A stretch of DNA of 64,000 bases from Mobula hypostoma. Taxonomy: Eukaryota. Under the pieces are notes generated by a model. That model was not told the origin of the DNA. It did not search any database and saw nothing but the letters and a program-made list of their open reading frames with translations. The position numbers were made by a program, and so were the translations under genes. The DNA is taken from positions 1,736,001-1,800,000 of the forward strand of contig NC_086097.1 of assembly GCF_963921235.1 (NCBI RefSeq). Direction: 5' to 3'. Of this stretch, positions 1 to 64,000 are shown one piece after another. How positions within the stretch are numbered: the first letter of the stretch is position 1; each line of letters opens with the position of its first letter.

Positions 1-1557
1 TGTCCTCTCATGTTAGCCATTTCAGCCCTGGGAAAAGCCTCTACCTATCCACACAATCAATGCCTCTCATCATCTTATACACCTCTATCAGGTCACCTCT
101 CATCCTCCGTCACTCCAAGGAGAAAAGACTGAATTCACTCAACCTATTCTCAAAAGGCATACTCCCCAATCCGGGCAACATCCTTGTAAATCTCCTCTGC
201 ATCCTTTCTATGGTTTCCACATCCTTCCTGTAGTGAGGTGACCAGAACTGAGCACAGTACTCCAACTGGGGTCTGACCAGGGTCCTATATAGCTGCAACA
301 TTACCTCTCGGCTCCTAAATTCAATTCCACGATTGATGAAGGCCAATGCACCATATGCCTTCTTAACCACAGAGTCAACCTGCGCAGCTGCTTTGAGTGT
401 ATGGACTCGGACCCCAAGATCCCTCTGATCCTCCACACTGCCAAGAGTCTTACCATTAATACTATATTCTGTCATCATATTTGACCTACCAAAATGAACC
501 ACTTCACACTTATCTGGGTTGAACTCCATCTGCCACTTCTCAGCCCAGTTTTGCATCCTATCAATGTCCCGCTGTAATCTCTGACAGCCCTCCACACTAT
601 CCACAACACCTCCAACCTTTGTGTCATCAGCAAATTTACTAACCCATCCCTCCACTTCTTCATCCAGGCCATTTATAAAAATCACAAAGAGTAAGGGTCC
701 CAGAACAGATCTCTGAGGCACACCACTGGTCACCGACCTCCATGCAGAATATGACCCGTCTACAACCATTCTTTGCCTAATGTGAGCAAGCCAGTTCTGG
801 ATCCACAAAGCAATGTCCCCTTGGATCCCACGCCTCCTTACTTTCTCAATAAGCCTTGCATTGGGTACCTTATCAAATGCCTTGCTAAAATCCATATACA
901 GTACATCTACTGCTCTTCCTCCTTCAATAAGATAGAAGTCGAAAAATTGTTTCCATTGTTCGGTGAGACTAGAACTAGGGGACATTGCCTCAAGATTCAG
1001 GGGAGAAGATTTAGGACGGAGATGAGGAGAAATTGTTTTTCTCAGGGAATGGTGAATCTGTGGAATTCTCTGCCCAGGGAAGCAGCTGAGGCTTCTTCAC
1101 TAAATATATTTAAGATACAGTTGGATAGATTTTTACATAGTAAGGGAATTAAGGGTTATGGGGAAAAGGCAGTTAGGTGGAGCTGAGTTTACAGACAGAT
1201 CAGCCATGATTTTATTGAATGGCGGGGCAGGCTCGAAGGGCCGGATGGCCTACTCCCGCTCCTATTTCTTATGTTCTTAAGTTCTTATCTCATACGGTCC
1301 CGGAGACTAATCCAACTTGATGCTTTCCAAAAGTTCCAGCACATCCTCTTTCTTAATGTCTATATGCTCAATCTTTTCAATCCACTGTAAGTCATCCCTA
1401 CAATCGCCAAGATCCTTTTCTGTAGTGAATACTGAAGCAAAGTATTCATTAAGTACCTCTGCTATCTCCTCCGGTTCCATACACACTTTCCCACTGTCAC
1501 ACTTGATAGGTCCTATTCTCTCACGTCTTATCCTCTTGCTCTTCACATACTTGTAGA
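1..1557 (-). mobile_element. CR1 LINE ORF2 fragments (minus), with a plus-strand CR1 3' fragment inserted at about 925-1275
   Basis: YMDFSKAFDKV, SGVPQ.SVLGP, KFADD and LEYCAQFWSPH in ORF 110-985; EVLNEYFASVF in ORF 1307-1546. Confidence 0.9.
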
Positions 1558-2619
1558 AAATCTCCTATCCTCCCTACCAGAGGCTTCTTTGAGATGTATT
1601 CCAAACCTACACGACCACGCAGAGATGCATCAGCTCCACTCCACTACAATTCCACAATTGCAATTTCCAACAAGAGTCAAATTTTAGTTATTTGAAGTAT
1701 TCATACAAAAATACATAAAATATGTTACCTACCTCTGCCAAAGCATTGGTCACAATGAATATACAAAGGAAAAGGTTTTGAAATAGTCGAAAGCTTTTAC
1801 TAATTAGCACCTTTTCTAGCAATAAATATAAAGCAGTCTGGTTAGGGCCAGAAATGCACTTCTACAACAAAACTTGCCTATTCATTTACTTCCTACAAGC
1901 ACTGACTACAAGAGGTGGAGAGTCCTATTACAGTTGGACAAGATATTGGTAGAACTGCACCTGTAGCACTGTGCACGATTATGGTCACAATGACTATCAG
2001 ATATATGAACAGAATTAGGCCATTTGGCCCATCGAGTCTGCTCTGCCATTTCATCTTCCACCAAGGTCAAGGACAGTTTCTACCCTGCTGTTATAAGACT
2101 ATTAAATAGATCCATAGCACTATATGATTGACTCTTGGACTCATAATCTATTTCATGTAATTTCACACCTTATTGACTACCCACACAGCACTTTCTCTGC
2201 AACTGCTACTCATTGTCATTGTTTGACCTTGCTCTATCTCAATGCACTGTGTAAGCTTTTCACTCCTTAGTGATAATAAACCAATTACTTTTCATTGTAA
2301 CCTGTTTCACAATCAACAGCAAATCACAAACATGAGAAAATCTGCAGATGCTGGATGTGTGTGTTGTCACAATCAACAAGAGCATTTACTTTAGTATCAT
2401 CAGCAAACTTACCCATTATGCCTTGTGCTTTCGCATCCAAATCACTTACATGACAGAGGTTCCAATGTACCTCACCAGTCACGAACCTCCAGTTGGAGAA
2501 TCAACCTTCAATCATCACCTTGTTAGCTTCTCCTAAATCCCATCAGTCTAATCTTCTGGATCAGCAGGCCATCCTGCCATGTTGGACCTTGTGAAACACC
2601 CTTCCAAAGTCCCAATAAA

Positions 2620-2975
2620 TTACACCCACTCATCTATCCCCCTACTTACCTCTTCAAAAAACTCCAAAAGATTTGTCAAACATAACTTCCTACACACAAA
2701 ACCATGCTGACTATTCCTAATCAGGTGATGGTAGATCTCGTCCCTCAGAATTCCCTCCAGTAATGTCCCTGCAACAGAATTCAGCTCACTTGCCCTGTCC
2801 ATGCTACCTTTCTTGAGCAACGGAACAACATTAGCCACTCTCCAGTCTTCTGAATCTTCGCTAATATTGAAACAAGTATCTCTGCAGGGGCCTCTGTGGC
2901 CTCCCATAAGGTCCAGGAGCAGGGGTGCACTTGATCAGGCCCAGGGGATTTGCCAACCTTAATGCGCTTCAAGGC
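2620..2975 (-). mobile_element. Decayed CR1 RT fragment
   Basis: KSPGPD, WRVANVVPL, SQHGF..CLTNLLEFFEEV split over frames. Confidence 0.8.
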
Positions 2976-2983
2976 CATAAATA

Positions 2984-3385
2984 CAGTGCCTATAAAAAGT
3001 ATTCACCCTCCCCCCTTGGAAGTTTTCATGTTTTACTCTTTTACAACATTGAATCACAGTGGATTTAATTTGACACAGATCAATGGAAAAAGACTCTTTT
3101 GTGTCAAAGTGAAAACAGATCTCTGCAAAGAGATCTAAATTAATTACAAGTATAAACCACAAAGTAATTGATTGCGTAAGTATTTACCCCTTTCAAGTCA
3201 GTGTTCAGTAGATGCACCTTTGGCAGCAATTACAGCCACAAATTTTCAATTGGATCGAGGTCTGGACTCTGACTTGGCCACTCAAGATATTAACTTTGTT
3301 GTTTTTAAGCAACTCCAGTGCAGCTTTAGCTTTATTCTTTGGGAAGACAAATCTTCTCCTGAGTCACAGATCTCTCGCAGACTAC
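2984..3385. mobile_element. Tc1/mariner terminal remnant (IR/DR type)
   Basis: TA|CAGTGCCTATAAAAAGTATTCACCC terminus; similar inner direct repeat AAGTATTTACCCC at about 3178-3190. Confidence 0.65.
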
Positions 3386-3387
3386 TT

Positions 3388-3640
3388 AAGGAATAAAATG
3401 GATGATCTTGAAATTCAGCTACAGTTTGGCAAATATGATGTTGTGTCCATCTCTGAGACTTGGCTAAAGGATGGCTGCCATTGGGAGCTGAACGTCCAAG
3501 GATATACGGTGTATCAGAAAGATAGGTTAGTAGGCAAAGGGAGTGGTGTGGCTCTGTGTATAAGAAACAATATTAAATCATTAGAAAGAAATGACATAGG
3601 ATCGGAAGGTGTAGGGTCTCTGTGGGTTGAGCTAAGAAAT
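3388..3640 (+). mobile_element. CR1 APE endonuclease fragment
   Basis: RNKMDDLE..YDVVSISETWL..GSGVALCI; near-identical to about 32035-32270. Confidence 0.8.
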
Positions 3641-4729
3641 GTAGAGAAGATGTTGAAGCTGGAAGGTGTCTTTTCCACTGACAAGTTTGATGTGGGTTGT
3701 TCCAAGAGCACGCGTCACACTATCTGGTGACCGAGGATAGCCTGTTCAGAGAAAGGTTGTGGCGAATGGCCCCTGGAGAAGTGAAGGACGTTTGGCAGCA
3801 TTTGTGTAAGTTGAAGGAAGCTGGGATCATCGCTGAGTCCCGAAGCCCCTATGCGTCCCCAATAGTAGTGGCGCGAAAGAAGAATGGGAAGGTACGGATG
3901 TGTGTGGTCTATAAGACTCTGAACAGGCGCACCATCCCTGACCAGTATACTGTCCCGAGGATTGAAGATGCGCTGGCCTGCCTGAGTGGTGCAAAGTGGT
4001 TCAGTGTGCTGGACTTGAGGAGTGGATATTATCAGATCCCCATGAGTGAGGTTGACAAAGAGAAAATGGCAGTTATATGTCCACTGGGATTTTTCCAGTT
4101 CAAAAGGATGCCCAGGGCATCTCGGGAGCTCCTGCCGCCTTCCAGCAGGTCATGGAGAAGATGGTGGGGGATATGAACTTGCTTGAGGTGTTCATATATA
4201 TGGATGATCTCATAGTATTTGGATCTACCTTAGAAGAACATGAAGCGAGGCTGCTGAAAGTGCTGGGCCACCTGAAAGGTGGACAAGTGCCAGTTCTGCC
4301 AAACATCTGTTAGCTACATTGGGCACATAGTCTCATCATTGGGGTAGCTACAGACTCAGCTAAGATCAAGGTGGTTACCACTGGGCCAAGACCCCAGACA
4401 GTGAGCACTCTGCGCTTGTTCCTCAGGTTCTGTGGTTACTATTGGAGGTTTGTAAAAGGCTACACGAAAGTGAGTCACCTGTTGAATCAGCTTCTGTGCG
4501 GTTACCCTCCCTTGGGGAAGAAAGGGAGGGGAAAAAAAGGACAGGAAGGTGGAGAGTATCTTAGCCCATCAGAGCCCTTTGGACTGAGGTGGGATGCAAA
4601 ATGCTAGGAGGCTTTTCAGTCGCTGAAGGAGCTGCTGACCCAGGCACCGGTGCTGGCTTTTGCGGACCCCCGGTTGCCGTATGTACTGCACACGGATGCC
4701 AGCCGAGAGAGTTTAGGGGGCATCATGTA

Positions 4730-6322
4730 CAGGTGTCCCTTGCTTTACGAAACTTCACTGTTACGAAAGACCTACATTAGTTCCCTGTTTTCGCTTTCAG
4801 AAGATGTTTTCACTGTTACGAAAAAAATCAGCGCGCGAAAAAAATCAGTGCAGGATAAAAGGCAGTGCATGCCCTGAGCAGCCACTCTCCCCCGGATTCG
4901 GAGCGGCATTCTCGCCAGCATTGCTTAAACACGTGCCTGTGAGCAGCCATTTGCAAGATGAGTTCTATGGTATCGGAAAAGCCTAAAAGAGCTCGTAAGG
5001 GTGTTACACTTAGCGTAAAACTAGACATAATTAAGCGTTTCGATCGTGGTGAACGAAATAAGGACAAAGTGAGTTTGGCTTGTGAAAGCTGACGAACATG
5101 ATGTTGAAGAGGTTTTGGCATCCCGTGACCAAGATCTGACAAATAAAGAGCTGATGCAATTGGAAGAAAAAAGGATAACAAGCGAAACCGAATGCAGTAG
5201 CCAACTGAACGTGAAGCAACTGCGTGAGATTTTCGCTGCAATGATGAAGTACATCTTTAACTTTGAAAGGGTACGTAGGTTTAGGGGATATTTACAAGAT
5301 GGTTTGAGTCCTTACAAAGAACTGTATGATCTAAAAATGCACGAGGCTCAGCAGTCAAGCAAGACTTCCACATCAGCCACAGCAGATGACGAACCTCAAT
5401 CTTTGACATTGAGGCGGGCAGAGATAGAAGATGAGCTGCCTGCCCTAACGGAAACAGACAATGATGAGATGACACCCCAGTGTCCCACCACCCCAAAGCC
5501 CAGGCTACGGACAGATACTGATTCGCGGAGAATGCAGCGGTAGCCGGGAGGCACACAACACATCTTTAAGAAAAAATCCAAAATAAACATGCTAATTAAT
5601 TAGGTGCCGCCCGACACGTAATTGTCGGCCCAGATCAAAGACGACGCAATCAGCAATCGCCTCTGATCTGCGCCGACAATTACCTGCCAGGTGACACCTA
5701 ATTAATTAGTATGTTTGTTTCTGCTTTTTTCTTAAAGATGTGCTGTGTGCCTCCTGGCTACCGCTGCACCCCTGCATGCTTCGTGACAATGTACCAGTCG
5801 GCGGCCTGGAGGGTGGGGGCCACTGCACCACCCAACCTGCGACGACTCAGTCTAACACGTCATCATCAGTGTGCTCGGCGCTGAACCAATTCTGGTAAGT
5901 GATACTACACTGTACATACATTATTTCTACTTTATATAGGCTGTGTATTTTTACGTGTTATTTGGTATGATTTGGCAGATTCATAGCTTAAAGGTTACTG
6001 GAGAGCGCTTGCGCCATGTTTTTGCCAACAGCGCTTGCGTGAGATTTTCTGCCGACGGCGCTTGCGTGAGATTTTCGCTACGGAGAACAGTTCAGTAATG
6101 ACTGTGGAAAAGTATTTCTACTTTATATAGGCTTTATATCATTTCTGTTTTTACTATATGTTACTGTTATTTTAGGTTTTATGTGTTATTTGGCATGATT
6201 TGGTAGGTTATTTTTGGGTCTGCGAAGGCTCACAATATTTTCCCATATAAATAAATGGTAATTGCTTCTTCGCTTTATGATATTTCAGCTTACGGACCGT
6301 TTCATAGGAACACTCTACCTTC
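4730..6322 (+). mobile_element. Internally deleted Tigger/pogo-like DNA transposon inserted at a TA in the Gypsy RNase H
   Basis: TA|CAGGTGTCCC terminus; ATG at 4958 gives MSSMVSEKPKRARKGVTLSVKLDIIKRFDRGERNKD (psq-type HTH) joined to the Tigger-like C-terminus (DVEEVLAS..LTNKELMQLEE..PYKELY); DDE core and right TIR missing. Confidence 0.75.
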
Positions 6323-6899
6323 GGATGGCAGGTTGAGGCCCATTTCATTTGTCAGCCGGAGTCTGTCACCCTCTGAGAAAAACTATCCCAAGTACAAGTT
6401 GGAATTTCTGGCATTGAAATGGGCGGTGGTGGATAAGCTGAGTGACTACCTCTATGGGGCCAAGTTTGAGGTGAGGATGGACATCAGCCTCCTAACTTAT
6501 ATCCTGACCTCGGCGAAACTGGATGCCACAGGCTATCGGTGGTTGGTGGCGTTGTCTGCCTATGATTTCAGCCTGAAGTACCGGCTGGGAAGCAGGAACG
6601 TTGATCTGATGCTTTGTCCTGGCGGGTGCATGAGGGACTGGACAGAGACGAGGAGTGGGAGAGCGATCCTGCCTCTGGGGTGAAGGCCATGTGTCAGTTT
6701 GCCATCACCGTAAGGGCAGAGGAAAAGGAGGGGCAGGATTGAGTGATGGATCAACATGGCTCAGGTGGAGAGGACGAAACACGTGTCAGTGCCTCCATTA
6801 CTAGGAGAATGGCCTCGGTTGGAGTTGAAGAACCAGATCTCATACCGGATCACGTCACTCCAGACCGATCCCAGCATTGCCAGCTGGTTCTAGCTGAGA

Positions 6900-7366
6900 A
6901 ACAGAGAAACATAGAAAACATACAGCACAATACAGGCCCTTCGGCCCACAAAGCTGTGCCGAACATGTCCCTACCTTAGAACTACCTAGGCTTTACCCAT
7001 AGCCCTCTATTTTTCTAAGCTCCATGTACCTATCCTGGAGTCTCTTAAAAGACCCTATTGTATCCATCTCCACCACCATCGCCAGCAGCCCATTCCACAC
7101 ACTCACCACTCTCTGCGTAAAAAACTTACCCCTGATATCTCCTCTGTACCTTCTTCCAAGCACCTTAAAACAATGCCCTCTTGTGGCAGCCATTTCAGCC
7201 CTGGGAAAAAGCCTCTGACTATCCACACGATCAATGCCTCTCATCATCTTATACGCCTCTATCAGGTCACCTCTCATCCTCCGTCACTCCAAGGAGAAAA
7301 GGCCGAGTTCACTCAACCTATTCTCACAAGGCATGCTCCCCAATCCAGGCAACATCCTTGTAAATC
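6900..7366 (-). mobile_element. CR1 3' fragment inserted in Gypsy pol
   Basis: MRGDLIEAYK..TRGH..FFTQRVV ORF plus CR1 3'UTR tail. Confidence 0.85.
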
Positions 7367-9296
7367 TAAATGAGAAGTATCGGAGGATGGCGTTGACATC
7401 ACTTCATGATGATTCTGGACATTTGGGGGTGGAAAAGACCTATGGACTGCTCAGAGACCGGTTCTACTGGCCCTGAATGAAGTCGGAGGTCAAAGAAGAC
7501 TGCAAGTCGTGCATTCGATGCATACGGTGGAAGACACTGCCTACGCAGGCAGCTCCTTTGTCCCACTTGCAGAGTGCAGGGCCCCTGGACCTGGTGTGTA
7601 TGGATTTCCTATCCATAGAACTCTATGCCCGCAACACAGCAAATGTCTTAGTCATCACGAACCACTACACCAGATATGCTCAGGCTTTTCCTGCCAAGGA
7701 CCAGAGGGCGTCCACGGTGGCCGAAGTGTTATGGGAGAAGTATTTCATTTATTATGGCCTTCCCAGTGAATACATATTGATCAGGGACGGGATTTTGAGA
7801 GCAGACTCATCCATGAGTTACTGGGCATGCTTGGAGTGGAGAAGTCGAGGACAGGGTGATCCCCAGCCAGAGAGGTTTAACTGGACCTTGCTAGACATTC
7901 TCAGGACCCTGGAGATCCGCAGGAAGAGCAGGTGAATTCAACATATTGGACATCTGGTTCACAGTTACAACTGTACCCAAAATAAGCCTACTGGGTACTC
8001 ACTGTACTATCTGATGTCTGCGCGCTAGGCAAGGTTACCCATTGACCTTTGTTTTGGGACTGACGAGGGCGACTTACCACCGAAGACTTATGTGAAGTAT
8101 GTGTCTTATATGAGAAGAGAGCTGAAAAGGGCTTATGAATTAGCTGGGGTCGTGGCTGCCAAACAGAATCAAGGGAGTGAGAGGAGGTACGATCAAAAGG
8201 TGAGGTTCTCCCAACTTCTGCCGGGAGACAGAATCCTCATAAGGAAATTGGGGCTACCTGGGAAACATAAGTCAGCTGACGGCTATGTTTCACACACCCG
8301 ATATGGTGGAGAGTCAGATGCCAAACCTACCAGTTTTCTGGGTGAAACCAGAGGATGGGAATGGGCCTGTCAAGATCCTCCATCAGAACCACTTGCTGCC
8401 CCTGGGACATGAGGTGCAGGTAGACCCAGAGCCTACACCTAGTAAGAGGACTCAGTGGAAACGCCGGGCAACTGCAGGGCCAACAGCAGGAGAGGTTAAG
8501 CCGGCCCCCACCCCTGAGAGGGATACTGATTCGGAGCATGAGCACCTGGATGTGTGGTATATGCTGCCTTTTGCTCACTCCCCAGTGATTGAGGAAGAGA
8601 CTCCTGGCCCTTCTCCCGCTGAGTCCGGTGGAGTTCGGCAGGGTGGGGGGGGGGGGAACAGCCTGGGTTGCAGCAGGACTCTGCGGAGAGGAAGTGGGGC
8701 TTGACCGTGGAACAGAGGGTTCTGAGTTGCAGGTGGGCACGAGGGATAGATCAGGGGAGGCCTCACCAGGTAGACCAGAAGTATCCCCAGTAGTGTCGGA
8801 ACCTGAAGAGTTAGATGACGGGGTGCAGAGGTTTCAGAGAATTAGGAGACCACGGGATAGGCTGGCCTACATAGCACCAGGGGAACAGAGTGTGACCCCT
8901 ACTGTGTTGGGGAGCGATGTCACTGCCTTTTATACCTGGACTGGACGTTGTGATTTGCAGGAATGACTGGCGAATTACCTCAATGTCATGAGGACATGAC
9001 TAAATTTGGTGGGGGTAGAGTGTAACATGCTGTAAGGTTTCACTGCTAATGTAATGGTTTCTCTGTAGCAGCAATGTTTGGGTTATGACTAGAGATAACG
9101 GGGTTTTGGAATGCAGGGCCTATCCAATGCAAGAAATGTTGTTCTTTCTTGTGAGTCTGGAAGAGAGATATTCGCAGTCTTTTGCTGGGGAGAGATGGGG
9201 AGAGAAGACACGAAAAGAGAGAGTTGGTAGACCGCTGGACGTAGTGGACTTGGAGCGAGGGTGCAAAGGTTAATGACAATCGGAGGAGGTTGATGG

Positions 9297-11504
9297 CGAA
9301 GAATAGAATCAGAGAAGACAGGAAATTTTTTTCATTGAGGAAGGGCAAATTATGAGGCTATAAGGCTGGAACTTGCTGGTGTGAATTGGGATGATGGTTT
9401 TGCAGGGAAATGTACTATGGACATGTGGTCGATGTTTAGGGATCTCTTACTGGATGTCAGGGATAAATTTGTCATGGTGAGGAAGATAAAGAATGGTAAG
9501 GGTGAAGGAACCATGGGTGACAAGTGAGGTGGAAAATCTAGTCAGGTGGAAGAAGGCAGCATACATGAGGTTTAGGAAGCAAGGATCAGATGGGTCTATT
9601 GAGGAATATAGGGAAGCGAGAAAGGAGCTTAAGAAGGGGCTGAGAAGAGCAAGAAGGGGGCATGAGAAGGCCTTGATGAGTAGGGCAAAGAAAAACCGCG
9701 AGGCATTCTTCAATTATGTGAAGAACAAAAGGACGACAGGAGTGAAGGTAGGACCGATTAGAGATAAAGGTGGGAAGATGTGCCTGGAGGCTGTGGAAGT
9801 GAGCGAGGTCCTCAATGAATACTTCTCTTCAGTATTCACCAATGAGAGGGAACTTGATGACAGTGAGGACAATATGAGTGAGGTTGATGTTCTGGAGCAT
9901 GTTGATATTAAGGGAGAGGAGGTGTTGGAGTTGTTAAAATACATTAGGACGGATAAGTCCCCGGGGCCTGACAGAATATTCCCCAGGCTGTTCCACGAGG
10001 CAAGAGAAGAGATTGCTGAGCCTCTGGCTAGGATCTTTATGTCCTCATTGTCCACGGGAATGGTACTGAAGGATTGGAGGGAGGCGAATGTTGTCACCTT
10101 GTTCAATAAAGGTAGTAGGGATAGTCTGGGTAATTATAGACGAGTGAGCCTTACGTCTGTGGTAGGAAAGCTGTCAGAAAAGATTCTTAGAGACAGGATC
10201 TATGGGCATTTAGAGAATCATGGTCTGATCAGGGACAGTCAGCATGGCTTTGTGAAGGGCAGATCGTGTCTAACAAGCCTGATAGAGTTCTTTGAGGAGG
10301 TGACCAGGCATATAGATGAGGGCAGTGCAGTGGATGTGATCTATATGGATTTTAGTAAGGCATTTGACAAGGTTCCACACGGTAGGCTTATTCAGAAAGT
10401 TAGAAGGCAAGGGATCCAGGGAAGTTTGGCCAGGTGGATTCAGAATTGGCTTGCCTGCAGGAGGCAGAGGGTCATGGTGGAGGGAGTACATTTGGATTGG
10501 AGGGTTGTGACTAGTGGTGTCCCACAAATCGGTTCTGGGACCTCTACTTTTTGTGAATTTTATTAATAACCTGAATGTGGGGGTAGAAGGGTTGCTTGGC
10601 AAGTTTGCAGATGACACAAAGGTTGGTGGTGTTTTTGATAGTGTAGAGGATTGTCAAAGATTGCAGAGAGACATTGATAGGATGCCGAAGTGGGCTGAGA
10701 AGTGGCAGATGGAGTTCAACCCGGAGAAGTGTGAGGTGGTACACTTTGGAAGGACAAACTCCAAGGCAGAGTACAAAGTAAATGGCAGGATACTTGGTAG
10801 TGTGGAGGAGCAGGGGGATCTCGGGGTACATGTCCACAGATCCCTGAAAGTTGCCTCACAGGTAGATAGGGTAGTTAAGAAAGCTTATGGGGTGTTAGCT
10901 TTCATAAGTCGAGGGATAGAGTTTAAGAGTCGCGATGTAATGATGCAGCTCTATAAAACTCTGGTTAGGCCACACTTGGAGCACTGTGTCCAGTTCTGGT
11001 CGCCTCACTATAGGAAGGATGTGGAAGCATTGGAAAGGGTACAGAGGAGATTTACCAGGATGCTGCCTGGTTTAGAGAGTATGCATTATGATCAGAGACT
11101 AAGGGAGCTAGGGCTTTACTCTTTGGAGAGAAGGAGGATGAGAGGAGACATGATAGAGGTGTACAAGATAATAAGAGGAATAGATAGAGTGGACAGCCAG
11201 TGCCTCTTCCCCAGGGCACCACTGCTCAATACAAGAGGACATGGCTTTAAGGTAAGGGGTGGGAAGTTCAAAGGGGGATATTAGAGGAAGGTTTTTTACT
11301 CAGAGAGTGGTTGGTGCATGGAATGCACTGTCTGAGTCAGTGGTGGAGGCAGATACACTAGTGAAATTTAAGAGACTACTAGACAGTTATATGGAGGAAT
11401 TTAAGGTGGGGGGTTATATGGGAAGCAGGGTTTGAGGGTCGGCACAACAATGTGGGCCGAAGGGCCTGTACAGTGCTGTACTATTCTCTGTTCTATGTTC
11501 TATA
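9297..11504 (+). mobile_element. 5'-truncated CR1 LINE, near-intact RT with frameshifts
   Basis: ORFs 9493-10566 and 10514-11284; TTCTATGTTCTAT tail; same family as 59105-61950. Confidence 0.93.
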
Positions 11505-13125
11505 TTCTTGGATATACCAAATCAGGCCCTGGAGATTTTTACACCCAAAGCCCTCTCCACCATTGAGCACATCTACAAGGAGAGCTGCCACAAGGAAGCA
11601 TCATCCATCATCAAAGACCCCCACCATCTCTTCTTGCTGCTACCATTGTGAAGGAGGCACAGAAGCCTAAGGGCCCACACCACTAGGTTCAGGAACCGTT
11701 ATTACTGTGCAAACGTCAGTCTCCTGAACCAGTGTGGAGAGCAGCACTCACCTCAAAAGTAACCTGATCGCACAACCTGGAGGCTCGCTGTCAGGAACTC
11801 AACAACTCAGGTCCTCAGTATTATTTATATAGTGTTTTTCAATTTGCAGATTATCTTCTTTTGCACATTTCTTGTCTGTCTTTGTAGTTTTTCACTGATT
11901 TGATTATGAATACCCGCAAGAAAACAAATATGTATGGCATAGATGTACTTTGGTAAGTATATTTACTTTGAGCTTTACTGTGAACTTTTGATTTAAGTAC
12001 CTTCCTACTTTTTAAGATATCCAGTACGTCCTCTACTGTAACACATCCTTTACTATCCCCAAGACCACCCATTAGCCATATGAAATTCTGAAATCTTCAT
12101 GTCCTTCTCCACAGTAAAAGCAAAGGAGAAATATTCATTGGGAACCTTACCGACTCCTGCGTCTCCATACAAAGATGTCCATTTTGGCCTTTGAGGGGAG
12201 GGACCTTTTTCACCATCGTGTTACCTTTGTGCATTCTCCTAGGATTGTCCTTAATCTGCTTTGTCACAGCTGTTTCATGCTTTCTTTCTGCCTTCTCGAG
12301 TTCACTTCAGCAACCCCTATACTCCCCCAGGGGTTCACTTGATCTCAACTGCCTGTACCTGATATACACTCATTTTCATCTAGGCCAAAGCCTCAATATT
12401 CCTCATCATCCAGGTTCCCTACTCCTACCAGCCTTGGCCTTCATCTTAACACCAATATCTGTGCTTTGAACTCTTGATATCTCACTTTCAAAAGCTTCTC
12501 ACTTGCCTGATATCCCGTTGCCTAAAAAGAACCTCATCTAACCTACTCAAAGTTCTTGTCTAATACTGTCAAGATGTGCCTTGCTTCAGTGGACCAGATT
12601 GGTCAGAACACACAGAGTTCTGTGGCCAGTTTTGGTCCCTTACCTAAGAAAGAATGTGCTGACATTGAAAGGGTCCAGAGGAAGTACACAAGAATGAAAG
12701 GGTTAATATATGAGGGGCGTTTGATGTCAGTGGGCCTTGCTGGAGTTTAGAACAATGAAGGGGGATCTCATTGAAACCCATCAAATATTGATAGAGTGGA
12801 TGCAGAGAGGATGTTTGCTCTAGTGGGGAAGACTAGGACCAGAGGGCACAGTCACTGAATAGAGGGGACGTCCAATTTGAACAGAATTGTGGAATTTCCT
12901 CAGCCCGACTGTAGTGAATCTGCAGAATTCATTGCCATGGACTGCTGTGGCATTGGGTGTATTTAAAATGGAGGTTGATAGGTTCTTGATTAGTCATGGT
13001 GTCAAAAGCTATGGGAGAAGTCTGGAGAATGATGTTGAGAAGGATAATAATCAGCCATGATGGAATGGCAGAGCAGACTCAATGAGCCCAATGGCCGAAT
13101 ATTGCTGCTATGTCTTATAGTCTCA
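11505..13125. mobile_element. Decayed Rex1/Babar 3' end and CR1 fragments on both strands
   Basis: ATCAAAGACCCCCACCATC / AGGTTCAGGAAC Rex-type 3' motifs; CR1 ERVQRK.TRM remnant at 12660-12700. Confidence 0.6.
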
Positions 13126-13199
13126 CAGATTTAGATCTATCTAAGGTCTTGGTCTTGGGCCTGTCTTGTTTACCCCATCCTGGAATATCTAACAACTAA

Positions 13200-16100
13200 G
13201 TACAGACTGTTCTACTGACCAAGACAGTTCTTCTCTATGACCCTGACCATAATTTACATACTGCCAAAAGCCAACATTAATCAGGAACTTGAGATAATGA
13301 ATGCTACCATCACCAAATAAGAAACAACCCACCCTGAGGCATTTCAAATCATAGTCAGCGACTTCAAACAGGCTTGATCAAGAAATCTCTGCCCAATCAT
13401 CATCAGCCTGTAACTGACAACACCAGGGATCCAAACACACTAGACCACTGTGTATACAGTAAGGAATGCCTACCGTTCCATGGCTAGACCACAAAGAGGT
13501 GGTCGTGGGATGCAGAGGCGTGGCTATGGAAATGCTTCGAGTCAGTAGACCAGGCAGTGTTCAAGGATCTGAATAAATTCACAGTTGCCACAGACTTTAT
13601 AACAACAGATATAGATGAGTGTGTCCCCACAAAATCACTTAGAGTTTTCACCAACCAGAAGCCAAGGATGAACCAAGAGATCTGCAATCTGCTGAGGGCC
13701 AGATCAGTGATGTTCAGGTCTGGTGATTGAGAAAGTTACATGAGGTCCAGGCACAATCTCCGGAAAGCCACCTCATGAGAGAAGTGGCTGTTCTGGACCA
13801 AGCTTGAATCACCTAAAGATGCTCAACTGCTGTGGTACAGCCTGAATGCTATCACTTCTTCCAAACTGAAACCGAGCGACATCGGTGACAACAAGGCTGC
13901 ACTCCCAGATGAGCTCAATACCTTCTATGTTCACCTTAACCATCGAAATAATGAACAACCATCACGAACTCCCATAGCCCCCAATCACGCGGTGATTTCG
14001 CTCTCTGAGGCCAACATGAGAACATCCTTCAGGAGGGTGAACCCATGGAAAGCATCTGGCCCAGATGAGACAGCTGGCCAATTGCTAAAGACCTGTGGGG
14101 TTCAACTGGCTGGAGTGTTCACCAATATCTTTAACCTCTCACTTCAGCAGTCTGAGGTACCAATCTGCTTCAGGCTCATACCAGTGCCCAAGGAGAACAT
14201 AGTACCCTGCCTCAATGTCTCAGTCTGGTAGAACTTACTTCCACTGGGATAAAGATTGCTAATGAAGCATCAACTCCTGCCCGAGAAGTGACTTGGATCT
14301 GCTTTATTTTGCCTACCGGAACAACAGGTCCACAGCAGATACCAATTCAGGCTCTTCACTCAACCCTGGAACATCTGGTCAGCAAAGATGCATACATCAG
14401 GATGCTCGTTATTGACTACAGCTTCGCACTCAACACTATCATCCCCTCAAAACTAATCAATAAGCTCCAAGACCTTGGCCTCAGTACCTCTTTGTGAAAT
14501 TGGATCCTCGATTTCCTCATGGGCTACCCCAGTCAGTTTGGATAGGTGACAACATCTACTCCACAATCTCCATCAGCACAGGTACATCACAGGCTGTGTG
14601 CTTCGCCTCCTGTTCTACTCACTTTATACTTATTACTGTCAGGCTAAGCACAGCTCCAATGCCATATTACGTTTGTTGATGTCATCGGCTGAGTCAGAGG
14701 TGGTGACAAATCAGCATACAGGAGGGAGATTGAGAATCTGGCTGAGAGGTGGCACAACAACAACCTCTCACTGTCAGCAAGACCAAGGAGCTGATTATTG
14801 GAGAGGAAACAGGAGGCCCGTGACCCAGTCCTCACTGGAGGATCAGACATGGAGAGGGTCGGCAACTTTAAATTCCCGAGTGTTATTATTTTGGAAGACC
14901 TGTTCTGGGCCCAGCATGTCAGTGCAATTATGTAGTAGGCATGCAGTGCTTTATTTCCTTAGGAGTTTGTGAAGATTCAACATGATGTTTAAAACTTTGA
15001 CAAACTTCTACGGGTGTGTATTGGAGAGTATATTGTCTGGCTGCATCACAGCCTGGAGTAGAAACACCAATGCCCTTGAACAGAAAATCTTTCAAAGAGT
15101 AGTGGATATGGCCCAGTCCACCATGAGTAAGGCCCATCAGTATCAAACGCTATCACAGGAAAGCACTATTCATCAGCCTTATTCACCCTGGTCAGACCCC
15201 ACTTGGAGTACTGTGCTCACTTCTGGTCACCTCACTAGAAGAAGGATGTGGAAACCATAGAAAGGGTGCAGAGGAGATTTACAAGGATGTTGGCTGGATT
15301 GGGGAGCATGCCTTATGAGAATAGGTTGAGTGAACTCGGCCTTTTCTCCTTGGAGCGACGGAGGATGAGAGGTGACCTGATAGAGGTGTATAAGATGATG
15401 AGAGGCATTGATCGTGTGGATAGTCAGAGGCTTTTTCCCAGGGCTGAAATGGTTGCCACAGGAGGACACAGGTTTAAGGTGCTGGGGAGCAGGTACAGAG
15501 GAGATGTCAGGAGTAAGTCTTTTACTCAGAGAGTGGTGAGTGTGTGGAATGGGCTGCCAGCAACGGTGGTGGAGGCAGATACGATAGGGTCTTTTAAGAG
15601 ACTTTTGGATAGGTACATAGAGTTTAGAAAAATAGAGGGCAATGGGTAAGACTAGTAATTTCTAAGGTAGGGACATGTTTGGCACAACTTTGTGGGCCGA
15701 AGGGCCTGTATTGTTCTGTAGGTTTTCTATGCTTCTATGTCTAGCAGGGACCCGCACCATCCAGAACATGCTCTCTTCTCACTGCTGCCAAGAGGAAGGA
15801 GGTAGAGCAGCCTCAGGACTCCCACCACCAGGTTCAGGAACAGTTAATACTCCTCAACATCAGGTTCTTGAACCAAAGAGGATGAGTTCACTCAACTTCA
15901 CTTGCACCATCTTCAAAATGTTCCCACAACCTATGGACTCACTTTCAAGGACTCTTCACCTCATGTTCTCAGTATTTATTATTTATTTGTTATTATTTCT
16001 TTCTTTTTGTATTTGCACAGTCTTCTGTCTTCTGCATACTGGTTGCATGCCCAGAATGGGGTGGTCTTTCATTGACTGTGTTATGGTTATTATTCTTTAG

Positions 16101-17000
16101 ATTTATTGTGTATACCCACAAGAAAATGAATCTCAGGGTTGTATATGGTGACATATATGTGCTTTGATAATTGTCACGTACCCCGTGACGGGTTAAAGAA
16201 CCAGCAGAGCTGGAAAACACCTTGGAGTCCAGTATTACTATTAACTAATGATATTTATTACTAACTATGCAATACAGTAATATAAATGCAGATATATCAA
16301 ACAGGTTAACAATGATTATATATAAGTAATTGTGGAGTATATAGGAAAACCAAGCTTCTTCAAGTCTAGGGATAAATAGATAGCCTTACAATGATGAGTA
16401 AAGTTCAGTTCAGTTCGTGGTATTGACTTGAGTAGTGATGGAGAGAGAGAGAGGGAGAGATTTGAGTCTTCAGGTGAGCTGACGCCATCGATCTTCCCGT
16501 TGTCCTCCGAAATCCTTTAAAAGTCACTGACTGTGACCACAACAAAAGGGACCGTTCTTCTGTGGTGGAGTTATCAACCAAGGCGAGGGTTGGACACACG
16601 AATGACTCCTCACCGGTCACACCCTTTTCACACTGTGAGAGCCACTGATCGATCCTCCAAAACCCACTTTTTCTGTGGGCACAACAAAGCTCATTCAGTG
16701 TCCAAAACCATGTGTCTGAGGTCTATCATCTGACCTTCTATTTATCTCCCCGTGCTGAATACCAACTGTCTCTCAAATAACTCCTCCCTTCTGTTTCTGT
16801 AAGAACGTACAAGCAGGCAATGTCCTTGGGAAAGTATAAACAAACTGTGAGCAGTCTTCATCTCTCTTTCTCCTTCTTTCACTCTCTCTTTTTAACAATG
16901 TGTCTGCTGTTGAGCACCTCTCCCTCTCTCTTTTCAAAAGCACAGTTCATAGGGGTAATTCAGGACCCCGTCACATAATAAATTTACTTTGAACTATTTA
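13200..17000 (+). mobile_element. Rex1/Babar-like LINE (decayed), interrupted by a CR1 3' fragment (about 15180-15740) and a solo LTR
   Basis: [47 protein letters not shown] motifs; 3'UTR ending AATAAATTTACTTTGAAC. Confidence 0.8.
16172..16975. mobile_element. Solo LTR
   Basis: TGTCACG...CGTCACA termini flanked by 4-bp TSD TAAT (16168-16171 / 16976-16979); no coding potential. Confidence 0.8.
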
Positions 17001-17269
17001 AGGGTTAAACCTTCTAATTGTGGGCTAATCCCAATTATTCTAGAATGTTAATAACTCTCATTGGGAGTTAATTCCAAAGGCCAGATCCATTAGGGACATT
17101 TTTAAAAACTCTTAGATAGGCAGATGGATGATAGAAAAAAGTAGTGCTAGGTCAGAGGGGAAAGTTAGATTGAAGATAAAAGTAGGTTAAAATGTTGGCA
17201 GAATGTGGTGGACCAAGGGAATGTACTGTATGTTAAAATCTCCAATAAACCCTCCTATACTGCATTAAA

Positions 17270-17490
17270 TTCCACTACCTCTTGGTTAACCCTGATAACT
17301 GTGAAAATCCCAATAACCCTGGGTGAACCCTCCTGATTCTGTGATAATCCCACTAACCCTGCTAACGCTGTTATGATCCCACTAACCCTGGGTTAACCAT
17401 GCTAACACGGTTATGACCCCACTAACCCCGGGTGAACCCTGCTAACTCTGTGATGATCCCACTAACCCTGGGTTAACTCTGCTAACTTGA
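17270..17490. repeat. Degenerate ~40-bp tandem repeat rich in TAACCCTG
   Basis: Units such as ATCCCACTAACCCTGGGTTAACCCTGCTAACTCTGTGATG repeated about 5 times. Confidence 0.7.
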
Positions 17491-17822
17491 TAATACTAAT
17501 TTCTAACATATTCTATCCTGGACCCAACATATTGAAACAATTACAAAGAAGGCACGACAACAGCTACATTTCATTAGGAGTTTAATGAGAATCGGTAGGT
17601 CACCAAAGACACTTGCAAATTTATTCAGATATACCGCAGAGATCATTCTAACTGGTTGCATCACCATCTGGTATGGAGGGAGGGGTCACTGCACAGGATC
17701 AGAAAAGGCTGCAGAAAGTTGTATCTCAGCTGGCACCAACATGGGCACCGGCCTCCCCAGCATTGAGGACACCTTCAAAAGGCGACACCCATCATTCCGG
17801 ACCCCTTCACCCAGGACATGCC

Positions 17823-19546
17823 ATAGAACCATAGAACCATAGAAACTACAGCACAGAAACAGGCCCTTTGGCCCTTCTTGGCTGTGCTGAACCATTTTCT
17901 GCCTAGTCCCACTGACCTGCACACGGACCATATCCCTCCATACACCTCCCATCCATGTATCTGTCCAATTTATTCTTAAATGTTAAAAAAGAACCCGCAT
18001 TTACCACCTCGTCTGGCAGCTCATTCCATACTCCCACCACTCTGTGTGAAGAAGCCCCTCCTAATATTCCCTTTAAACTTTTCCCCCCTCACCCTTAACC
18101 CATGTCCTCTGGTTATTTTCTCCCCTTGCCTCAGTGGAAAAAGCCTGCTTGCATTCACTCTATCTATACCCAACATAATTTTATATACCTCTATCAAATC
18201 TCCCCTCATTCTTCTACGCTCCAGGAAATAAAGTCCTAACCTATTCAACCTTTCTCTGTAACTGAGTTTCTCAAGTCCCGGCAACATCCTTGTAAACCTT
18301 CTCTGCACTCTTTCAACCTTATTTATATCCTTCCTGTAATTTGGTGACCAGAACTGAACACAATACTCCAGATTCGGCCTCACCAATGCCTTATACAACC
18401 TCATCATAACATTCCAGCTCTTATACTCAATACTTTGATTAATAAAGGCCAATGTACCAAAAGCTCTCTTTACGACCCTATCTACCTGTGACGCCACTTT
18501 TAGGGAATTTTGTATCTGTATTCCCAGATCCCTCTGTTCCACTGCACTCCTCAGTGCCTTACCATTAACCCTGTATGTTCTACCTTGGTTTGTCCTTCCA
18601 ATGTGCAATACCTCACACTTGTCAGTATTAAACTCCATCTGCCATTTTTCAGCCCATTTTTCCAGCTGGTCCAAGTCCCTCTGCAGGCTCTGAAAACCTT
18701 CCTCACTGTCTACTACACCTCCAATCTTTGTATCATCAGCAAACTTGCTGATCCAATTTACCACATTATCATCCAGATCATTGATATAGATGACAAATAA
18801 CAATGGACCCAGCACTGATCCCTGTGGCACACCACTAGTCACAGGCCTCCACTCAGAGAAGCAATTCTCTACCACCACTCTCTGGCTTCTTCCATCGAGC
18901 CAATGTCTAATCCAATTTACCATCTCTCCATGTATACCTAGCGACTGAATTTTCCTAACTAACCTCCCATGCGGGACCTTGTCAAAGGCCTTTCTGAAGT
19001 CCATGTAGACAATATCCACTGCCTTCCCTTCATCCACTTTCCTGGTAACCTCCTCGAAAAACTCCAACAGATTGGTCAAACATGACCTACCACGCACAAA
19101 GCCATGTTGACTCTCCCTAATAAGCCCCTGTCTATGCAAATGCTTGTAGATTCTGTCTCTTAGTACTCCCTCCAATAACTTACCTACTACTGACGTTAAA
19201 CTCACCGGCCTATAATTTCCCGGATTACTTTTCGACTCTTTTTTAAACAACGGAACAACATGAGCCACTCTCCAATCCTCCGGCACTTCACCCGTAGACA
19301 GCAATATTTTAAATATTTCTGCCAGGGCCCCCGCAATTTCAACACTAGTCTCCTCCAAGGTCCGAGGGAACACTCTGTCAGGTCCCGGGGATTTATCCAC
19401 TTTAATTTTCCTCAAGACAGCAAGCACCTCCTCCTTTTCAATCTGTACAGTTTCCATGGTCTCATTACTTGACTCCCTCAATTCCATAGATTTCATGCCA
19501 GCTTCCTTAGTAAATACAGACGCAAAAAACCTATTTAAGATCTCCC
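17823..19546 (-). mobile_element. Young 5'-truncated CR1 LINE inserted in a Rex1/Babar fragment
   Basis: 531-aa ORF 18021-19616 with full RT motifs; (TTCTATGG)n tail at 17823-17845. Confidence 0.95.
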
Positions 19547-19632
19547 TCTTCTCAAGAGATGCCCTCTTCTTATTGCTGCCATCAAGGAGAAGGTACAGGA
19601 GCCTGACAGGACACACACCACATTTCAGAAAC

Positions 19633-20594
19633 TCTCATGGTCCAGTCTGTGAAGCCCACATTCGGGTTCATGGTCCGGTCCATCGTTCTGTATTCCAGGA
19701 TTTCCAGTTTTCCCTTGTCCTGTTGTGTGCCTTAATTGAGGCACATGATTCTCATTTTGGGCTGGCTACATAAACAGTTCCCAGGTTCAGCTTCAGTTGC
19801 TGGACTGTTCCCTTCCCTTCGCCTTCCTTCTGTAGCCCTCGCCTGCTACATTCGCCTGAAGCCTTGCCCACTACCTTCGCCTGAAGCCTTGCCTGCTACC
19901 TCGCTTGTGTTCTCGCCTTCGCTAGCTAGGTCTGGCCATTTGCCGCTACCTTGTGTTAGGAACTGTCTCTATGTCCATGCCTTCGCTAGGTAGGTCCGGC
20001 CGTTTGCCACTACCTTGTGTTGGGAACTGTCTTTTTGTGCCCTCGCCTCCGCTGGTTAGGTCCAGCCGCTTGCCGCTACCTTGAGTGAAGATCTGTCTGT
20101 CAGTGTTCTGTGTATGAGTCCTGGCACTACGTCCTGCTCCCTAGGAGGGGTCCTGACTCTGTGTAGAGCCCCAGCCCAAAGTCCTGTTCCCAAGGAGGGG
20201 ACCTGGCTCTGTGTTCTATGTTCCTGTTCTCCCTCGACCAAGGGTCTGTGTTCCTGTTCTCCCTCGACCAAGTCAAGGCTTTGTGTTCTCGTCCTGTCCA
20301 CCTGTCTCACTCAGCCCAGTGCTGGGGTTCCCTTGTCCTGTCTGGGAGTCTCACGTCCAGTCCTGTAGCCACGTCTTGTCCTCGCCTGGATCCGGGGTCC
20401 AAGCCCGAGTCAAGACCCAGGTTCCGGGTCCCTGTCCAGTCTCTGGCTCGGAGTCCTTGTCCAGGGCCTGTGTCTTGTCCAGCGTTGTTTCTTCCCCATT
20501 TCCCTTGCTTGCTTGACTCACCTAGTTCTGTTCCTAGTTCTTCAGTGTCTGTGTCTTGCATTTGGGTCCGCCACCAATGCCCCCCGCTATGCCA
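19633..20594 (+). mobile_element. Solo LTR-like element, copy 1
   Basis: 5-bp TSD GAAAC (19628-19632 / 20595-20599); strongly similar to 54233-55363; internal ~60-bp tandem units. Confidence 0.8.
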
Positions 20595-20907
20595 GAAACA
20601 GACTTTTCCCCTCCATCATCGGATTTCTGAATGGACAATTAGTCCACGAACACTACCTCGTTAATTTTTTTCTTTGCTTTCTCTATTTTTGCACTGTACT
20701 AATTTTATAATATATTATATTCTCATTGTAATTTATAGTATTTGAATTATGCATTGCCTCAAAACAGCAAATTTCACATCATATGCTAGAGATATTAAAA
20801 TTGATTCGATGATAATCACACTGACTGTTAATCGCACTAACTCACCAACCGGGTCAATCGCCCTGACTCTGGGTTAACTCACTGACTCTGCGTTAATCTC
20901 ACTAGTT

Positions 20908-20970
20908 GACTGCGCCTCTTCCTATAGATGCTGCTTGGCCTGCTGCGTTCACCAGCAACTTTGATGTATG
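20908..20970 (+). mobile_element. 63-bp Penelope-tail mini-insertion
   Basis: Identical to 28181-28243; flanked by direct repeat TCACTAGTT (20899-20907 / 20971-20979). Confidence 0.85.
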
Positions 20971-20999
20971 TCACTAGTTAACCCCTCTGTTTCCATTTG

Positions 21000-21262
21000 T
21001 GACCCGGGCGGGTTCCCGTTCATCGCGTGTGCGGTAGTGCGGTGAACTCGGGGCAAGCGAGTGCACGGCCACACAAGCCCGCGCGCCACCGAGCACGTAC
21101 GCGCTTTTCCGGGAATTGGTGGCGTCACACGTTGTTGTCTCGATGCCCTGGTAACGGCGGACGTGTTTGCACCAAATATGGTCAGAGCTGCCTCACAGCG
21201 CTGATTGGACGGAGAGCCTGACGTCACGGGGGCAACGGCGTCAATGTGGCCCCACCCGCGAA
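21000..21262. promoter_or_regulatory. CpG-rich candidate distal immediate-early enhancer (or promoter)
   Basis: TTCCGGGAA 21107-21115, CCAAATATGG 21172-21181, CTGATTGG 21201-21208, TGACGTCA 21219-21226, extra GGCGTCA half-sites; CpGs retained within a CpG-depleted TE background. Confidence 0.65.
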
Positions 21263-21264
21263 GG

Positions 21265-22255
21265 GAAAGAGGGGGAGGGAGAGAAAAGAGAGAGAGAGAG
21301 AATGAGAGAGAGAGAGAAAGAATGAGAGAGAGGGAGAGAGAAGGGAGAGAGGGAATGAGAGAGAGGGAGAGAGAATGAGAGAGAGAGAGAATGAGAGAGA
21401 GGGAGAGAGAGAATGAGAGAGGAGAGGGAGAATGAGAGAGAGGGAGAGAGAATGAGAGGGAGAGAGAATGAGAGAGAGAGAGAATGAGAGAGAGGGAGAA
21501 TGAGAGAGGAGAGAGAGAATGAGAGAGAGAGAGGAGAGAATGAGAGAGAGAGAGAGAATGAGAGAGAGGGAGAATGAGAGAGGAGAGGGAGAATGAGAGA
21601 GAGGGAGAGAGAATGAGAGAGAGAGAGAGAATGAGAGAGAGGGAGAATGAGAGAGGAGAGGGAGAATGAGAGAGAGGGAGAGAGAATGAGAGAGAGAGAG
21701 AGAATGAGAGAGAGGGAGAATGAGAGAGGAGAGAATGAGAGAGAGAATGAGAGAGGAGAGGGAGAGAACGAGAGACAAGGATAGAGAGAGAATGAGAGAG
21801 GAGAGAGAGAAAGAGAGAGGGAGAGAGAGAAAATGAGAGAGAGAGAATGAGAGAGAGGGAGAGAGAATGAGAGAGGAGAGAGAGAATGAGAGAGGGGGAG
21901 AGAGAATGAGAGAGAGGGAGAGAGAATGAGAGAGGAGAGGGAGAGAACGAGAGACAGGGATAGAGAGAGAGGAGAGAGAGAATGGGAGAGAGAGAGAGAG
22001 AAAATGAGAGAGAGGGAGAGAGAATGAGAGAGAGGGAGAGAGAGAGAATGAGAGAGAGAGAGAGAGAGAGAATGAGAGAGGAGAGGGAGAGAGAATGAGA
22101 GAGAGGGAGAGAATGAGAGAGAGAGAGAATGAGAGAGAGGGAGAGAGAATGAGAGAGAGAGAGAGAATGAGAGAGGAGAGGGAGAGAACGAGAGACAGGG
22201 ATAGAGAGAGAGAATGAGAGAGATGGAGGGGAGAGAGAGAGGAGAGGGAGAGGTA
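21265..22255. repeat. Compound (GA)n/GAGAAT polypurine microsatellite, about 1 kb
   Basis: Almost exclusively G/A on the plus strand, with periodic AAT interruptions. Confidence 0.97.
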
Positions 22256-23401
22256 GTAAGTGGTGGGAGTGTGGGAATGCATGAGGTTGAGAGAGATGAG
22301 GGGTGTGGAGGATGGAGGGGTGAGAGAGGGAGAGTGGAGTGAAAGACCAGAAAGGAGAGAGTGTGAAGAGATGAAGGAGGAGGGAGAGAAAGAAATGAAG
22401 AGAGGGGGGAGTGAGGAAATAATGAGGTCGGGGAGGAGGAACTACAGGGAGAGATTACAGAGAGTGGTTATCAGATGAAGCGGATTGTATACAGAGAGTG
22501 TGAGGGACAGCAGAGTACACAACATAAGGGAGATACAGTATTTGGTGGCCATTTTCCCTCATGCCTTTCCACATTTACTCAGATCATTGTAAATTTTCCC
22601 CTTGACACCATTTCCCTCCACAATCCTCACACTTAAAGATACCACTACTGTCCAAGACTCCATCCATCTGACATGGAGAGGCAGAGGTGGGGTAGGCCTT
22701 AATCTACGGGTGGTGGAAAGAGAGACCAGCATGTAAATGTCATCACAAATAAGGCAGGACAATGCCTCTACTTTCTTAGAATTTTGTATGATTTAGCAAT
22801 TTTGTATCATTTGGCATGTCATCTAAAACTTTGACAAATTTCTATAGATACACAGTGGTGAGTATAGTGACTGGTTGCATCACAGTCTGACAGAAGAACT
22901 ACAATGTCCAGGAACCGAAAAGCCTACAAAAAGTAATAGATATGGCCTAGTCCATCACAACCAAAGACTTTCCCATCACTGAGCTGCTCTACAAGGAGTC
23001 ACTCCACAAAAAGCTGTCATCCACCATCAAGGGCCCCCACCATCTCGGCCATGCTCTCTTCTCACTACCACAGGAGCCTCAGGACCCACACCACCCGGTT
23101 CAGGAACAGGAACCCCTCAACCATCAGGCTCCTGAACCAATGTGGATACCTTCACCCACCACAACTCTGAACTGATTCCACATTGTATGGATTCATTTTC
23201 AAGGACTCAGTACAACTCATGTTCCTGGTATTAATTAATTAATTAATTACGATTTGTTTTCTTTTGCACCCTGGTTTCTTTCCTTATCGATAGTTTTTCA
23301 TAAATTCTGTTGTGTTTGTTTTCACGTAAATGCCTGCAGGAAGATGAATCTCAAGGTGGGACAGAGTAACATGTATGTATTGTGATAATAACTTGACTTT
23401 G

Positions 23402-23590
23402 ACACAGCAGGCCCACAGTTTACTTTTCCCAACCCGTGTGTCTTTGGAATGTGGGAGGAAAGTGGAGCACTCGGAGAAAACACACGTGATCTCAGGGAGA
23501 ACGTACAAGCTGCTTACAGACAGTGCCAGGAATTGAATCTCAATCAGTGAACGCTGGCGCTGTGAAAATGCCAAACTCTACAGGGCATAG
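23402..23590 (-). mobile_element. tRNA-derived V-SINE (HE1-like)
   Basis: GGAGGAAA..GGAGCAC.CGGAGAAAAC.CAC..GGGAGAACGT.CAA V-domain signature; B-box-like GAGATTCAATTCC on the minus strand. Confidence 0.7.
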
Positions 23591-24259
23591 TTAGCATTCA
23601 TTTTAAGAGGACGTAAGGCATTGGTCAGATAGCACTTCAAAGTTTGAAGTAAATACATTAATAAGGTGCATATATGTCTCCATACACAACAGTGAGAGTC
23701 ATTTCTGCAGGCATACTCAGTAAATGGATAATAGAACACCACACTAGAATCCATAAAAATGGCCCCAACTTGGGTGTTCAACAGTGTGCAGAAGACAACA
23801 AACAGTGTAAATACAGAAAGAAAGAAAGAATAAATGAATGAGCAATAAATATGGAGAACGTGAGATGAAGAATCCTTGAAAGTGAGTCCATAGTTTGTGG
23901 AACAGCTTAGTGATGGTGCAAGTGAAGTTATCCCCTTTAGTTCAGGAGTCTGGTGGTAGAGGTGTAATGAACCTGGTGGCGTGAGTCCCGAGGCTCCTGT
24001 ACCTTCCTCCTGATGACAGCAGTGAGGAAAATGGCCTGGGTGTGGACGTTCGTCAGGTTCTTGGATCGTTGGGATCTCTCCTGGGGGAGGTATGACCTGT
24101 TCAAAAGGGACGGGTTGCACCTGAACCCGAGGGGAACCAATATTCCCCTGGGCAGGTTTGTTAGAGCTGTTGGGAGGGTTTAACCCAATTTGTCAGGGGG
24201 GTGGGAACCGGAGTGAAGGGAATCAGGATTGGACGGATGGTTAAAAAGCAAAGACAGAA

Positions 24260-25092
24260 ACTATAGAAAAACTACAGGACAAAAACAGGCCTTTTGGCCC
24301 TTCTTGGCTGTGCTGAACCATTTTCTGCCTAGTCCCACTGACCTGCACACGGACCATATCCCTCCATACACCTCCCATCCATGTATCTGTCCAATTTATT
24401 CTTAAATGGTAAAAAAGAACCCTCATTTACCACCTCGTCTGGCAGCTCATTCCATACTCCCACCACTCTCTGTGTGAAGAAGCCCCCCCTAATGTTCCCT
24501 TTAAACTTTTCCCCCCTCACCCTTAAACCATGTCCTCTGGTTTTTTTCTCCCCTTGCCTCAGTGGAAAAAGCCTGCTTGCATTCACTCTATCTATACCCA
24601 TCATAATTTTATATACCTCTATCAAATCTCCCCTCATTCTTCTACACTCCAGGGAATAAAGTCCTAACCTATTCAACCTTTCTCTGTAACTGAGTTTCTC
24701 AAGTCCCGGCAACATCCTTGTAAACCTTCTCTGCACTCTTTCAACCTTACTAATATCCTTCCTGTAATTTGGTGACCAAAACTGAACACAATACTCCAGA
24801 TTCGGCCTCACCAATGCCTTATACAACCTCATCATAACATTCCAGCTCTTATGCTCAATACTTTGATTAATAAAGGCCCATGTACCAAAAGCTCTCTTTA
24901 CGGCCCTATCTACCTGTGACACCACTTTTAGGGAATTTTGTATCTGTATTCCCAGATTCCTCTGTTCCACTGCACTCCTCAGTGCCTTACCATTAACCCT
25001 GTATGTTCTACGTTGGTTTGTCCTTCCAACGTGCAATACCTCACACTTGTCAGTATTAAACTGCATCTGCCATTTTTCAGCCCATTTTCCCT
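24260..25092 (-). mobile_element. CR1 3' fragment nested in a plus-strand CR1 ORF1/ORF2 junction fragment (about 24045-25345)
   Basis: 245-aa ORF 24329-25066; the host resumes with YLNARSISNK..ITESWL. Confidence 0.88.
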
Positions 25093-25974
25093 GCAGCCAG
25101 CAGGGTGAGTATCAGTGCATTCAGGATGCAGAATCAAAAGGGCAGCAAATACAGCGCTCAGTGTTATATCTCAATGCACGGAGCATAAGCAATAAGGTGG
25201 ATGATCTTGTTGCTCGATTACAGATTGTCAAGTATGATGTTGTGACCATCACTGAGTCATGGCTGAAGGGTGGATATATTGGGAGCTGAATGTCCAAGGT
25301 TACAGGTTGTATCAGGGAGGATAGGAAGGTCGGCAGAGGGGTGATTTTGGTTTCAAAGTTTAAGAGAAGATTGGATAGGTATGTGGATGGGACGGGTGTG
25401 GTGGATTATGATCCCAGTGCAGGTTGATGGGATTAGGCAGTTTAAATGGCCCATTAACTAGATGGGCCGAAGGGCCTGTTTCTGTGATGTAATTTTCTAT
25501 GACTGTGACTGGGCTGTAGTTACTACTTTTTGTAAGATTTTCCCTTCAAGGGCATTGGTGTTTCCACACCAGGCTGTGATGCAGCCAATCGATATAGATT
25601 CCAGTACATAACTATAAAAATTTTTTTTAAGTTTTAGATGTCATGCTGAATCTTCACAAACTCCTAAGGAAGTAAAGGCACTGCATGCATTCTATGTAAT
25701 TGCATTTACGTGCTGGGCCCAGGACAGTCTTCCAAAATAATAACACTCGGGAATTTAAAGTTGCCGACCCTCTCCACGTCTGATCCTCCAGTGAGGACTG
25801 GGTCATGGGCCTCTGGTTTCCTCCCCAATAATCAGCTCCTTGGTCTTGCTGACGTTCAGTAGGAGGTTGTTGTTGTGCCACCTCTCAGCCAGATTTTCAA
25901 TCTCTCTCCAATATGCTAATTCATCACCACCTTTACTTTGACTTATGACAGTGGTGTTAGACAATATCCATTAC

Positions 25975-26919
25975 CTTGTCTTCACCCAGCCAGATTCAAG
26001 GAGAACCTGATCATTAAATTTGCAGACGATACCACAGTGGTGGGGCTCATCAGCAAAAATGCTGTAACTATGTACAGGGAGGAGGTCAAACACCTAGAGA
26101 GCTGGTGCAGGGATAACAACTTGATGCTTAATGTCACCAAAACCAAGGGGATGATCGTCGATTTCAGACGGTCTCAGCCTAAGCACACACCCCTCAGCAT
26201 CAGCGTCTCCACAGTGGAGAGAGTGGAAAACATCAAGTTCCTTGGGGCGCAGATCTCGGACAATCTCATCTGGTCCAGGAACACCACTGGGATTGTGAAA
26301 CGGGCCCAGCAGGGATTGCACTTTCTGAGGAAGCTTAAACAAGCATCACTCCCCACTAATATCTTAACTACATTCTACAGAGGCGTGGTTGAGAGTGTGC
26401 TGACCTTTTGCATCACAACCTGGTACTCCAGCTGCAGTGCTGTCGACAAAAAAGCCTTGCAGAGGGTGGTTAGGGGAGCAGAGAAGGTTATTGGGGACTC
26501 CCTACCTTCTGTCCAAGACCTCTTTCAGAGTCGATGCCTCCAGAAGACACGGTACATCATTAAAGACCCCTCACACCCTCTCCATGAACTGTTTGTTCTT
26601 CTGCCATCAGGCAAACGTTACAGGAGCATCAAAACTAAACTACAAGGCTACTAAACAGCTTCCTCCCACAGGCAGTCAGACTGCTAAATAGCTGCTCCAC
26701 CTGACTCTGCTTTGGACACTTTTAACTTGCACTGGACACTTATAACTGATTTTAACTGACACGTGGCTGTTGTGTTTTACTACTTATTGTTATGTTTATT
26801 ATTTAGTGTTGTGTTTGTTATGTTATGATTGCACTGCTCCTGGGAAACGCTGTCTCGTTCTGCCCTGCAGAGCTGATGTACGATTAGAATGACAATAACG
26901 TTTTTTGAATCTTGAATCT
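25975..26919 (+). mobile_element. Rex1/Babar-like LINE 3' portion
   Basis: KFADDTTVVGLI, LNVTKTK.MIVDFR, KFLG, ESVLTFCITTWY, DPSHP; (TTGAATC)n tail. Confidence 0.88.
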
Positions 26920-27135
26920 ACTTTCCTGGTAGCATCCTTGACAAATTGTATAAGATTGGTTAGACACAACCTACCACTCACAAAGCCATGCTGAATATTC
27001 CTACTCAGTTCCTGTCCATCCAAATACTCATATATCTAAACAACAGGAATTCTGCAGATGCTGGAAATTCAAGCAACATACATCAAAGTTGCTGGTGAAC
27101 GCAGCAGGCCAGGCAGCATCTCTAAGAAGAGGCGC

Positions 27136-27171
27136 AGTCGACGTTTCAGGCCAAGACCCTTCGTCAGGACT
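27136..27171 (-). ncRNA. Minimal type I hammerhead ribozyme (PLE terminus), intact core
   Basis: AGUC-CUGACGA-AGGGUCUUGGCCU-GAAA-C-GUC^GACU: stem I AGUC/GACU, conserved boxes, loop-less palindromic stem III ACGU. Confidence 0.75.
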
Positions 27172-28148
27172 AACTGAAGGAAGAGTGAGTAAGGGATTTG
27201 AAAGCTGGAGGGGGAGGGGGAGATCCAAAATGATAGGAGAAGACAGGAGGGGGAGGGATAGAGCCAAGAGCTGGACAGGTGATAGACAGAAGGGGATACG
27301 AGAGGATCATGGGACAGGAGGTCCGGGAAGAGAGACAAGGGGGGGGTGACCCAGAGGATGGGCAAGAGGTATATTCAGAGGGACAGAGGGAGAAAAAGGA
27401 GAGTGAGAGAAAGAATGTGTGCATAAAAATGAGTAACAGATGGGGTACGAGGGGGAGGTGGGGCCTTAGCGGAAGTTAGAGAAGTCGATGTTCATGCCAT
27501 CAGGTTGGAGGCTACCCAGACGGAATGTAAGGTGTTGTTCCTCCAACCTGAGTGTGGCCTCATCTCCACAGTAGAGGAGGCCGTGGACAGACATGTCAGA
27601 ATGGGAATGGGATGTGGAATTAAAATGTGTGGCCACTGGGAGATCCTGCTTTCTCTGGCGGACAGAGAAAGCAGGATCTCCCAGAGGCCACACATTTTAA
27701 TTCCACATCCCATTTCCATTCTGACATGTCCATCCACGGCCTCCTCTACTGTAAAGATGAAGCCACACTCAGGTTGGAGGAACAACACCTTACATTCCGT
27801 CTGGGTAGCCTCCAACCTGATGGCATGAACATCGACTTCTCTAACTTCCGCTAAGGCCCCACCTCCCCCTCGTACCCCATCTGTTACTCATTTTTATGCA
27901 CACATTCTTTCTCTCACTCTCCTTTTTCTCCCTCTGTCCCTCTGAATATACCTCTTGCCCATCCTCTGGGTCACCCCCCCCTTGTCTCTCTTCCCGGACC
28001 TCCTGTCCCATGATCCTCTCGTATCCCCTTTTGCCTATCACCTGTCCAGCTCTCGGCTCTATCCCTCCCCCTCCTGTCTTCTCCTATCATTTTGCATCTC
28101 CCCCTCCCCCTCCAGCTTTCAAATCCCTTACTCACTCTTCCTTCAGTT

Positions 28149-28184
28149 AGTCCTGACAAAGGGTCTCGGCCTGAAACGTCGACT
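28149..28184 (+). ncRNA. Hammerhead ribozyme copy with G8A core mutation
   Basis: AGTC-CTGACAA-AGGGTCTCGGCCT-GAAACGTC-GACT. Confidence 0.6.
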
Positions 28185-28714
28185 GCGCCTCTTCCTATAG
28201 ATGCTGCTTGGCCTGCTGCGTTCACCAGCAACTTTGATGTATGTTACTCATATATCTGGTCTCTTACAAAACCTTCCAATAACTTTCCCACAACTGGTGT
28301 CAGACTCACTGGCCTATAATTTCCTGGTTTATGTTTAGAGCCTTTCTTAAACAGTGGAACAATATTGGCCATCCTCCAATCCTCTGGTACTATTTCTGTT
28401 GCTTCGGGTGTTGTAAATATCTCTGCTAGAGCCCCAGCAATTTCTGTACTTGCCTCCTACAGATCCGGGGGAACACTTTATCAGGCCCTGGGGATTTATC
28501 CATCTTAATCTGCCTCAGGACAGCAAACACCTCCTCCTCTAATCTGTACAGAACTCATGAAGTTGATGCCACTTTGCCTCACCTCTATAGACTCTGTGTC
28601 CAATTGCCTCACTTCTGTAGATTCTGAGTCTGACTCCTGAGTAAACACAGATATAAACAATCCATTTAAGATCTCCCTCATCTCTTTTGGCTCCATACAT
28701 AGCTATCCATTCTG

Positions 28715-29660
28715 GATCGAATTGGCGTTATTTCTTACATCCTTCACATGCGTGAGGAGTAAAAATCTTTACGTCACATCTCAGTCTGAATGTGTAATGT
28801 GCAAATTATAGTAATTTGTAATAAATAGTATGTACAGTAAGATTGTATCAGTGAGAATTAATCAGTCTGATAGTCTGGTGGAAGAAGCTGTCCCTGGCTT
28901 CTTCCTGTTGGTCCTGGCTTTAGTGCTGTGGGACCGTTTCCCGGATGGTAGCAGAGGGAACAGATCATGGTTGGAGTGACTCGGGTCCCCAGTGATCCTT
29001 CAGGCCCTTTTTACGCACTGGTCTTTGTAAATGTTCTGAATAGTGTGAAGTTCACATCTACAGATGCGCTGGGCTGTCCGCACCACTCTCTGCAGAGACC
29101 TGCGATTGAGGGAGGTACAGTTCCCATACTAGGCAGTGATGCAGCCAGTCAGGATGCTCTCAATTGTGCCCCTGTAGAACATCCTTAGAATCTGGGGACT
29201 CATGGCAAACTTCCTCAACCACCTGAGGTGAACGAGGTGCTGTTGTGCTTTTTTCACCACACAGCCGGTACGTACAGACCACGTGAGATCCTCAGTGATG
29301 TGGATGCCAAGAAACTTAAAGCTGTTCACCCTCTCAGCCCCAGATCCATTGATGTCAATAGGGGCTAGCCTGCCTCCATTCCTCCTGTAGTCCACAACCA
29401 GCTCCTTTGTTTTTGCGACATTGAGGGAGAGGTTGTTTTCTTGACACCACTGTGTCAGGGTGATGACTTCTTCACTGTAGGCTGCCTCATTATTATTTGA
29501 GACAAGGCCAATCAGTGTAGTGTCATCTGAAAATTTCATTGGCAGATTGGAGCTGTGGGTGGTGACACAGTCATGGGTGTTCAGAGTGTAAAGGTGGGAG
29601 TTTAGGACACAGCCCCGAGGGGGTCAGAGGGGCAGAGGTGAGGGAGCCCACTCTTACCAC
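28715..29660 (-). mobile_element. Rex1/Babar-like LINE fragment
   Basis: KFSDDTTLIGLV..LNVAKTKELVVDYR..ESILTGCITA (ORF 29129-29539). Confidence 0.85.
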
Positions 29661-32600
29661 TCTGATCTTTCAGAGGACTAATTTTGTCCCTTGCAATCCT
29701 TTTGCTCTTAATATATCTGTAGAATCCCTTTGGATTCTCCTTCACCTTGTCTGCTAGGCAACTTCGTGCCTTCTTTTAGCCCTCCTGGTTTCTTTCTTGA
29801 GTTCTCTTGCATTTCTTGTACTCCATAAGCACCTCATTTGTTCCTTCCTGCCTGTACTGGCTATGCACCTCCGTTTTCTTCTTAACCAGGACCTCAATAT
29901 TTCTCAAAAACTAAGGTTCCCCACATCTGTTATGCTTGTTTTTTGTTCTGACAGGCACATTCAAGCTTTGTACTCTCAAAATTTCACTTTTGAAGGCCTC
30001 CTTCTTACCAAGCAGGCCTTTGCCAGAAAACAGCCTGTCCCAATCTATTTGCCAGATCCTTTCTGATACCATCAAAATTGGCCTTTCTCCAGATTAGAAT
30101 CTCAACCCGTCGACCAGATCCATCTTTTTCCATACAGTATTTACTCTGAATCTATGGCACAGTGATCATTGGATGCAAAGTGTTCCCCTACATAAACTTC
30201 TGTCACCTGCCCTGTCTCATTGTCCAATCGCAGATCAAGTATTGCACGTTTCGCAGGAACTCAGCTGTAACCAGCGCACTGATCGTGAGTTGGAGAGCTC
30301 CGAGAGAGGAGGCGGGGCACAGGTCCAGGAGCGAAGTTTGAAAAGGGGAAGCTTTGCGGGAACTTGGCTATAACTGGACCACCAATCGTGTGTTGAAGAG
30401 CAGGGAAGGTCCAGGCATAAAAGGGAGACACGGCCTAGCGGAACGATCATTGATGGAGTGTTCTGAGGCAGAGTGGTAGGGCTTTGGTTCATTTGGGCTT
30501 CAGCGAGGTAAGTGGGTGAGTGGACTTTGTTTTTTTTAGAGGAATAAAGAGTATGTCTGTAGGGTTAGTATTTTGCTCTGGGGGTCAGATGTGGGAATCT
30601 TCCAGTCTCCCAGATGGCCACATCTGCACCAGGTGCACTGAGATGCAGCTCCTGAGAGACCGTGTTAGGGATCTGGAGCTGCAGCTTCATGACCTACAGC
30701 TTATTAGGGAGAGTGAACAGGAGACAGAGAGGAGCTACAGGGAATTAGTCACCCCGAGGCTGCGAGTTAGACAAGTGAGTGACTGTCAGAGAAGGGATGG
30801 GAGGAGCTCAGACAGTAGAGAGCACCCCTGTGTCCATCCCCCTCAGCAATCGTTACCTCGTTTTGGATGCCATTGAGAGGGGGTGACCTGACAGAGGATG
30901 ACCATGGCGATCGGGTCTCTGGCACGGAGCCTGGTTCTGTGGTGCAGAAGGGAAAGAGGAAGATGAAGAATGTGGTAGTCATAAGGGATTCTATAGTGAG
31001 GGAAACAGACAGGAGGTTCTGTCAGCCTGATAGAGACTGTGTGATCTGAAATCTCCGGAGGGGAAGGTCCCAAATCCTTGGCTTTGCTTGTTGCTCGGCG
31101 GCCGGGGCAGGGTCGAAGCGCTCGGCAGAGTTGGTGCTTGGTGTCGGAGGGCTGGTCGGAGGTTCGAAGTTTTCGGACGGTCTCAGAGTCGGACTGTGGT
31201 CGGGTGCTTCCAGGATGCTTCATTGGCAAGTTTGTGGCGCTGGAAGCTCTTGGCAGGGAGAATTTCTCCCTTCTACCATCTGTGTGAGATGTTGGGGCTA
31301 TCGGGACTTTGAGACTTTTTTTTACCGTGCTAATGGTCTGCTCTTATCAAATTACGGTATTGCTTTGCACTGTTGTAACTATATGTTATAATTATGTGGT
31401 TTTGTCAGTTTTAGTCTTGGTCTGTCTTGTGTTTCTGTGATATCATACTGGAGGAACATTGTATCATTTTTTAATGCATGCATTTCTAAATGATAATAAA
31501 CGAGGACTGAGTGTCCTCATAATCTAATCTAATATGGTGTGTTGCCTCCCAGATGCCAGGGTACGGGATGTCTTTGATCCGATGCAGAGTATTCTGAAAG
31601 GACAGGGTGAACAGCCAGAAGTCTTGTTGCACGTTGATACCAATGACATAGGTAGAAAAAGTGAGGAGGTCCTGAAGAGAGAATTCAGGGAGTTGGGTAG
31701 GATCTCCAGGGTAGTAATCTCAGGGTTGCTGCCTGTGCCACGTGCTAACCAGTGCAAGAATAGCATGGTGGTGGTGGCATCCGTTAGTCCAATATCCTGG
31801 TGGGTAGGGAGGGTTTAAACTAATTTGGCAGGGGAATGGGAACCAGAGTGATAGGGCTGAGGAAGGGGAAAACAGAAATAAGTCAAAGATAGTGTGCAAC
31901 AGAGACGATAGAAAGGACGGGCAGGAGATGAGGCATAATCACAGCCAGTGGGATGATTTACAAGGTAATAGAGGCATGGGTGCAGTTAAAACAGAAAGCA
32001 ACAAAAATGTTATATTTGAACGCAGGCAGCATAAGAAATAAAATGGATGATCTTGAAATTTAGCTACAGATTGGCAAGTATTAAATTTGGTTAAAGGATG
32101 GCTGCCATTGGGAGCTGAACGTCCAAGGATATACGGTGTATCGGAAAGATAGGTTAGTAGGCAGAGGGGATGGTATGGCCCTGCGTATAAGAAATAATAT
32201 TAAATCATTAGAAAGGGAAGACATAGGATCAGAAGGTATAGAGCCTCGATAGATTGAGTTAAGAAATGGCAAGGGTAAAAGGACCCGAATGGCAGTTGTA
32301 TACAAGCCTCCAAACAGCAGCCATAATGTGGATTACAACTTACAGCAGGAGATAGAAAAGGCATGTCAGAAAGACAGTGTCATGATAATCATTGGGGATT
32401 TTAACATGAAAGTGGATTGGGAAAACCAGGCCAGTACTGGACCTCAAGAGAGAGAATTTGAAGAATATCTAAGGGATAACTTTTTAGAACAGCTTGTTGT
32501 TGAGCCCACTGGGGGATCGGCTGTGCTGAATTGGGTGTTGTGTAATGATCCGGAGGTGATAAGTGAGCTTAAGGTTAAGGAACCCTCAGAGAACAGTGAT

Positions 32601-32804
32601 CACAATATGATGGAGTTCACTTTGAAATTTGAGAAGGAGAAACTAAATTCCAATGCGATGGTATTTCAGTGGAATAAAGGAAACTACAATGGTATGAGAG
32701 GGGAACTAGCCAAGGTTGACTGGAAAGGGACACTGGCAGGAAGGACAGCAGAGCAGCAATGACTGTTTCTATGAAAAATAGGGAATGAGGGAAGTGCAAG
32801 ACAG

Positions 32805-35800
32805 ATATCTTGGAACAGATATTCTCACGGAAAGGTACGGAAGAAATGTGGCAAATGTTCTGGGAATATTTGTGTGGAGTTCTCCGTAGGTACATTCCAG
32901 GGAGGTTACGGTAGGGTACAGGAACCATGGTGTACAAAGGCTGTAGTAAATCTAGTCAAGAAGAAAAGAAAGGCATACGAAAGGTTCAGAGAGCTAGGTA
33001 ATGTTAGAGATCCGGAAGATTATAAGGCTAACACGAAGGAGCTTAAGAAGGAAATTAGGAGAGCCAGAAGGGGCCATGAGAAGGCATTGGCGGGCGGGAT
33101 TAAGGAAAACCCCAAGGCATTCTACAAGTATATGAAGAGCAAGAAGATAAGATGTGAAAGAATAGGACCTATCAGGTGTGTATGGAACCGGAGGAAATAG
33201 CAGAGGTACTTAATGAATACTTTACTTCAGTATTCAATATGGAAAAGGATCTTGGTGATTATGGTGATGACTTGCAGCAGACTGAAAAGCTTGAGCATAT
33301 AGATATTAAGAAAGAGGATGTGCTGGAGCTTTTGGAAAGCATCCAGTTGGATAAGTCGCTGGGACCGGATGAGATGTACACCAGGCTACTGTGGGAGGTG
33401 AGGGAGGAGATCGTTGAGCCTCTGGCAATGATCTGTGAATCATCAATGGGGACGGGAGAGGTTCCGAAGGATTGGAAGGTTGCGAATGTTGTTCCCTTAT
33501 TCAAGAAAGGGAGTAGAGGTAGCCGAGAAAATTATAGATCAGTGAATCTTACTTCAGTGGTTGGTAAATTGATGGAGAAGATCCTGAGAGGCAGGATTTA
33601 TGAACATTTGGAGACGCATAATATGATTAGGAATAGTCAGCATGGCTTTGTCAAGGGCAGGTCGTGCCTTACGAGCCTGATTGAATTTTTTGAGGATGTG
33701 TCTAAACACATTGATGAAGGTAGAGCAGTAGATGTAGTGTATATGTATTTTAGCAAGGCATTTGACAAGATACCCCATGCAAGGCTTAATGAGAAAGTAA
33801 GGAGGCATGGGATCCAAGAGGACATTGCTTTGTGGATCCAGATCTGGCTTGCCAACAGAAGGCAAAGAGTGCTTGTAGACGGGTCATATTCTGCATGGAG
33901 GTCGGTGACCAGTGGTATTCAGGAATCTGTACTGGGACCCTTACTCTTCGTGATTTTTATAAATGACCTGGATGAGGAAGTGGAGGGATGGGTTAGTAAG
34001 TTTGCTGATGACACAAAGGTTGGGGGTGTTGTGGATAGTATGGAGGGCTGTCAGAGGTTACAATGGGACATTGATAGGATCTAAAAATGGGCTGAGAAGT
34101 GGCATGTGGAGTTCAACCCAGATAAGTGTGAAGTGGTTCATTTTGGTAGGTCAAATATGATGGCAGAATATAGTATTAATGGTAAGACTCTTAGTACTGT
34201 GGAAGATCAGAGGAATAGAACCATAGAACCATAGAAACTACAGCACAGAAACAGGCCCTTTGGCCCTTCTTGGCTGTGCCGAACCATTTTCTGCCTAGTC
34301 CCACTGACCTGCACACGGACCATATCTCTCCATACACCTCCCATCCATGTATCTGTCCAATTTATTCTTAAATGTTAAAAAAGAACCCGCATTTACCACC
34401 TCGTCTGGCAGTTCATTCCATACTCCCACCACTCTCTGTGTGAAGAAGCCCCCCCTAATGTTCCCTTTAAACTTTTCCCCCCTCACCCTTAACCCATGTC
34501 CTCTGGTTTTTTTCTCCCCTTGCCTCAGTGGAAAAAGCCTGCTTGCATTCACTCTATCTATACCCATCATAATTTTATATACCTCTATCAAATCTCCCCT
34601 CATTCTTCTATGCTCCAGGGAATAAAGTCCTAACCTATTCAACCTTTCTCTGTAACTGAGTTTCTCAAGTCCCGGCAACATCCTTGTAGACCTTCTCTGC
34701 ACTCTTTCAACCTTATTTATATCCTTCCTGTAATTTGGTGACCAAAATTGAACACAATACTCCGGATTCGGCCTCACCAATGCCTTATACAACCTCATCA
34801 TAACATTCCAGCTCTTATGCTCAATACTTTGATTAATAAAGGCCCATGTACCAAAAGCTCTCTTTACGACCCTATCTACCTGTGACGCCACTTTTAGGGA
34901 ATTTTGTATCTGTAATCCCAGATCCCTCTGTTCCACTGCACTCCTCAGTGCCTTACCATTAACCCTGTATGTTCTACTTTGGTTTGTCCTTCCAATGTGC
35001 AATACCTCACACTTGTCAGTATTAAACTCCATCTGCCATTTTTCAGCCCATTTTTCCAGCTGGTCCAAGTCCCTCTGCAGGCTCTGAAAACCTTCCTCAC
35101 TGTCTACTACACCTCCAATCTTTGTATCATCAGCAAACTTGCTGATCCAATTTACCACATTATCATCCAGATCATTGATATAGATAACAAATAACAATGG
35201 ACCCAGCACTGATCCCTGTGGCACACCACTAGTCACAGGCCTCCACTCAGAGAAGCAATTCTCTACCACCACTCTCTGGCTTCTTCCATCAAGCCAATGT
35301 CTAATCCAATTTACCACCTCTCCATGTATACCTAGTGACTGAATTTTCCAAACTAACCTCCCATGCGGGACCTTGTCAAAGGCCTTACTGAAGTCCATGT
35401 AGACAATATCCACTGCCTTCCCTTCATCCACTTTCCTGGTAACCTCCTCGAAAAACTCCAACAGATTGGTCAAACATGACCTACCACGCACAAAACCATG
35501 TTGACTCTCCCTAATAAGTCCCTGTCTATCCAAATGCTTGTAGATTTTGTCTCTTAGTATTCCCTCCAATAGCTTACCTACTACTGACGTTAAACTCACC
35601 GGCCTATAATTTCCCGGATTACTTTTCGATCCTTTTTTAAACAACGGAACAACATGAGCCACTCTCCAATCCTCCGGCACTTCACCCGTAGACAGCGACA
35701 TTTTAAATATTTCTGCCAGGGCCCCCGCAATTTCAACACTAGTCTCCTTCAAGGTCCGAGGGAACACCCTGTCAGGTCCCGGGGATTTATCCACTTTAAT

Positions 35801-37022
35801 TTTCCTCAAGACAGCAAGGACCTCCTCCTTTTCAATCTGTACAGTTTCCATGGTCTCACTACTTGATTCCCTCAATTCCACAGATTTCATGCCAGCTTCC
35901 TTAGTAAATACAGAGCAAAAAACCCATTTAAGATCTCCCCCATTTCCTTTGGTTCTACACAAAGCCGACCACTCTGATCTTCAAGAGGACCAATTTTATC
36001 CCTTACAATCCTTTTGCTCTTAATATACTTGTAAAAGCTCTTTGGATTATCCTTCACTTTGACTGCCAAGGCAACCTCATGTCTTCTTTTAGCCCTCCTG
36101 ATTTCTTTCTTAAGTATTTTCTTGCACTTTTTATACTCCTCAAGCACCTGATTTACCCCCTGTTTCCTATACATTTCATATAATTCCCTCTTCTTCTTTA
36201 TCAGACTTGCAATATCCCTTGAGAACCAAGGTTCCTTATTCCTATTCAATTTGCCTTTAATCCTGACAGGAACATACAAACTCTGCACTCTCAAAATTTC
36301 CCCTTTGAAGGCTTCCCACCTACCAATCACACCTTTGAATCTTGGAGTCCAAGTCCATAGGACACTCAAAGCAGCTACGCAGGTTGACCCTGTGGTTAAG
36401 AAGGCGTACGGTGCATTGGCCTTCATCAATCGTAGAATTGAATTTAGGAGCCGAGAGGTAATGTTACAGCAGTATAGGACCCTGGTCAGACCCCAGTCGA
36501 AGTACTGTGCTCAGTTCTGGTTGCCTCACTACTGGAAGGATGTGGAAACCATAGAAAGGGTGCAGATGAGATTTACAAGGATGTTGCCTGGATTGGGGAG
36601 CATGTCTTATGAGAATAGGTTGAGTGAACTCGGCCTTTTCTCCTTGGAGCGATGGAGGATGAGAGGTGACCTGATAGAGGTGTATAAGATGATGAGAGGC
36701 ATTGATCGTGTGGATAGTCAGAGGCTTTTTCCCAGGGCTGAAATGGTTGCCACAGGAGGACACAGGTTTAAGGTGCTGGGGAGTAGGTACAGAGGAGATG
36801 TCAGGGGTAAGTTTTTTTACGCAGAGAGTGGTGAGTGTGTGGAATGGGCTGCTGGCAATGGTGGTGGAGGTGGATACGATAGGGTCTTTTAAGAGATTCC
36901 TGGACAGGTACATGGAGCTGAGAAAAATAGAGGGCTATGGGTAACCCTAGGTAATTTCTAAGTTAGGGACATGTTCAGAACAAATTTGTGGGCCGAAGGG
37001 CCTGTATTGTGCTGTAGGTTTT
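32805..37022 (+). mobile_element. Second CR1 family copy nested in the preceding CR1
   Basis: ORFs 32874-34084 and 36340-36944 form one RT split by a minus-strand CR1. Confidence 0.8.
34217..36336 (-). mobile_element. Young CR1 with open 555-aa RT ORF
   Basis: ORF 34295-35962; GAAT duplicated at 34213-34216 / 36337-36340; same family as 17823-19546 and 50842-53922. Confidence 0.95.
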
Positions 37023-39009
37023 AGAAATTTTCGAATGGAAGAAGGACACTACCGTGGCTGACAAGTGAAGTCAGAGCTAAAGTAAAAGCAAAAGAGAGGG
37101 CATACAAGAAATCCAAAGCTAGTGGGAAGATAGAGGATTGGGAAGCTTTTAAAAACTTGCAGGCGGCAACTAAGAAGGTTATTAGGAAGGAAAAGATGAA
37201 TTATGAAAGGAAGCTGGTGACTAATATCAAAGAAGATACTAAAAGCTTTTTTAAGTATATAAAGGGTAAAAGAGAGTTGAGGGTATATACAGGACCAATA
37301 GAAAATGACGATGGAGCTATTGTAGTGAGAGATGCAGAGATGGCAGTGGAACTGAATGTGTATTTTGCATCAGTCTTCACAGTGGAAGACACCTGCAGTA
37401 TACCAGACATTCAAGAGTGTCAGGGAAGTGAAGTTTGTGCAGTGAAAATTACGACTGATAAGGTGCTCAGGAAGCTTAATGGTCTGAGGGTGGATAAATC
37501 TCCTGGACCTGATGGAATGCACCCTCGGGTTCTGAAGGAAGTAGCTGGAGAGATTACAGAGGCACTAACAATGATCTTTCAAGAATAGATAGATTTTGCC
37601 ATTGTACCGGATGACTGGAAAATTGCCAAAGTTACTCCGCTATTTAAGAAGGGTGGGAGGCAGCAGAAAGGAAACTATAGACCTGTTAACCTGACATCAG
37701 TATTCGGGAAGTTGTTGGAATCGGTTGTTAGGGATGAGATTACAGAATACCTGGAGGCACGTGACAAGATGGTTTTATGAAAGGAAAATCCTGCCTGACT
37801 AACCTACTGCAATTCTTTGAGAAAATTACAAGCAGAGTAGACAAAGGAGATGCAGTAGATGTGATGTACTTGGATTTTCAAAGGCCTTTGACAAGGTGCT
37901 GCACATGAGCTGCTTAGCAAGATAAGAGCCCATGGAATTGCAGGGAAGTTACTAGTGTGGGTGGAGCATTGGCTGGTCGGCAGAAAACAGAGAGTGGGAA
38001 GAAAGGGATCCTATTCTGGCTGGCTGCCGGTTACCAATGGAGTTCCACAGGGGTCGGTGTTGGGACTGCTGCTTTTTACGATGTATGTCAATGATTTGGA
38101 CTATGGGATTAATGGATTTGTGGCTGAATTTGTCAATGATACACATATGGGTATTGTTGAAGAAACAGAAAGCCTGCAGAGAGACTTAGATAGTTTAGGA
38201 GAATGGGCAAAGAAGTGGCAAATGAAATATAATGTTGGAAAGTGTATGGTCATGCACTTTGGTGAAAGAAATAAACAGGCAGACTATTATTCAGATGGGG
38301 AGAGAATTGAAAATGCAGAGATGCAAAGGGACTCAGGAGTCCTTGTTCAGGATACCCTAAAGGTTAACCTCCAGGTTGAGTTGGTTGTGAAGAAGGTGAA
38401 TGCAATGTTGGCATTCATTTTTAGAGGTATGGAATACAAGAACAGAGATGTGATGTTGAGGCTCTATAAGACACTCGTGAGACTACACTTGGAGTATTGT
38501 GTGCAGTTTTGGGCTCCTTATTTTAGAGAGGATATACTGACATTGGAGAGGGTTCAGAGAAGATTCACGAGAATGATTTCATGAATGAAAAGGTTACTGT
38601 ATGAGGAACATCTGGGGGATCTCATAGAAACATTCTGAATGTTAAAAGACCTGAAAAGATTAGATATGACGAAGTTATTTTCCCTGGTAGGGGAGTCTAG
38701 GACAAGAGGGCACGACTTCAGGATTGAAAGACGCCCATTTAGAACAGAGATGCGGAGAAATTACTTTAGTCAGAGGTTGGTAAATCTGTGGAATTTGTTA
38801 CCATGAGCGGCTGTGGAGGCCAAGTCATTGGGTGTATTTAAGGAAGAGATAGACAGGTTCTTGATTAGCCAGGGCATCAAGGGGTATGGAGAGAAGGCAT
38901 GGGTTTGGGGATGACTGGAAAAATTGGATCTGCCCATGACTGAATGGCACAGCAGACTCGATGGGCTGAATGGCCTGCTTCTGCTCCTATATCTTATGGT
39001 CTTATCCCA

Positions 39010-40650
39010 CAAGGGGAGCATTCAACTATCTTGTCTGGCATTCCTACTATTATAATTGTACAATTATAAAAAAAGTAAGCAATCAATAAACTGGAGAAAA
39101 TCTACCTATGGTATCTCAGTTTCTCTCACTCAAGCCTCTCCTTGCTGAAGCATAGAAGAACTAAAGCCTCAACATCGCCACTCTAACACTGTCCCCTCCA
39201 ACAAAGTCCTCTTGCTCTTGCCTTGTTTTAATTTGCACTGGCTAATAAATCTCAATCTCTGGCTGCTGTTGAAACTCCCACGAAGCACTGCTTTTTAACA
39301 CCCTTGGGCCTGTATTCATCACCATTTTGCTTATTCTGGTCTCCTGTTACTCTTTAAGCCATCCCACTGACTGCCATTATGCCCTGTCATCTGCCAGACC
39401 TTCATCAGTCCCACTGCACACTGCATCTACTTGTACACCGACTGCCCCACCCTAAGCACTATCACTCCAGCCCCATCTCCCTGCCAAAATAGTTGAACCC
39501 TTTTTAATAGCTCTAGCAAACCTGACCACAAGGATATTGGCCTCCCTCCCGTTCAGGGTGTAAGCCGTCCATTTTGTACAGGTAACCTTTGACACTCTGA
39601 CTCATCAAGAACCTTTCAACCTCTTCTTTAAATACACCCAAATGACTGAGCCTCCACGTGGTCTGTGGCAATGAATTCCACAGATTCACTGCCGAGGACA
39701 AATTCCACGGGGGACATAAAGCCCCAATAATCTCAGCTCTTGTCTCTCTCAATAACTTTGGGTATATCTCATCTGGTCCTGGGAACTTTGCTACCTTCAT
39801 GTTCTTTAAGGGACCCAACACTACCTCCATCCTTAAGTAGCACTCTCCACTCTGATCTTTCCATCCTCCACATCCTTCTCCCAAGTAAATACTGATGCAA
39901 GGTGTTCATTTAGGACCTCACCTTTAGTCTTTGTGTCTAATCACATGTTCCTCCTTTTTCCTGTGTGGTCCTACCCTTTCCCTAGTATCCTCTTGCTTTT
40001 AATGGGCGTATAGAATGCTTTGGCATTCTCTTTAATTCTACTTGCCAAGGAATATTCATTGCTGTCTCATTTCCATCCTGAGTTGTTTTCTGGCCTCTTT
40101 ATGAACCTCACGAGCTCTGAAGTTTAACACTTGCATTTCCGCTTCCCTCTTTAATAAATTCACCACCTGTCTTGACGTGCTGGCCCTACCTTCGTACAAG
40201 CCCACCCCGTACTCTGTGCAGGACTAATGTGTTCCAGACAGATGTGGACTTGCCCAAAACAGCTGTTCCCAATGAACTCTCCTTAGTCCCTGCCTAATAC
40301 TCTCATAAACTTTCCCCGCTCCATTTTAATATTCTCCTGAAATGTTCATACGTAACCTTATCTATGGCTGTCTCCAAACTTACGTCACTGTTGCCTAACC
40401 ATTCACCCGCTGAGAGGTCAGTCACCTGGCCAGGCTCATTACCCAACACCAGGCCCAGTACAGCCCCTCCCCTCACTGGACTATCTACATATTGATTGAA
40501 GAAATCTAACAAATCGTGCCCCATCTAAACCTCCCTACGGAGGTTTCAGTCTAGATGAGGTTAGTTGAAGTCGCCCACAGCAACAGCCCTGTTGTTTTTA
40601 CACCTTTCCCTAATGCGCCTGCATATCTGTTACTCGTTGTCCTAGTGCTC
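39010..40650 (-). mobile_element. Heavily decayed CR1 fragments
   Basis: FPGPDEIYPKLLRE; QYVDSPVRGGAVLGLVLGNEPGQV. Confidence 0.65.
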
Positions 40651-41579
40651 ACATCAGAGTCATAGTCATACTTTATTGATCCCGGGGGAAATTGGTTTGA
40701 TTGATTGCTCCCTTTCTTATTTTATCAGTTCTCCCCACATAGAGAGGGTGTAACTGTGATATTGTTTCTGATTCGCACTGGAACACGTCCCCTCATTACC
40801 TCCCTGGTTATCTGTTCTGAAACATCGACAGACTGGAACCCTGCTGCTTGGGTAGGATGGGAGTGGAGGGGTACGGGTCCATTGTGGCCAGACGGTAGAT
40901 GAGCCCAGGATTGGCTCGGCTGAACTGTCTATTCCCCGGTCTCACCTGCTTTAATTTCGGACACTAACCCTGATCAAAAACTGTCTGAAAGTTTGTATCC
41001 ACTTCTTCATTTCCATCCATTCTGTGGACCCCTGCCTCAGATTTAGTGTGTGATTTCCCATTAATTAACCCACGCTGACTTTGGCCATCTCGCTCTTTCT
41101 CCTTTCACGTGGAATTACAGCAAATAATAACCAATGATGGAAACATTCCTGGAACAGGTGAGGAAATTGCTCCAGGAATCTTATCTAGAACGATTTATTT
41201 ATTTAGAGGTTGATAAGGCCATGGTAGATAACATGGGTGGTCACAGTCTTTTTCGAAGGATATGGGAGTCTCAGACTTGTGGGAAGGTGAGAGGGGAACG
41301 GTTTAAACGGGATGTGAGGATACGCTTTTCGCGCAATGGGTGGCGGAACGAGCTGCCCGAGGAGGCGGTAGAGCCAGCTACAGTTACAAAAACATTTGGC
41401 CAGGCACACAGCAGGAAAGGTGCAGAGAAATATGGGTCAAACACAGGCACAAGTCAGTATAGACATGTTGTGCCAGTGGCCCTGTTTCTGTGCTGCGTAT
41501 CTAGCGGTTGTGTACTGTGGGCATCTGGACTGCTGATATGGAGGCAACAGGATGTGTACACTGGAGTGTAGAACCAGGA

Positions 41580-42510
41580 CTATCAGGAAGGCCTTCAAGT
41601 TCTCCGCTTCTCTCTGGACAACAGACCCGACCAGCTCCCCTCCACCACCCTCCTCCGTCTGGTAGAACCGCTCCTCACCCTTAACAATTTCCCTTTCTGC
41701 TCCTTCCCTCCCCGCTCTTTCTCAGAACTCAGGGTATAGCCACGGGCCGCGGCCATGCTTACCGTTTCATTAGCGAGTGGAACAATTTATGTTCCAGGTC
41801 CCTCAGGGCCACATTGACGACTGCATGCACTCATTCTGAGCTCGTCAATTTCATCAACTTTCCTCCAATTTCCAACAGCCCTTAAATTCCCTTAGTCCAT
41901 TTCTGACATCTTTCTCGGTCTCTCTGGAGACAAGACTGTCCAATGATTTTTTTATTTATAAACTTCCCGATTCCCACAGATATATTGACTCCACCCAAAC
42001 TGTCACTTGAATAAATGCTGTTCCCTTTTCTCGGTTCCTTCGTCTCCGCAGCATCTGTACCCAGGATGAGGCCTTCATTTGCAGAACATCTGAAAGAACG
42101 GGGTTCCCTTCCTCCACCATTGACGCTACCCTCACCCGCATCTCCTCCATCCGCCGCCGCACCTGATGAAGGGTTTCAGCCCGAAACGTCGACCATACTC
42201 TTTTTCCATAGATACTGCCTGACCTGCTGGGTTCCTCCAACATTTTGATGTGTTGCTGGGATTTCCAGTATCCGCAGATTATCTCGTTTGTGAACAGTCT
42301 ACGTTTCGGGCCGACTCCCTTCACCGGGCCACAATTCTCTGTAATTCCTGCCATCTTCATTTGGATCAAAATACATCTCCCAATTTCTCAGTTCATCTCC
42401 CCTCCCCCCGCCTTCTTATTCTGGCATTTTCCCAGTCCCGGCGAAGGGCGTCAACTGTTTATTCATTTCCATAGATACTGGCTGAGCTGAGTTCTCCCAG
42501 GATTTTTGCT
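41580..42510 (+). mobile_element. Decayed Penelope-like RT fragment with rearranged termini
   Basis: DNRPDQ.PS.T.LLRL.E..LTLNNF and AVPFSRFLRLRSIC PLE-RT remnants; CTGATGAAGGG..CCCGAAACGTCGAC at 42163-42193. Confidence 0.7.
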
Positions 42511-43408
42511 CTAAACGGGTGTTAAAGATTGCAGCGCTAGCTCGGCAGCGGGAGGGGAGGGGAGGGGAGGGGCGGGGCGGAGAGGAGAGGAGACTGAGTG
42601 AAACACTCAGAATACACACACACACACACACTGTGCGCGCCTCTTCCCCCAGGGCGCTGAGCTGTTGAATTTGGGGATGTTCAGAAGTGGTCTGGTGGTT
42701 TTTAATTTCCTGGGTGAAAGGGAAAAGGATTGGAGGCTCTGAGTCGGAGGTTGGCAGTGAGGGAGGGGACGGTGAAGAAGTTCAAACTCTGAGCGCGGAG
42801 GGAGGTAGAGCGTCAAGATACGAGCTGCAGCTCCGCAAACGTTCCGAACCTTTCCCCTGTACAATATCCGGCCAGCCCTTTCCATTTCATTTCGGACCGC
42901 CAACCCGCTCCAGCGGTTCCGTTTAGCACTCCGCTGAAGGCAGGCCATACAGTATATACTTTATGTTTAAACGACAGGCAGGAATGCACAGTGATGGTTC
43001 CTGTGGTGGGGGTATGTAGCCCTAGAGGGCACAGCCTCAGAACTAAGGGACCACCCTGCAGGGCAGAAAGAAGGAGCAATTGTTTTTAAACCCAGAGAGT
43101 AGTGTCGAATGCTCTGCCACAGACTGTCAAGTTGGTGCGGATTCGCCGACCAGCAGTAGCGGGCCAGAGGCACGGGTGCAACGTCCAAGCCCTCCTGCCT
43201 ATCATTCCCCGCCCAGAGGAGAGCCTTCGCATCGGCAGAACTCACAGGCGACTCGGGGAGTTTGTACGCCCTGCCTGCGGGCGAGTGTGCTGGTGTTAAA
43301 TCAGCGGCGTGCTGGCTGGTGGGCCGCGCAGCTCGTGCGCAGGAAGGGCCTGTGGCGCGCGCGCGCTCTCGAAACACGTAAACAATAACCATAGTTTATG
43401 GGTTAACT

Positions 43409-43545
43409 TTTATTGATGCACAAATTAAATAGAAAAAATAAACATCTCTAGAAATAAATTAAATCAGACCGTTTTCATGGAAAACTGATATTGGAAACAC
43501 GACAGATGAAAAGCCGCGAAATAAATAATTGATAATTTATACAAT
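43409..43545 (-). promoter_or_regulatory. fos 3'UTR instability elements and polyA signal
   Basis: Sense UUAUUUAUU nonamer (43520-43528), further AUUUA pentamers, GUUUUC-CAU-GAAAAC stem-loop (43471-43485), AAUAAA at 43409-43414 followed by a GU/U-rich tract. Confidence 0.8.
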
Positions 43546-43628
43546 TTACAACTGTACAGGTGCTGCCGTCCCGGGACACCCTCCAACAGCCGCCCGGACT
43601 CCCCCGGTCCTTCTGCTCCACCAGCCCA

Positions 43629-44033
43629 CTACAAGGCCAACAGCGTGGGCGAGTTCAGGGGCCCGGCCGGGTGATCGGAACTGGAGAAGCTGAAGGCGAA
43701 CGTGGGGGGCAAGGCCCCAGGAGTGGTGATGGGCACGGGGGTGCAAAGCGGCTCGCAGTCGGCGGCCAGTGACGGGTAGAGCGGCTCCCAGTCGGCCAGG
43801 CTGATCAAATCAAGGTCGGGGACGGAGCGGCCCGTGTCAGCGACGCCTCCTTCCGAGAGGGGGTCCCTGTCAGTCGGCTGTGCCGGGGACCCCGCTTCCT
43901 GGGCCTCCCGCTCGGCCACCTTGCAGAGCGGCCGGTGGGCAGCCAGCGAAACCTCCAAGCGCTCCTTCTCCTTCAGTAGCGCAGCCACCTCGGCTTCCAA
44001 CAGCGACTTCTCGCTTTCCAGGCGCTCGGTTTC
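43629..44033 (-). CDS. fos: c-Fos-like coding exon 4, leucine zipper and C-terminus (134 aa + stop)
   Basis: Acceptor CCTGCAG|GAA; heptad leucines ETERLESEKSLLEAEVAALLKEKERLEVSLAAH; RSVPDLDL, DWEPLY, EPLCTPV motifs; ends NSPTLLAL-TAG. Confidence 0.95.
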   Translation of the reverse strand, partial: ETERLESEKSLLEAEVAALLKEKERLEVSLAAHRPLCKVAEREAQEAGSPAQPTDRDPLSEGGVADTGRSVPDLDLISLADWEPLYPSLAADCEPLCTPVPITTPGALPPTFAFSFSSSDHPAGPLNSPTLLAL

Positions 44034-44334
44034 CTGCAGGGAGAGGAGGAGGAGACAGGGGTCAGAGCGGACCGAGCGCAATCACTTACCCAAACAGGGC
44101 GGACCCTGGGCCCTGCCACCGAAAGCGGGGCGCAGGCATTCTTCCCCCCCCCCCGCGGGGTCTCAACATCTCCTGCCATCCAACCTCAGCACTTACCAAC
44201 CCTCCCCTCTATCCGGTTCACCGTGAGCCTGCACCCACCCCGGTGTGGAACTGATCTACTCCACCAGCGCCACGCACCACCCCCACCCTCTCCCGGTGCC
44301 GCCGCACGGCAGCCTCCTCCTGCCTGACACTCAC

Positions 44335-44442
44335 CGCCTGCAACGAGTCCGTCAGCTCCCGCCGTCGGTTGCGACATTTGGCCGCTGCCAGTTTGTTCCG
44401 TTCACGCCGGAGCCGCCGCTTCTCCTCGTCCTCGGGGCTGAG
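44335..44442 (-). CDS. fos: c-Fos-like coding exon 3, basic region (36 aa, 108 nt)
   Basis: Acceptor [47 protein letters not shown]; donor GCG|GTGAGT; the 108-nt length is typical of the Fos basic-region exon. Confidence 0.96.
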
Positions 44443-44636
44443 CTGTGAAGATGAAAGGCAGGGGGTGAGAGTCTGCCTACCCGACGCGAACTGAGCACGC
44501 AAACCAGAACGTCCCACGCCCTCTCCCCCACCCACACAACCGGCTGCCTGAGGACCCGGTCTCACCCCTCCCGAACCGCCGTTCCAGCCCCATCACGTTG
44601 CTCACCCAACCCCTCCTGAGCTGCAGCCCAGCTCAC

Positions 44637-44822
44637 CTGCTCAGTCCTGCCCTTGCGAGCCGAAGCTTTGCCGAGGCCTGTCCTAGCATAGGCGTTGCTG
44701 TAAGGGTGCGAGCGTCCCGGAGACGGGGCGATGGATTGCAGGCTGGGCTGCACCATCCACTGTAGTTCCCGGTTGCTGCTAACTGCCGTCACCGTCGGCA
44801 CGAACGGATCGCCACAGAAATC
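44637..44822 (-). CDS. fos: c-Fos-like coding exon 2 (62 aa)
   Basis: Pyrimidine-rich acceptor [49 protein letters not shown]...KGRTEQ (FxPTVTA..LQWxVQP Fos motif); donor CAG|GTGAGC. Confidence 0.93.
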
Positions 44823-44901
44823 CTGGCGGAGAAAGGAAGGTCAGATTAGAGATCTAGTTCGTCCGCACCTCCCCTCCTGCTGTTTACGAGACGACACTTT
44901 G

Positions 44902-45035
44902 TGAATGGAGCGCATGTGACGGCGCGGGGTCCGGGCTATTAATAATCCGGGGGCGCGTCACTGGCTCATCTACGTCACTGCTGACGCAGGAGGCTCGTCT
45001 GGAGTCTCCATGAATGGAGCAGATTTATCAATGAA
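44902..45035 (-). promoter_or_regulatory. fos intron-1 regulatory cluster (CRE half-sites, MEF2/TATA-like site, Capicua octamers)
   Basis: TGACG/CGTCA at 44917, 44956, 44973, 44982; CTATTAATAA 44936-44945; TGAATGGA 44902 and 45011; TCAATGAA 45028. Confidence 0.65.
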
Positions 45036-45183
45036 GCCAGTTACAACCCGCAGGGGACGGGAGTAGGGGGGGTTGAGTATATCGGAAACGGCCGGTCGCA
45101 GCTCCCCGTGCCCAAGAAGCGACAATTGGTGGCGGTGAACCGAACATATATAATCGATCGGCGAATCCAGAGTTGTTGCCTAC

Positions 45184-45315
45184 CTGAGCGCTGTTGGCAG
45201 GGCTGCCGAGGCTGGAGAAAGAGTCGGCGGGCGAAAAGTACTGTGAGTCTCCCATCGAGGGCGAGTTGCTGCAGCGAGAAGATGAGTCGTAGTCGGCGGG
45301 GAAGCCCTGAAACAT
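45184..45315 (-). CDS. fos: c-Fos-like bZIP transcription factor, coding exon 1 (44 aa)
   Basis: ATG at 45315; [44 protein letters not shown] resembles the Fos-family N-terminus ([16 protein letters not shown]); ends at CAG|GTAGGC donor, phase 0. Confidence 0.93.
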
Positions 45316-45417
45316 GTTGCGGTTGCGGGTCCGGTGGGCGTGCGCTCAGTGTGTCCGCAGCTCCGCTCTTCCTAGTTCTCCCAAGTTGGGTCTGAGTCTG
45401 TGGAGGTGCGCCGCAGC

Positions 45418-45424
45418 TTTTATA
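45418..45424 (-). promoter_or_regulatory. fos TATA box
   Basis: TATAAAA followed by GCTGCGGCGC on the minus strand, about 105 nt upstream of the ATG. Confidence 0.85.
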
Positions 45425-45659
45425 GAGAGGGCCGTTCCATTCACAGAGCGTCGGCGGGGGGGAACAGGATCCACAGTCAGGCCAGCAGCTCAACTACTAC
45501 CGGCTCAGATAAACGGAGAAGCCACAGCAGCCTTAGATATCTACTAATCAGTTAGTAGCCGATATTAGGAGGCAGAGGTTCACTCATTCCAGCGGCCGGG
45601 ATTCAGACAGGATCGGCTGGTCCTCCACTGCACTAATGGAAGAGCCCACCGGAGACCCG

Positions 45660-45682
45660 ATGACGTACATGTCCTTATATGG
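45660..45682 (-). promoter_or_regulatory. Serum response element (CArG) plus adjacent CRE/AP-1-like site
   Basis: Sense strand CCATATAAGG-ACAT-GTACGTCA; perfect CC(A/T)6GG at 45673-45682, about 250 bp upstream of the TATA; same layout as the mammalian c-fos SRE (CCATATTAGGACATCTGCGTCA). Confidence 0.85.
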
Positions 45683-46575
45683 AATAAATACGAAACCAAG
45701 CCGGCATAAAAAGCCCCGCCCCTAGCAGCAGTCTAGGTTAAACAAATAAACAAGCCGAGTTATATAAATAACAAAGCAACACACAAAAATGCTGAGGAAA
45801 CTCGGCAGGTTAGGCAACAGCCGCGGCATGCCGAGGCCAGGTTAAATAAACAAACATTTCGGGTACAAGAAACAGACCCGGGTCCAGGGTATTCACCAGG
45901 ATACCGACCCCAATGGAGTAGAATCAGCTTTATTATCATTAACACGTGACGTGACTTGTTTTTCAGTAGCAGTACGGACATAAAATTTACTCTGTTAAAA
46001 AATAGCCCATGCCAACCACGCCTCCTCCTTGATAGACAAATTTGCCCGCGTTCGATCCTTAACCCTTCAAACCTCTCCCCTCAATGTACCTACCCAAATG
46101 CCATCAAATGTCGTACTTGAATCTGCCCCAACTAATTCCTCTGGCAGTTCATTCTAGGTACTCACTACGCTCTGTGTAAAAATAGTTACATCTCTGGTCT
46201 CTTTCCAATCTGATTTTATATCTGTGTCCATTAGTTTAGGACGCTTCCCTGTACTTGGGAAAAGACTATGGCAATCAATTCCCCTCATGATTTTATAAAC
46301 GTCTGTGAGGACACTGTTCATTTTCCTACAGTGCAAGGACTGAAGTTCCGGCGTGGCCAACCTCTCCCACTAACCCTGGCCCTCTAGTCCAGGCAGTGTC
46401 TTCATAAATCTCTTCTGCATTCTCTCCAGCTTTAACAGTGTGGCCAAAACTATACCCAATAGTCCACAAAGACAAATTGTTCAAAAGAAGAATAATGAGC
46501 TGGTGTTCATGGACCATTCAGAAATCTGATGGTGGAGGGGAAGAAACTGTTCCAGAAATGTTGAGTGTGGGTCTT

Positions 46576-47437
46576 CAGATTCCTGTACCCCTCCCTGATG
46601 GTCACAGTGAGAAGGGGTTGCTCCAGATTCCTGTATCCCTCCCTGATGGTCACAGTGAGAAGGGGTTCTTCCAGATTCCTATACCCCTCCCTGATGGTCA
46701 CAGTGAGAAGGGGTCGCTCCAGATGCCTGTACCCCTCCCTGATGGTCACAGTGAGAAGGGGTTATTCCAGATTCCTGTACCCCTCCCTGATGGTCACAGT
46801 GAGAAGGGGTTGCTCCAGATGCCTGTACCCCTCCCTGATGGTCACAGTGAGAAGGGGTCATTCCAGATTCCTGTACCCCTCCCTGATGGTCACAGTGAGA
46901 AGGGGTCATTCCAGATTCCTGTACCCCTCCCTGATGGTCACAGTGAGAAGGGGTTATTCCAGATTCCTGTACCCCTCCCTGATGGTCACAGTGAGAAGGG
47001 GTTGCTCCAGATGCCTGTACCCCTCCCTGATGGTCACAGTGAGAAGGGGTTGCTCAAGATTCCTATACCCCTCCCTGATGGTCACAGTGAGAAGGGGTCA
47101 TTCCAGATGCCTGTACCCCTCCCTGATGGTCACAGTGAGAAGGGGTTGCTCCAGATGCCTGTACCCCTCCCTGATGGTCACAGTGAGAAGGGGTTGCTCA
47201 AGATTCCTATACCCCTCCCTGATGGTCACAGTGAGAAGGGGTCATTCCAGATGCCTGTACCCCTCCCTGATGGTCACAGTGAGAAGGGGTCATTCCAGAT
47301 GCCTGTACCCCTCCCTGATGGTCACAGTGAGAAGGGGTCATTCCAGATGTCTGTACCCCTCCCTGATGGTCACAGTGAGAAGGGGTCATTCCAGATTCCT
47401 GTACCCCTCCCTGATGGTCACAGTGAGAAGGGGTTGC
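46576..47437. repeat. 48-bp minisatellite, about 18 copies, inside a minus-strand Rex1/Babar 3' fragment
   Basis: Unit CCAGATTCCTGTACCCCTCCCTGATGGTCACAGTGAGAAGGGGTTGCT with few variant positions. Confidence 0.97.
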
Positions 47438-47659
47438 TACTTGCTGAGGCACTGCCTGGTGGAGCAAGCTGCTGAATCGACGACCCTCTGCAGCCTCGGG
47501 CAAACCTGTGCACTGGAGCCTCCATAACAAGACAGTGAGGTGATGCAACCAGCTGGAACAGTCTCCACTGCACACCTGGAAACATTCTTCAGTGTCTTTT
47601 TCAAATACCAAGCTCCTCAAATTTGTAATGAAGTAAAGCCACTGGAGGGCCTATCATGC

Positions 47660-48080
47660 CAGGAACTGACCCCGGGCATTGATCCCTTGGGTAAGGATTC
47701 CTCAGTCTGACCCCTGGGGCAGGGGATTCCCCAAGCGATGACTCCAGGACACTGATCCCTGGGGTACAGGATTCCTTGGATGCAGTCCCATGGATACTGA
47801 CCCTGGGCACTGATCCCCTGGGGTAATGAATCCTCAGTCTCTGACCCCTGGGGCAGAGGATTCCCCAGTCACTGACCCATGGATATTGACCCTGGACACT
47901 AATCCCTGGTGCAAGGATTCACCAGGCAATGACTCTGGGCACTGATTCCTGAGGTACAGGATTCCCTGGGCACAGACCCATGGATATTGACCCTGGGCAT
48001 TCTACTCACACCTTGGGTGTAGAGTATTCCCTAGTCAATGATCCCAGGCACTGAGCAGGGTATTCCATGGGCACAGACCC
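47660..48080. repeat. Degenerate tandem repeat
   Basis: Recurring GGGCACTGATCCCTGGGGTACAGGATTCC / CCATGGATATTGACCCTG subunits. Confidence 0.7.
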
Positions 48081-48559
48081 TAATGAGATTCTCTGAATTG
48101 CTGTTCCAACTACAAAGGTTCCTCTGGAGCTCTGGAAATGGAAGTTGGTATGTCCAAACAGCTAAGACTTCTTGTTCCCTCTCTCTACATTCATTTGTCA
48201 CTGGTGTGTGCATTGTGTCATCAGTGATTGCTGTGTAAGCTGACCTCTCTGGTACTAACCGTTGCCTTTGCAACTGGAACATGTCCCAAGATTGTTACAC
48301 AACAGTTATGAAACAGTCTGACAATAGATAATTGCATTAGTTGGTCTGGTTGTTAAGGAGGTTCTCCGCCCAGACTCACTGTGCCAGGAGCAGAGAGCAT
48401 TTCTGATCTGCAACCACACCCACTTTACAAGTCTGATTTTGCTGACTACCTATCAACTGTTCACCAGTCACTGAGTGAACATCGGCCCTCCCATTGTCTG
48501 GCCACCGGGCGAACACACCCAGGGGAGTGAAGGATCTACTAAACACAAACATCTATAGC

Positions 48560-50690
48560 GTGTGGTGGGGAGTATATTGACTGTTGTGGAAACATCACTG
48601 CCCTTGAATGGAAAGCTTACAAAAGTAGTGGATCCGGCCCAGTTTATCACAGGTAAAGCCCTCCCCACCATTGATCACATCTACATGGAGCACTGTTATA
48701 GGAAAGCAGCATCCATCACCGTCCAGTTTATGCTCGCTTTTCACTGCTGCAAACAGGAAAGAGGTGCAGGAGCCTCAGGTCCAGCTTCAGGAAATGTTAT
48801 TACCTCTTAAACATCAGGCTCCTGAGTTAGGGGGATAACTTCATTCGCCCCATCATCAAACTGTTCCCACACCTGTGGACTCACTTTCAATGACTCTTCA
48901 TCTAATTTTCTCAATTTTTATTTCTTTTTTTCTCGTCTTTTCACAGTTTGCTGTCTTTTGCACATTAGCTGTTTGTCCGTCCTGTTGGGTGCGGTCTATA
49001 ATTGACTCGCGTGTCTCTTGTATTTACTATGAATGCCTGCCAGAAAATGAATCTCAGGGTTGTATGTGATGACACGTTTGTACTTTGATTATAAATTTAC
49101 TTTGATCTTTCAGATCCTACTGAACAGACATGCCCATCCAACATGCATTCTCATCACATTGCTTTAAAATTTGCAGGTTGAGTCTGGGTTGAGGAAGGCA
49201 AATGAAATGTTAGCATTCATTTCAAGAGGACTGGAATATAAAAGCAAGGATGTAATGCTGAGACTTTACAAAGCACTGGTGAGGCCTCACTTGGAGTATT
49301 GTGAGCAGTTTTGGGCCCCTTATCTTAGAAAGGATGTGCTGAAACTGGAGAGGATTCAAAGGAGGCTCACGAAAGTGATTCCAGGATTGAATGGTTTGTC
49401 ATATGAAGAACGTCTGATGGGCCTGTATTCACTGGAATTCAGAAGAATGAGGGGTGACCTCATTGAAACCTATTGAATGGTGAAAGACCTTGATAGAGTG
49501 GATGTGGAGAGGATGTTTTCTATGGTGGGAGAGTCTAAGAGCAGAGGACACAGCCTCAGAATAGAGATGAGGAGGAGTTTCTTTAGTCAGAGAATGGTGA
49601 CTCTGTGGAATTCTTTGCCACAGCAGGCTGTGGAGGCCAAATCTTTACGTACATTTAAGGCAGAGGTTCATAGATTTTCGACTGGTCAGTGCATGAAGGG
49701 ATTTGGGCAGAAGGCAGGAGACTAGGACTGAGAGGAATAGTGGAGATGAAATGGCCGGCAGAGCAGGCTCAACGGGCCAAGTGGCCGAATTCTGCTCCTA
49801 TACCTTATGGTCTTAACAAATGTGTGGGCTCCTATCAGGATTTCTCCACCTACAGCCATCAACTCCATCGGCCAAGCCCGGCTGCAACAGGAGGCGGGTT
49901 GGGCATGGGGCTAGCATCTCCATCCCATAAAAACCAGCACTACAGAAACTCCAAAGACCTCATCCCTGGGAGAGGAAGGATCAATGCCCCAGTGGTAGTG
50001 ATGGGCTGGAGAATAAAAAGAAGAAGCTACAATCATCCGGCTCCTGAACCAGCTTGGGTAACCTCATTCACCTCAGTGCTGAACTGACTTAACAACCTGT
50101 GGACTCAAAGACTCTACAACTCATGTTCTCAATATTATTTATTTGTTTATTTGCACAATTATTCTTCTCCATATTGGTTCTTTGTCAGTCTTTGTTTATG
50201 TATAGTTTTTCATAAATTCTATTGTATTTATTTTCCTGTGAATCCCGATGAGAAAATGAATCACTGGGTAGTAGACGGTGATATATATGTACTTTCATAA
50301 TAAATTTATCTAGACTTGAACTTGGAAATGGTCATATACTCACTCTCATTGTATACACCCCATTCCTATAGAACATTAGCCCTTAAGATATAGGAACAGA
50401 ATTAGGCCACTTGGCCCATTGACTCTACTCCACCATTCCCTTATGACTGATTTAATATCCCTCTCCATTCCATTCTCCTGCCTTCTCCCAATAACCTTCG
50501 ATACCCTGACTGATCATGAACCTATTACCCTCTGCTTTAAAAATACTCAATGAGTTGGCCTCCTCAGTCATCCATGGCAATCAATTCCACATATTCCTCA
50601 CTCTCAGGCTAAAGAAATTCCTCCTCGTCTCTGTTCTAAATGAACATCCCTCAATTTCGAGGCTGTGCACTCTGGTCCTAGGCTTCCCCA
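48560..50690. mobile_element. Rex1/Babar and CR1 3' fragments
   Basis: VVDPAQFITGKALPTI (Rex); RPHLEYCEQFWAPY (CR1, 49171-49725); minus-strand CR1 tail 50390-50690. Confidence 0.75.
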
Positions 50691-50841
50691 CAATAATTGT
50701 GTGCACCGGGGGGGAAGTGGGGAATTGAGCACATTTTCCAAATGAGCAGATGTTGGTATATATGCCCATTGACTGTGCATTCCATTGAGACTACATTCCC
50801 ATTAGCTGTTGTCACATTGACTGCACGTTCCCATTAGCTGT

Positions 50842-53800
50842 TAGAAACCATAGAAACCATAGAAAAACTACAGCACAGAAACAGGCCTTTTGGCCCTTCT
50901 TGGCTGTGCCAAACCATTTTCTGCTTAGTCCCACTGATCTGCACATGGACCATATCCCTCCATACACCTCCCATCCATGTATCTGTCCAATTTATTCTTA
51001 AATGTTAAAAAAGAACCCGCATTTACCACCTCGTCTGGCAGCTCATTCCATACTCCCACCACTCTCTGTGTGAAGAAGCCCCCCACTAATGTTCCCTTTA
51101 AACTTTTCCCCCCTCACCCTTAACCCATGTCCTCCGGTTTTTTTCTCCCCTTGCCTCAGTGGAAAAAGCCTGCTTGCATTCACTCTATCTATACCCATCA
51201 TAATTTTATATACCTCTATCAAATCTCCCCTCATTCTTCTACGCTCCAGGGAATAAAGTCCTAACCTATTCAACCTCTCTCTGTAACTGAGTTTCTCAAG
51301 TCCCGGCAACATCCTTGTAAACCTTCTCTGCACTCTTTCAACCTTATTAATATCCTTCCTGTAATTTGGTGACCAAAACTGAACACAATACTCCAGATTC
51401 GGCCTCATCAATGCCTTATACAACCTCATCATAACATTCCAGCTCTTATACTCAATACTTTGATTAATAAAGGCCAATGTACCAAAAGCTCTCTTTACGA
51501 CCCTATCTACCTGTGACGCCACTTTTAGGGAATTTTGTATCTGTATTCCCAGATCCCTCTGTTCTACTGCACTCCTCAGTGCCTTACCATTAACCCTGTA
51601 TGTTCTACCTTGGTTTGTCCTTCCAAAGTGCAATACCTCACACTTGTCTGTATTAAACTCCATCTGCCATTTTTCAGCCCATTTTCCCAACTGGTCCAAA
51701 TCCCTCTGCAAGCTTTGAAAACCGTCCTCACTGTCCACTACACCTCCAATCTTTGTATCATCAGCAAATTTGCTGATCCAATTTACCACATTATCATCCA
51801 GATCATTGATATAGATGACAAATAACAACGGACCCAGCACTGACCCCTGTGGCACACCACTAGTCACAGGCCTCCACTCTGAGAAGCAATCCTCTACTAC
51901 CACTCTTTGGCTTCTTCCATCGAGCCAATGTCTAATCCAATTTACCATCTCTCCATGTATACCTAGGTACTGAAGTTTCCTAACTAACCTCCTATGCGGG
52001 ACCTTGTCACTGAAGTCCATGTAGCCTTCCCTTCATCCACTTTCCTGGTAACCTCCTGGAAAAACTCTAATAGATTGGTCAAACATGACCTACCACGCAC
52101 AAAGCCATGTTGACTCTCCCTAATAAGTCCCTGTCTATCCAAATGCTTATAGATTCTGTCTCTTAGTACTCCCTCCAAAAACTTACCCACCACCGATGTC
52201 AAAGTTACCAGCCTATAATTTCCCGGATTATTTTTCAATCCTTTTTTAAACAAAGGAACAACATGAGCCATTCTCCAATCCTCCGGCACCTCACCTGTAG
52301 ACACTGACATTTTAAATATATCTGCCAGGACCCCGGCAATTTCAACACTAGTCTCCTTCAAGGTCCAAGGGAACACCCTGTCAGGTCCCGGGGATTTATC
52401 CACTTTAATTTGCCTCAAGATAGCAAGGACCTCCTCCTTTTCAATCTGTACAGTTTCCATGATCTCACTACTTGTTTCCCTTAATTCCATAGACTTCATA
52501 CCTGTTTCCTTAGTAAATACAGGTGCAAAAAACCTATTTAAGATCTCCCCCATTTCTTTTGGTTCCGCACATAGCCGACCACTCTGATCTTCAAGAGGAC
52601 CAATTTTATCCCTTACAATCCTTTCACTCTTAATACATCTGTAAAAGCTCTTTGGATTATCCTTCACTTTGACTGCCAAGGCAACCTCATGTCTTCTTTT
52701 AGCCCTCCTGATTTCCTTCTTAAGTATTTTCTTGCACTTTTTATACTCCTCAAGCACCTTATTTACTCCCTGTTTCCTATACATTTTATACAACTTTCTC
52801 TTCTTCTTTATCAGAGTTGCAATATCCCTTGAGAACCAAGGTTCCTTATTCCTATTCAATTTGCCTTTAATCCTGACAGGAACATACAAACTCAGCACTC
52901 TCAAAATCTCTCCTTTGAAGGCTTCCCACTTACCAATCACATCCTTGCCAGAGAACAACCTCTCCCAATCCACGCTTTTTAGATCCCTTCTCATTTCTTC
53001 AAATTTGGCCTCCTTCCAGTTTAGAACCTCAACCCTAGGACCAGATCTATCTTTATCCATGAACAAGTTGAAACTAATGGTGTTATGATCACTGGAACCA
53101 AAGTGCTCCCCTACACACACTTCTGTCACTTGTCCTAACTCGTTTCCTAATAGGAGATTTAATATTGCATCCCCTCTAGTTGGTACCTCTATATATTGAT
53201 TTAAAAAACTTTCCTAAACACATTTTACAAACTCTAACCCATCTAGGCCCCTAACAGTATGGGAGTCCCAATCAATATGTAGAAAATTAAAATCCCCTAC
53301 CACCACAATTTTATGTTTCCTGCAGTTGCCTGCTATCTCTCTGCAGATTTGCTCCTCCAATTCTCGCTGACTATTGGGTGGTCTATAATACAACCCCACG
53401 AATGTGGCCATACCTTTCCTGTTTCTCAGCTCCACCCATAAGGACTCAGTAGACAAGCCCTCTAATCTGTCCTGCCTGAGCACTGCTGTAATATTTTCCC
53501 TGACAAGCAATGCTACCCACCCCCCCCACCTTTCATTCCTCTGCCTCTATCCCATCTGAAACATCGGAACTCTGGAACATTAAGCTGCCAGTCCTGCCCC
53601 TCCTGTAGCCAAGTTTCACTAATTGCTATATCGTCATAATTCCACGTGTCAATCCACGCCCTCAACTCGTCTGCCTTCCCCGCAATACTCCTAGTATTGA
53701 AATATATACACCTCAGAAGATTTTTACCACCACTCCCAACCTTTCTATTTGCGGCTTTGCTTGAACTTTTAAAATCATTTATTTTCATCCCAGCCCCACT

Positions 53801-53922
53801 GTCAGCTCTGGCACTCTGGTTCCCATCCCCCTGCAAATCTAGTTTAAAGCCTCCCCAATAGCACTAACAAACCTCCCTGAAAGGATATTGGTCCCCTTGT
53901 AGTTCAAGTGTAACCCGTCTCT
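50842..53922 (-). mobile_element. CR1 LINE with complete but disrupted ORF2 (APE+RT)
   Basis: CIYFNTRSI, ISETWL, VGDFN, SSDHN, RT motifs over ORFs 53513-53836, 53214-53510, 51984-53129, 51043-52020. Confidence 0.95.
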
Positions 53923-54232
53923 CAATGTTATCACATTGAACCTACATTCCCATTAGCTGTTATCACATTGACTGTGTGTTCCCATCTGCTGTTGTCACAT
54001 TGACTGTGTGTTCCCATCTGCTGTTGTCACATTGACTGTGTGTTCCCATTAGCTGTTGTCACATTGACTGTGCGTTCCCATTAGCTGTTCTCATATTGAC
54101 TGTGCGTTCCCATTAGCTGTTGTCACATTGATTCTGCGCTCCCATTAGCTGTTGTCACATTGACTGCATGTTCCCATTAGCTACTGCCACAGTGACAGTA
54201 CATTTCCATTAGCTGTTGTCATATTGAATCTG

Positions 54233-55363
54233 TGTCATGGTCCGGTCCATGAGGTCCGCATTCCGGTTCATGGTCCAGTCCATTGTTCCTTATTCCAGGT
54301 TTTCCGGTTTTCCATTGTCCTGTTGTGTGCCTTAATTGAGGCACATGATTCTCATTTTGGGCTGGCTACATAAACAGCTCCTTGGTTCAGCTTCAGTTGC
54401 TGGACTGTTCCCTCCCTTCCCCTTCCTTCTGAAGCCTCGCCTGCTACCTTTGCCTGTGTTCTCGCCTGTCACGCCATCAAGTTCAACCGCTAGGGCAAGA
54501 TTGGGACCTTGCTGTGTCTAGATAATGAACTGCCTTCGCTAGGTAGGTCCGGCTTTTGCTGATACCTTGTGTTGGGAACCATCTCTTTGTGCCCTCGCCT
54601 CTGCTGGGTATGTCCAACTGTTTGCCGCTACCTTGAGTTGGGAACTGTCTCTGTGTCCACGCCTTCGCTAGGTAGATCCGGCCGTTTGCCGCTATGTTAT
54701 ATTTGGAAACCATCTCTTTGTGCCCTCAGCTCTGCTGGGTAGGTCTGGCCACTTGCTGCTACCTTGAGTGGCGATCTGTCGCTCAGTGTTCTGTGTATGA
54801 GTCCTGGCACTACGTCCTGCTCCCTAGGAGGGGTCCTGACTCTGTGTAGAGCCCCAGTCCCAAGTCCTGTTCCCAAGGAGGGGTCCTGGCTCTGTGTTCC
54901 ATGTTCCTGTTCTCCCTTGACCAAGGTACTGTGTTCCTGTTCTCCCTCGACCAAGTCAAGGCTTCGTGTTCTCATCCTGTCCATGTGCCTTGCCCACGCT
55001 AGGAGTACCTTGCCCAGCCTGGTGCTGAGGTTACCTCGTCCTGTCCAGGAGTTTCATGTCTAGTCCTGTTGCCACTCCTCGTCCTGTAGCCACATCTTGT
55101 CCTCACCTAGATCTGGGGTCCGAGCCTGCATCAAGACCCAGGTTCCGGGTCCCTGTCCAGTCTCTGGCTTGGAGTCCTTGTCCAGGTTGCAAGTTCTAGT
55201 CTTCGCCCAGGCCCTGTATCCTAGTCTCCTCCAGGGCCTGTTTCAATGTCCAGCATCCTTTCTTCCCCACTTCCCTTGCTTTCTTGACACACCAAGTCCT
55301 GTTCCTTGTACTTCAGTGTCTGTGTCTTGCTTTTGGGTCCACCATCAGTGCCCCCTTGTGACA
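54233..55363 (+). mobile_element. Solo LTR-like element, copy 2
   Basis: TGTCA...TGACA inverted termini; flanks ATCTG / TTCTG (imperfect 5-bp TSD); homologous to 19633-20594. Confidence 0.82.
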
Positions 55364-58300
55364 TTCTGCACTCTAATTAGCTGTTGTCACATTGACTGTG
55401 TGTTCCCAATAGCTGATGTCACATTGAATGTGTGTGCCAGTTGAGCCTACATTCCAATTAGTTGTTGTCACATGACTGTGTTCCCATTAGCTGTTGTCCC
55501 ATTGGCCGTGCCTTCCCATTAGCTGTTGTCCCATTGGCCGTGCCTTCCCATTAGCTGTTGTCCCATTGGCCGTGCGTGCCCATTAGCTGTTGTCCCATTG
55601 GCCGTGCGTGCCCATTAGCTGTTGTCACATTGACTGTGTGTGCCCATGGAGCCTACATTCCCATTAGCTGTACACATCCAGCTAATGTGGTGGTGGTTTA
55701 TAGCGCATGTGTTATCATGAGAGGCTGGACCAACTTGGGTTGTTTTCCCTGCAGCTTTGAAGGTTGAAGGCAGATCTGATGGAGGATAATAAAATTATGA
55801 GAAGCATTATGAGAGTAGACAGGGTGCATCTGTTTCCCAGGGTGAAATGTCTGACACTAGAGGGTGAGGGGGATCATTTGAAAGGAGATTTCAGTGGCAA
55901 GGTTTTTTGCACAGAGAGTGGTGGATGTCTGGAATGTGCTGCCTGGGGTGGTGGTAGAGGCAAATACATTGGAGGCTTTTAAGGGATGGCTGGATAGGCA
56001 CATGGATGTGAGGAAGATGGAGGGATATGGACATGGTGTGGGTAGGAGGGATTAGTGTTTAGGTGTTTTTATTTGCTTTTTAGCGGGTTGGGCACAACAT
56101 TATGGGCCAAATGGCTTGTTCCAGTGCTGTACTGTTCCATGTTTGATGTTCTAATATCCCAGAGTTCCTTCCTCTAAACGCAAACACACTCACACAGAGC
56201 AGGGGTGTACACGCATTTTCTGTTATAGGTGCACTTACTCCATGCTGCAGCTGGCAAATCGCAAAGTTCAGGCCTGATGGTCAAGGCCCTTGAATTGGCG
56301 AGACTGGAGGTGGCCTGTCTTGGGGTCAGAGGCCTTTCTTTGTGTAGGGACAGGTCTTGCTTTGCTTTGTTTTACCGTGTTCACATTGTTCTGCTGAGTG
56401 TTGTGGGTATGCAATGTTGGCGTGGGAACACGTGGCTACACTTGAGGGCTGCCTTAGACTGTGTTAGTTGTTAACGCAAACACCGCAGTTTCAAACGTAC
56501 ATGTGATACATGAATGAATGTGAATTTGAATCAGAAATCCACTTTCCTTACAGTTGCACTCTTTAACTACTGCAGTATGTTAGAGCACAGTTGGTGGGTT
56601 TCATTGTTACCCAGAGGATGGGGGACTGGATCAAGTCATTGGACTCACTGAGGCACCATTCCTCATCACACTGAATGAGTGAGGACCTCTGTCAGAACCA
56701 GTTGACCATGGATATTGTTCCTCGCTGTCTAGATACACAAGCCTGGGCAGTACGACATGGAGGGCAAGCCACTGCTGATGTAGCAAGCTGCCACTCTCTA
56801 TGCATCTGATGAATCCAAAGGAACGGCAGAGACCGATAACAGTTTGGTACCATCAGCATCACAGGAGTTGCAAGTCAGCATTGAACTCAATGTACGACTG
56901 CCTTAGGGATTCCAGCTCTGGATTTTTCCCTCACGTTTACTGCCAAATCTTCCTCCATGAGTGGGTGTAGTCGCAAGGCAATAGAGATTTGGGATCAGAG
57001 TTTTCCTTCTCCTTGATCAGCTGCCAACCACAGGCAATGAGCCCCTTCTGCCCGAAGGGACTGGCCTTAAGGTGCCAGCAACCCGTCTTTGCCTCTTCCC
57101 TTATCAGTATAAATGGTTCAGATGGGCTTAGTAGCTAACCCATAGGTGAAGTCCAGGAGCTGGATTTGGTTGTTAGAGGCTACCTGAGTTCCTCCAGCGT
57201 GTTGTGAGTGTTGCTTTGATCTCAGCATCTGCAGATTATTTTGTGTTTACGACTTTCAGGAACTTCCTCATCACATTACAGAAGGAACAAATACTGATGA
57301 GCTGAGGAGATGGTTTAGACGGAGTTATCTAACCTGGAAAAAGGCCATTCAGCTCAACCTGTCCATACTGACCAAGGTCCATATCCCCTTAACCTCTTCC
57401 TATCCAAGTTCTTCTTAAATGATAAAATTGTACCTGCCTCAACTACTTCCTCTGGCAGCTCATTCATTCACCACCCTCAGGTCCTGACTAAATCTTTCCC
57501 CCTCACCTTAAATCTCTGCTCTCTACTTTAGACTCTCTTACCCTGGGGAAAAGACTGTGATCATCCTCCTTTTCCTTATTTATGGCCCTCATGATTTTAC
57601 ATAGTTCTATTAAGTCACTCCGCAGCCTCCTACACTCAGGGAAAACAGTCCTAGCCTGTCCAGTTTCTCATAGAATACTACAGCGTTGAAACAGGCTAGC
57701 TGACCCATCAAATGCATGCCAAACTATTATTTTGCCTCGCCCCATCAACCTACACCTGGACCATAGCCGTCCATACCATTTCCATCCATGTACTTAGCCA
57801 AACTTCTTTGAAGTCATCATAATTCTGGTGATACCTTTTTGCTCCTCTCAATCTCAGTGATGTCCTTCCTATAGCTGGGTGATCAGAACTGCACACAGTA
57901 ATATGGTCTCACACTGCAACGACAGGAAAGCTCTACAACAGGTAGTCAAAAACCACCCAGCACATCACCTGCATCAGACTACCCGCCATCAAGGACACAA
58001 CTACAGAAAGGGCCAGTAACACCAGCTACTCTGCTCATGGACTGTTTGTCCCACTTCCATTAGGCAGCATCCTCGCCAGAACTACCAGACTCAAACGTTA
58101 ATTTCCCCAATCCGAATCAGAATCAGCTTTATTATCACCAGCAATGGTTGTGAAATTTGTTGACTTAACAGCAGCAGTTCAATGCAATACATAATATAAA
58201 AGAAAAAAAGTAAACATATATAAATAAGTAAATCAAATACAGTGTATGTATATTAAATAGATTAAAAATTATGCAAAAACAGAAATAACATATATTTAAA

Positions 58301-58423
58301 AAGTGAGGGAGTGTTCATGGGTTCAATGTCCATTTAGGAATCGGATGGCAGAGGGGAAGAAGCTGTTTCTGAATTGCTGAGTGTGTGCCTTCAGGCTTCT
58401 GTATCCCACAGTGAGAAAAGGGC

Positions 58424-61400
58424 ACAAAATACTCTGCAGATGCTGGGGTCGAAGCAACACTCACAACACGCTGGAGGAACTCAGCAGGTCAGGCAGCATC
58501 CGTGGAAAAGATAAGTCGACGTTTTGGGCCGGAACCCTTCATCAGGACTGTAGAGGGAAGGGGCAGAGGCCCTATAAAGAAGGTGGGGGGGGAGGGTGGG
58601 AAGGAGAAGGCTGGTAGGTTCCAGGTGAAAAACCAGTAAGGGGAAAGATAAAGGGGTGGGGAAGGGAGGCAGGGAGGTGATAGGCAGGAGAGGTGAAGAA
58701 AGAATAGGAGAAAACACAATGGGTAGTAGAAGGAGGCGGAACCAGGAGGGAGGAGGTAGGCAGCTGGGGGAGGGGGCAGAGTGACATAGGGATAGAGGAA
58801 GGGAGGGGGAGGGAATTAACAGAAGTTGGAGAATTCTATGTTCATACCAAGGGGCTGGAGACTACATAGACGGTATATGAGGTGTTTCTCCTCCAACCTG
58901 AGTTTAGCCTCATCATGGCAGTAGAGGAGGCCATGTATGGACATATCTGAATGGGAGTGGGAAGCAGAGTTGAAGTGGGTGGCTACTGGGGGATCCTGTC
59001 TGTTTTGGCGGACGGAGCGGAGGTGCTCGATGAAGCGGTCCCCCAATCTGCGTCCGGTTTCACCGATGTAGAGGAGGCCGCAACGGGAGCACCGGATGCA
59101 ATAGATAGAACATAGGACATAGAATAGTACAGCACAGTACAGGCCCTTCGGCCCACAATGTTGTGCTGACCCTCAAACCCTGCCTCCCATATAAGCCCCC
59201 ACCTTAGATTCCTCCATATACCTGTCTAGTAGTCTCTTAAACTTCACTAGTGTATCTGCCTCCACCACTGACTCAGGCAGTGCAGTCCACGCACCAACCA
59301 CTCTCTGAGTAAAAAACCTTCCTCTAATATCCCCCTTGAACTTCCCATCCCTTACCTTAAAGCCATGTCCTCTTGTATTGAGCAGTGGTGCCCTGGGGAA
59401 GAGGCACTGGCTATCCACTCTATCTATTCCTCTTATTATCTTGTACACTTCTATCATGTCTCCTCTCATCCTCCTTCTCTCCAAAGAGTAAAGCCCTAGC
59501 TCCCTTAATCTCTGATCATAATGCATACTCTCTAAACCAGGCAGCATCCTGGTAAATCTCCTCTGTACCCTTTCCAATGCTTCCACATCCTTCCTATAGT
59601 GAGGTGACCAGAACTGGACACAGTACTGCAAGTGTGGCCTAACCAGAGTTTTATAGAGCTGCATCATTACCTCGTGACTCTTAAACTCTATCCCTCGACT
59701 TATGAAAGCTAATACCCCATAAGCTTTCTTAACTACCCTATCCACCTGTGAGGCAACTTTCAGGGATCTGTGGACATGTACCCCGAGATCCCTCTGCTCT
59801 TCCACACTACCAAGTATCCTGCCATTTACTTTGTACTCTGTCTTGGAGTTTGTCCTTCCAAAGTGTACCACCTCACACTTCCCCGGGTTGAACTCCATCT
59901 GCCACTTCTCAGCCCACTTCTGCATCCTATCAATGTCTCTCTGCAATCTTTGACAATACTCTACACTATCTACAACACCACCAACCTTTGTGTCGTCTGC
60001 AAACTTGCCAACCCACCCTTCTATCCCCACATCCAGGTCGTTAATAAAAATCACGAAAAGTAGAGGTCCCAGAACAGATCCTTGTGGGATACCACTAGTC
60101 ACAATCTCCAATCTGAATGTACTCCCTCCACCACCACCCTCTGCCTTCTGCAGGCAAGCCAATTCTGAATCCACCTGGCCAAACTTCCCTGGATCCCATG
60201 CCTTCTAACTTTCTGAATAAGCCGACCGTGTGGAACCTTGTTAAATGCCTTACAAAAATCCATATAGATCACATCCACTGCACTACCCTCATCTATATGC
60301 CTGGTCACCTCCTCAAAGAACTCTATCAGGCTTGTTAGACACGATCTGCCCTTCACAAAGCCATGCTGACTGTCCCTGATCAGACCATGATTCTCTAAAT
60401 GCCTATAGATCCTATCTCTAAGAATCTTTTCCCAACAGCTTTCCCACCACAGACGTAAGGCTCACTGGTGTATAATTACCCGGACTATCCCTACTACCTT
60501 TTTTGAACAAGGGAACAACATTCACCTCCCTCCAATCCTCCGGTACCATTTCCGTGGACCACGAGGACATAAAGATCCTAGCCAGAGGCTCAGCAATCTC
60601 TTCTCTCGCCTCGTGGAGCAGCCTGGGGAATATTCCGTCAGGCCCCGGGGACTTATCTGTCCTAATGTATTTTAACAACTCCAACACCTCTTCTCCCTTA
60701 ATATCAGCATGCTCCAGAACATAAACCTCACTCATATTGTGCTCACCATCATCAAGTTCCCTCTCATTGGTGAATATTGAAGAGAAGTATTCATTGAGGA
60801 CCTCGCTCACTTCCACAGCCTCCAGGCACATCTTTCCACCTTTATCTCTAATCGGTCCTACCTTCACTCCTGTCATCCTTTTTTTTTCCTTCACATAATT
60901 GAAGAATGCCTTGGGGTTTTCCCTTACCCTACTCGCCAAGGCCTTCTCATGCCCCCTTCTTGCTCTTCTCAGCCCCTTCTTAAGCTCCTTTCTTGCTTCC
61001 CTATATTCCTCAATAGACCCATCTGATCCTTGCTTCCTAAACCTCATGTATGCTGCCTTCTTCCTCCTGACTAGATTTTCCACCTCACTTGTCACCCATG
61101 GTTCCTTCACCCTACCATTCTTTATCTTCCTCACCGGGACAAATTTATCCCTAACATCCTGCAAGACATCTCTAAACATCGACCACATGGCCATAGTACA
61201 TTTCCCTGCAAAAACATCATCCCAATTCACACCCGCAAGTTCTAGCCTTATAGCCTCATAATTTGCCTTTCCCCAATTAAAAATTTTCCTGTCCTCTTTG
61301 ATTCTATCCTTTTCCATGATAATTATAAAGGCCAGGGAGCGGTGCTCACTGTCCCCCAGATGCTCACCCACTGAGAGATCTGTGACCTGACCCGGTTCAT

Positions 61401-62610
61401 TACCTAGTACTAGATCTAGTATGGCATTCCCCCTGGTCGGCCTGTCCACATACTGTGACAGGAATCCATCCTGGACACACTTAACAAATTCTGCCCCATC
61501 TAAACCCTTGGAACTAATCAGGTGCCAATCAATATTAGGGAAGTTAAAATCACCCATGATAGCAACCCTGTTATTTTTACACCTTTCCAAAATCTGCCTC
61601 CCAATCTGCTCCTCTGTATCTCTGCTGCTACCAGGGGGGCTATAGAATACCCCCAGTAGAGTAACTGCTCCCTTCCTGTTCCTGACTTCCACCCATATTG
61701 ACTCAAAAGAGGATCCTGCTACATTACCCACCCTTTCTGTAGCTGTAATAGTATCCCTGACCAGTAATGCCACCCCTCCTCCCCTTTTTCCACCCTCTCT
61801 ATCCCTTTTAAAGCACTGAAATCCAGGAATATTGAGAATCCATTCCTGCCCTGGTGCCAGCCAAGTCTCTGTAATGGCCACTACATCATAATTCCATGTA
61901 TGTATCCAAGCTCTCAGTTCATCACCTTTGTTCCTGATGCTTCTTGCATTGATGACCCCAACAGACTCACAAGTGAAGTGTTGCCTCACTTGCAAGGATG
62001 GTTTGGGGCTCTGAATGATGGCAAGAGAGGAGGTGTAGGGACAGGTGTAGCACTTGCGCTTACAGGGATAAGTGCCAAGTGGGAGATCCGTGGGGAGTGT
62101 GGACCAGGGAGTTGCGGAGGGACCGATCCCTGTGGAGGGGGGTGGAGGGAGAAAAATGTGCTTAGTGGTGGGGTCCTGTTGAAGGTGGCAGAAATTGCGG
62201 AGGATAATGTGCTGGATCCGGAGACTGGTGGGGTGGTAGGTGAGGACAAGGGGAACTCTGTCCCTGTTGTGGTGACGGGAGGATGGGGTGAAGGCCGAAG
62301 TGCGGGAAATGGAGGAGATGCAGGTGAGGGCATCATTAATGACAGCAGAAGGGAAACCATGATCCTTAAAGAAAGAGGGCATCTGAGATGTCCTGGAATG
62401 GAAAACCTCATCATCGGAGCAGGTGTGGCAAAGACGGAGGAACTGGGAATAGAAAATGGCATTTTTGCATGTGGCGGGGTGGGAAGAGGTAGTTATGAGA
62501 GTCAGTGGGCTTGCAGAAGATGACAGTGGACAGTCTGTCTCCAGAGATGGAGACCAAGAGATCAAAAAAGGGGAGAGAAGTGTCCGAGATAGACCAAATG
62601 AATTTGAGGG
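58424..62610 (-). mobile_element. Penelope-like element (RT thumb, linker, GIY-YIG, 3' terminus) split by a CR1 at 59105-61950
   Basis: SSHP..CKNAI.YSQFLRL, RVPLVLTYHP, CKRKCYTC, FTCESVGVI | YCIRCSRCGLLYIGET.RRL.DRF.EH..VATHFN..GMN; hammerhead remnant 58514-58549 (G12A). Confidence 0.9.
59105..61950 (-). mobile_element. Young CR1 with nearly complete ORF2 (APE+RT), two frameshifts
   Basis: NARSIRNK..ITETWL..MGDFN..DSEH; RT ORFs 60099-60356 and 59173-60174; TTCTATG tail at 59105-59125. Confidence 0.95.
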
Positions 62611-63739
62611 CTCATGCCCTGGGTGTTGGAGGTCCTTAATAATGGACACTGCCTTTCCGAGACATCGCTACCTGAAGATGTCCTGGGTACTTTGTAGGCT
62701 AGTGCCCAAGATGGAGCCGACTAAATTTACAACCCTCTGCAGCTTCTTTCAGTCCTGTGCAGTAGCCCCCTCCCCCCCCATACCAGACAGTGATGCAGCC
62801 TGTCAGAATGCTCTCCATGGTACATCTATAGAAGTTTTTGGGTGTATTTGTTGACATACCAAATCTCTTCAAACTCCTGATGAAGTATAGACGCTGTCTT
62901 GCTTTCTTTAGAACTGCATTGATATGTCTGGACCAGGTTAGATCCTCAGCGATCTTGACACCCAGGAACTTGAAGCTGCTCACTCTCTCCACTTCTGATC
63001 CCTCTATGAGGATTGGTATGTGTTCCTTCGTCTTACCCTTCCTGAAGTCGACAATCAGCTCTTTCGTCTTACCCTCGTTGAGTGCCAGGTTGTTGCTGCA
63101 GCACCACTCCATTAGTTGGCATATCTCACTCCTGTAGCCCTCTGGTCACCACCTGAGATTCTACCAACAATGGTTGTATCACCAGCAAATTTATAGATGG
63201 TATTTGAGCTATGCCCAGACACAGTCATGGGGATATAGAGAGTAGAGCAGTGTGCTAAGCACACACCTTGGAGGTGTGCCAGTGTTGATCGTCAGCGAGG
63301 AGGAGATGTTATCACCAATCCACAGAGATTGTGTTCTTCCGATAGGAAGTCGAGGATCCAATTACAGAGGGAGGTACAAAGGCCCAAGTTCTGCAACTTC
63401 TCAATCAGGATTGTGGGAATGATGTATTAAATGCTGAGCTATAGTCGATGAACAGAATCCTGACGTAGGTGTTTGTGTTGGCAGTGAGGCTGATCAACAC
63501 CTCCACCCACTAACCCACCCCTCTACACCCCACCACCACTACTTTATCACTTTCTGTCAAAGTCACCTTATGTACAGACACTCCTGTGCCTAGCATCACT
63601 CTATGGACATAAAATTATATTTATTGTTTTTTTTATTATTGTGTTCTTTATTTCATCGTGTCATTTTGTGTGGTATCAGATCCCCAATAACAGTTATTTC
63701 ATTCTCCCTTACATTCCCGCAGATACACAGGTCTTGTAA

Positions 63740-63930
63740 AACCTCCCCCCCCCCCACCCCACCCCACCTTTTTATTCAGCTTCTTCCCACTTCCTTTCCA
63801 GTCCCGATGAAGGGTCTCGGCCCGAAATATCTACTGGTTATTCCCCTCTATAATGTTGTCTGACCTGCAGAATTCCTTTCGCATTTACGTGTCTTTCTCT
63901 GGATTTCCAGCATCTGCAGTGTCCTGTGTT
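63740..63930 (+). mobile_element. Decayed PLE terminus with degenerate hammerhead
   Basis: CAGTC-CCGATGA-AGGGTCTCGGCCC-GAAATATC-TACTG then TTTCCAGCATCTGCAG tail. Confidence 0.6.
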
Positions 63931-64000
63931 TCGGGTTTACTCTGTCGTTGTGTAGCAGTTGACCGTCCCCACCCCACGCCACCCCAGTCAGGAGCGGAAG

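What the first reader, a model, noticed from the sequence alone, without database searches (positions are those of the whole stretch)
20899..20979. 63-bp TSD-flanked retro-insertion that starts exactly at the predicted hammerhead cleavage site
Seen: 20908-20970 is identical to the PLE tail at 28181-28243. It begins at GACTGCGCC, the first base after the GUC^ cleavage triplet, and is flanked by a 9-bp direct repeat TCACTAGTT. Its 3' end (..GATGTATG/T) is the same position at which the right arm of the 27-28 kb insertion ends. Inference: this is a genomic fossil of the ribozyme's 3' cleavage product, reverse-transcribed by the PLE RT from a fixed priming point. That would be in vivo evidence of cleavage and could define a class of ribozyme-bounded micro-retroposons.
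Basis: partly seen in the sequence, partly recalled or inferred. Interest (0 to 1): 0.8.

Follow-up and report, generated by a model that had tools for sequence, protein, structure and literature searches.

The report
Tiny Penelope retroelement insertion at ribozyme site
A 63-base, freshly inserted scrap of a Penelope-like jumping gene begins exactly where that element's hammerhead ribozyme should cut, which may record the ribozyme working in vivo, but it is one case and could be coincidence.

Summary
20908-20970 is identical (63 of 63) to 28181-28243. It is flanked by the exact 9-bp repeat TCACTAGTT and starts at the G after the GUC of a minimal, dimer-type hammerhead motif. It ends where the right arm of the 27-28 kb insertion ends.

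The source is a Penelope-like element (PLE). The evidence is a GIY-YIG ORF end, a hammerhead, an inverted 5'-truncated pair, a 13-bp TSD and a 39-nt "tail" on one arm only.

The "fixed priming point" is already published: PLE reverse transcriptase initiates internally at two sites separated by the tail (PMC11167929).

Only the 5' end at the scissile bond would be new, and the support is one case.
- Two other PLE micro-insertions in the window start elsewhere.
- Contigs from two organisms show 191-250 junctions per run at the distal 3' end, but no listed class at the scissile bond (truncated output).
- The hammerhead next to the identical copy has a mutated core.

I read it as a dead-on-arrival TPRT insertion. 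Run-off on a cleaved template is about 0.4 likely and coincidental truncation about 0.4. No ribozyme-bounded class is shown.

The parts
20899..20907 (+). Left copy of the target-site duplication TCACTAGTT
   Evidence: the 9-mer occurs only at 20899 and 20971 in the window.
20908..20970 (+). The 63-bp micro-insertion. It spans PLE positions +1 to +63 after the predicted hammerhead scissile bond and ends at the proximal (tail-less) RT start
   Evidence: 63 of 63 identical to 28181-28243; alignment to the left arm.
20971..20979 (+). Right copy of the TSD. The first T could instead be element position +64
28181..28244 (+). Identical terminal segment of the right arm of the 27-28 kb PLE insertion. 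It ends at +64 and has no tail
28149..28180 (+). Hammerhead motif of the right arm: AGTC / CTGACAA / helix II / GAAAC / GTC. The core carries G8->A at a CpG
   Evidence: It does not match CTGANGA...GAAACGTC.
27140..27171 (-). Hammerhead motif of the left arm with an intact core (AGTC CTGACGA AGGGTCTTGGCCT GAAAC GTC^)
27077..27139 (-). Left-arm copy of the 63-nt segment (60 of 63 identical)
27038..27076 (-). The 39-nt 'tail' extension, present only on the left arm. It ends at the distal RT start
   Evidence: In one search the loose ends at 27038 number 246, 250, 191 and 227 contigs in X1, X2, X5 and X6.
27025..27037 (+). Left copy of the 13-bp TSD TACTCATATATCT of the inverted PLE pair (right copy at 28245-28257)
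27624..27854 (+). C-terminal end of the PLE ORF in the right arm (...LEEQHLTFRLGSLQPDGMNIDFSNFR*)
   Evidence: In one search it is 48 of 62 identical to the ORF end at 58816-59172 (-), which matches GIY-YIG.

Best explanation
The 63 bp are a dead-on-arrival insertion made by the Penelope-like element's own machinery through target-primed reverse transcription.

Proposed steps:
1. The GIY-YIG endonuclease made a staggered cut, which produced the 8-9 bp duplication.
2. The RT started internally on the PLE RNA at the proximal of its two known start sites (...GAUGUAUG/U, just 5' of the 39-nt tail).
3. The cDNA ran off after 63 nt because the template's 5' end was the 5'-OH left by hammerhead self-cleavage at GUC^G.

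The template need not be a small RNA. Any transcript processed at an upstream hammerhead, including a unit-length PLE RNA, has the RT-start region 63 nt from its 5' end and can give only this stub.

Shown: the insertion, the TSD, the exact ends and the PLE source. Taken from the literature: internal initiation and protein-assisted cleavage in vitro. Inferred: that cleavage, rather than premature termination, set the 5' end.
For: - Exact ends and TSD. The 5' junction has no ambiguous base and no extra bases.
- The motif fits a minimal type I hammerhead. It has CUGACGA, GAAA and a GUC triplet. Helix I is AGUC/GACU plus a G-U pair (read by eye), and the GUCGAC palindrome is centred on the scissile bond (2 matches, 0 in 100 shuffles).
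- PLE identity; the inverted pair and one-sided tail.
- 3' ends recur. In the window 2 copies end at +63/64 and 6 at the distal end. In one search the distal end collects 191-250 contigs per run with AT-rich, heterogeneous flanks, and a proximal end at 27073 collects 64 contigs in X5.
- PMC11167929 (main text read) reports four relevant results. RT initiates at two internal sites separated by the tail. The hammerhead cleaves only when the PLE protein is present. The cut site is at +26. A template starting at +20 is still active.
- An RT stalled by the helix I duplex would stop several nt short of +1, so an end at exactly +1 fits run-off better (inference).
Against: - There is only one instance.
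- 2 of the 3 PLE micro-insertions in this window have other 5' ends.
- One search lists no loose-end class on the hammerhead side of 27139/27140. If rows are ranked by count, that class holds at most about 6-14 contigs per run, against 191-250 at the distal end.
- There is no depth step at the site: in X1, 4.8M for 27120-27136 against 5.7M for 27137-27153.
- The hammerhead beside the identical copy has G8->A.
- In PMC11167929, hammerhead mutants did not change the insertion size in vitro, and no Anolis RNA-seq reads begin or end at the site.
- Minimal PLE hammerheads cleave poorly in vitro and need dimers (PMC4209133, passages read).
- Rfam gives no hammerhead match.
Confidence: 0.42

Rival explanations
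1. The same TPRT micro-insertion, but the 5' end is ordinary premature termination (5' truncation) of cDNA synthesis on an uncleaved RNA. Its match to the scissile bond is coincidence.
For: - Extreme 5' truncation is the norm for PLEs (PMC8557442, passages read) and is seen here. A 48-bp insertion with a 12-bp TSD lies at 2319-2366, and a 62-bp piece starting at +34 lies at 57184-57245.
- Summed contig depth falls fastest near the 3' end: in X1, 11.5M at 27086-27102, 8.05M at the hammerhead core and about 4M some 250 nt upstream. My rough estimate from this is about 0.4% of insertions ending at any given nt here, hence a few percent chance of one exact hit among the roughly 9 PLE insertions in the window.
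- No listed loose-end peak at the site.
- No in vivo cleavage signal in Anolis (PMC11167929).
Against: The match is exact to the nucleotide, with no microhomology and no filler. The site is not arbitrary: it is the one phosphodiester bond the motif is built to break. Protein-assisted cleavage inside the RNP has been shown in vitro (PMC11167929).
Confidence: 0.38
2. The template's 5' end at +1 arose in another way. It could be a transcription start in the pLTR promoter, or a cut by a cellular nuclease at the exposed C17/G1.1 junction. RT then ran off that end.
For: PLE promoters lie in the pLTR, and a downstream copy's transcript starts in the upstream pLTR (review PMC6765202, passages read). 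This gives the same geometry as the best explanation.
Against: No start site has been mapped for this family. Nothing in the window points to a promoter at this base. RT copying of a capped 5' end often adds an extra base (recalled), and none is seen here.
Confidence: 0.08
3. Local origin. The 63 bp were copied from the right-arm copy 7.2 kb away on the same strand, either from its transcript or as a DNA-templated patch during break repair. In that case the neighbouring dead hammerhead (G8->A) could not have cut.
For: The two are identical at 63 of 63 positions. They share T at element position 28, which is below the 3% listing threshold genome-wide (27112 is absent from table 3). They also share T at position 18, a minority state (32% of depth in X1, 15% in X5). 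Both are on the + strand.
Against: - A clean 9-bp TSD points to an endonuclease-made staggered cut rather than templated end-joining.
- The right arm lacks the tail, and PMC11167929 found that sequence beyond the start sites is needed for template activity.
- A small, young subfamily carrying these variants would explain the sharing equally well.
Confidence: 0.07
4. It is a deletion remnant of a longer element.
For: None found.
Against: Exact 9-bp direct repeats abut both ends of the 63 bp, and there is no other PLE sequence in the flanks.
Confidence: 0.02

Closest known systems
5'-truncated Penelope-like element insertions with an optional 30-40 bp tail, made by internal RT initiation (Frangieh et al. 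2024, PMC11167929; Craig et al. 2021, PMC8557442)
   Same: The features match: a GIY-YIG-type ORF end, a hammerhead in the terminal non-coding region, an inverted 5'-truncated partner, a tail on one end only, two alternative 3' ends, variable TSDs and AT-rich targets.
   Different: The length is extreme (63 bp), and the 5' end falls exactly on the hammerhead scissile bond. I found no report of this in the papers read or in the listings of two full-text searches.
HDV-like ribozymes at the 5' ends of R2, L1Tc and related non-LTR elements (review PMC6765202, passages read)
   Same: A self-cleaving ribozyme sets the 5' end of the retroelement RNA. The 5' boundary of the DNA copy can therefore mark the cleavage site.
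   Different: In those elements the ribozyme lies at the 5' end of the functional unit, and cleavage is part of productive transposition. Here the cut would sit 63 nt upstream of the RT start and would give a dead stub. The ribozyme class also differs (hammerhead, dimer type).
Animal non-LTR retrozymes (Cervera and de la Pena 2020, PMC7229834; Li et al. 2026 preprint, 10.64898/2026.07.22.740005)
   Same: They are non-autonomous, related to PLE pLTRs, and their RNA ends are defined by hammerhead cleavage.
   Different: Retrozymes are tandem units of about 170-400 bp, each with its own hammerhead, and are expressed as circular RNAs. This piece is single, 63 bp long, and contains no ribozyme.
Dead-on-arrival 5'-truncated LINE insertions (recalled general knowledge)
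   Same: A TSD, an intact 3' end, a missing 5' part and no coding capacity.
   Different: The 3' end is set by internal initiation rather than a poly(A) tail.

Membership tests
Penelope-like element (EN+ type), 3'-terminal fragment | ORF with a C-terminal GIY-YIG endonuclease | tested here: met
   In one search, 58816-59172 (-) matches PF01541 (E 1.3e-4, 22.7 bits against a cut-off of 22.6). The 76-aa arm ORF alone gave 0 families. In one search the arm ORF end is 48 of 62 identical to the matching ORF.
Penelope-like element (EN+ type), 3'-terminal fragment | Telomerase-like RT domain | not tested
   No PLE RT stretch was identified in the window. All copies here are 5'-truncated or interrupted.
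Penelope-like element (EN+ type), 3'-terminal fragment | Inverted 5'-truncated partner and a 30-40 bp tail at one end only | tested here: met
   the arms are 96.8% identical over 590 bp; a 39-nt tail at 27038-27076 on the left arm only.
Penelope-like element (EN+ type), 3'-terminal fragment | Recurrent 3' ends at two internal RT start sites | tested here: met
   In the window, 2 copies are proximal and 6 distal. In one search the loose ends fall at 27037/27038 (all four runs) and at 27073 (X5).
Hammerhead ribozyme, minimal dimer-type variant of PLEs | Core CUGANGA ... GAAA with an NUH triplet | tested here: met
   The left arm and the 42-kb copy match. The right arm does not, because it reads CTGACAA.
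Hammerhead ribozyme, minimal dimer-type variant of PLEs | Helix I and helix II complementarity, and a palindrome in place of helix III | tested here: met
   Read: AGUC/GACU plus a G-U pair, a 3-4 bp GC helix II, and the GUCGAC palindrome. The MFE folds prefer an alternative pairing of core bases, so an active fold is not predicted.
Hammerhead ribozyme, minimal dimer-type variant of PLEs | Match to Rfam hammerhead covariance models | tested here: not met
   0 matches at gathering score in the whole window; 23 matches at E up to 10 in 26900-28400, none a hammerhead. This is expected for motifs without a helix III hairpin.
Hammerhead ribozyme, minimal dimer-type variant of PLEs | Self-cleavage at the predicted bond | not testable with these tools
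   This needs in vitro or in vivo RNA end mapping.
Non-LTR retrozyme | Tandem units, each carrying a hammerhead | tested here: not met
   It is a single 63-bp copy with no hammerhead inside it.
TPRT dead-on-arrival insertion | A TSD, a canonical 3' end and a missing 5' part | tested here: met

The most novel reading that the evidence does not exclude
PLE hammerheads do cleave in vivo inside the RNP. Every cleaved RNA that still holds the RT gives a stub running from the scissile bond to the internal start site (63/64 bp, or about 102 bp with the tail). Such stubs would form a genome-wide footprint class, up to a few percent of insertions. That footprint would measure ribozyme activity in the germline. 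It would also imply that cleavage aborts transposition rather than promoting it, making the hammerhead a brake or a parasite of the element.
Probability: 0.25. Interest if true: 0.75.

Novelty: new member of a known kind. Interest (0 to 1): 0.45.

Why it matters
The role of hammerheads in endonuclease-bearing PLEs is unresolved. [quoted passage not shown] PMC11167929 saw protein-assisted cleavage in vitro but no in vivo ends. If 5' ends of micro-insertions pile up at the scissile bond, existing genome assemblies would supply the missing in vivo evidence, and would show whether cleavage helps or aborts transposition. This locus is one data point and, mainly, a recipe for that test.

Tried and rejected
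- Whole-genome tabulation was not possible because no genome is held for this window.
- More copies were sought with a degenerate 24-letter motif in metagenome, viral and prokaryote genome contigs. All three scans gave 0 hits.
- Earlier scan notes gave nothing for this place or sequence. One word search gave none. Another gave 10 notes on other genomes that do not bear on this claim.
- Sequencing runs are all Logan contigs, with no raw reads, so RNA 5' ends and small RNAs could not be examined. As a result the empty-site check at 20.9 kb in organism B was not done.
- The output is truncated (24 of 1617 loose-end rows, and 'some not counted' for X1 and X2), so it gives only an upper bound. The loose ends at 27135 and 27171 have consensus sequences that are the element itself, which marks subfamily divergence rather than breakpoints. 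The joints that skip 62-80 nt have 20-letter sides and 'between: not known', so I did not interpret them.
- The 3'-terminal hairpin idea: in the fold the proximal start lies at the loop/3'-stem junction of a long hairpin. However, the z-score is -0.5, and one search found 0 of 15 pairs with compensatory changes across 4 copies. This is a lead only.
- The deletion-remnant and retrozyme readings were rejected (see rival explanations and membership test).
- The supplements of PMC11167929 hold no searchable text on these points. PMC5785218 (Lunse et al.) is not held.

Full report
**1. The observation.** One search shows ...aatc TCACTAGTT | GACTGCGCC...GATGTATG | TCACTAGTT aacc... at 20899-20979. 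The 63-mer matches three places in the window at up to 3 mismatches: 20908-20970 (+, 0 mismatches), 28181-28243 (+, 0) and 27077-27139 (-, 3). None of 100 shuffles gave a match. An exact 9-bp repeat flanking a 63-bp segment occurs at 42 start positions, 41 of them inside the (GA)n tract at 21.27-22.25 kb; the other is 20908. The 9-mer occurs only twice in the window. The site lies next to a 19-bp, 2.1-copy local repeat, but the 72-bp spacing of the two 9-mers is unrelated to that period. Observation confirmed.

**2. The source element.** The region 27038-28244 holds two 5'-truncated copies of one element lying head to head. They are 96.8% identical (19 mismatches in 590) and are flanked by the 13-bp TSD TACTCATATATCT (27025-27037 and 28245-28257).

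Each arm carries, in order:
- an ORF end (...LEEQHLTFRLGSLQPDGMNIDFSNFR*);
- about 330 nt of pyrimidine-rich non-coding sequence;
- the motif AGTC-CTGACGA-AGGGTCTTGGCCT-GAAAC-GTC;
- the 63-nt segment.

The arm's ORF end is 48 of 62 identical to the ORF end at 58816-59172 (-), which matches Pfam GIY-YIG (22.7 bits, cut-off 22.6). The left arm alone continues for 39 nt (27038-76). An inverted 5'-truncated partner, a hammerhead in the terminal repeat and a 30-40 bp tail at one end only are the published hallmarks of Penelope-like elements (PMC8557442, passages). The insertion sits inside a CR1-like LINE fragment.

**3. The ribozyme.** The motif fits the minimal type I hammerhead described for PLEs (PMC4209133, passages). 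It has the CUGANGA core, GAAA and a GUC triplet. Helix I is AGUC/GACU plus a G-U pair, and helix II is short and GC-rich. There is no helix III hairpin; instead a palindrome (GUCGAC) could form helix III between two molecules. By the standard numbering the scissile bond follows C17, giving GUC^GACUG, and the 63-mer starts at G1.1.

Only sequence supports this assignment.
- Rfam gives no hammerhead match, neither at gathering score in the whole window nor at E up to 10 in 26900-28400 (the 23 hits there are miRNA-like matches to the palindrome and other weak chance matches).
- The MFE folds prefer an inactive pairing.
- The pattern CTGANGA-N(8-24)-GAAACGTC hits only the left arm and the 42-kb copy. 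The right arm reads CTGACAA, a G8->A change at a CpG.
- In PMC11167929, C3G and G8C abolish activity of the Anolis PLE hammerhead. That G8->A does the same here is my inference.

**4. The 3' end.** The micro-insertion ends at +63, or +64 if T at 20971 belongs to the element. The right arm ends at +64. The left arm, the copies at 42, 58 and 63 kb, and two other short pieces end at the distal site about 39 nt further on. That makes 2 proximal and 6 distal ends in the window.

PMC11167929 (main text read) showed that the purified Anolis PLE protein starts reverse transcription inside the RNA at two adjacent sites. The sequence between them is the optional tail, and genomic copies end at these sites. 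The hammerhead cut site there lies 85-92 nt upstream of the mapped start (cut at +26, start at 111-118). Here the distances are 63/64 and about 102 nt.

**5. Genome-scale check.** No genome is held for this window. One search found DNA runs of two coded organisms: A, probably the source of the window, and B, a relative. All runs are kept as Logan contigs. I laid X1 and X2 (organism A) and X5 and X6 (organism B) on 26950-27450, which covers flank, tail, the 63 nt, the hammerhead and the UTR.

- The family is very abundant in both organisms: 51,952 to 103,133 contigs were laid per run at 90% likeness or better.
- The best-supported loose ends are at 27038, with 246, 250, 191 and 227 contigs, and at 27037, with 81 in X2 and 78 in X5. 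Their flanks are long, AT-rich and heterogeneous (agreement about 0.4). This is the distal 3' end joined to many different targets.
- X5 also shows 64 contigs at 27073, a proximal end at +67.
- The classes at 27135 and 27171 have consensus sequences that are the element itself, so they reflect subfamily divergence.
- No class is listed on the hammerhead side of 27139/27140. The smallest listed classes hold 6-14 contigs.

If rows are ranked by count, insertions starting exactly at the scissile bond number at most a few percent of distal junctions. The caveats are that only 24 of 1617 rows are shown and that X1 and X2 were not fully counted. Depth shows no step at the site: in X1 it is 4.8M for 27120-27136 and 5.7M for 27137-27153. 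These bins are confounded by divergence. The result argues against a dominant class but cannot exclude a peak of up to a few percent.

**6. Other micro-insertions in the window.** A profile of five tails found 11 hits at E below 0.01. Two of them are short, isolated pieces.
- 2319-2366 (-) is 48 bp of tail-only sequence between exact 12-bp repeats that occur nowhere else in the window.
- 57184-57245 (+) is 58 of 62 identical to the 58-kb copy, starts at +34 and has no clear TSD.

So 1 of 3 micro-insertions starts at the scissile bond. From the fall in depth near the 3' end I estimate roughly 0.4% of insertions ending at any given nucleotide there. That gives a few percent chance of one exact hit among the roughly 9 PLE insertions in the window. 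This is a rough, post hoc estimate.

**7. Relatedness to the right arm.** Table 3 and together give the following for the element positions where the copies vary.

| Element position | Micro-insertion and right arm | Share of that state genome-wide |
|---|---|---|
| 15 | C (left arm has a private T) | 97% |
| 18 | T | 32% of depth in X1, 15% in X5 |
| 28 | T | below the 3% listing threshold (27112 not listed) |
| 61 | A (also in the left arm) | 19% in X1, 4% in X5 |

The micro-insertion and the right arm therefore come from the same small lineage, or one comes from the other. If the template was a transcript of the right arm after its G8->A change, cleavage is unlikely. I cannot decide this without other copies.

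**8. Mechanism.** Both leading readings share the core, which I hold at about 0.9: an endonuclease-made staggered cut, internal initiation at the proximal site, 63 nt of cDNA and a dead-end insertion. They differ only in what ended the cDNA.

For run-off on a cleaved RNA (0.42):
- the end is exact to the nucleotide, with no microhomology or filler;
- cleavage is protein-assisted in vitro;
- a template starting at +20, 6 nt upstream of the cut, is still active (PMC11167929);
- an RT stalled by helix I should stop short of +1 (inference).

For coincidental truncation (0.38):
- there is one case, and other micro-insertions end elsewhere;
- no loose-end peak is listed at the site;
- hammerhead mutants did not change product size in vitro, and no in vivo RNA ends were seen in Anolis;
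- minimal hammerheads are weak.

Minor rivals are another kind of RNA 5' end (0.08), local copying from the right arm (0.07) and a deletion remnant (0.02).

**9. Comparison and novelty.** As an object this is one more 5'-truncated PLE copy, unusually short. The idea that a ribozyme sets a retroelement's 5' boundary is established for HDV-like ribozymes in R2 and L1Tc (PMC6765202, passages). For PLE hammerheads no in vivo evidence is reported in the papers I read. Two full-text searches listed no paper whose title or abstract start describes insertions bounded by the hammerhead site; I judged this from listings only and it is not exhaustive. Retrozymes are the nearest 'ribozyme-bounded' elements, but they carry their hammerhead and are tandem, so this piece is not one. 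The finding's value is as a cheap, decisive test to run on the whole assembly.

Noticed in passing
window 2307-2378 (-): A 48-bp insertion consisting only of a PLE tail (2319-2366), flanked by an exact 12-bp TSD that occurs nowhere else in the window. It has about 11 unaligned bases at its 5' end and 6 extra bases at its 3' end.
   Followed up: partly
window 57184-57245 (+): A 62-bp PLE 3' fragment, 58 of 62 identical to the 58-kb copy. It starts at +34 after the scissile bond and runs to the distal end. No clear TSD.
   Followed up: partly
window 42032-42335: A composite locus. ORF-internal PLE coding sequence (BLASTP E 3e-10 against the 60-62 kb copy) abuts the 5' edge of a hammerhead core, with helix I lost. 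After that copy's tail comes an inverted hammerhead fragment that stops about 7 nt past its own GTA site. This could be a template jump or nested insertions.
   Followed up: partly
window 28153-28159 vs 27161-27167: The right-arm hammerhead core reads CTGACAA (G8->A at a CpG) and the left arm reads CTGACGA. Among the laid contigs no other letter reaches 3% at the left-arm core positions (table 3).
   Followed up: partly
window 27038-27103 (-): In the single-sequence fold, the proximal RT start lies at the loop/3'-stem junction of a long hairpin whose 3' strand is the first part of the tail. The sequence is conserved among four copies, but no compensatory changes were found.
   Followed up: partly
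window 26950-27450, runs X1/X2/X5/X6: The PLE terminal module is extremely abundant in two related organisms (about 52,000-103,000 contigs per run at 90% likeness or better). Flanks at the distal end are strongly A/T-rich, in line with the AT-rich target preference reported for PLE endonucleases.
   Followed up: partly
window 21275-22252: A degenerate (GA)n tract of about 1 kb, just downstream of a GC-rich block at 21000-21200.
   Followed up: no
window 18021-19634, 24329-25111, 25920-26654, 59173-62667: Several CR1/L2-like LINE reverse-transcriptase fragments. One of them (26823-27035 and 28244-28456) is split by the 27-28 kb PLE pair.
   Followed up: no

What the first reader, a model, noticed from the sequence alone, without database searches (positions are those of the whole stretch)
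20899..20979. 63-bp TSD-flanked retro-insertion that starts exactly at the predicted hammerhead cleavage site
Seen: 20908-20970 is identical to the PLE tail at 28181-28243. It begins at GACTGCGCC, the first base after the GUC^ cleavage triplet, and is flanked by a 9-bp direct repeat TCACTAGTT. Its 3' end (..GATGTATG/T) is the same position at which the right arm of the 27-28 kb insertion ends. Inference: this is a genomic fossil of the ribozyme's 3' cleavage product, reverse-transcribed by the PLE RT from a fixed priming point. That would be in vivo evidence of cleavage and could define a class of ribozyme-bounded micro-retroposons.
Basis: partly seen in the sequence, partly recalled or inferred. 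Interest (0 to 1): 0.8.

Follow-up and report, generated by a model that had tools for sequence, protein, structure and literature searches.

The report
Tiny truncated Penelope-like retrotransposon copy
This is a very short, recent copy of the tail of an extremely abundant Penelope-like retrotransposon; it does start at the element's predicted ribozyme cut site, but genome-wide that start point is only one of several favoured ones, so it does not prove that the ribozyme cuts in living cells.

Summary
Window 20908-20970 equals 28181-28243 (63/63), has perfect 9-bp repeats TCACTAGTT on both sides, and begins at the G after GUC of a minimal hammerhead. The identity is not a local link: the 63-mer occurs 6,589 times in the 3.48-Gb genome.

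It is an extremely 5'-truncated copy of a Penelope-like element (PLE). Its 3' end lies in the proximal of two 3'-end zones. In 30 sampled arms, 13 end at +64..+72, 17 at +100 or beyond, and none between. This matches the two internal reverse-transcription start sites and the optional "tail" published for PLEs (PMC11167929).

The ribozyme-bounded reading is only partly supported. Junctions that start at +1 number 191, against 19-59 at -2, -1, +2, +3 and +4. Estimated solo insertions are about 42 at +1 and 27 at +2, against 0-9 at five neighbouring positions. But +6 (about 28), +8 (about 76) and +10 (about 75) are as strong or stronger.

So there is a local peak at the cut site, but no ribozyme-bounded class. 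RNA ends and an empty site could not be tested. My odds for the cause of this copy's 5' end: ordinary truncation about 0.6, ribozyme run-off about 0.35.

The parts
20899..20907 (.). left copy of the 9-bp target-site duplication TCACTAGTT
   Evidence: it overlaps the end of a 19-bp, 2.1-copy tandem repeat at 20863-20903
20908..20970 (+). 63-bp insert = positions +1..+63 after the hammerhead cut of the PLE (the 3' end may be +64 because the next base, T, also matches)
   Evidence: identical to 6,589 genomic copies
20971..20979 (.). right copy of the target-site duplication TCACTAGTT
27026..27037 (.). left target-site duplication ACTCATATATCT of the inverted PLE pair
   Evidence: read
27038..27660 (-). 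left arm: 5'-truncated PLE copy with the end of the ORF, a hammerhead with intact core (CTGACGA) and the long tail to +102
27135..27172 (-). minimal hammerhead of the left arm (helix I 5 bp, CUGACGA, unpaired A, helix II 4 bp, GAAA, ACGU, cut between 27140 and 27139)
   Evidence: sequence read
27661..28245 (+). right arm: 5'-truncated PLE copy that ends at the proximal 3' zone (+64/+65); 97.1% identical to the left arm
28148..28185 (+). hammerhead of the right arm, core mutated (CTGACAA: G8 to A); cut site between 28180 and 28181
28246..28257 (.). right target-site duplication ACTCATATATCT of the inverted pair
   Evidence: read
42162..42278 (+). older, diverged copy of the hammerhead plus full tail with canonical CTGATGA (about 77% identity)
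58433..58998 (-). older diverged copy (two BLAST pieces, 58433-58549 and 58779-58998) with canonical CTGATGA and full tail
63751..63836 (+). older diverged fragment covering the hammerhead region (core reads CCCGATGA in this copy, C3-U4 changed)

Best explanation
The 63-bp segment is a young, extremely 5'-truncated copy of a very abundant Penelope-like element (PLE), made by target-primed reverse transcription. The element's endonuclease made staggered nicks in the target, which gave the 9-bp duplication. Reverse transcription started inside the element RNA at the proximal of two start zones, about 63-72 nt after the hammerhead cut site. Only 63-64 nt were copied before the cDNA end was joined to the target. 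Copies this short are common in this genome, and their 5' ends fall at many positions in and just after the hammerhead. The start at G+1 is most likely one outcome of that ordinary truncation and junction process (RT stopping or pausing at the folded or protein-bound ribozyme, or choice of junction), and does not need RNA self-cleavage. Shown: insert identity, target duplication, the 3'-end zones, the jagged 5'-end landscape. Inferred: the order of events and the cause of the 5' end.
For: PLE identity: the copy in L023 carries a 380-aa open frame ending ...GMNIDFSNFR, with a GIY-YIG match (E 9.2e-4, 19.9 bits). The Atlas neighbours carry HTH_animal, GIY-YIG and RVT_1. The hammerhead lies about 325 nt after the stop codon. 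The window holds an inverted pair of 5'-truncated arms with target duplication. 3' ends: 13 of 30 arms end at +64..+72, 17 at +100 or beyond, none between. Genome-wide hits at +63, +64 and +65 are 607, 718 and 900 against 65,422 that continue. The gap of 30-40 nt matches the published optional tail and the two internal RT start sites (PMC11167929 main text; PMC8557442 passages). 5' ends, as estimated solo insertions: -3: 9, -2: 6, -1: 6.5, +1: 42, +2: 27, +3: 0, +4: 7.5, +6: 28, +8: 76, +10: 75. In an unbiased sample of 30 arms, 17 run beyond -43, 9 end within -43..-1, 4-5 end within +1..+32, and the only solo at +1 is the finding itself. PMC11167929 reports that hammerhead mutants do not change insertion in vitro and that no RNA-seq reads begin or end at the cut site in Anolis.
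Against: +1 is the highest of the seven positions measured from -3 to +4 (191 against 19-88), and solos at +1/+2 exceed the five nearest measured positions about six-fold. A run-off at a cleaved RNA end would produce exactly this. 39 of the 88 hits at -3 are perfect GCAGTC|GACTGC palindromes, that is, two arms that both start at G+1. The causes of the +6, +8 and +10 hot spots are unknown, so they are an imperfect null. The solo fractions rest on samples of 19-50 loci per position and have wide intervals.
Confidence: 0.6

Rival explanations
1. Ribozyme run-off. The PLE hammerhead cleaves some element RNAs in vivo. The 3' product starts with G+1 and still holds the internal RT start zones. The PLE RT copies it to its very end, which gives micro-insertions of about 63-72 or 100-106 bp that begin at +1, or at +2 when the last base is not copied.
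For: There is a local peak of junctions at +1: 191 against 19, 29, 59, 50 and 50 at -2, -1, +2, +3 and +4. Estimated solos are about 42 at +1 and 27 at +2, against 0-9 at -3, -2, -1, +3 and +4. Eleven solo insertions that start at +1 were seen among 50 sampled junctions. Several have a clear target duplication: L040 11 bp, L057 7 bp, L060 10 bp, L245 14 bp. Two or three are short-form like the finding: L242 ends at +67, L258 at +66. About 20 head-to-head pairs have both arms starting at G+1. The core CUGANGA...GAAA...GUC is kept in most of the continuing copies shown and in the three older copies with CTGATGA or a close variant.
Against: +8 and +10 have more solo 5' ends (about 76 and 75, more after correction for the narrower prefix set), and +6 has about as many (28). 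None of these can come from cleavage. 39 of 50 sampled +1 junctions are inverted-pair junctions or indels. Many have GAC microhomology to the helix-I strand (prefix CAG in 25 of the 100 rows listed), and the palindromes can also arise by 6-bp GTCGAC overlap. Published in vitro and RNA-seq data for a lizard PLE gave no sign that cleaved RNA is the template (PMC11167929). No RNA ends could be examined here.
Confidence: 0.35
2. Deletion remnant: a longer PLE copy once sat here and lost everything upstream of G+1 by a later deletion.
For: Internal deletions that end at or near the cut site do exist in other copies (for example L182, L034, L017).
Against: The perfect 9-bp duplication abuts both ends of the 63 bp directly. 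A later deletion would have had to remove the upstream element exactly up to the left duplicate. The insert has 0 differences from the subfamily master sequence, with both CpG sites intact, so little time has passed.
Confidence: 0.03
3. DNA-level copy: the 63 bp was copied from the nearby right arm (28181-28243) by repair synthesis or gene conversion, not through RNA.
For: The two are 63/63 identical and share three variant positions that differ in the left arm.
Against: The same 63-mer occurs 6,589 times, so identity to the neighbour carries no information. A target-site duplication and a 3' end in the family's usual priming zone are signs of retro-insertion.
Confidence: 0.02

Closest known systems
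Endonuclease-positive Penelope-like elements (Penelope/Poseidon type): 5'-truncated, tandem or inverted insertions with an optional 30-40-bp tail (PMC8557442 passages; PMC11167929 main text)
   Same: Strong 5' truncation; an inverted 5'-truncated partner arm; target duplications; a GIY-YIG-type C-terminus; a hammerhead just upstream of the RT start sites; two 3'-end zones 30-40 nt apart.
   Different: The copy is only 63 bp, far shorter than what is usually catalogued. Here the hammerhead lies about 325 nt after the ORF stop, and the RT start zones lie 63-72 and 100-106 nt after the cut. The lizard element studied in vitro starts 85-92 nt after the cut. The full-length structure of this family was not examined.
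Minimal hammerhead ribozymes of PLEs (Cervera and de la Pena 2014, PMC4209133, passages read)
   Same: Type-I layout; CUGANGA, GAAA and GUC cores; short helix I (5 bp); an unpaired base at the 5' end of stem II; helix III reduced to a small palindrome (ACGU), which is thought to need dimers; dual motifs on opposite strands 100-700 bp apart.
   Different: Helix II here is 4 bp, against 6-8 bp in the flatworm and fly examples. No Rfam model matches it. Activity is unknown.
HDV-like ribozymes that set the 5' end of non-LTR retrotransposon RNAs (R2 and others; named in PMC4209133; details recalled)
   Different: A different ribozyme class. There the ribozyme sits upstream of the whole element and its product is the full-length template. 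Here the product would be only the last 63-106 nt, and the evidence is a modest local peak.
Retrozymes (hammerhead-bounded non-autonomous retroelements that form circular RNAs; PMC12029980 and PMC11722881 seen as search listing only)
   Same: Hammerhead-delimited RNA units linked to retrotransposition.
   Different: Retrozymes are cut at two hammerheads and circularised. The 63-bp insert holds no ribozyme and has one putative ribozyme-made end only.

Membership tests
Penelope-like element (EN+) | GIY-YIG endonuclease domain at the C-terminus of the single ORF | tested here: inconclusive
   L023:1-1140 (380 aa) matches PF01541 at E 9.2e-4, 19.9 bits, below the curated 22.6 bits. Atlas neighbours carry GIY-YIG on 12-45% of members.
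Penelope-like element (EN+) | telomerase-like reverse transcriptase domain | not tested
   Only the last 380 aa and one 222-aa N-terminal piece were scanned. There was no RVT_1 Pfam hit. RVT_1 appears on 10% of members of one Atlas neighbour cluster. A KPADKGG motif was seen by eye in L003; the DKG motif is named in PMC8557442.
Penelope-like element (EN+) | 5'-truncated insertions, often with an inverted 5'-truncated partner, and target-site duplication | tested here: met
   Window 27038-28245 with duplication ACTCATATATCT. Many -/+ pairs genome-wide.
Penelope-like element (EN+) | optional 30-40-bp tail, that is, two alternative 3' ends | tested here: met
   13 of 30 arms end at +64..+72, 17 at +100 or beyond, none between.
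Penelope-like element (EN+) | pseudo-LTRs from partial tandem copies | not tested
   No full-length or tandem copy was examined.
Hammerhead ribozyme (minimal PLE type) | conserved core C3 U4 G5 A6 N7 G8 A9 ... G12 A13 A14 ... A15.1/U16.1, H17 | tested here: met
   Left arm and most copies: CUGACGA...GAAACGUC. Two older copies have CUGAUGA. The right arm has G8 to A.
Hammerhead ribozyme (minimal PLE type) | helices I and II around the core | tested here: inconclusive
   The minimum-energy fold of the left arm shows a 5-bp helix I and a 4-bp helix II, but the stretch folds no better than shuffles (z +1.1). Covariation was not analysed.
Hammerhead ribozyme (Rfam families) | match to an Rfam hammerhead covariance model | tested here: not met
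   No hit at gathering score in the whole window, and none at E up to 10 in 26900-28400. Minimal motifs without helix III are reported to escape standard descriptors (PMC4209133).
Hammerhead ribozyme | self-cleavage after H17 | not testable with these tools
   All runs found are kept as contigs, which cannot show RNA ends.
Proposed class: ribozyme-bounded micro-retroposons | 5' ends of insertions with target duplication peak at G+1 and nowhere else nearby | tested here: inconclusive
   There is a local peak at +1/+2 (about 42 and 27 estimated solos against 0-9 at five neighbours), but +6, +8 and +10 give about 28, 76 and 75.

The most novel reading that the evidence does not exclude
The PLE minimal hammerhead does cut in vivo in this vertebrate. 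Its short 3' product, which still contains the internal RT entry zones, is itself reverse-transcribed to its end. This leaves roughly 100-250 micro-insertions that begin at G+1 or A+2, plus about 20 head-to-head pairs with both arms at G+1. That would be the first genomic trace of in vivo PLE ribozyme activity.
Probability: 0.3. Interest if true: 0.65.

Novelty: new member of a known kind. Interest (0 to 1): 0.35.

Why it matters
The role of the hammerheads conserved in Penelope-like elements is an open question. The one in vitro study read here found that cleavage is dispensable for insertion and saw no cleaved RNA in public RNA-seq (PMC11167929). A genomic excess of copies starting exactly at the cut would be indirect in vivo evidence. 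This genome is a good place to ask: it holds more than 40,000 copies of the hammerhead-tail junction, and the +1/+2 local peak is real. But other equally strong 5'-end hot spots mean the genomic pattern alone cannot settle the matter. Independently of the ribozyme, the data reproduce the two-zone internal priming signature described for a lizard PLE, in a second vertebrate and at genome scale.

Tried and rejected
1. A BLAST-type search of the 63-mer in the own genome found nothing because very common words are skipped. It was replaced by exact pattern counts.

2. Rfam found no hammerhead. The only hits are microRNA-like matches to the centre of the inverted pair (27586-27782). They are artefacts of a perfect long hairpin.

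3. Empty-site test with public runs. Only assembled contigs were available. Contigs of organism A (possibly the assembly's own sample) run from the left flank into the insert (20608-20934, 0 differences) and from the insert into the right flank (20951-21267). Runs X5 and X9 give no cover on the unique flanks. In X10 one contig stops at 20898 and another starts at 20996, and no joint across is listed (48 joints were not shown). No conclusion on presence or absence in relatives can be drawn.

4. RNA 5' ends: no raw-read RNA run was offered, so this was not testable.

Short stretches were fetched instead.

7. Thermodynamic support for the hammerhead fold: none (z +0.6 to +1.1).

8. PDB sequence search with the ORF end: no relative. 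Pfam on the N-terminal ORF piece: nothing.

9. Earlier notes of this scan: none for this genome.

10. Snap-back synthesis as the origin of the 27-28 kb inverted pair was considered and rejected. The arms carry different subfamily variants (TAGAG/CCTGG against TATAG/CTTGG), so two RNAs were copied.

Full report
**Observation.** Window 20908-20970 is identical to 28181-28243 (63 of 63). The 9-mer TCACTAGTT stands directly before and after it (20899-20907 and 20971-20979). The base before the insert (T) differs from the element's C, so the 5' boundary is exact. One further T is shared at the 3' side, so the 3' end is +63 or +64. Six copies of the element's tail from the window were aligned. The insert begins directly after ...GAAACGTC, the end of a CTGANGA-N13-GAAA-CGTC motif. 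All positions below are numbered from that cut: G of GACTGCGCC is +1.

**What the source element is.**
- Window 27038-28245 is a head-to-head pair of 5'-truncated copies. The left arm is 27038-27660 on the minus strand and the right arm is 27661-28245 on the plus strand. They are 97.1% identical and flanked by the duplication ACTCATATATCT.
- Each arm holds the end of an open frame (...LRLEEQHLTFRLGSLQPDGMNIDFSNFR*). About 325 nt further on comes the hammerhead, then the tail.
- A longer copy elsewhere in the genome (L023) gives a 380-aa open frame. It has a weak GIY-YIG match (E 9.2e-4, 19.9 bits, below Pfam's cut-off of 22.6).
- The nearest protein-atlas clusters carry HTH_animal, GIY-YIG and, in one cluster, RVT_1 on 10% of members (a lead, not a test).
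- No reverse-transcriptase domain was tested directly, and no solved structure is related.
- Together with the features below, I file the element as an endonuclease-positive Penelope-like element (PLE), with the reverse transcriptase untested.

**The ribozyme motif.**
- The left arm reads UAGUC-CUGACGA-A-GGGU-CUUG-GCCU-GAAA-CG-UC^GACUG.
- The minimum-energy fold draws a 5-bp helix I and a 4-bp helix II. The stretch is no more stable than shuffled sequence (z +1.1).
- The layout fits the minimal PLE hammerheads described by Cervera and de la Pena (PMC4209133, passages read): type I, short helix I, one unpaired base at the start of stem II, helix III reduced to a small palindrome, and probably active only as a dimer or with help.
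- The right arm has G8 changed to A. Older copies at 42162-42278 and 58433-58998 have canonical CUGAUGA.
- No Rfam hammerhead model matches.

**Abundance.** The window lies in a 3.48-Gb assembly. Exact pattern counts give:

| Pattern | Copies |
|---|---|
| 31-mer at +33..+63 | 17,892 |
| Whole 63-mer | 6,589 |
| GTC plus +1..+27 (polymorphic sites left open) | 42,098 |
| +41..+68 | 65,422 |

All reversed-pattern controls gave 0. The identity of the insert to the nearby right arm therefore says nothing about a local link. The 63-mer is the master form of a young subfamily. The insert has no difference from it, and both CpG sites are intact, so the insertion is recent.

**The 3' end.**
- I took the first 30 genomic hits of the 31-mer as an unbiased sample of arms. 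Of these, 13 end at +64..+72, 17 run to +100 or beyond, and none ends between. One search measured 28 of them; L009 and L015 were read by eye.
- Genome-wide, junctions were counted where the next three bases all differ from the element. They number 607 at +63, 718 at +64 and 900 at +65.
- So the insert ends in a recurrent zone, within 1-2 nt of the right arm's end.
- This is the published PLE signature. Frangieh et al. (PMC11167929, main text read) showed that a lizard PLE protein starts reverse transcription at two adjacent sites inside the RNA. The optional 30-40-bp genomic 'tail' is the sequence between them. Craig et al. (PMC8557442, passages) describe the same tail, the strong 5' truncation and the inverted partner arms.
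- The 'fixed priming point' is real, but it is already known.

**The 5' end: method.** For each start position I counted genomic matches that keep the element from that position to +27 while the three bases upstream are all forced to differ from the element.

| Position | Total junctions |
|---|---|
| -3 | 88 |
| -2 | 19 |
| -1 | 29 |
| +1 | 191 |
| +2 | 59 |
| +3 | 50 |
| +4 | 50 |
| +6 | 113 |
| +8 | 217 |
| +10 | 150 |

The prefix sets for +8 and +10 accept only 28% of random flanks, against 42% for the others. Their true numbers are therefore relatively higher.

These totals mix three things: solo insertions, junctions with an inverted partner arm, and 1-3-nt indels in copies that continue. 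I therefore fetched the first 19-50 listed loci per position. At -3 I fetched the first 20 of the 49 rows without the GCA prefix. I called a locus 'solo' when the 70 nt upstream had no match to the element.

| Position | Solos in sample | Estimated solos genome-wide (95% interval) |
|---|---|---|
| -3 | 3.5 of 20 | about 9 |
| -2 | 6 of 19 | 6 |
| -1 | 4.5 of 20 | about 6.5 |
| +1 | 11 of 50 | about 42 (22-69) |
| +2 | 9 of 20 | about 27 |
| +3 | 0 of 20 | 0 (0-8) |
| +4 | 3 of 20 | about 7.5 |
| +6 | 5 of 20 | about 28 |
| +8 | 7 of 20 | about 76 |
| +10 | 10 of 20 | about 75 |

Half counts are loci I could not call. Estimates are total times fraction.

**The 5' end: reading.**
- 5' ends are not random. 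+1/+2 is a local peak, about six-fold above the five nearest measured positions.
- Real analogues of the finding exist. Eleven solos start at +1. Several have clear target duplications: L040 11 bp, L057 7 bp, L060 10 bp, L245 14 bp. Two or three end in the proximal zone like the finding: L242 at +67 and L258 at +66.
- 39 of the 88 hits at -3 are perfect GCAGTC|GACTGC palindromes, that is, about 20 loci where two arms both begin at G+1.
- Against this, +8 and +10 are stronger hot spots and +6 is as strong, and cleavage cannot explain any of them.
- 39 of the 50 sampled +1 junctions are not solos. A quarter of the listed +1 rows carry the prefix CAG. This is the inverted arm ending in ...CGTCAG joined at GAC, a 3-nt overlap between the two strands of helix I. 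The palindromes can equally form by overlap of the 6-bp GTCGAC.
- In the unbiased 30-arm sample, 17 arms run beyond -43, 9 end inside the ribozyme region, 4-5 end in +1..+32, and the only solo at +1 is the finding itself.
- The landscape is jagged across the whole hammerhead region. In such a landscape a local peak at +1 is weak evidence.

**Mechanism and odds.**
- Nearly certain (about 0.95): target-primed reverse transcription of a PLE RNA, started in the proximal internal zone and ended after 63-64 nt, with a 9-bp target duplication.
- For the cause of the 5' end I give about 0.6 to ordinary truncation: RT stop or pause at the folded or protein-bound ribozyme, or choice of junction.
- I give about 0.35 to run-off at a ribozyme-cleaved RNA end.
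- The published in vitro work found that hammerhead mutants insert normally and saw no RNA-seq reads ending at the cut (PMC11167929). This lowers the prior for cleaved templates. The universal conservation of the motif in PLEs (PMC4209133) keeps the idea alive.
- A deletion remnant (0.03) is unlikely because the duplication abuts both ends. A DNA-level copy of the neighbour (0.02) is unlikely for the reasons given under abundance.

**What could not be done.** All public runs that hold the locus are kept as assembled contigs, so RNA starts cannot be seen. Laying four runs on 20400-21500 confirmed the two insert junctions in contigs of organism A, possibly the assembly's own sample. It gave no contig that bridges or skips the insert in three other organisms, so the empty-site test is open. 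Supplementary figures of PMC11167929 (S1, S2) were not read.

**Verdict.** The object is an ordinary, if unusually short, member of a known kind. The ribozyme-bounded class is not established, but it is not excluded either.

Noticed in passing
window 27038-28245: The two arms of the inverted PLE pair carry different subfamily-diagnostic variants in the tail (TAGAG/CCTGG against TATAG/CTTGG) and different 3' ends (long tail against proximal end). They were therefore copied from two different RNAs, one per target strand, not by snap-back of one cDNA. This fits the published finding that the PLE protein nicks and extends both strands.
   Followed up: partly
own genome, about 20 loci listed (e.g. 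G000:C1:69869166-69869219): Perfect palindromes ...GGCGCAGTC|GACTGCGCC...: two tail copies joined head to head, both starting exactly at the hammerhead cut (or overlapping by the 6-bp GTCGAC). They make up 39 of the 88 junction hits at position -3.
   Followed up: partly
own genome, positions +8 and +10 of the tail: Strong hot spots of solo 5' ends inside CCTCTTCC (about 75 estimated each). The upstream flank often ends in T-runs (TTT is among the commonest prefixes listed for +10). The cause is unknown.
   Followed up: partly
L182 and the seven TTA-prefixed rows: Copies in which the whole catalytic core and helix II are missing, with helix-I strand TTAGTC joined directly to GACTGC. This looks like a deletion between the two GTC repeats, and it removes the ribozyme.
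   Followed up: no
window 27586-27782: Rfam E-value scan gives microRNA-family matches (MIR1883, mir-4679, mir-4803 and others, all far below their gathering scores). They arise only because the centre of the inverted PLE pair is a long perfect hairpin.
   Followed up: yes
window 20400-20660: Another very high-copy repeat just upstream of the insertion site. Summed contig word depth is 10^4-10^6 in all four runs laid, from four differently labelled organisms.
   Followed up: no
window 20863-20903 and 21275-21400: The insertion site sits at the end of a 19-bp, 2.1-copy tandem repeat. A (GA)n-rich microsatellite of about 125 bp lies 300 bp downstream, after a GC-rich stretch.
   Followed up: no
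L001 82-963 (minus strand): One sampled PLE tail copy is nested in a different retroelement, with a LINE-like reverse-transcriptase reading frame (293 aa). The family is named by eye only.
   Followed up: no

Follow-up and report, generated by a model that had tools for sequence, protein, structure and literature searches.

A single-copy, CpG-rich module downstream of the ray c-fos gene probably acts as an SRF/CREB/STAT-responsive distal enhancer of fos, placed like e5 of mammalian Fos. We put the probability of this reading at about 70%. The module lies on the 3′ side of the gene, within the 64,000-nucleotide stretch of DNA analysed here (the window). It is 22.1 kb from the fos poly(A) signal, which confirms the distance of about 22 kb given in an initial annotation, and its CArG box is 24.2 kb from the fos TATA box. 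The initial annotation had also read the module as a fos enhancer. That it is a functional cis-element by fos is well supported by the sequence, since its sites cluster non-randomly, its CpGs are retained, it is single copy, the stretch 1-42,000 showed no other coding gene and mammals offer a precedent on the same side of the gene. That fos is the target is what we infer. Collectively, the feature appears to be real and its function probable, and its kind is already known in mammals. The features of the locus are listed in Table 1.

Table 1. Positions of the module, its sites, its boundaries and the fos gene (window coordinates; "." in the strand column as recorded)
Feature	Position	Strand	Remark
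Candidate distal fos enhancer, single-copy CpG-rich module	20976..21262	.	
Left boundary: 63-bp insert 20908-20970 between 9-bp target-site duplications	20899..20979	.	Absent in organism B
Right boundary: 1-kb GA microsatellite	21275..22252	.	
GAS/STAT site	21107..21115	.	Sole strict GAS in 64 kb; unchanged in organism B
Half-CRE in TGGCGTCA context	21121..21127	+	Half-site at 21123; one mismatch short of a full CRE
RFX-like word	21142..21155	+	Weak; consensus fitted by the 3′ half-site only
Ets-like word	21157..21165	+	GGAC core, non-canonical; doubtful TCF site
Perfect CArG box (predicted SRF site)	21172..21181	.	Unchanged in organism B
AP-1-like TGCCTCA	21189..21195	+	7 bp past the CArG box; uninformative alone
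CCAAT box (NF-Y)	21201..21208	-	Alone in 6.7% of shuffles
Perfect CRE (CREB/ATF1, predicted)	21219..21226	.	Unchanged in organism B
Half-CRE at 21239 and CACCC box at 21250-21257	21237..21257	+	CACCC box presumably KLF/SP-type
c-fos coding exons 45315-45184, 44822-44637, 44442-44335, 44033-43629	43629..45315	-	276 aa; presumed target
fos promoter: CArG 45682-45673, half-CRE 45665, TATA 45424	45418..45682	-	

The module is 287 bp long with 62% GC and 32 CpGs (observed/expected ratio 1.16). When the window was sampled in 50-bp steps, the 287-bp frame starting at 21001 had the highest CpG density, above that of any frame in the fos gene. CpG islands are defined by a length of at least 200 bp, GC above 50% and an observed/expected ratio above 0.6, and the module exceeds all three values; it is too short for the stricter 500-bp rule. 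Scans using consensus sequences found every word of the initial annotation where it had been placed, including the perfect GAS, CArG and CRE sites, the minus-strand NF-Y CCAAT box and two extra half-CREs (21123 and 21239). In the whole 64 kb, the motif scan returned one perfect CRE, one strict GAS, 12 loose GAS words and two CArG boxes, one in the module at 21172 and the other in the fos promoter at 45673. The GAS, CArG and CRE classes are not a post hoc choice, since SIE/STAT, SRE and CRE are described as inputs of the c-fos promoter (PMC2888593). Among 200,000 dinucleotide shuffles of the module, a GAS occurred in 4.2%, a CArG box in 0.48% and a CRE in 0.78%; CArG and CRE occurred together in seven, and all three sites in none. 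A score of at least three of five motif classes was reached only by 300-bp segments over the module. The clustering of GAS, CArG and CRE in the module is far beyond chance.

Three further calls of the initial annotation were upheld only in part. An Ets-like word does stand just upstream of the CArG box, but it carries GGAC in place of the Ets consensus GGAA/T, and the assignment is weak. The minus strand of the GAS site also gives a CCGGAA Ets core, at a distance of about 57 bp, as against the GGAC word beside the CArG box. The TGCCTCA word is present, but with 27 occurrences in the window it is weak as an AP-1 site. The RFX-like word is likewise present but fits only as half-sites; the scan gave no match to the full RFX pattern and half-sites at 21150 and 21231.

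The gene at 43629-45315 is, judging by its protein, stingray c-Fos. Its four exons run on the minus strand from an ATG at 45315 to a stop at 43629, with a poly(A) signal at 43409. The predicted protein is identical to the Hypanus sabinus c-Fos-like protein (P0001) at 270 of 276 residues. For the last exon taken alone, the identity to Hypanus sabinus c-Fos-like is 97%, and the next matches are c-Fos of other rays and of sharks. Batoid c-Fos is short, with 264-278 aa in three matches and 276 here; the lengths elsewhere are 297-344 aa in the named shark matches and 373-380 aa in coelacanth and chinchilla.

In a scan of 45301-46600, the fos promoter contained, besides the CArG and TATA boxes and the half-CRE beside the CArG box, a second half-CRE at 45951. 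The bases 5′ of its CArG box are AT-rich. A consensus scan of 45374-46600 found no SIE/GAS, perfect CRE or Ets word. The scan of 45301-46600 likewise gave no TGACG from the CArG region down to the TATA box, nor any Ets word on the upstream side of the latter. The absence of an SIE/GAS, a CArG-adjacent Ets site and a TATA-proximal CRE from the ray fos promoter is a new observation. The STAT, TCF-type and cAMP inputs that are missing from the promoter may reside only in the distal module, which would carry the sole strong STAT site near ray fos if consensus scans reflect binding.

Several other features of the gene were recorded. In intron 1, at 44938-44986, CRE-like words precede an AT word that resembles a TATA box. 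By description rather than by alignment, this block resembles the tetrapod intronic fos promoter, described as conserved from Xenopus to man (PMC2888593), and it would extend that conserved promoter to cartilaginous fish. The 3′ flank of fos (42300-43400) is CpG-rich and may contain another regulatory element; a GCGC run stands at 43355-43366, and there is no CArG box. An almost CpG-free minisatellite with a 48-bp unit (17.9 copies, 93% matches) lies at 46576-47435, some 1.2 kb upstream of the TATA box of fos. An origin of the module by duplication from the ray promoter, from intron 1 or from the 3′ flank was rejected: the best of six tests was equalled by 9 of 300 shuffles, and in comparisons with the fos promoter equally high scores were reached by 27 and 104 of 300 shuffles.

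The composition of the module would also suit a CpG-island promoter without a TATA box that drives a signal-inducible, unannotated transcript and affects fos little. Such a transcript might be a lncRNA like human LINC01220 or come from a gene outside the window whose first exon lies far from the rest. The CCAAT box, CRE and CACCC/GC boxes and the CpG ratio are promoter-like, and possible splice donors occur at 20846 and 20522 (minus strand) and at 22319 (plus strand). The module is, however, only 287 bp long, has no TATA word and is flanked by repeats on both sides, and no coding exon was found in 1-42,000, where short or non-coding exons would escape. We consider this reading distinctly improbable. 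Promoter activity would also be compatible with enhancer action on fos: both roles are described for the human counterpart, which is given as the LINC01220 promoter and shows STARR-seq activity (PMC12780183).

The search for other genes also bears on whether the module serves fos. When 120 Fos-family proteins were compared with the window by tblastn, no bZIP exon came up beyond those of fos, apart from one marginal match (E 0.05), and no jdp2-type exon was seen. A Pfam search covered 73 of the 74 open frames of at least 55 aa in the unique parts of 1-42,000, leaving out the GA-repeat frame and the Gypsy-like region at 3.6-9.3 kb, and returned two retroelement-type and two sub-threshold matches. 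Rfam gave no match in the window, and a structured RNA at the module was rejected on this ground. In mammals, jdp2 and batf follow FOS, and the module might be an inducible enhancer of another gene further along the chromosome, with fos not its target. In 1-46,000, however, no host protein gene besides fos was found, and the mammalian element on the same side is linked to Fos, and we regard a different target as very unlikely.

Self-BLAST of the window found no copy of 20976-21262, and one contig was recruited at a likeness of at least 80% from about 96% of run X1, which is possibly the source and in which the filter may drop contigs. Both results speak against a multi-copy young transposon, and the module is single copy on evidence that is good though not final. 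Together with the observed/expected ratio, the self-BLAST result also agrees with the initial description of a CpG-retaining, non-repetitive patch. The same annotation had placed the patch among transposable elements. The surroundings are indeed transposon-rich, with self-hits covering 62% of 21263-43400, but the right flank is a GA microsatellite and no transposon. On the left, the 9-bp duplication belongs to the adjoining 63-bp insert, and this insertion (20899-20979) is recent or polymorphic, the contig of organism B having the empty site. Degenerate GGGTTAAC-type minisatellite stretches at 17354-17487 and 20810-20990 look similar by eye; they are 3.3 kb apart with transposon DNA between them, and are possibly one native stretch split by insertions. 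The pol fragments at 3640-9300 are decayed and Gypsy-like, with frames that by eye suggest RT, RNase H and an integrase; they are somewhat CpG-rich and single copy in the window. This element contains no copy of the module.

Words of the module were found in 11 of the 17 sequencing runs listed, belonging to organism A (four runs, share 1.00, possibly the source), B (four, 0.48), C (one, 0.24) and D (two, 0.08). No RNA run is among the holders listed, which carries no information on expression. The module was aligned to one run per organism, and contigs were obtained from A and B; C and D yielded none, a result that may be falsely negative and is given no weight in either direction. The B contig spans 20971-21272 at 98% identity with six differences, of which five are listed (21005, 21024, 21041, 21054 and 21131); at its depth of 2.8, any single difference may be an error. 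The share of 0.48 is the same in all four B runs, however, and is near the 0.58 expected from the listed differences. None of the five differences hits a named site, and with about a quarter of the bases in named sites, such sparing by five changes has a chance of about 1 in 4. The left 90 bp contain four of the five and the 212-bp core one, a contrast with Fisher p 0.01-0.07, depending on the sixth difference and with a boundary chosen after the data were seen. The loose end of the B contig is exactly window 20869-20898 (30 bases), joined to 20971, and the 63-bp insert is absent. Since B has the empty site, the module is older than the insertion. Since the 30-base flank is identical, B is too close to reveal constraint, and the conservation check thus shows the module in one close relative and no more.

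CpG transitions make up four of the five listed differences (P 0.002 for 4/5 and 0.005 for 4/6 under uniform change), and three of the four lie at the left edge beside transposon DNA. They hint at some germ-line methylation, against a fully unmethylated island, and those at the left edge would fit a methylated shore.

The CRE-CCAAT-CArG spacing pattern of the module occurs at no locus in viral contigs and at 41 loci in metagenome contigs. Outside the pattern itself, none of the 41 could be aligned to the module. A GAS at the ray spacing is absent from all of them, and two have any GAS within 200 bp. Among the metagenome loci, L018 (also L030 and L032) has tandem perfect CREs, four in L018, followed by CCAAT and CCTATATAGG. 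This DNA is non-coding, resembles a eukaryote promoter and is unrelated to the ray module. In a second family (L001, L007, L008 and kin), CRE-CCAAT is repeated at fixed spacing.

Least probable of all is that the module is a transposon or retroviral LTR relic, or a young GC-rich insert with undecayed CpGs, without host function: LTRs carry CRE and CCAAT sites, the module sits among transposons and it differs from organism B by CpG transitions, but it has no second copy in the window or in the contigs recruited from run X1, its spacing pattern is absent from viral contigs, it predates the adjoining insertion and its three rare perfect sites never met in the shuffles.

Read as a fos enhancer, the module would be kept open and largely unmethylated by NF-Y and constitutively bound SRF and CREB, as the known biology of these factors suggests. 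Growth-factor/Rho-actin or MAPK signals would act through SRF at the CArG box, calcium and cAMP through CREB at the CRE and half-CREs, and cytokines through STAT at the GAS. The active module would then produce a short eRNA, loop to the fos promoter and raise fos transcription within minutes. Since no good Ets site stands beside the module CArG box, the SRF partner may be MRTF rather than Elk-1.

Such an enhancer would be a compact element of 290 bp, isolated between repeats, whose serum, cAMP/calcium and cytokine inputs could be mutated separately. Activity in cartilaginous fishes is usually read out through fos, and the element would also be a marker for the regulation of the gene in this group. 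By position and inputs the module resembles e5, and true orthology to mammalian Fos e5/enhancer-3 is possible, at somewhat less than even odds; it would mean that multi-enhancer control of Fos predates the split between sharks and bony fishes. The ray fos promoter has no SIE, TCF site or TATA-proximal CRE, and the module may therefore be the main carrier of STAT and upstream cAMP (CRE) input in the ray. That it is both this carrier and an e5 orthologue kept since the jawed-vertebrate ancestor is a combination that we think unlikely. If the module carries these inputs, it would represent a natural case of immediate-early inputs shifting from promoter to distal enhancer. A downstream enhancer of fos with SRF and CREB input is what specialists would expect, and the module is a modest surprise; the bare ray fos promoter is the more unusual part. 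We found no description of a fos enhancer from a cartilaginous fish in titles and abstract openings, a search that most subscription papers fall outside.

The closest known system is the downstream enhancer of mammalian Fos (e5, Enh5 or enhancer-3), which likewise lies 3′ of the gene. A peak that lies at +12,136 relative to the Fos TSS in mouse fibroblasts is described as SRF-bound, TCF-enhanced, bound by Elk-1, DNase-positive and linked to a TSS by Hi-C, with 169 SRF reads compared to 161 at the Fos promoter and 34 at a site at -18.6 kb (PMC5179500). This peak is part of the mammalian precedent for the module. CRISPR activation of rat enhancer-3 (PMC7515708) and of mouse Enh5 (PMC6376993) is reported to raise Fos mRNA. 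Rapid activity-regulated enhancers are described as CpG-richer, pre-bound by SRF and CREB and producing eRNA by 20 min, and the reporter activity of e5, which belongs to this class, as requiring MEK (bioRxiv 10.1101/146282). The human region is described as an eRNA-producing candidate enhancer conserved between mouse and human (PMC12157839), conservation among mouse, rat and human is reported for e5 (PMC7515708, PMC12157839), and changes in 4C contact at E5 are mentioned in bioRxiv 10.1101/2025.05.06.652469.

The ray module is CpG-rich, as the class of e5 is described, and would share its SRF input, seen as a ChIP peak in mouse and as a perfect CArG box in the ray. It differs in distance, being 24 kb from the promoter across transposon-rich DNA compared to 12-14 kb in mammals (mouse e5/Enh5 is given at +12.1 kb, and the rat enhancer-3 guide lies 13.7 kb from the promoter guide). 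It also differs in that mouse e5 binds Elk-1, whereas the ray CArG box has no canonical Ets site alongside. By eye, the 20-nt rat enhancer-3 guide resembled 21239-21257, but this one guide scored at chance (23 in the module, 27 at best elsewhere and 23-28 for control guides). The published rat eRNA-3 probes and mouse Enh5 guides, which cover only part of the element, show no whole CArG, CRE or GAS by eye.

With the mammalian c-fos promoter as described (PMC2888593), the module would have the STAT, SRF and CREB inputs in common. Unlike that promoter, it has no TATA box and no gene behind it. On the plus strand, its order of GAS, CArG, AP-1-like word and CRE is that of the c-fos promoter, and a shared order is a 1-in-3 event for three strong sites. 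The junB 3′ enhancer, with SRE, CRE and STAT sites about 2 kb from its gene, serves a different gene; like the ray module, it is a downstream element of an AP-1 immediate-early gene that would unite SRF, CREB and STAT inputs.

What the first reader, a model, noticed from the sequence alone, without database searches (positions are those of the whole stretch)
27136..27171. Minimal, dimer-dependent hammerhead ribozyme family in Penelope termini (about 7 copies in the window)
Seen: the minus strand reads AGUC|CUGACGA|AGGGUCUUGGCCU|GAAA|C|GUC^|GACU. This is a type I hammerhead with stem I AGUC/GACU, both conserved boxes, and a stem III reduced to the loop-less palindrome ACGU. Related copies lie at 28149-28184 (G8A), 42163-42193 (core intact, stem I lost), 42296-42330 (inverted, degenerate), 42433-42457 (degenerate), 58514-58549 (G12A) and 63799-63836 (degenerate). 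The G8A and G12A core mutations fall on CpGs. Established: PLEs carry minimal hammerheads in their pseudo-LTRs that can fold only as dimers. Inference: this copy may still be cleavage-competent, and such motifs are probably very abundant genome-wide in this species.
Basis: partly seen in the sequence, partly recalled or inferred. Interest (0 to 1): 0.78.

Follow-up and report, generated by a model that had tools for sequence, protein, structure and literature searches.

The report
Penelope-element minimal hammerhead, dead copy
The flagged 36 bases are a complete minimal hammerhead self-cutting RNA motif, but it is the already-described kind carried in the end-repeats of Penelope-like jumping genes, and this copy sits in a broken, folded-back insertion of a family that fills this genome.

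Summary
Observation confirmed. Window 27136-27171 (minus) reads as a type I hammerhead with both core boxes, a 4-5 bp helix I, a short helix II and helix III reduced to the palindrome ACGU.

Interpretation supported. In full-length relatives, two direct copies of the motif lie 3,516 nt apart. They flank one 1,043-aa open frame with reverse-transcriptase and C-terminal GIY-YIG signatures, with variable pseudo-LTRs, a 37-nt one-sided "tail" and adjacent inverted truncated copies. This is the published anatomy of Penelope-like elements and their minimal hammerheads (PMC4209133, PMC8557442).

The genome holds 57,542 core-intact copies and 133,938 within 3 mismatches.

The flagged copy is one arm of a 1.2-kb fold-back, 5'-truncated insertion with a 12-bp target duplication. 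Its intact core is chance survival.

Cleavage was not testable: no RNA runs, no covariation, and nearest-neighbour energies disfavour the active dimer.

New side observation: copy 5' ends pile up at the first base of helix I, not at the cut site.

This scan has found the same kind before on other shark-like DNA.

The parts
27136..27171 (-). Minimal type I hammerhead motif with an intact core. Helix I is AGTC/GACT; C3-A9 is CTGACGA; an extra A follows; helix II is GGGT/GCCT with loop CTTG; then GAAA; helix III is the palindrome ACGT. C17 is at 27140, so the predicted cut lies between 27140 and 27139.
28149..28184 (+). Mirror copy in the other arm of the fold-back, carrying G8A (CTGACAA).
27075..27657 (-). 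Left arm of the fold-back insertion: a 5'-truncated 3' part of the element (end of the endonuclease coding region, 3' UTR, hammerhead and a further 65 nt).
   Evidence: 96% identical to the full-length relative
27663..28245 (+). Right arm, the same length as the left arm. The arms are 97% complementary and separated by a 5-nt spacer (27658-27662).
27660..27854 (+). Remnant of the C-terminal end of the GIY-YIG endonuclease frame (...LEEQHLTFRLGSLQPDGMNIDFSNFR, then stop). The stop lies about 295 nt upstream of the hammerhead.
   Evidence: the 64-aa remnant alone has no Pfam hit; the longer relative L011 hits GIY-YIG
27038..27074 (-). 37-nt 'tail', present at the left end of the insertion only. 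In tandem copies the same 37 nt run on into the open frame.
   Evidence: 100% identity
27026..27037 (.). Target-site duplication ACTCATATATCT, left copy.
   Evidence: by eye
28246..28257 (.). Target-site duplication ACTCATATATCT, right copy.
   Evidence: by eye
42159..42194 (+). Copy from an older subfamily. The core is intact (CTGATGA...GAAACGTC) but the 5' strand of helix I is replaced. It is joined directly to an RT-coding remnant (41582-42150).
42296..42330 (-). Degenerate inverted copy (U4C, A6G, C17A).
   Evidence: E=0.0013
42433..42457 (+). Degenerate copy with an internal deletion.
   Evidence: E=0.69
58514..58549 (-). Copy from an older subfamily, carrying G12A. It belongs to an element remnant at 58470-59106 that continues at 61952-62611.
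63799..63836 (+). Degenerate copy from an older subfamily (U4C, loop ACGU>AUAU, G1.1U).
20908..20971 (+). 64-nt solo piece of the young family. It starts at G1.1, the base 3' of the cut site, give or take 2 nt. It is flanked by the 8-bp duplication CACTAGTT (20900-20907 and 20972-20979).

Best explanation
The motif is the minimal hammerhead ribozyme carried in the pseudo-LTR of a canonical, endonuclease-bearing Penelope-like element (PLE). The CX4CxxC linker points to the Neptune type.

Shown here:
- The sequence has every conserved hammerhead core position, a 4-5 bp helix I and a 4-bp helix II preceded by an unpaired A.
- Helix III consists only of the palindrome ACGU.
- In full-length relatives the motif occurs twice in direct orientation, 3.5 kb apart, flanking one RT plus GIY-YIG open frame.
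- The upstream cut site lies 60 nt before the first in-frame ATG.
- The flagged copy is one arm of a 5'-truncated, folded-back, dead insertion. Its intact core is survival by chance, since its mirror copy has already lost G8 at a CpG.

Inferred from the architecture and from published work on other PLEs:
- One copy cannot close helix III. Two copies must pair ACGU with ACGU, and each helix I 5' strand must pair with the other copy's 3' strand, to build two active sites.
- Cutting would therefore happen only in transcripts or particles that hold two motifs, probably with help from the element's protein.
- The likely job is trimming of upstream sequence, or unit-length processing, of master-copy transcripts.
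- The RNA that is actually copied into new insertions keeps its 3' hammerhead uncut, because every insertion carries the 65 nt beyond the cut site in one piece with the rest.
For: Sequence and chance controls.

Abundance: 28,753 forward plus 28,789 reverse exact matches to the core-intact degenerate 31-mer, and 66,974 plus 66,964 within 3 mismatches. Reversed-pattern controls gave 0.

Full-length anatomy:
- In L035, L039, L040 and L042, two direct motifs lie about 3,515 nt apart (3,512-3,516). L036 keeps a truncated upstream motif that fails the core pattern.
- Upstream repeats measure 94, 403, 660 and at least 1,056 nt.
- Inverted truncated copies lie upstream in L039 and L042.
- A 37-nt tail runs into a 1,043-aa open frame.

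Protein evidence:
- Pfam GIY-YIG at residues 946-1020 and RVT_1 at 534-683 of that frame, both below the curated cut-offs.
- The nearest Atlas clusters (score 0.98) carry RVT_1 and GIY-YIG.
- The linker motif CKRNKCYTC is visible in the translations.
- 60 of 60 scored genomic matches to the RT are 97-100% identical, out of 127,781 first-look candidates.

Local context: 586-nt arms as the tool reports them (583 nt once the target duplication is set aside), 97% complementary, with a 5-nt spacer, a 12-bp target duplication and a one-sided tail.

Literature match:
- The minimal-hammerhead features and the observation of dual motifs on opposite strands are in PMC4209133.
- The inverted 5'-truncated copy and the one-sided 30-40 bp tail are in PMC8557442.
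- A protein-assisted hammerhead and uncut RNA as the insertion template are in PMC11167929 (passages).
Against: - No covariation supports the helices: 85.1% of cells pair, but 499 of 500 shuffles pair as many or more, and only 1 pair changes on both sides. The family is too uniform to test.
- No Rfam family, hammerhead models included, matches at gathering score or at E<=10.
- The dominant young form has U at 11.1 (79 of the 100 places listed). That gives G.U where PLE hammerheads are reported to keep G10.1-C11.1.
- Helix II is 4 bp, not the 6-8 bp reported for PLEs.
- Nearest-neighbour energies are unfavourable. The monomer optimum (-11.7 kcal/mol) pairs core bases G5-G8 with CGUC. The double-hammerhead fold scores -12.9, against -23.4 for two free monomers and -33.5 for the best dimer. 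These energies ignore the core's tertiary contacts.
- Simple 5' ends of copies do not pile up at the cut site.
- No RNA data could be laid.
- Both Pfam hits are below their gathering scores, and no solved structure matched by sequence.
Confidence: 0.85

Rival explanations
1. The block is kept for a role other than RNA self-cleavage. It could be part of the pseudo-LTR core promoter and transcription start, or a DNA/RNA hairpin that the reverse transcriptase uses to stop, switch template or snap back. On this view the hammerhead look is a vestige with little or no catalysis in this family.
For: - 5' ends of copies pile up at the first base of helix I: 3,362 there, against 546 and 654 three bases to either side.
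- A fold-back junction class reads ...CGTCAGGACT|GCGCC. That is what pairing of the DNA form of helix I would give (15 of the 100 places listed; L046, L054, L066 and L067).
- The successful young master has U11.1, and C7 completes a GACG/CGUC pairing that locks the core.
- Published work: hammerhead mutants do not change insertion in vitro, and no reads end at the cut site in Anolis (PMC11167929). PLE clades without hammerheads proliferate well (PMC8557442).
Against: - Every invariant hammerhead core position is kept across the young family and the older, 63-79% diverged subfamilies wherever the copies are not visibly decayed.
- The extra base after A9 and the palindromic helix III match the published PLE consensus feature by feature.
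- A promoter or stop signal would not need exactly these bases.
Confidence: 0.1
2. The short copies, including the flagged one, are not Penelope ends. They would be an independent non-autonomous element (a retrozyme- or SINE-like repeat) that merely shares its 3' end with the autonomous element.
For: - Very many copies are short, and many start exactly at AGTC.
- One 310-bp unit is repeated three times in tandem at C2:157816721-157817530.
- A preprint argues that animal retrozymes derive from PLE pseudo-LTRs (10.64898/2026.07.22.740005; abstract and passages read).
Against: - The flagged insertion's arms run 583 nt, back into the endonuclease coding region, at 96% identity to the full-length element.
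- Truncation points are spread along the element rather than fixed.
- Fold-back truncated copies with a one-sided tail are the described by-product of PLE insertion.
Confidence: 0.04

Closest known systems
Minimal hammerheads (min-HHR) in the pseudo-LTRs of metazoan Penelope-like elements (Cervera & De la Pena 2014, PMC4209133)
   Same: - Type I topology with a short helix I of 4-5 bp.
- An unpaired base between A9 and 10.1.
- Helix III reduced to a palindrome.
- Position in both flanking repeats of an RT-endonuclease frame.
- Most copies are solo or truncated, and pairs occur on opposite strands a few hundred bp apart.
- Massive copy numbers.
   Different: - Helix II is 4 bp here, not 6-8 bp.
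- The dominant form has G10.1.U11.1 instead of G-C.
- The family is nearly uniform, where the paper stresses extreme variability.
- Copy number is 57,542 core-intact and 133,938 within 3 mismatches. That is far above the ~4,000 (coelacanth) and ~9,000 (Xenopus) the paper calls remarkable.
Hammerhead of the Anolis Poseidon element PAc (PMC11167929; passages read)
   Same: - The hammerhead lies in the pseudo-LTR, next to the start of the open frame.
- The element uses an internal reverse-transcription start, which leaves a 'tail'.
- Insertion templates are uncut at the hammerhead.
   Different: - In PAc the frame starts inside the ribozyme and the cut is 26 bp after the start codon. Here the cut lies 60 nt before the first in-frame ATG.
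- PAc cleavage and its need for protein were shown at the bench. Nothing was tested here.
Double hammerheads of newt satellite and viroid RNAs (Forster et al. 1988; known to me only through citations in PMC4209133 and PMC6765202)
   Same: A helix III too weak to form within one copy, so that two copies must pair to build two active sites.
   Different: Those RNAs keep a short stem and a loop III and sit in close tandem repeats. Here there is no loop at all, and the partner copy is 3.5 kb away or on another RNA.
HDV-like ribozymes at the 5' end of R2 and L1Tc retrotransposons (review PMC6765202; passages read)
   Same: It probably works like them: a ribozyme just upstream of the element's frame that could free the element's RNA from upstream transcript.
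   Different: A different ribozyme class, active as a monomer, in non-LTR elements. 5' processing is shown for R2 and only inferred here.
Non-LTR retrozymes of animals (PMC7229834, search listing only; preprint 10.64898/2026.07.22.740005, abstract and passages read)
   Same: Hammerhead-bearing repeats related to PLE pseudo-LTRs.
   Different: Retrozymes are short tandem units processed to circles. The copies here are dispersed, truncated or folded-back ends of an autonomous element.

Membership tests
PLE minimal hammerhead (min-HHR) | Conserved core: C3 U4 G5 A6 N7 G8 A9 ... G12 A13 A14 ... A15.1/U16.1 and H17 | tested here: met
   CTGACGA...GAAA-CG-TC in the flagged copy. In the 14-sequence alignment, C3, G5, A6, A9, A13, A14, A15.1, U16.1 and C17 are invariant. 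U4, G8 and G12 are each broken in one decayed window copy.
PLE minimal hammerhead (min-HHR) | Type I topology with a short (4-5 bp) helix I | tested here: met
   AGUC/GACU plus a U.G pair. 76.5% of cells pair across 11 copies, decayed ones included.
PLE minimal hammerhead (min-HHR) | Unpaired nucleotide between A9 and 10.1 | tested here: met
   An A follows CTGAYGA in 14 of 14 aligned copies. It is unpaired if helix II is read as GGGU/GCCY.
PLE minimal hammerhead (min-HHR) | Conserved G10.1-C11.1 pair | tested here: inconclusive
   G-C in 6 and G.U in 4 of the 10 copies with letters at this pair. Of the first 100 genomic places listed, 79 have T at 11.1. The C>T lies on a CpG.
PLE minimal hammerhead (min-HHR) | Longer than usual helix II (6-8 bp) | tested here: not met
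   Only 4 pairs (GGGU/GCCY, one of them U.G) around a 4-nt loop.
PLE minimal hammerhead (min-HHR) | Palindromic 15.2-16.2 with no real loop 3, so helix III can form only between two copies | tested here: met
   A15.1-C-G-U16.1 is the palindrome ACGU. An intramolecular A-U pair would close a 2-nt loop.
PLE minimal hammerhead (min-HHR) | Located in both pseudo-LTRs that flank the RT-endonuclease frame | tested here: met
   Two direct motifs about 3,515 nt apart (3,512-3,516) around a 1,043-aa frame in L042. L035, L039 and L040 show the same layout, and L036 keeps a truncated upstream copy.
PLE minimal hammerhead (min-HHR) | Compensatory changes in the helices within consensus families | tested here: not met
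   1 pair changes on both sides, and the covariation score of 0.121 is below the shuffled mean of 0.176. The family is too uniform for this to be informative.
PLE minimal hammerhead (min-HHR) | Site-specific self-cleavage as a dimer | not testable with these tools
   No run is on record as RNA, and only contigs could be laid. Folding energies give no support.
Rfam hammerhead families | Score at or above a family's gathering threshold | tested here: not met
   0 matches at gathering score, and no hammerhead family among the 11 matches at E<=10. This is expected if the models require a helix III, which is my reading and was not tested.
Canonical endonuclease-bearing Penelope-like element | A single frame with RT followed by a C-terminal GIY-YIG endonuclease | tested here: met
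   RVT_1 at 534-683 (18.1 bits, cut-off 29.6) and GIY-YIG at 946-1020 (19.7 bits, cut-off 22.6) in one 1,043-aa frame. Both are below the curated cut-offs. Atlas neighbours at 0.98 carry both families. The ...LLYIGET... motif is visible by eye.
Canonical endonuclease-bearing Penelope-like element | Pseudo-LTR from partial tandem copies, an adjacent inverted 5'-truncated copy, and a 30-40 bp tail at one end | tested here: met
   Upstream repeats of 94 to at least 1,056 nt; inverted copies in L039 and L042; a 37-nt tail. In the window there are equal inverted arms with a tail on the left only.
Neptune/Nematis-type PLE | CX2-5CxxC zinc-finger-like linker upstream of GIY-YIG | tested here: met
   CKRNKCYTC is present in the translations of L007 and L010. 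No phylogeny was made, so the clade assignment is tentative.
Non-LTR retrozyme | Short tandem units, each with a hammerhead | tested here: not met
   The window copies are dispersed or inverted, not tandem. One 3 x 310-bp tandem was seen elsewhere in the genome.

The most novel reading that the evidence does not exclude
In this family the pseudo-LTR promoter starts transcription at the first base of helix I. The hammerhead would then be the first 32 nt of every element transcript. Self-cleavage would remove the cap and leave a 5'-OH RNA with a 60-nt leader before the open frame.

The genomic trace of this would be the pile-up of copy 5' ends at that base: 3,362, against about 600 three bases to either side. 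The fold-back class made by helix-I pairing of a cDNA that ends at the same base would be a second trace.

Two by-eye observations support it:
- TTA+1GTCC fits the metazoan initiator consensus.
- An A/T-rich TATA-like box lies 25-32 nt upstream in three diverged subfamilies.
Probability: 0.25. Interest if true: 0.6.

Novelty: new member of a known kind. Interest (0 to 1): 0.3.

Why it matters
As a hammerhead in a Penelope-like element it adds nothing new in kind.

It is still a useful case for two reasons.
- One uniform, very young family has about 134,000 motif copies and many open 1,043-aa frames. That gives far more fossil insertion junctions than the species studied so far.
- What the hammerhead does for the element is an open question. 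Here the junctions argue that the insertion template is not cut at its 3' hammerhead. They also show that copy 5' ends gather at the start of helix I rather than at the cut site.

If that start proves to be the transcription start, the ribozyme's job in these elements becomes directly testable.

Tried and rejected
- RNA evidence. No RNA holder was listed for the element. The four runs laid were contigs of unknown kind, so starts, ends and strand cannot be read. They showed only loose ends near the two alternative 3' termini (about L042 1060 and 1095-1100) and more cover toward the 3' end, which the tool says is not a copy number.
- Cut-site fossils. I asked whether copies start at G1.1. There are 487 genome-wide, against 141 three bases downstream and 280 four bases upstream. 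Of the 30 inspected, about 21 are inverted junctions (many with GAC/GACT microhomology, two of them one complex locus), 2 or 3 are small deletions or rearrangements, and only 6 are simple truncations. I therefore reject this as evidence for in vivo cleavage. The window's own example (20908-20971) stays an anecdote.
- Covariation gave none.
- Rfam gave no hammerhead hit. The microRNA-like hits at 27625-27695 are simply the centre of the fold-back.
- A sequence search of solved structures with the 1,043-aa frame gave 0 hits at E<=0.1.
- Literature. Lunse et al., on PLE hammerheads cleaving as dimers, is not held; I know it only from citing passages. A search combining hammerhead ribozyme, Penelope and cartilaginous-fish words listed no paper holding 'hammerhead ribozyme' among the 12 shown. 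Figures and supplements of PMC4209133, which hold the consensus drawings, were not seen.
- An extra-G signature of capped templates at the AGTC junctions was not seen. Among the 71 listed junctions left after dropping the TCC and CGA classes, 19 have G, 26 A and 26 C (hand tally).
- My first junction list was biased. The leading D excluded full copies of the main subfamily, which have C at that place, so I use it only for examples and not for proportions.

Full report
**1. What is in the window**

The minus strand of 27136-27171 reads AGTC CTGACGA A GGGTCTTGGCCT GAAA CG TC GACT. Mapped on hammerhead numbering:
- AGUC is the 5' strand of helix I.
- CUGACGA is C3-A9, and one extra A follows it.
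- GGGU/GCCU closes the loop CUUG as helix II.
- GAA is G12-A14.
- A15.1-C-G-U16.1 is the palindrome ACGU.
- C17 is at 27140, and GACU is the 3' strand of helix I.

The predicted cut lies between 27140 and 27139. An intramolecular A15.1-U16.1 pair would have to close a 2-nt loop, so one copy cannot form helix III.

The pattern CTGANGA-N6-30-GAAACGTC occurs twice in the window, against 0.02 expected. The 36-mer with up to 3 mismatches also occurs twice, against 0 expected.

A covariance model built from 14 copies recovers the five good ones by construction. It also finds 42295-42331(-) at E=0.0013, and 42433-42457 weakly at E=0.69. One further match, 56269-56306 at E=0.19, looks like chance. The G8A and G12A changes do lie on CpGs.

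**2. What carries it**

The flagged copy and the 28149 copy are the two arms of an inverted repeat. The tool reports 586 nt, 97% complementary, with a 5-nt spacer.

Read base by base, the insertion spans 27038-28245:
- The arms are 27075-27657(-) and 27663-28245(+), 583 nt each.
- A 37-nt extension lies on the left side only (27038-27074).
- A 12-bp target duplication ACTCATATATCT lies at 27026-27037 and 28246-28257.

Each arm begins inside the end of a coding region (...LEEQHLTFRLGSLQPDGMNIDFSNFR, then stop). It then runs through about 295 nt of pyrimidine-rich UTR, the hammerhead and 65 further bases.

**3. The full-length element**

I fetched 30 genomic copies and then longer loci. L042 shows the whole unit:
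- hammerhead core at 966-993;
- usual 3' end ...GATGTATGTT at 1058;
- the same 37 nt at 1059-1095, running straight into an open frame of 1,043 aa (1051-4179);
- about 300 nt of UTR;
- a second hammerhead at 4482-4509.

L035, L039 and L040 share this layout, with two direct motifs about 3,515 nt apart (3,512-3,516). L036 has an upstream repeat that starts inside the hammerhead, so its upstream motif fails the core pattern. Upstream repeats measure 94, 403, 660 and at least 1,056 nt. L039 and L042 also carry an inverted truncated copy just upstream.

The frame gives Pfam RVT_1 (residues 534-683) and GIY-YIG (946-1020), both below the curated cut-offs. Its nearest Atlas clusters (0.98) carry both families. 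The linker shows CKRNKCYTC.

An RT followed by a C-terminal GIY-YIG, variable pseudo-LTRs, an adjacent inverted truncated copy and a 30-40 bp one-sided tail are the published signature of canonical Penelope-like elements. The CX2-5CxxC linker is that of the Neptune and Nematis clades (PMC8557442, passages). No tree was built, so I call the clade tentative.

**4. Abundance and age**

- The core-intact degenerate 31-mer has 57,542 exact matches in the 3.48-Gb assembly.
- The dominant 31-mer has 133,938 matches within 3 mismatches.
- Reversed-pattern controls gave 0 in both cases.
- Of the first 100 places listed, 93 have C at position 7 and 79 have T at 11.1.
- All 60 scored RT matches are 97-100% identical, many with the 1,043-aa frame open, out of 127,781 first-look candidates.

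The family is therefore very young. The window also holds older relatives at 63-79% identity (41582-42251, 58470-59106 with 61952-62611, and 63751-63875).

**5. Comparison with the published motif**

I read the main text of Cervera and De la Pena 2014 (PMC4209133). They list a short helix I, an unpaired base between 9 and 10.1, a conserved G10.1-C11.1, a palindromic 15.2-16.2, a long helix II and consensus families rich in compensatory changes.

Here the first, second and fourth features are met. G10.1-C11.1 is kept in the older copies but is G.U in the dominant young form. Helix II has only 4 pairs. There is no covariation: 85.1% of cells pair, but 499 of 500 shuffles do as well.

Rfam has no match at all.

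I file it as a member of the PLE minimal-hammerhead kind on core, topology and position. Two secondary features differ, and catalysis is untested.

**6. Does it cut?**

I could not test this. No run is on record as RNA, and only contigs could be laid.

Nearest-neighbour folding gives:
- a monomer optimum of -11.7 kcal/mol, in which G5-A6-C7-G8 pair with C-G-U16.1-C17, an inactive hairpin;
- the double-hammerhead fold at -12.9;
- two free monomers at -23.4;
- the best dimer at -33.5.

These energies omit the core's tertiary contacts, so they are weak evidence. They do fit the published low activity in vitro and the need for protein in Anolis (PMC4209133; PMC11167929, passages).

At this locus, a transcript through the insertion would pair the motif with its antisense in a 583-bp hairpin. 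In addition, the copy has no upstream element sequence. Biologically it is a fossil.

**7. What the fossil junctions say**

Every insertion keeps the 65 nt beyond the cut site joined to the rest. The RNA that is reverse-transcribed is therefore uncut at its 3' hammerhead. This agrees with the bench result for Anolis.

I counted copies whose three preceding bases all differ from the family sequence.

At the cut site:

| Start position | Count |
|---|---|
| G1.1 | 487 |
| 3 bases downstream | 141 |
| 4 bases upstream | 280 |

Of the 30 inspected G1.1 cases, only 6 are simple truncations. Most of the rest are inverted junctions with GAC/GACT microhomology. There is thus no clear excess at the cut site.

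At the first base of helix I:

| Start position | Count |
|---|---|
| A of AGTC | 3,362 |
| 3 bases downstream | 546 |
| 3 bases upstream | 654 |

Of the 100 places listed, 19 TCC and 5 TAC cases look like native upstream sequence of older subfamilies, and 10 form a CGA class. That leaves 66 of 100.

The fold-back class ...CGTCAGGACT|GCGCC accounts for 15 of the 100 places listed. It is what a cDNA ending opposite that same A would produce if its 3' GACT paired with the AGTC copied from helix I's other strand.

I have no proof of the cause. The sequence TTAGTCC fits the initiator consensus as I recall it. An A/T-rich box also lies 25-32 nt upstream in the young family and in the diverged 58514 and 63799 copies (by eye). 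A transcription start at the head of the ribozyme is therefore my preferred, unproven reading.

**8. Verdict**

The thing is a new member of a known kind and was seen before by this scan on other shark-like DNA. It is ordinary in kind, remarkable only in number, and it comes with one side observation worth a bench test.

Noticed in passing
genome-wide; examples G000:C1:1327928, 6482288, 4901048, 7912105; locus L012 1497: 5' ends of copies pile up at the A of AGTC, the first base of helix I: 3,362, against 546 and 654 three bases to either side. The sequence TTAGTCC resembles an initiator element.
   Followed up: partly
window 58571-58577 (minus strand) and 63765-63772; loci L005-L011 about 25-32 nt upstream of AGTC: An A/T-rich TATA-like box (TTTATAG, TTTTTATT, TTTCAAAT/TTTAAAAT) sits 25-32 nt upstream of helix I in three diverged subfamilies, within otherwise C/T-rich sequence. 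This was seen by eye only.
   Followed up: no
window 20908-20971: A 64-nt solo piece of the young family starts at the base just 3' of the ribozyme cut site and has an 8-bp target duplication, CACTAGTT. Genome-wide, such starts are not clearly enriched.
   Followed up: yes
window 27625-27695: Sub-threshold Rfam hits to several microRNA families on both strands are the perfect hairpin at the centre of the fold-back insertion, not microRNA genes.
   Followed up: yes
window 41582-42251: In an older copy, an RT-coding remnant abuts the hammerhead directly. The stretch matching positions 2454-3423 of the young unit (endonuclease and UTR) is missing. I did not determine whether this is a deletion or a subfamily without the endonuclease.
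   Followed up: no
window 58470-59106 and 61952-62611: These two minus-strand pieces continue each other in element coordinates (2834/2835). One old copy is therefore split by about 2.8 kb of inserted DNA.
   Followed up: no
L031 5254-8480 (G000:C1:516200-526150): In this copy the RT part lies on the opposite strand to the endonuclease and 3' part. This is an internal inversion of the kind twin priming gives in LINEs.
   Followed up: no
G000:C2:157816721-157817530: Three tandem units of 310 bp each contain the hammerhead, the tail and the first part of the open frame. The array is retrozyme-like.
   Followed up: no
window 27136-27171 and the family at large: In the young family, position 7 is C rather than the T of older copies. 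This completes a 4-bp GACG/CGUC pairing between the catalytic core and the cut-site strand, and that pairing dominates the predicted monomer fold.
   Followed up: partly
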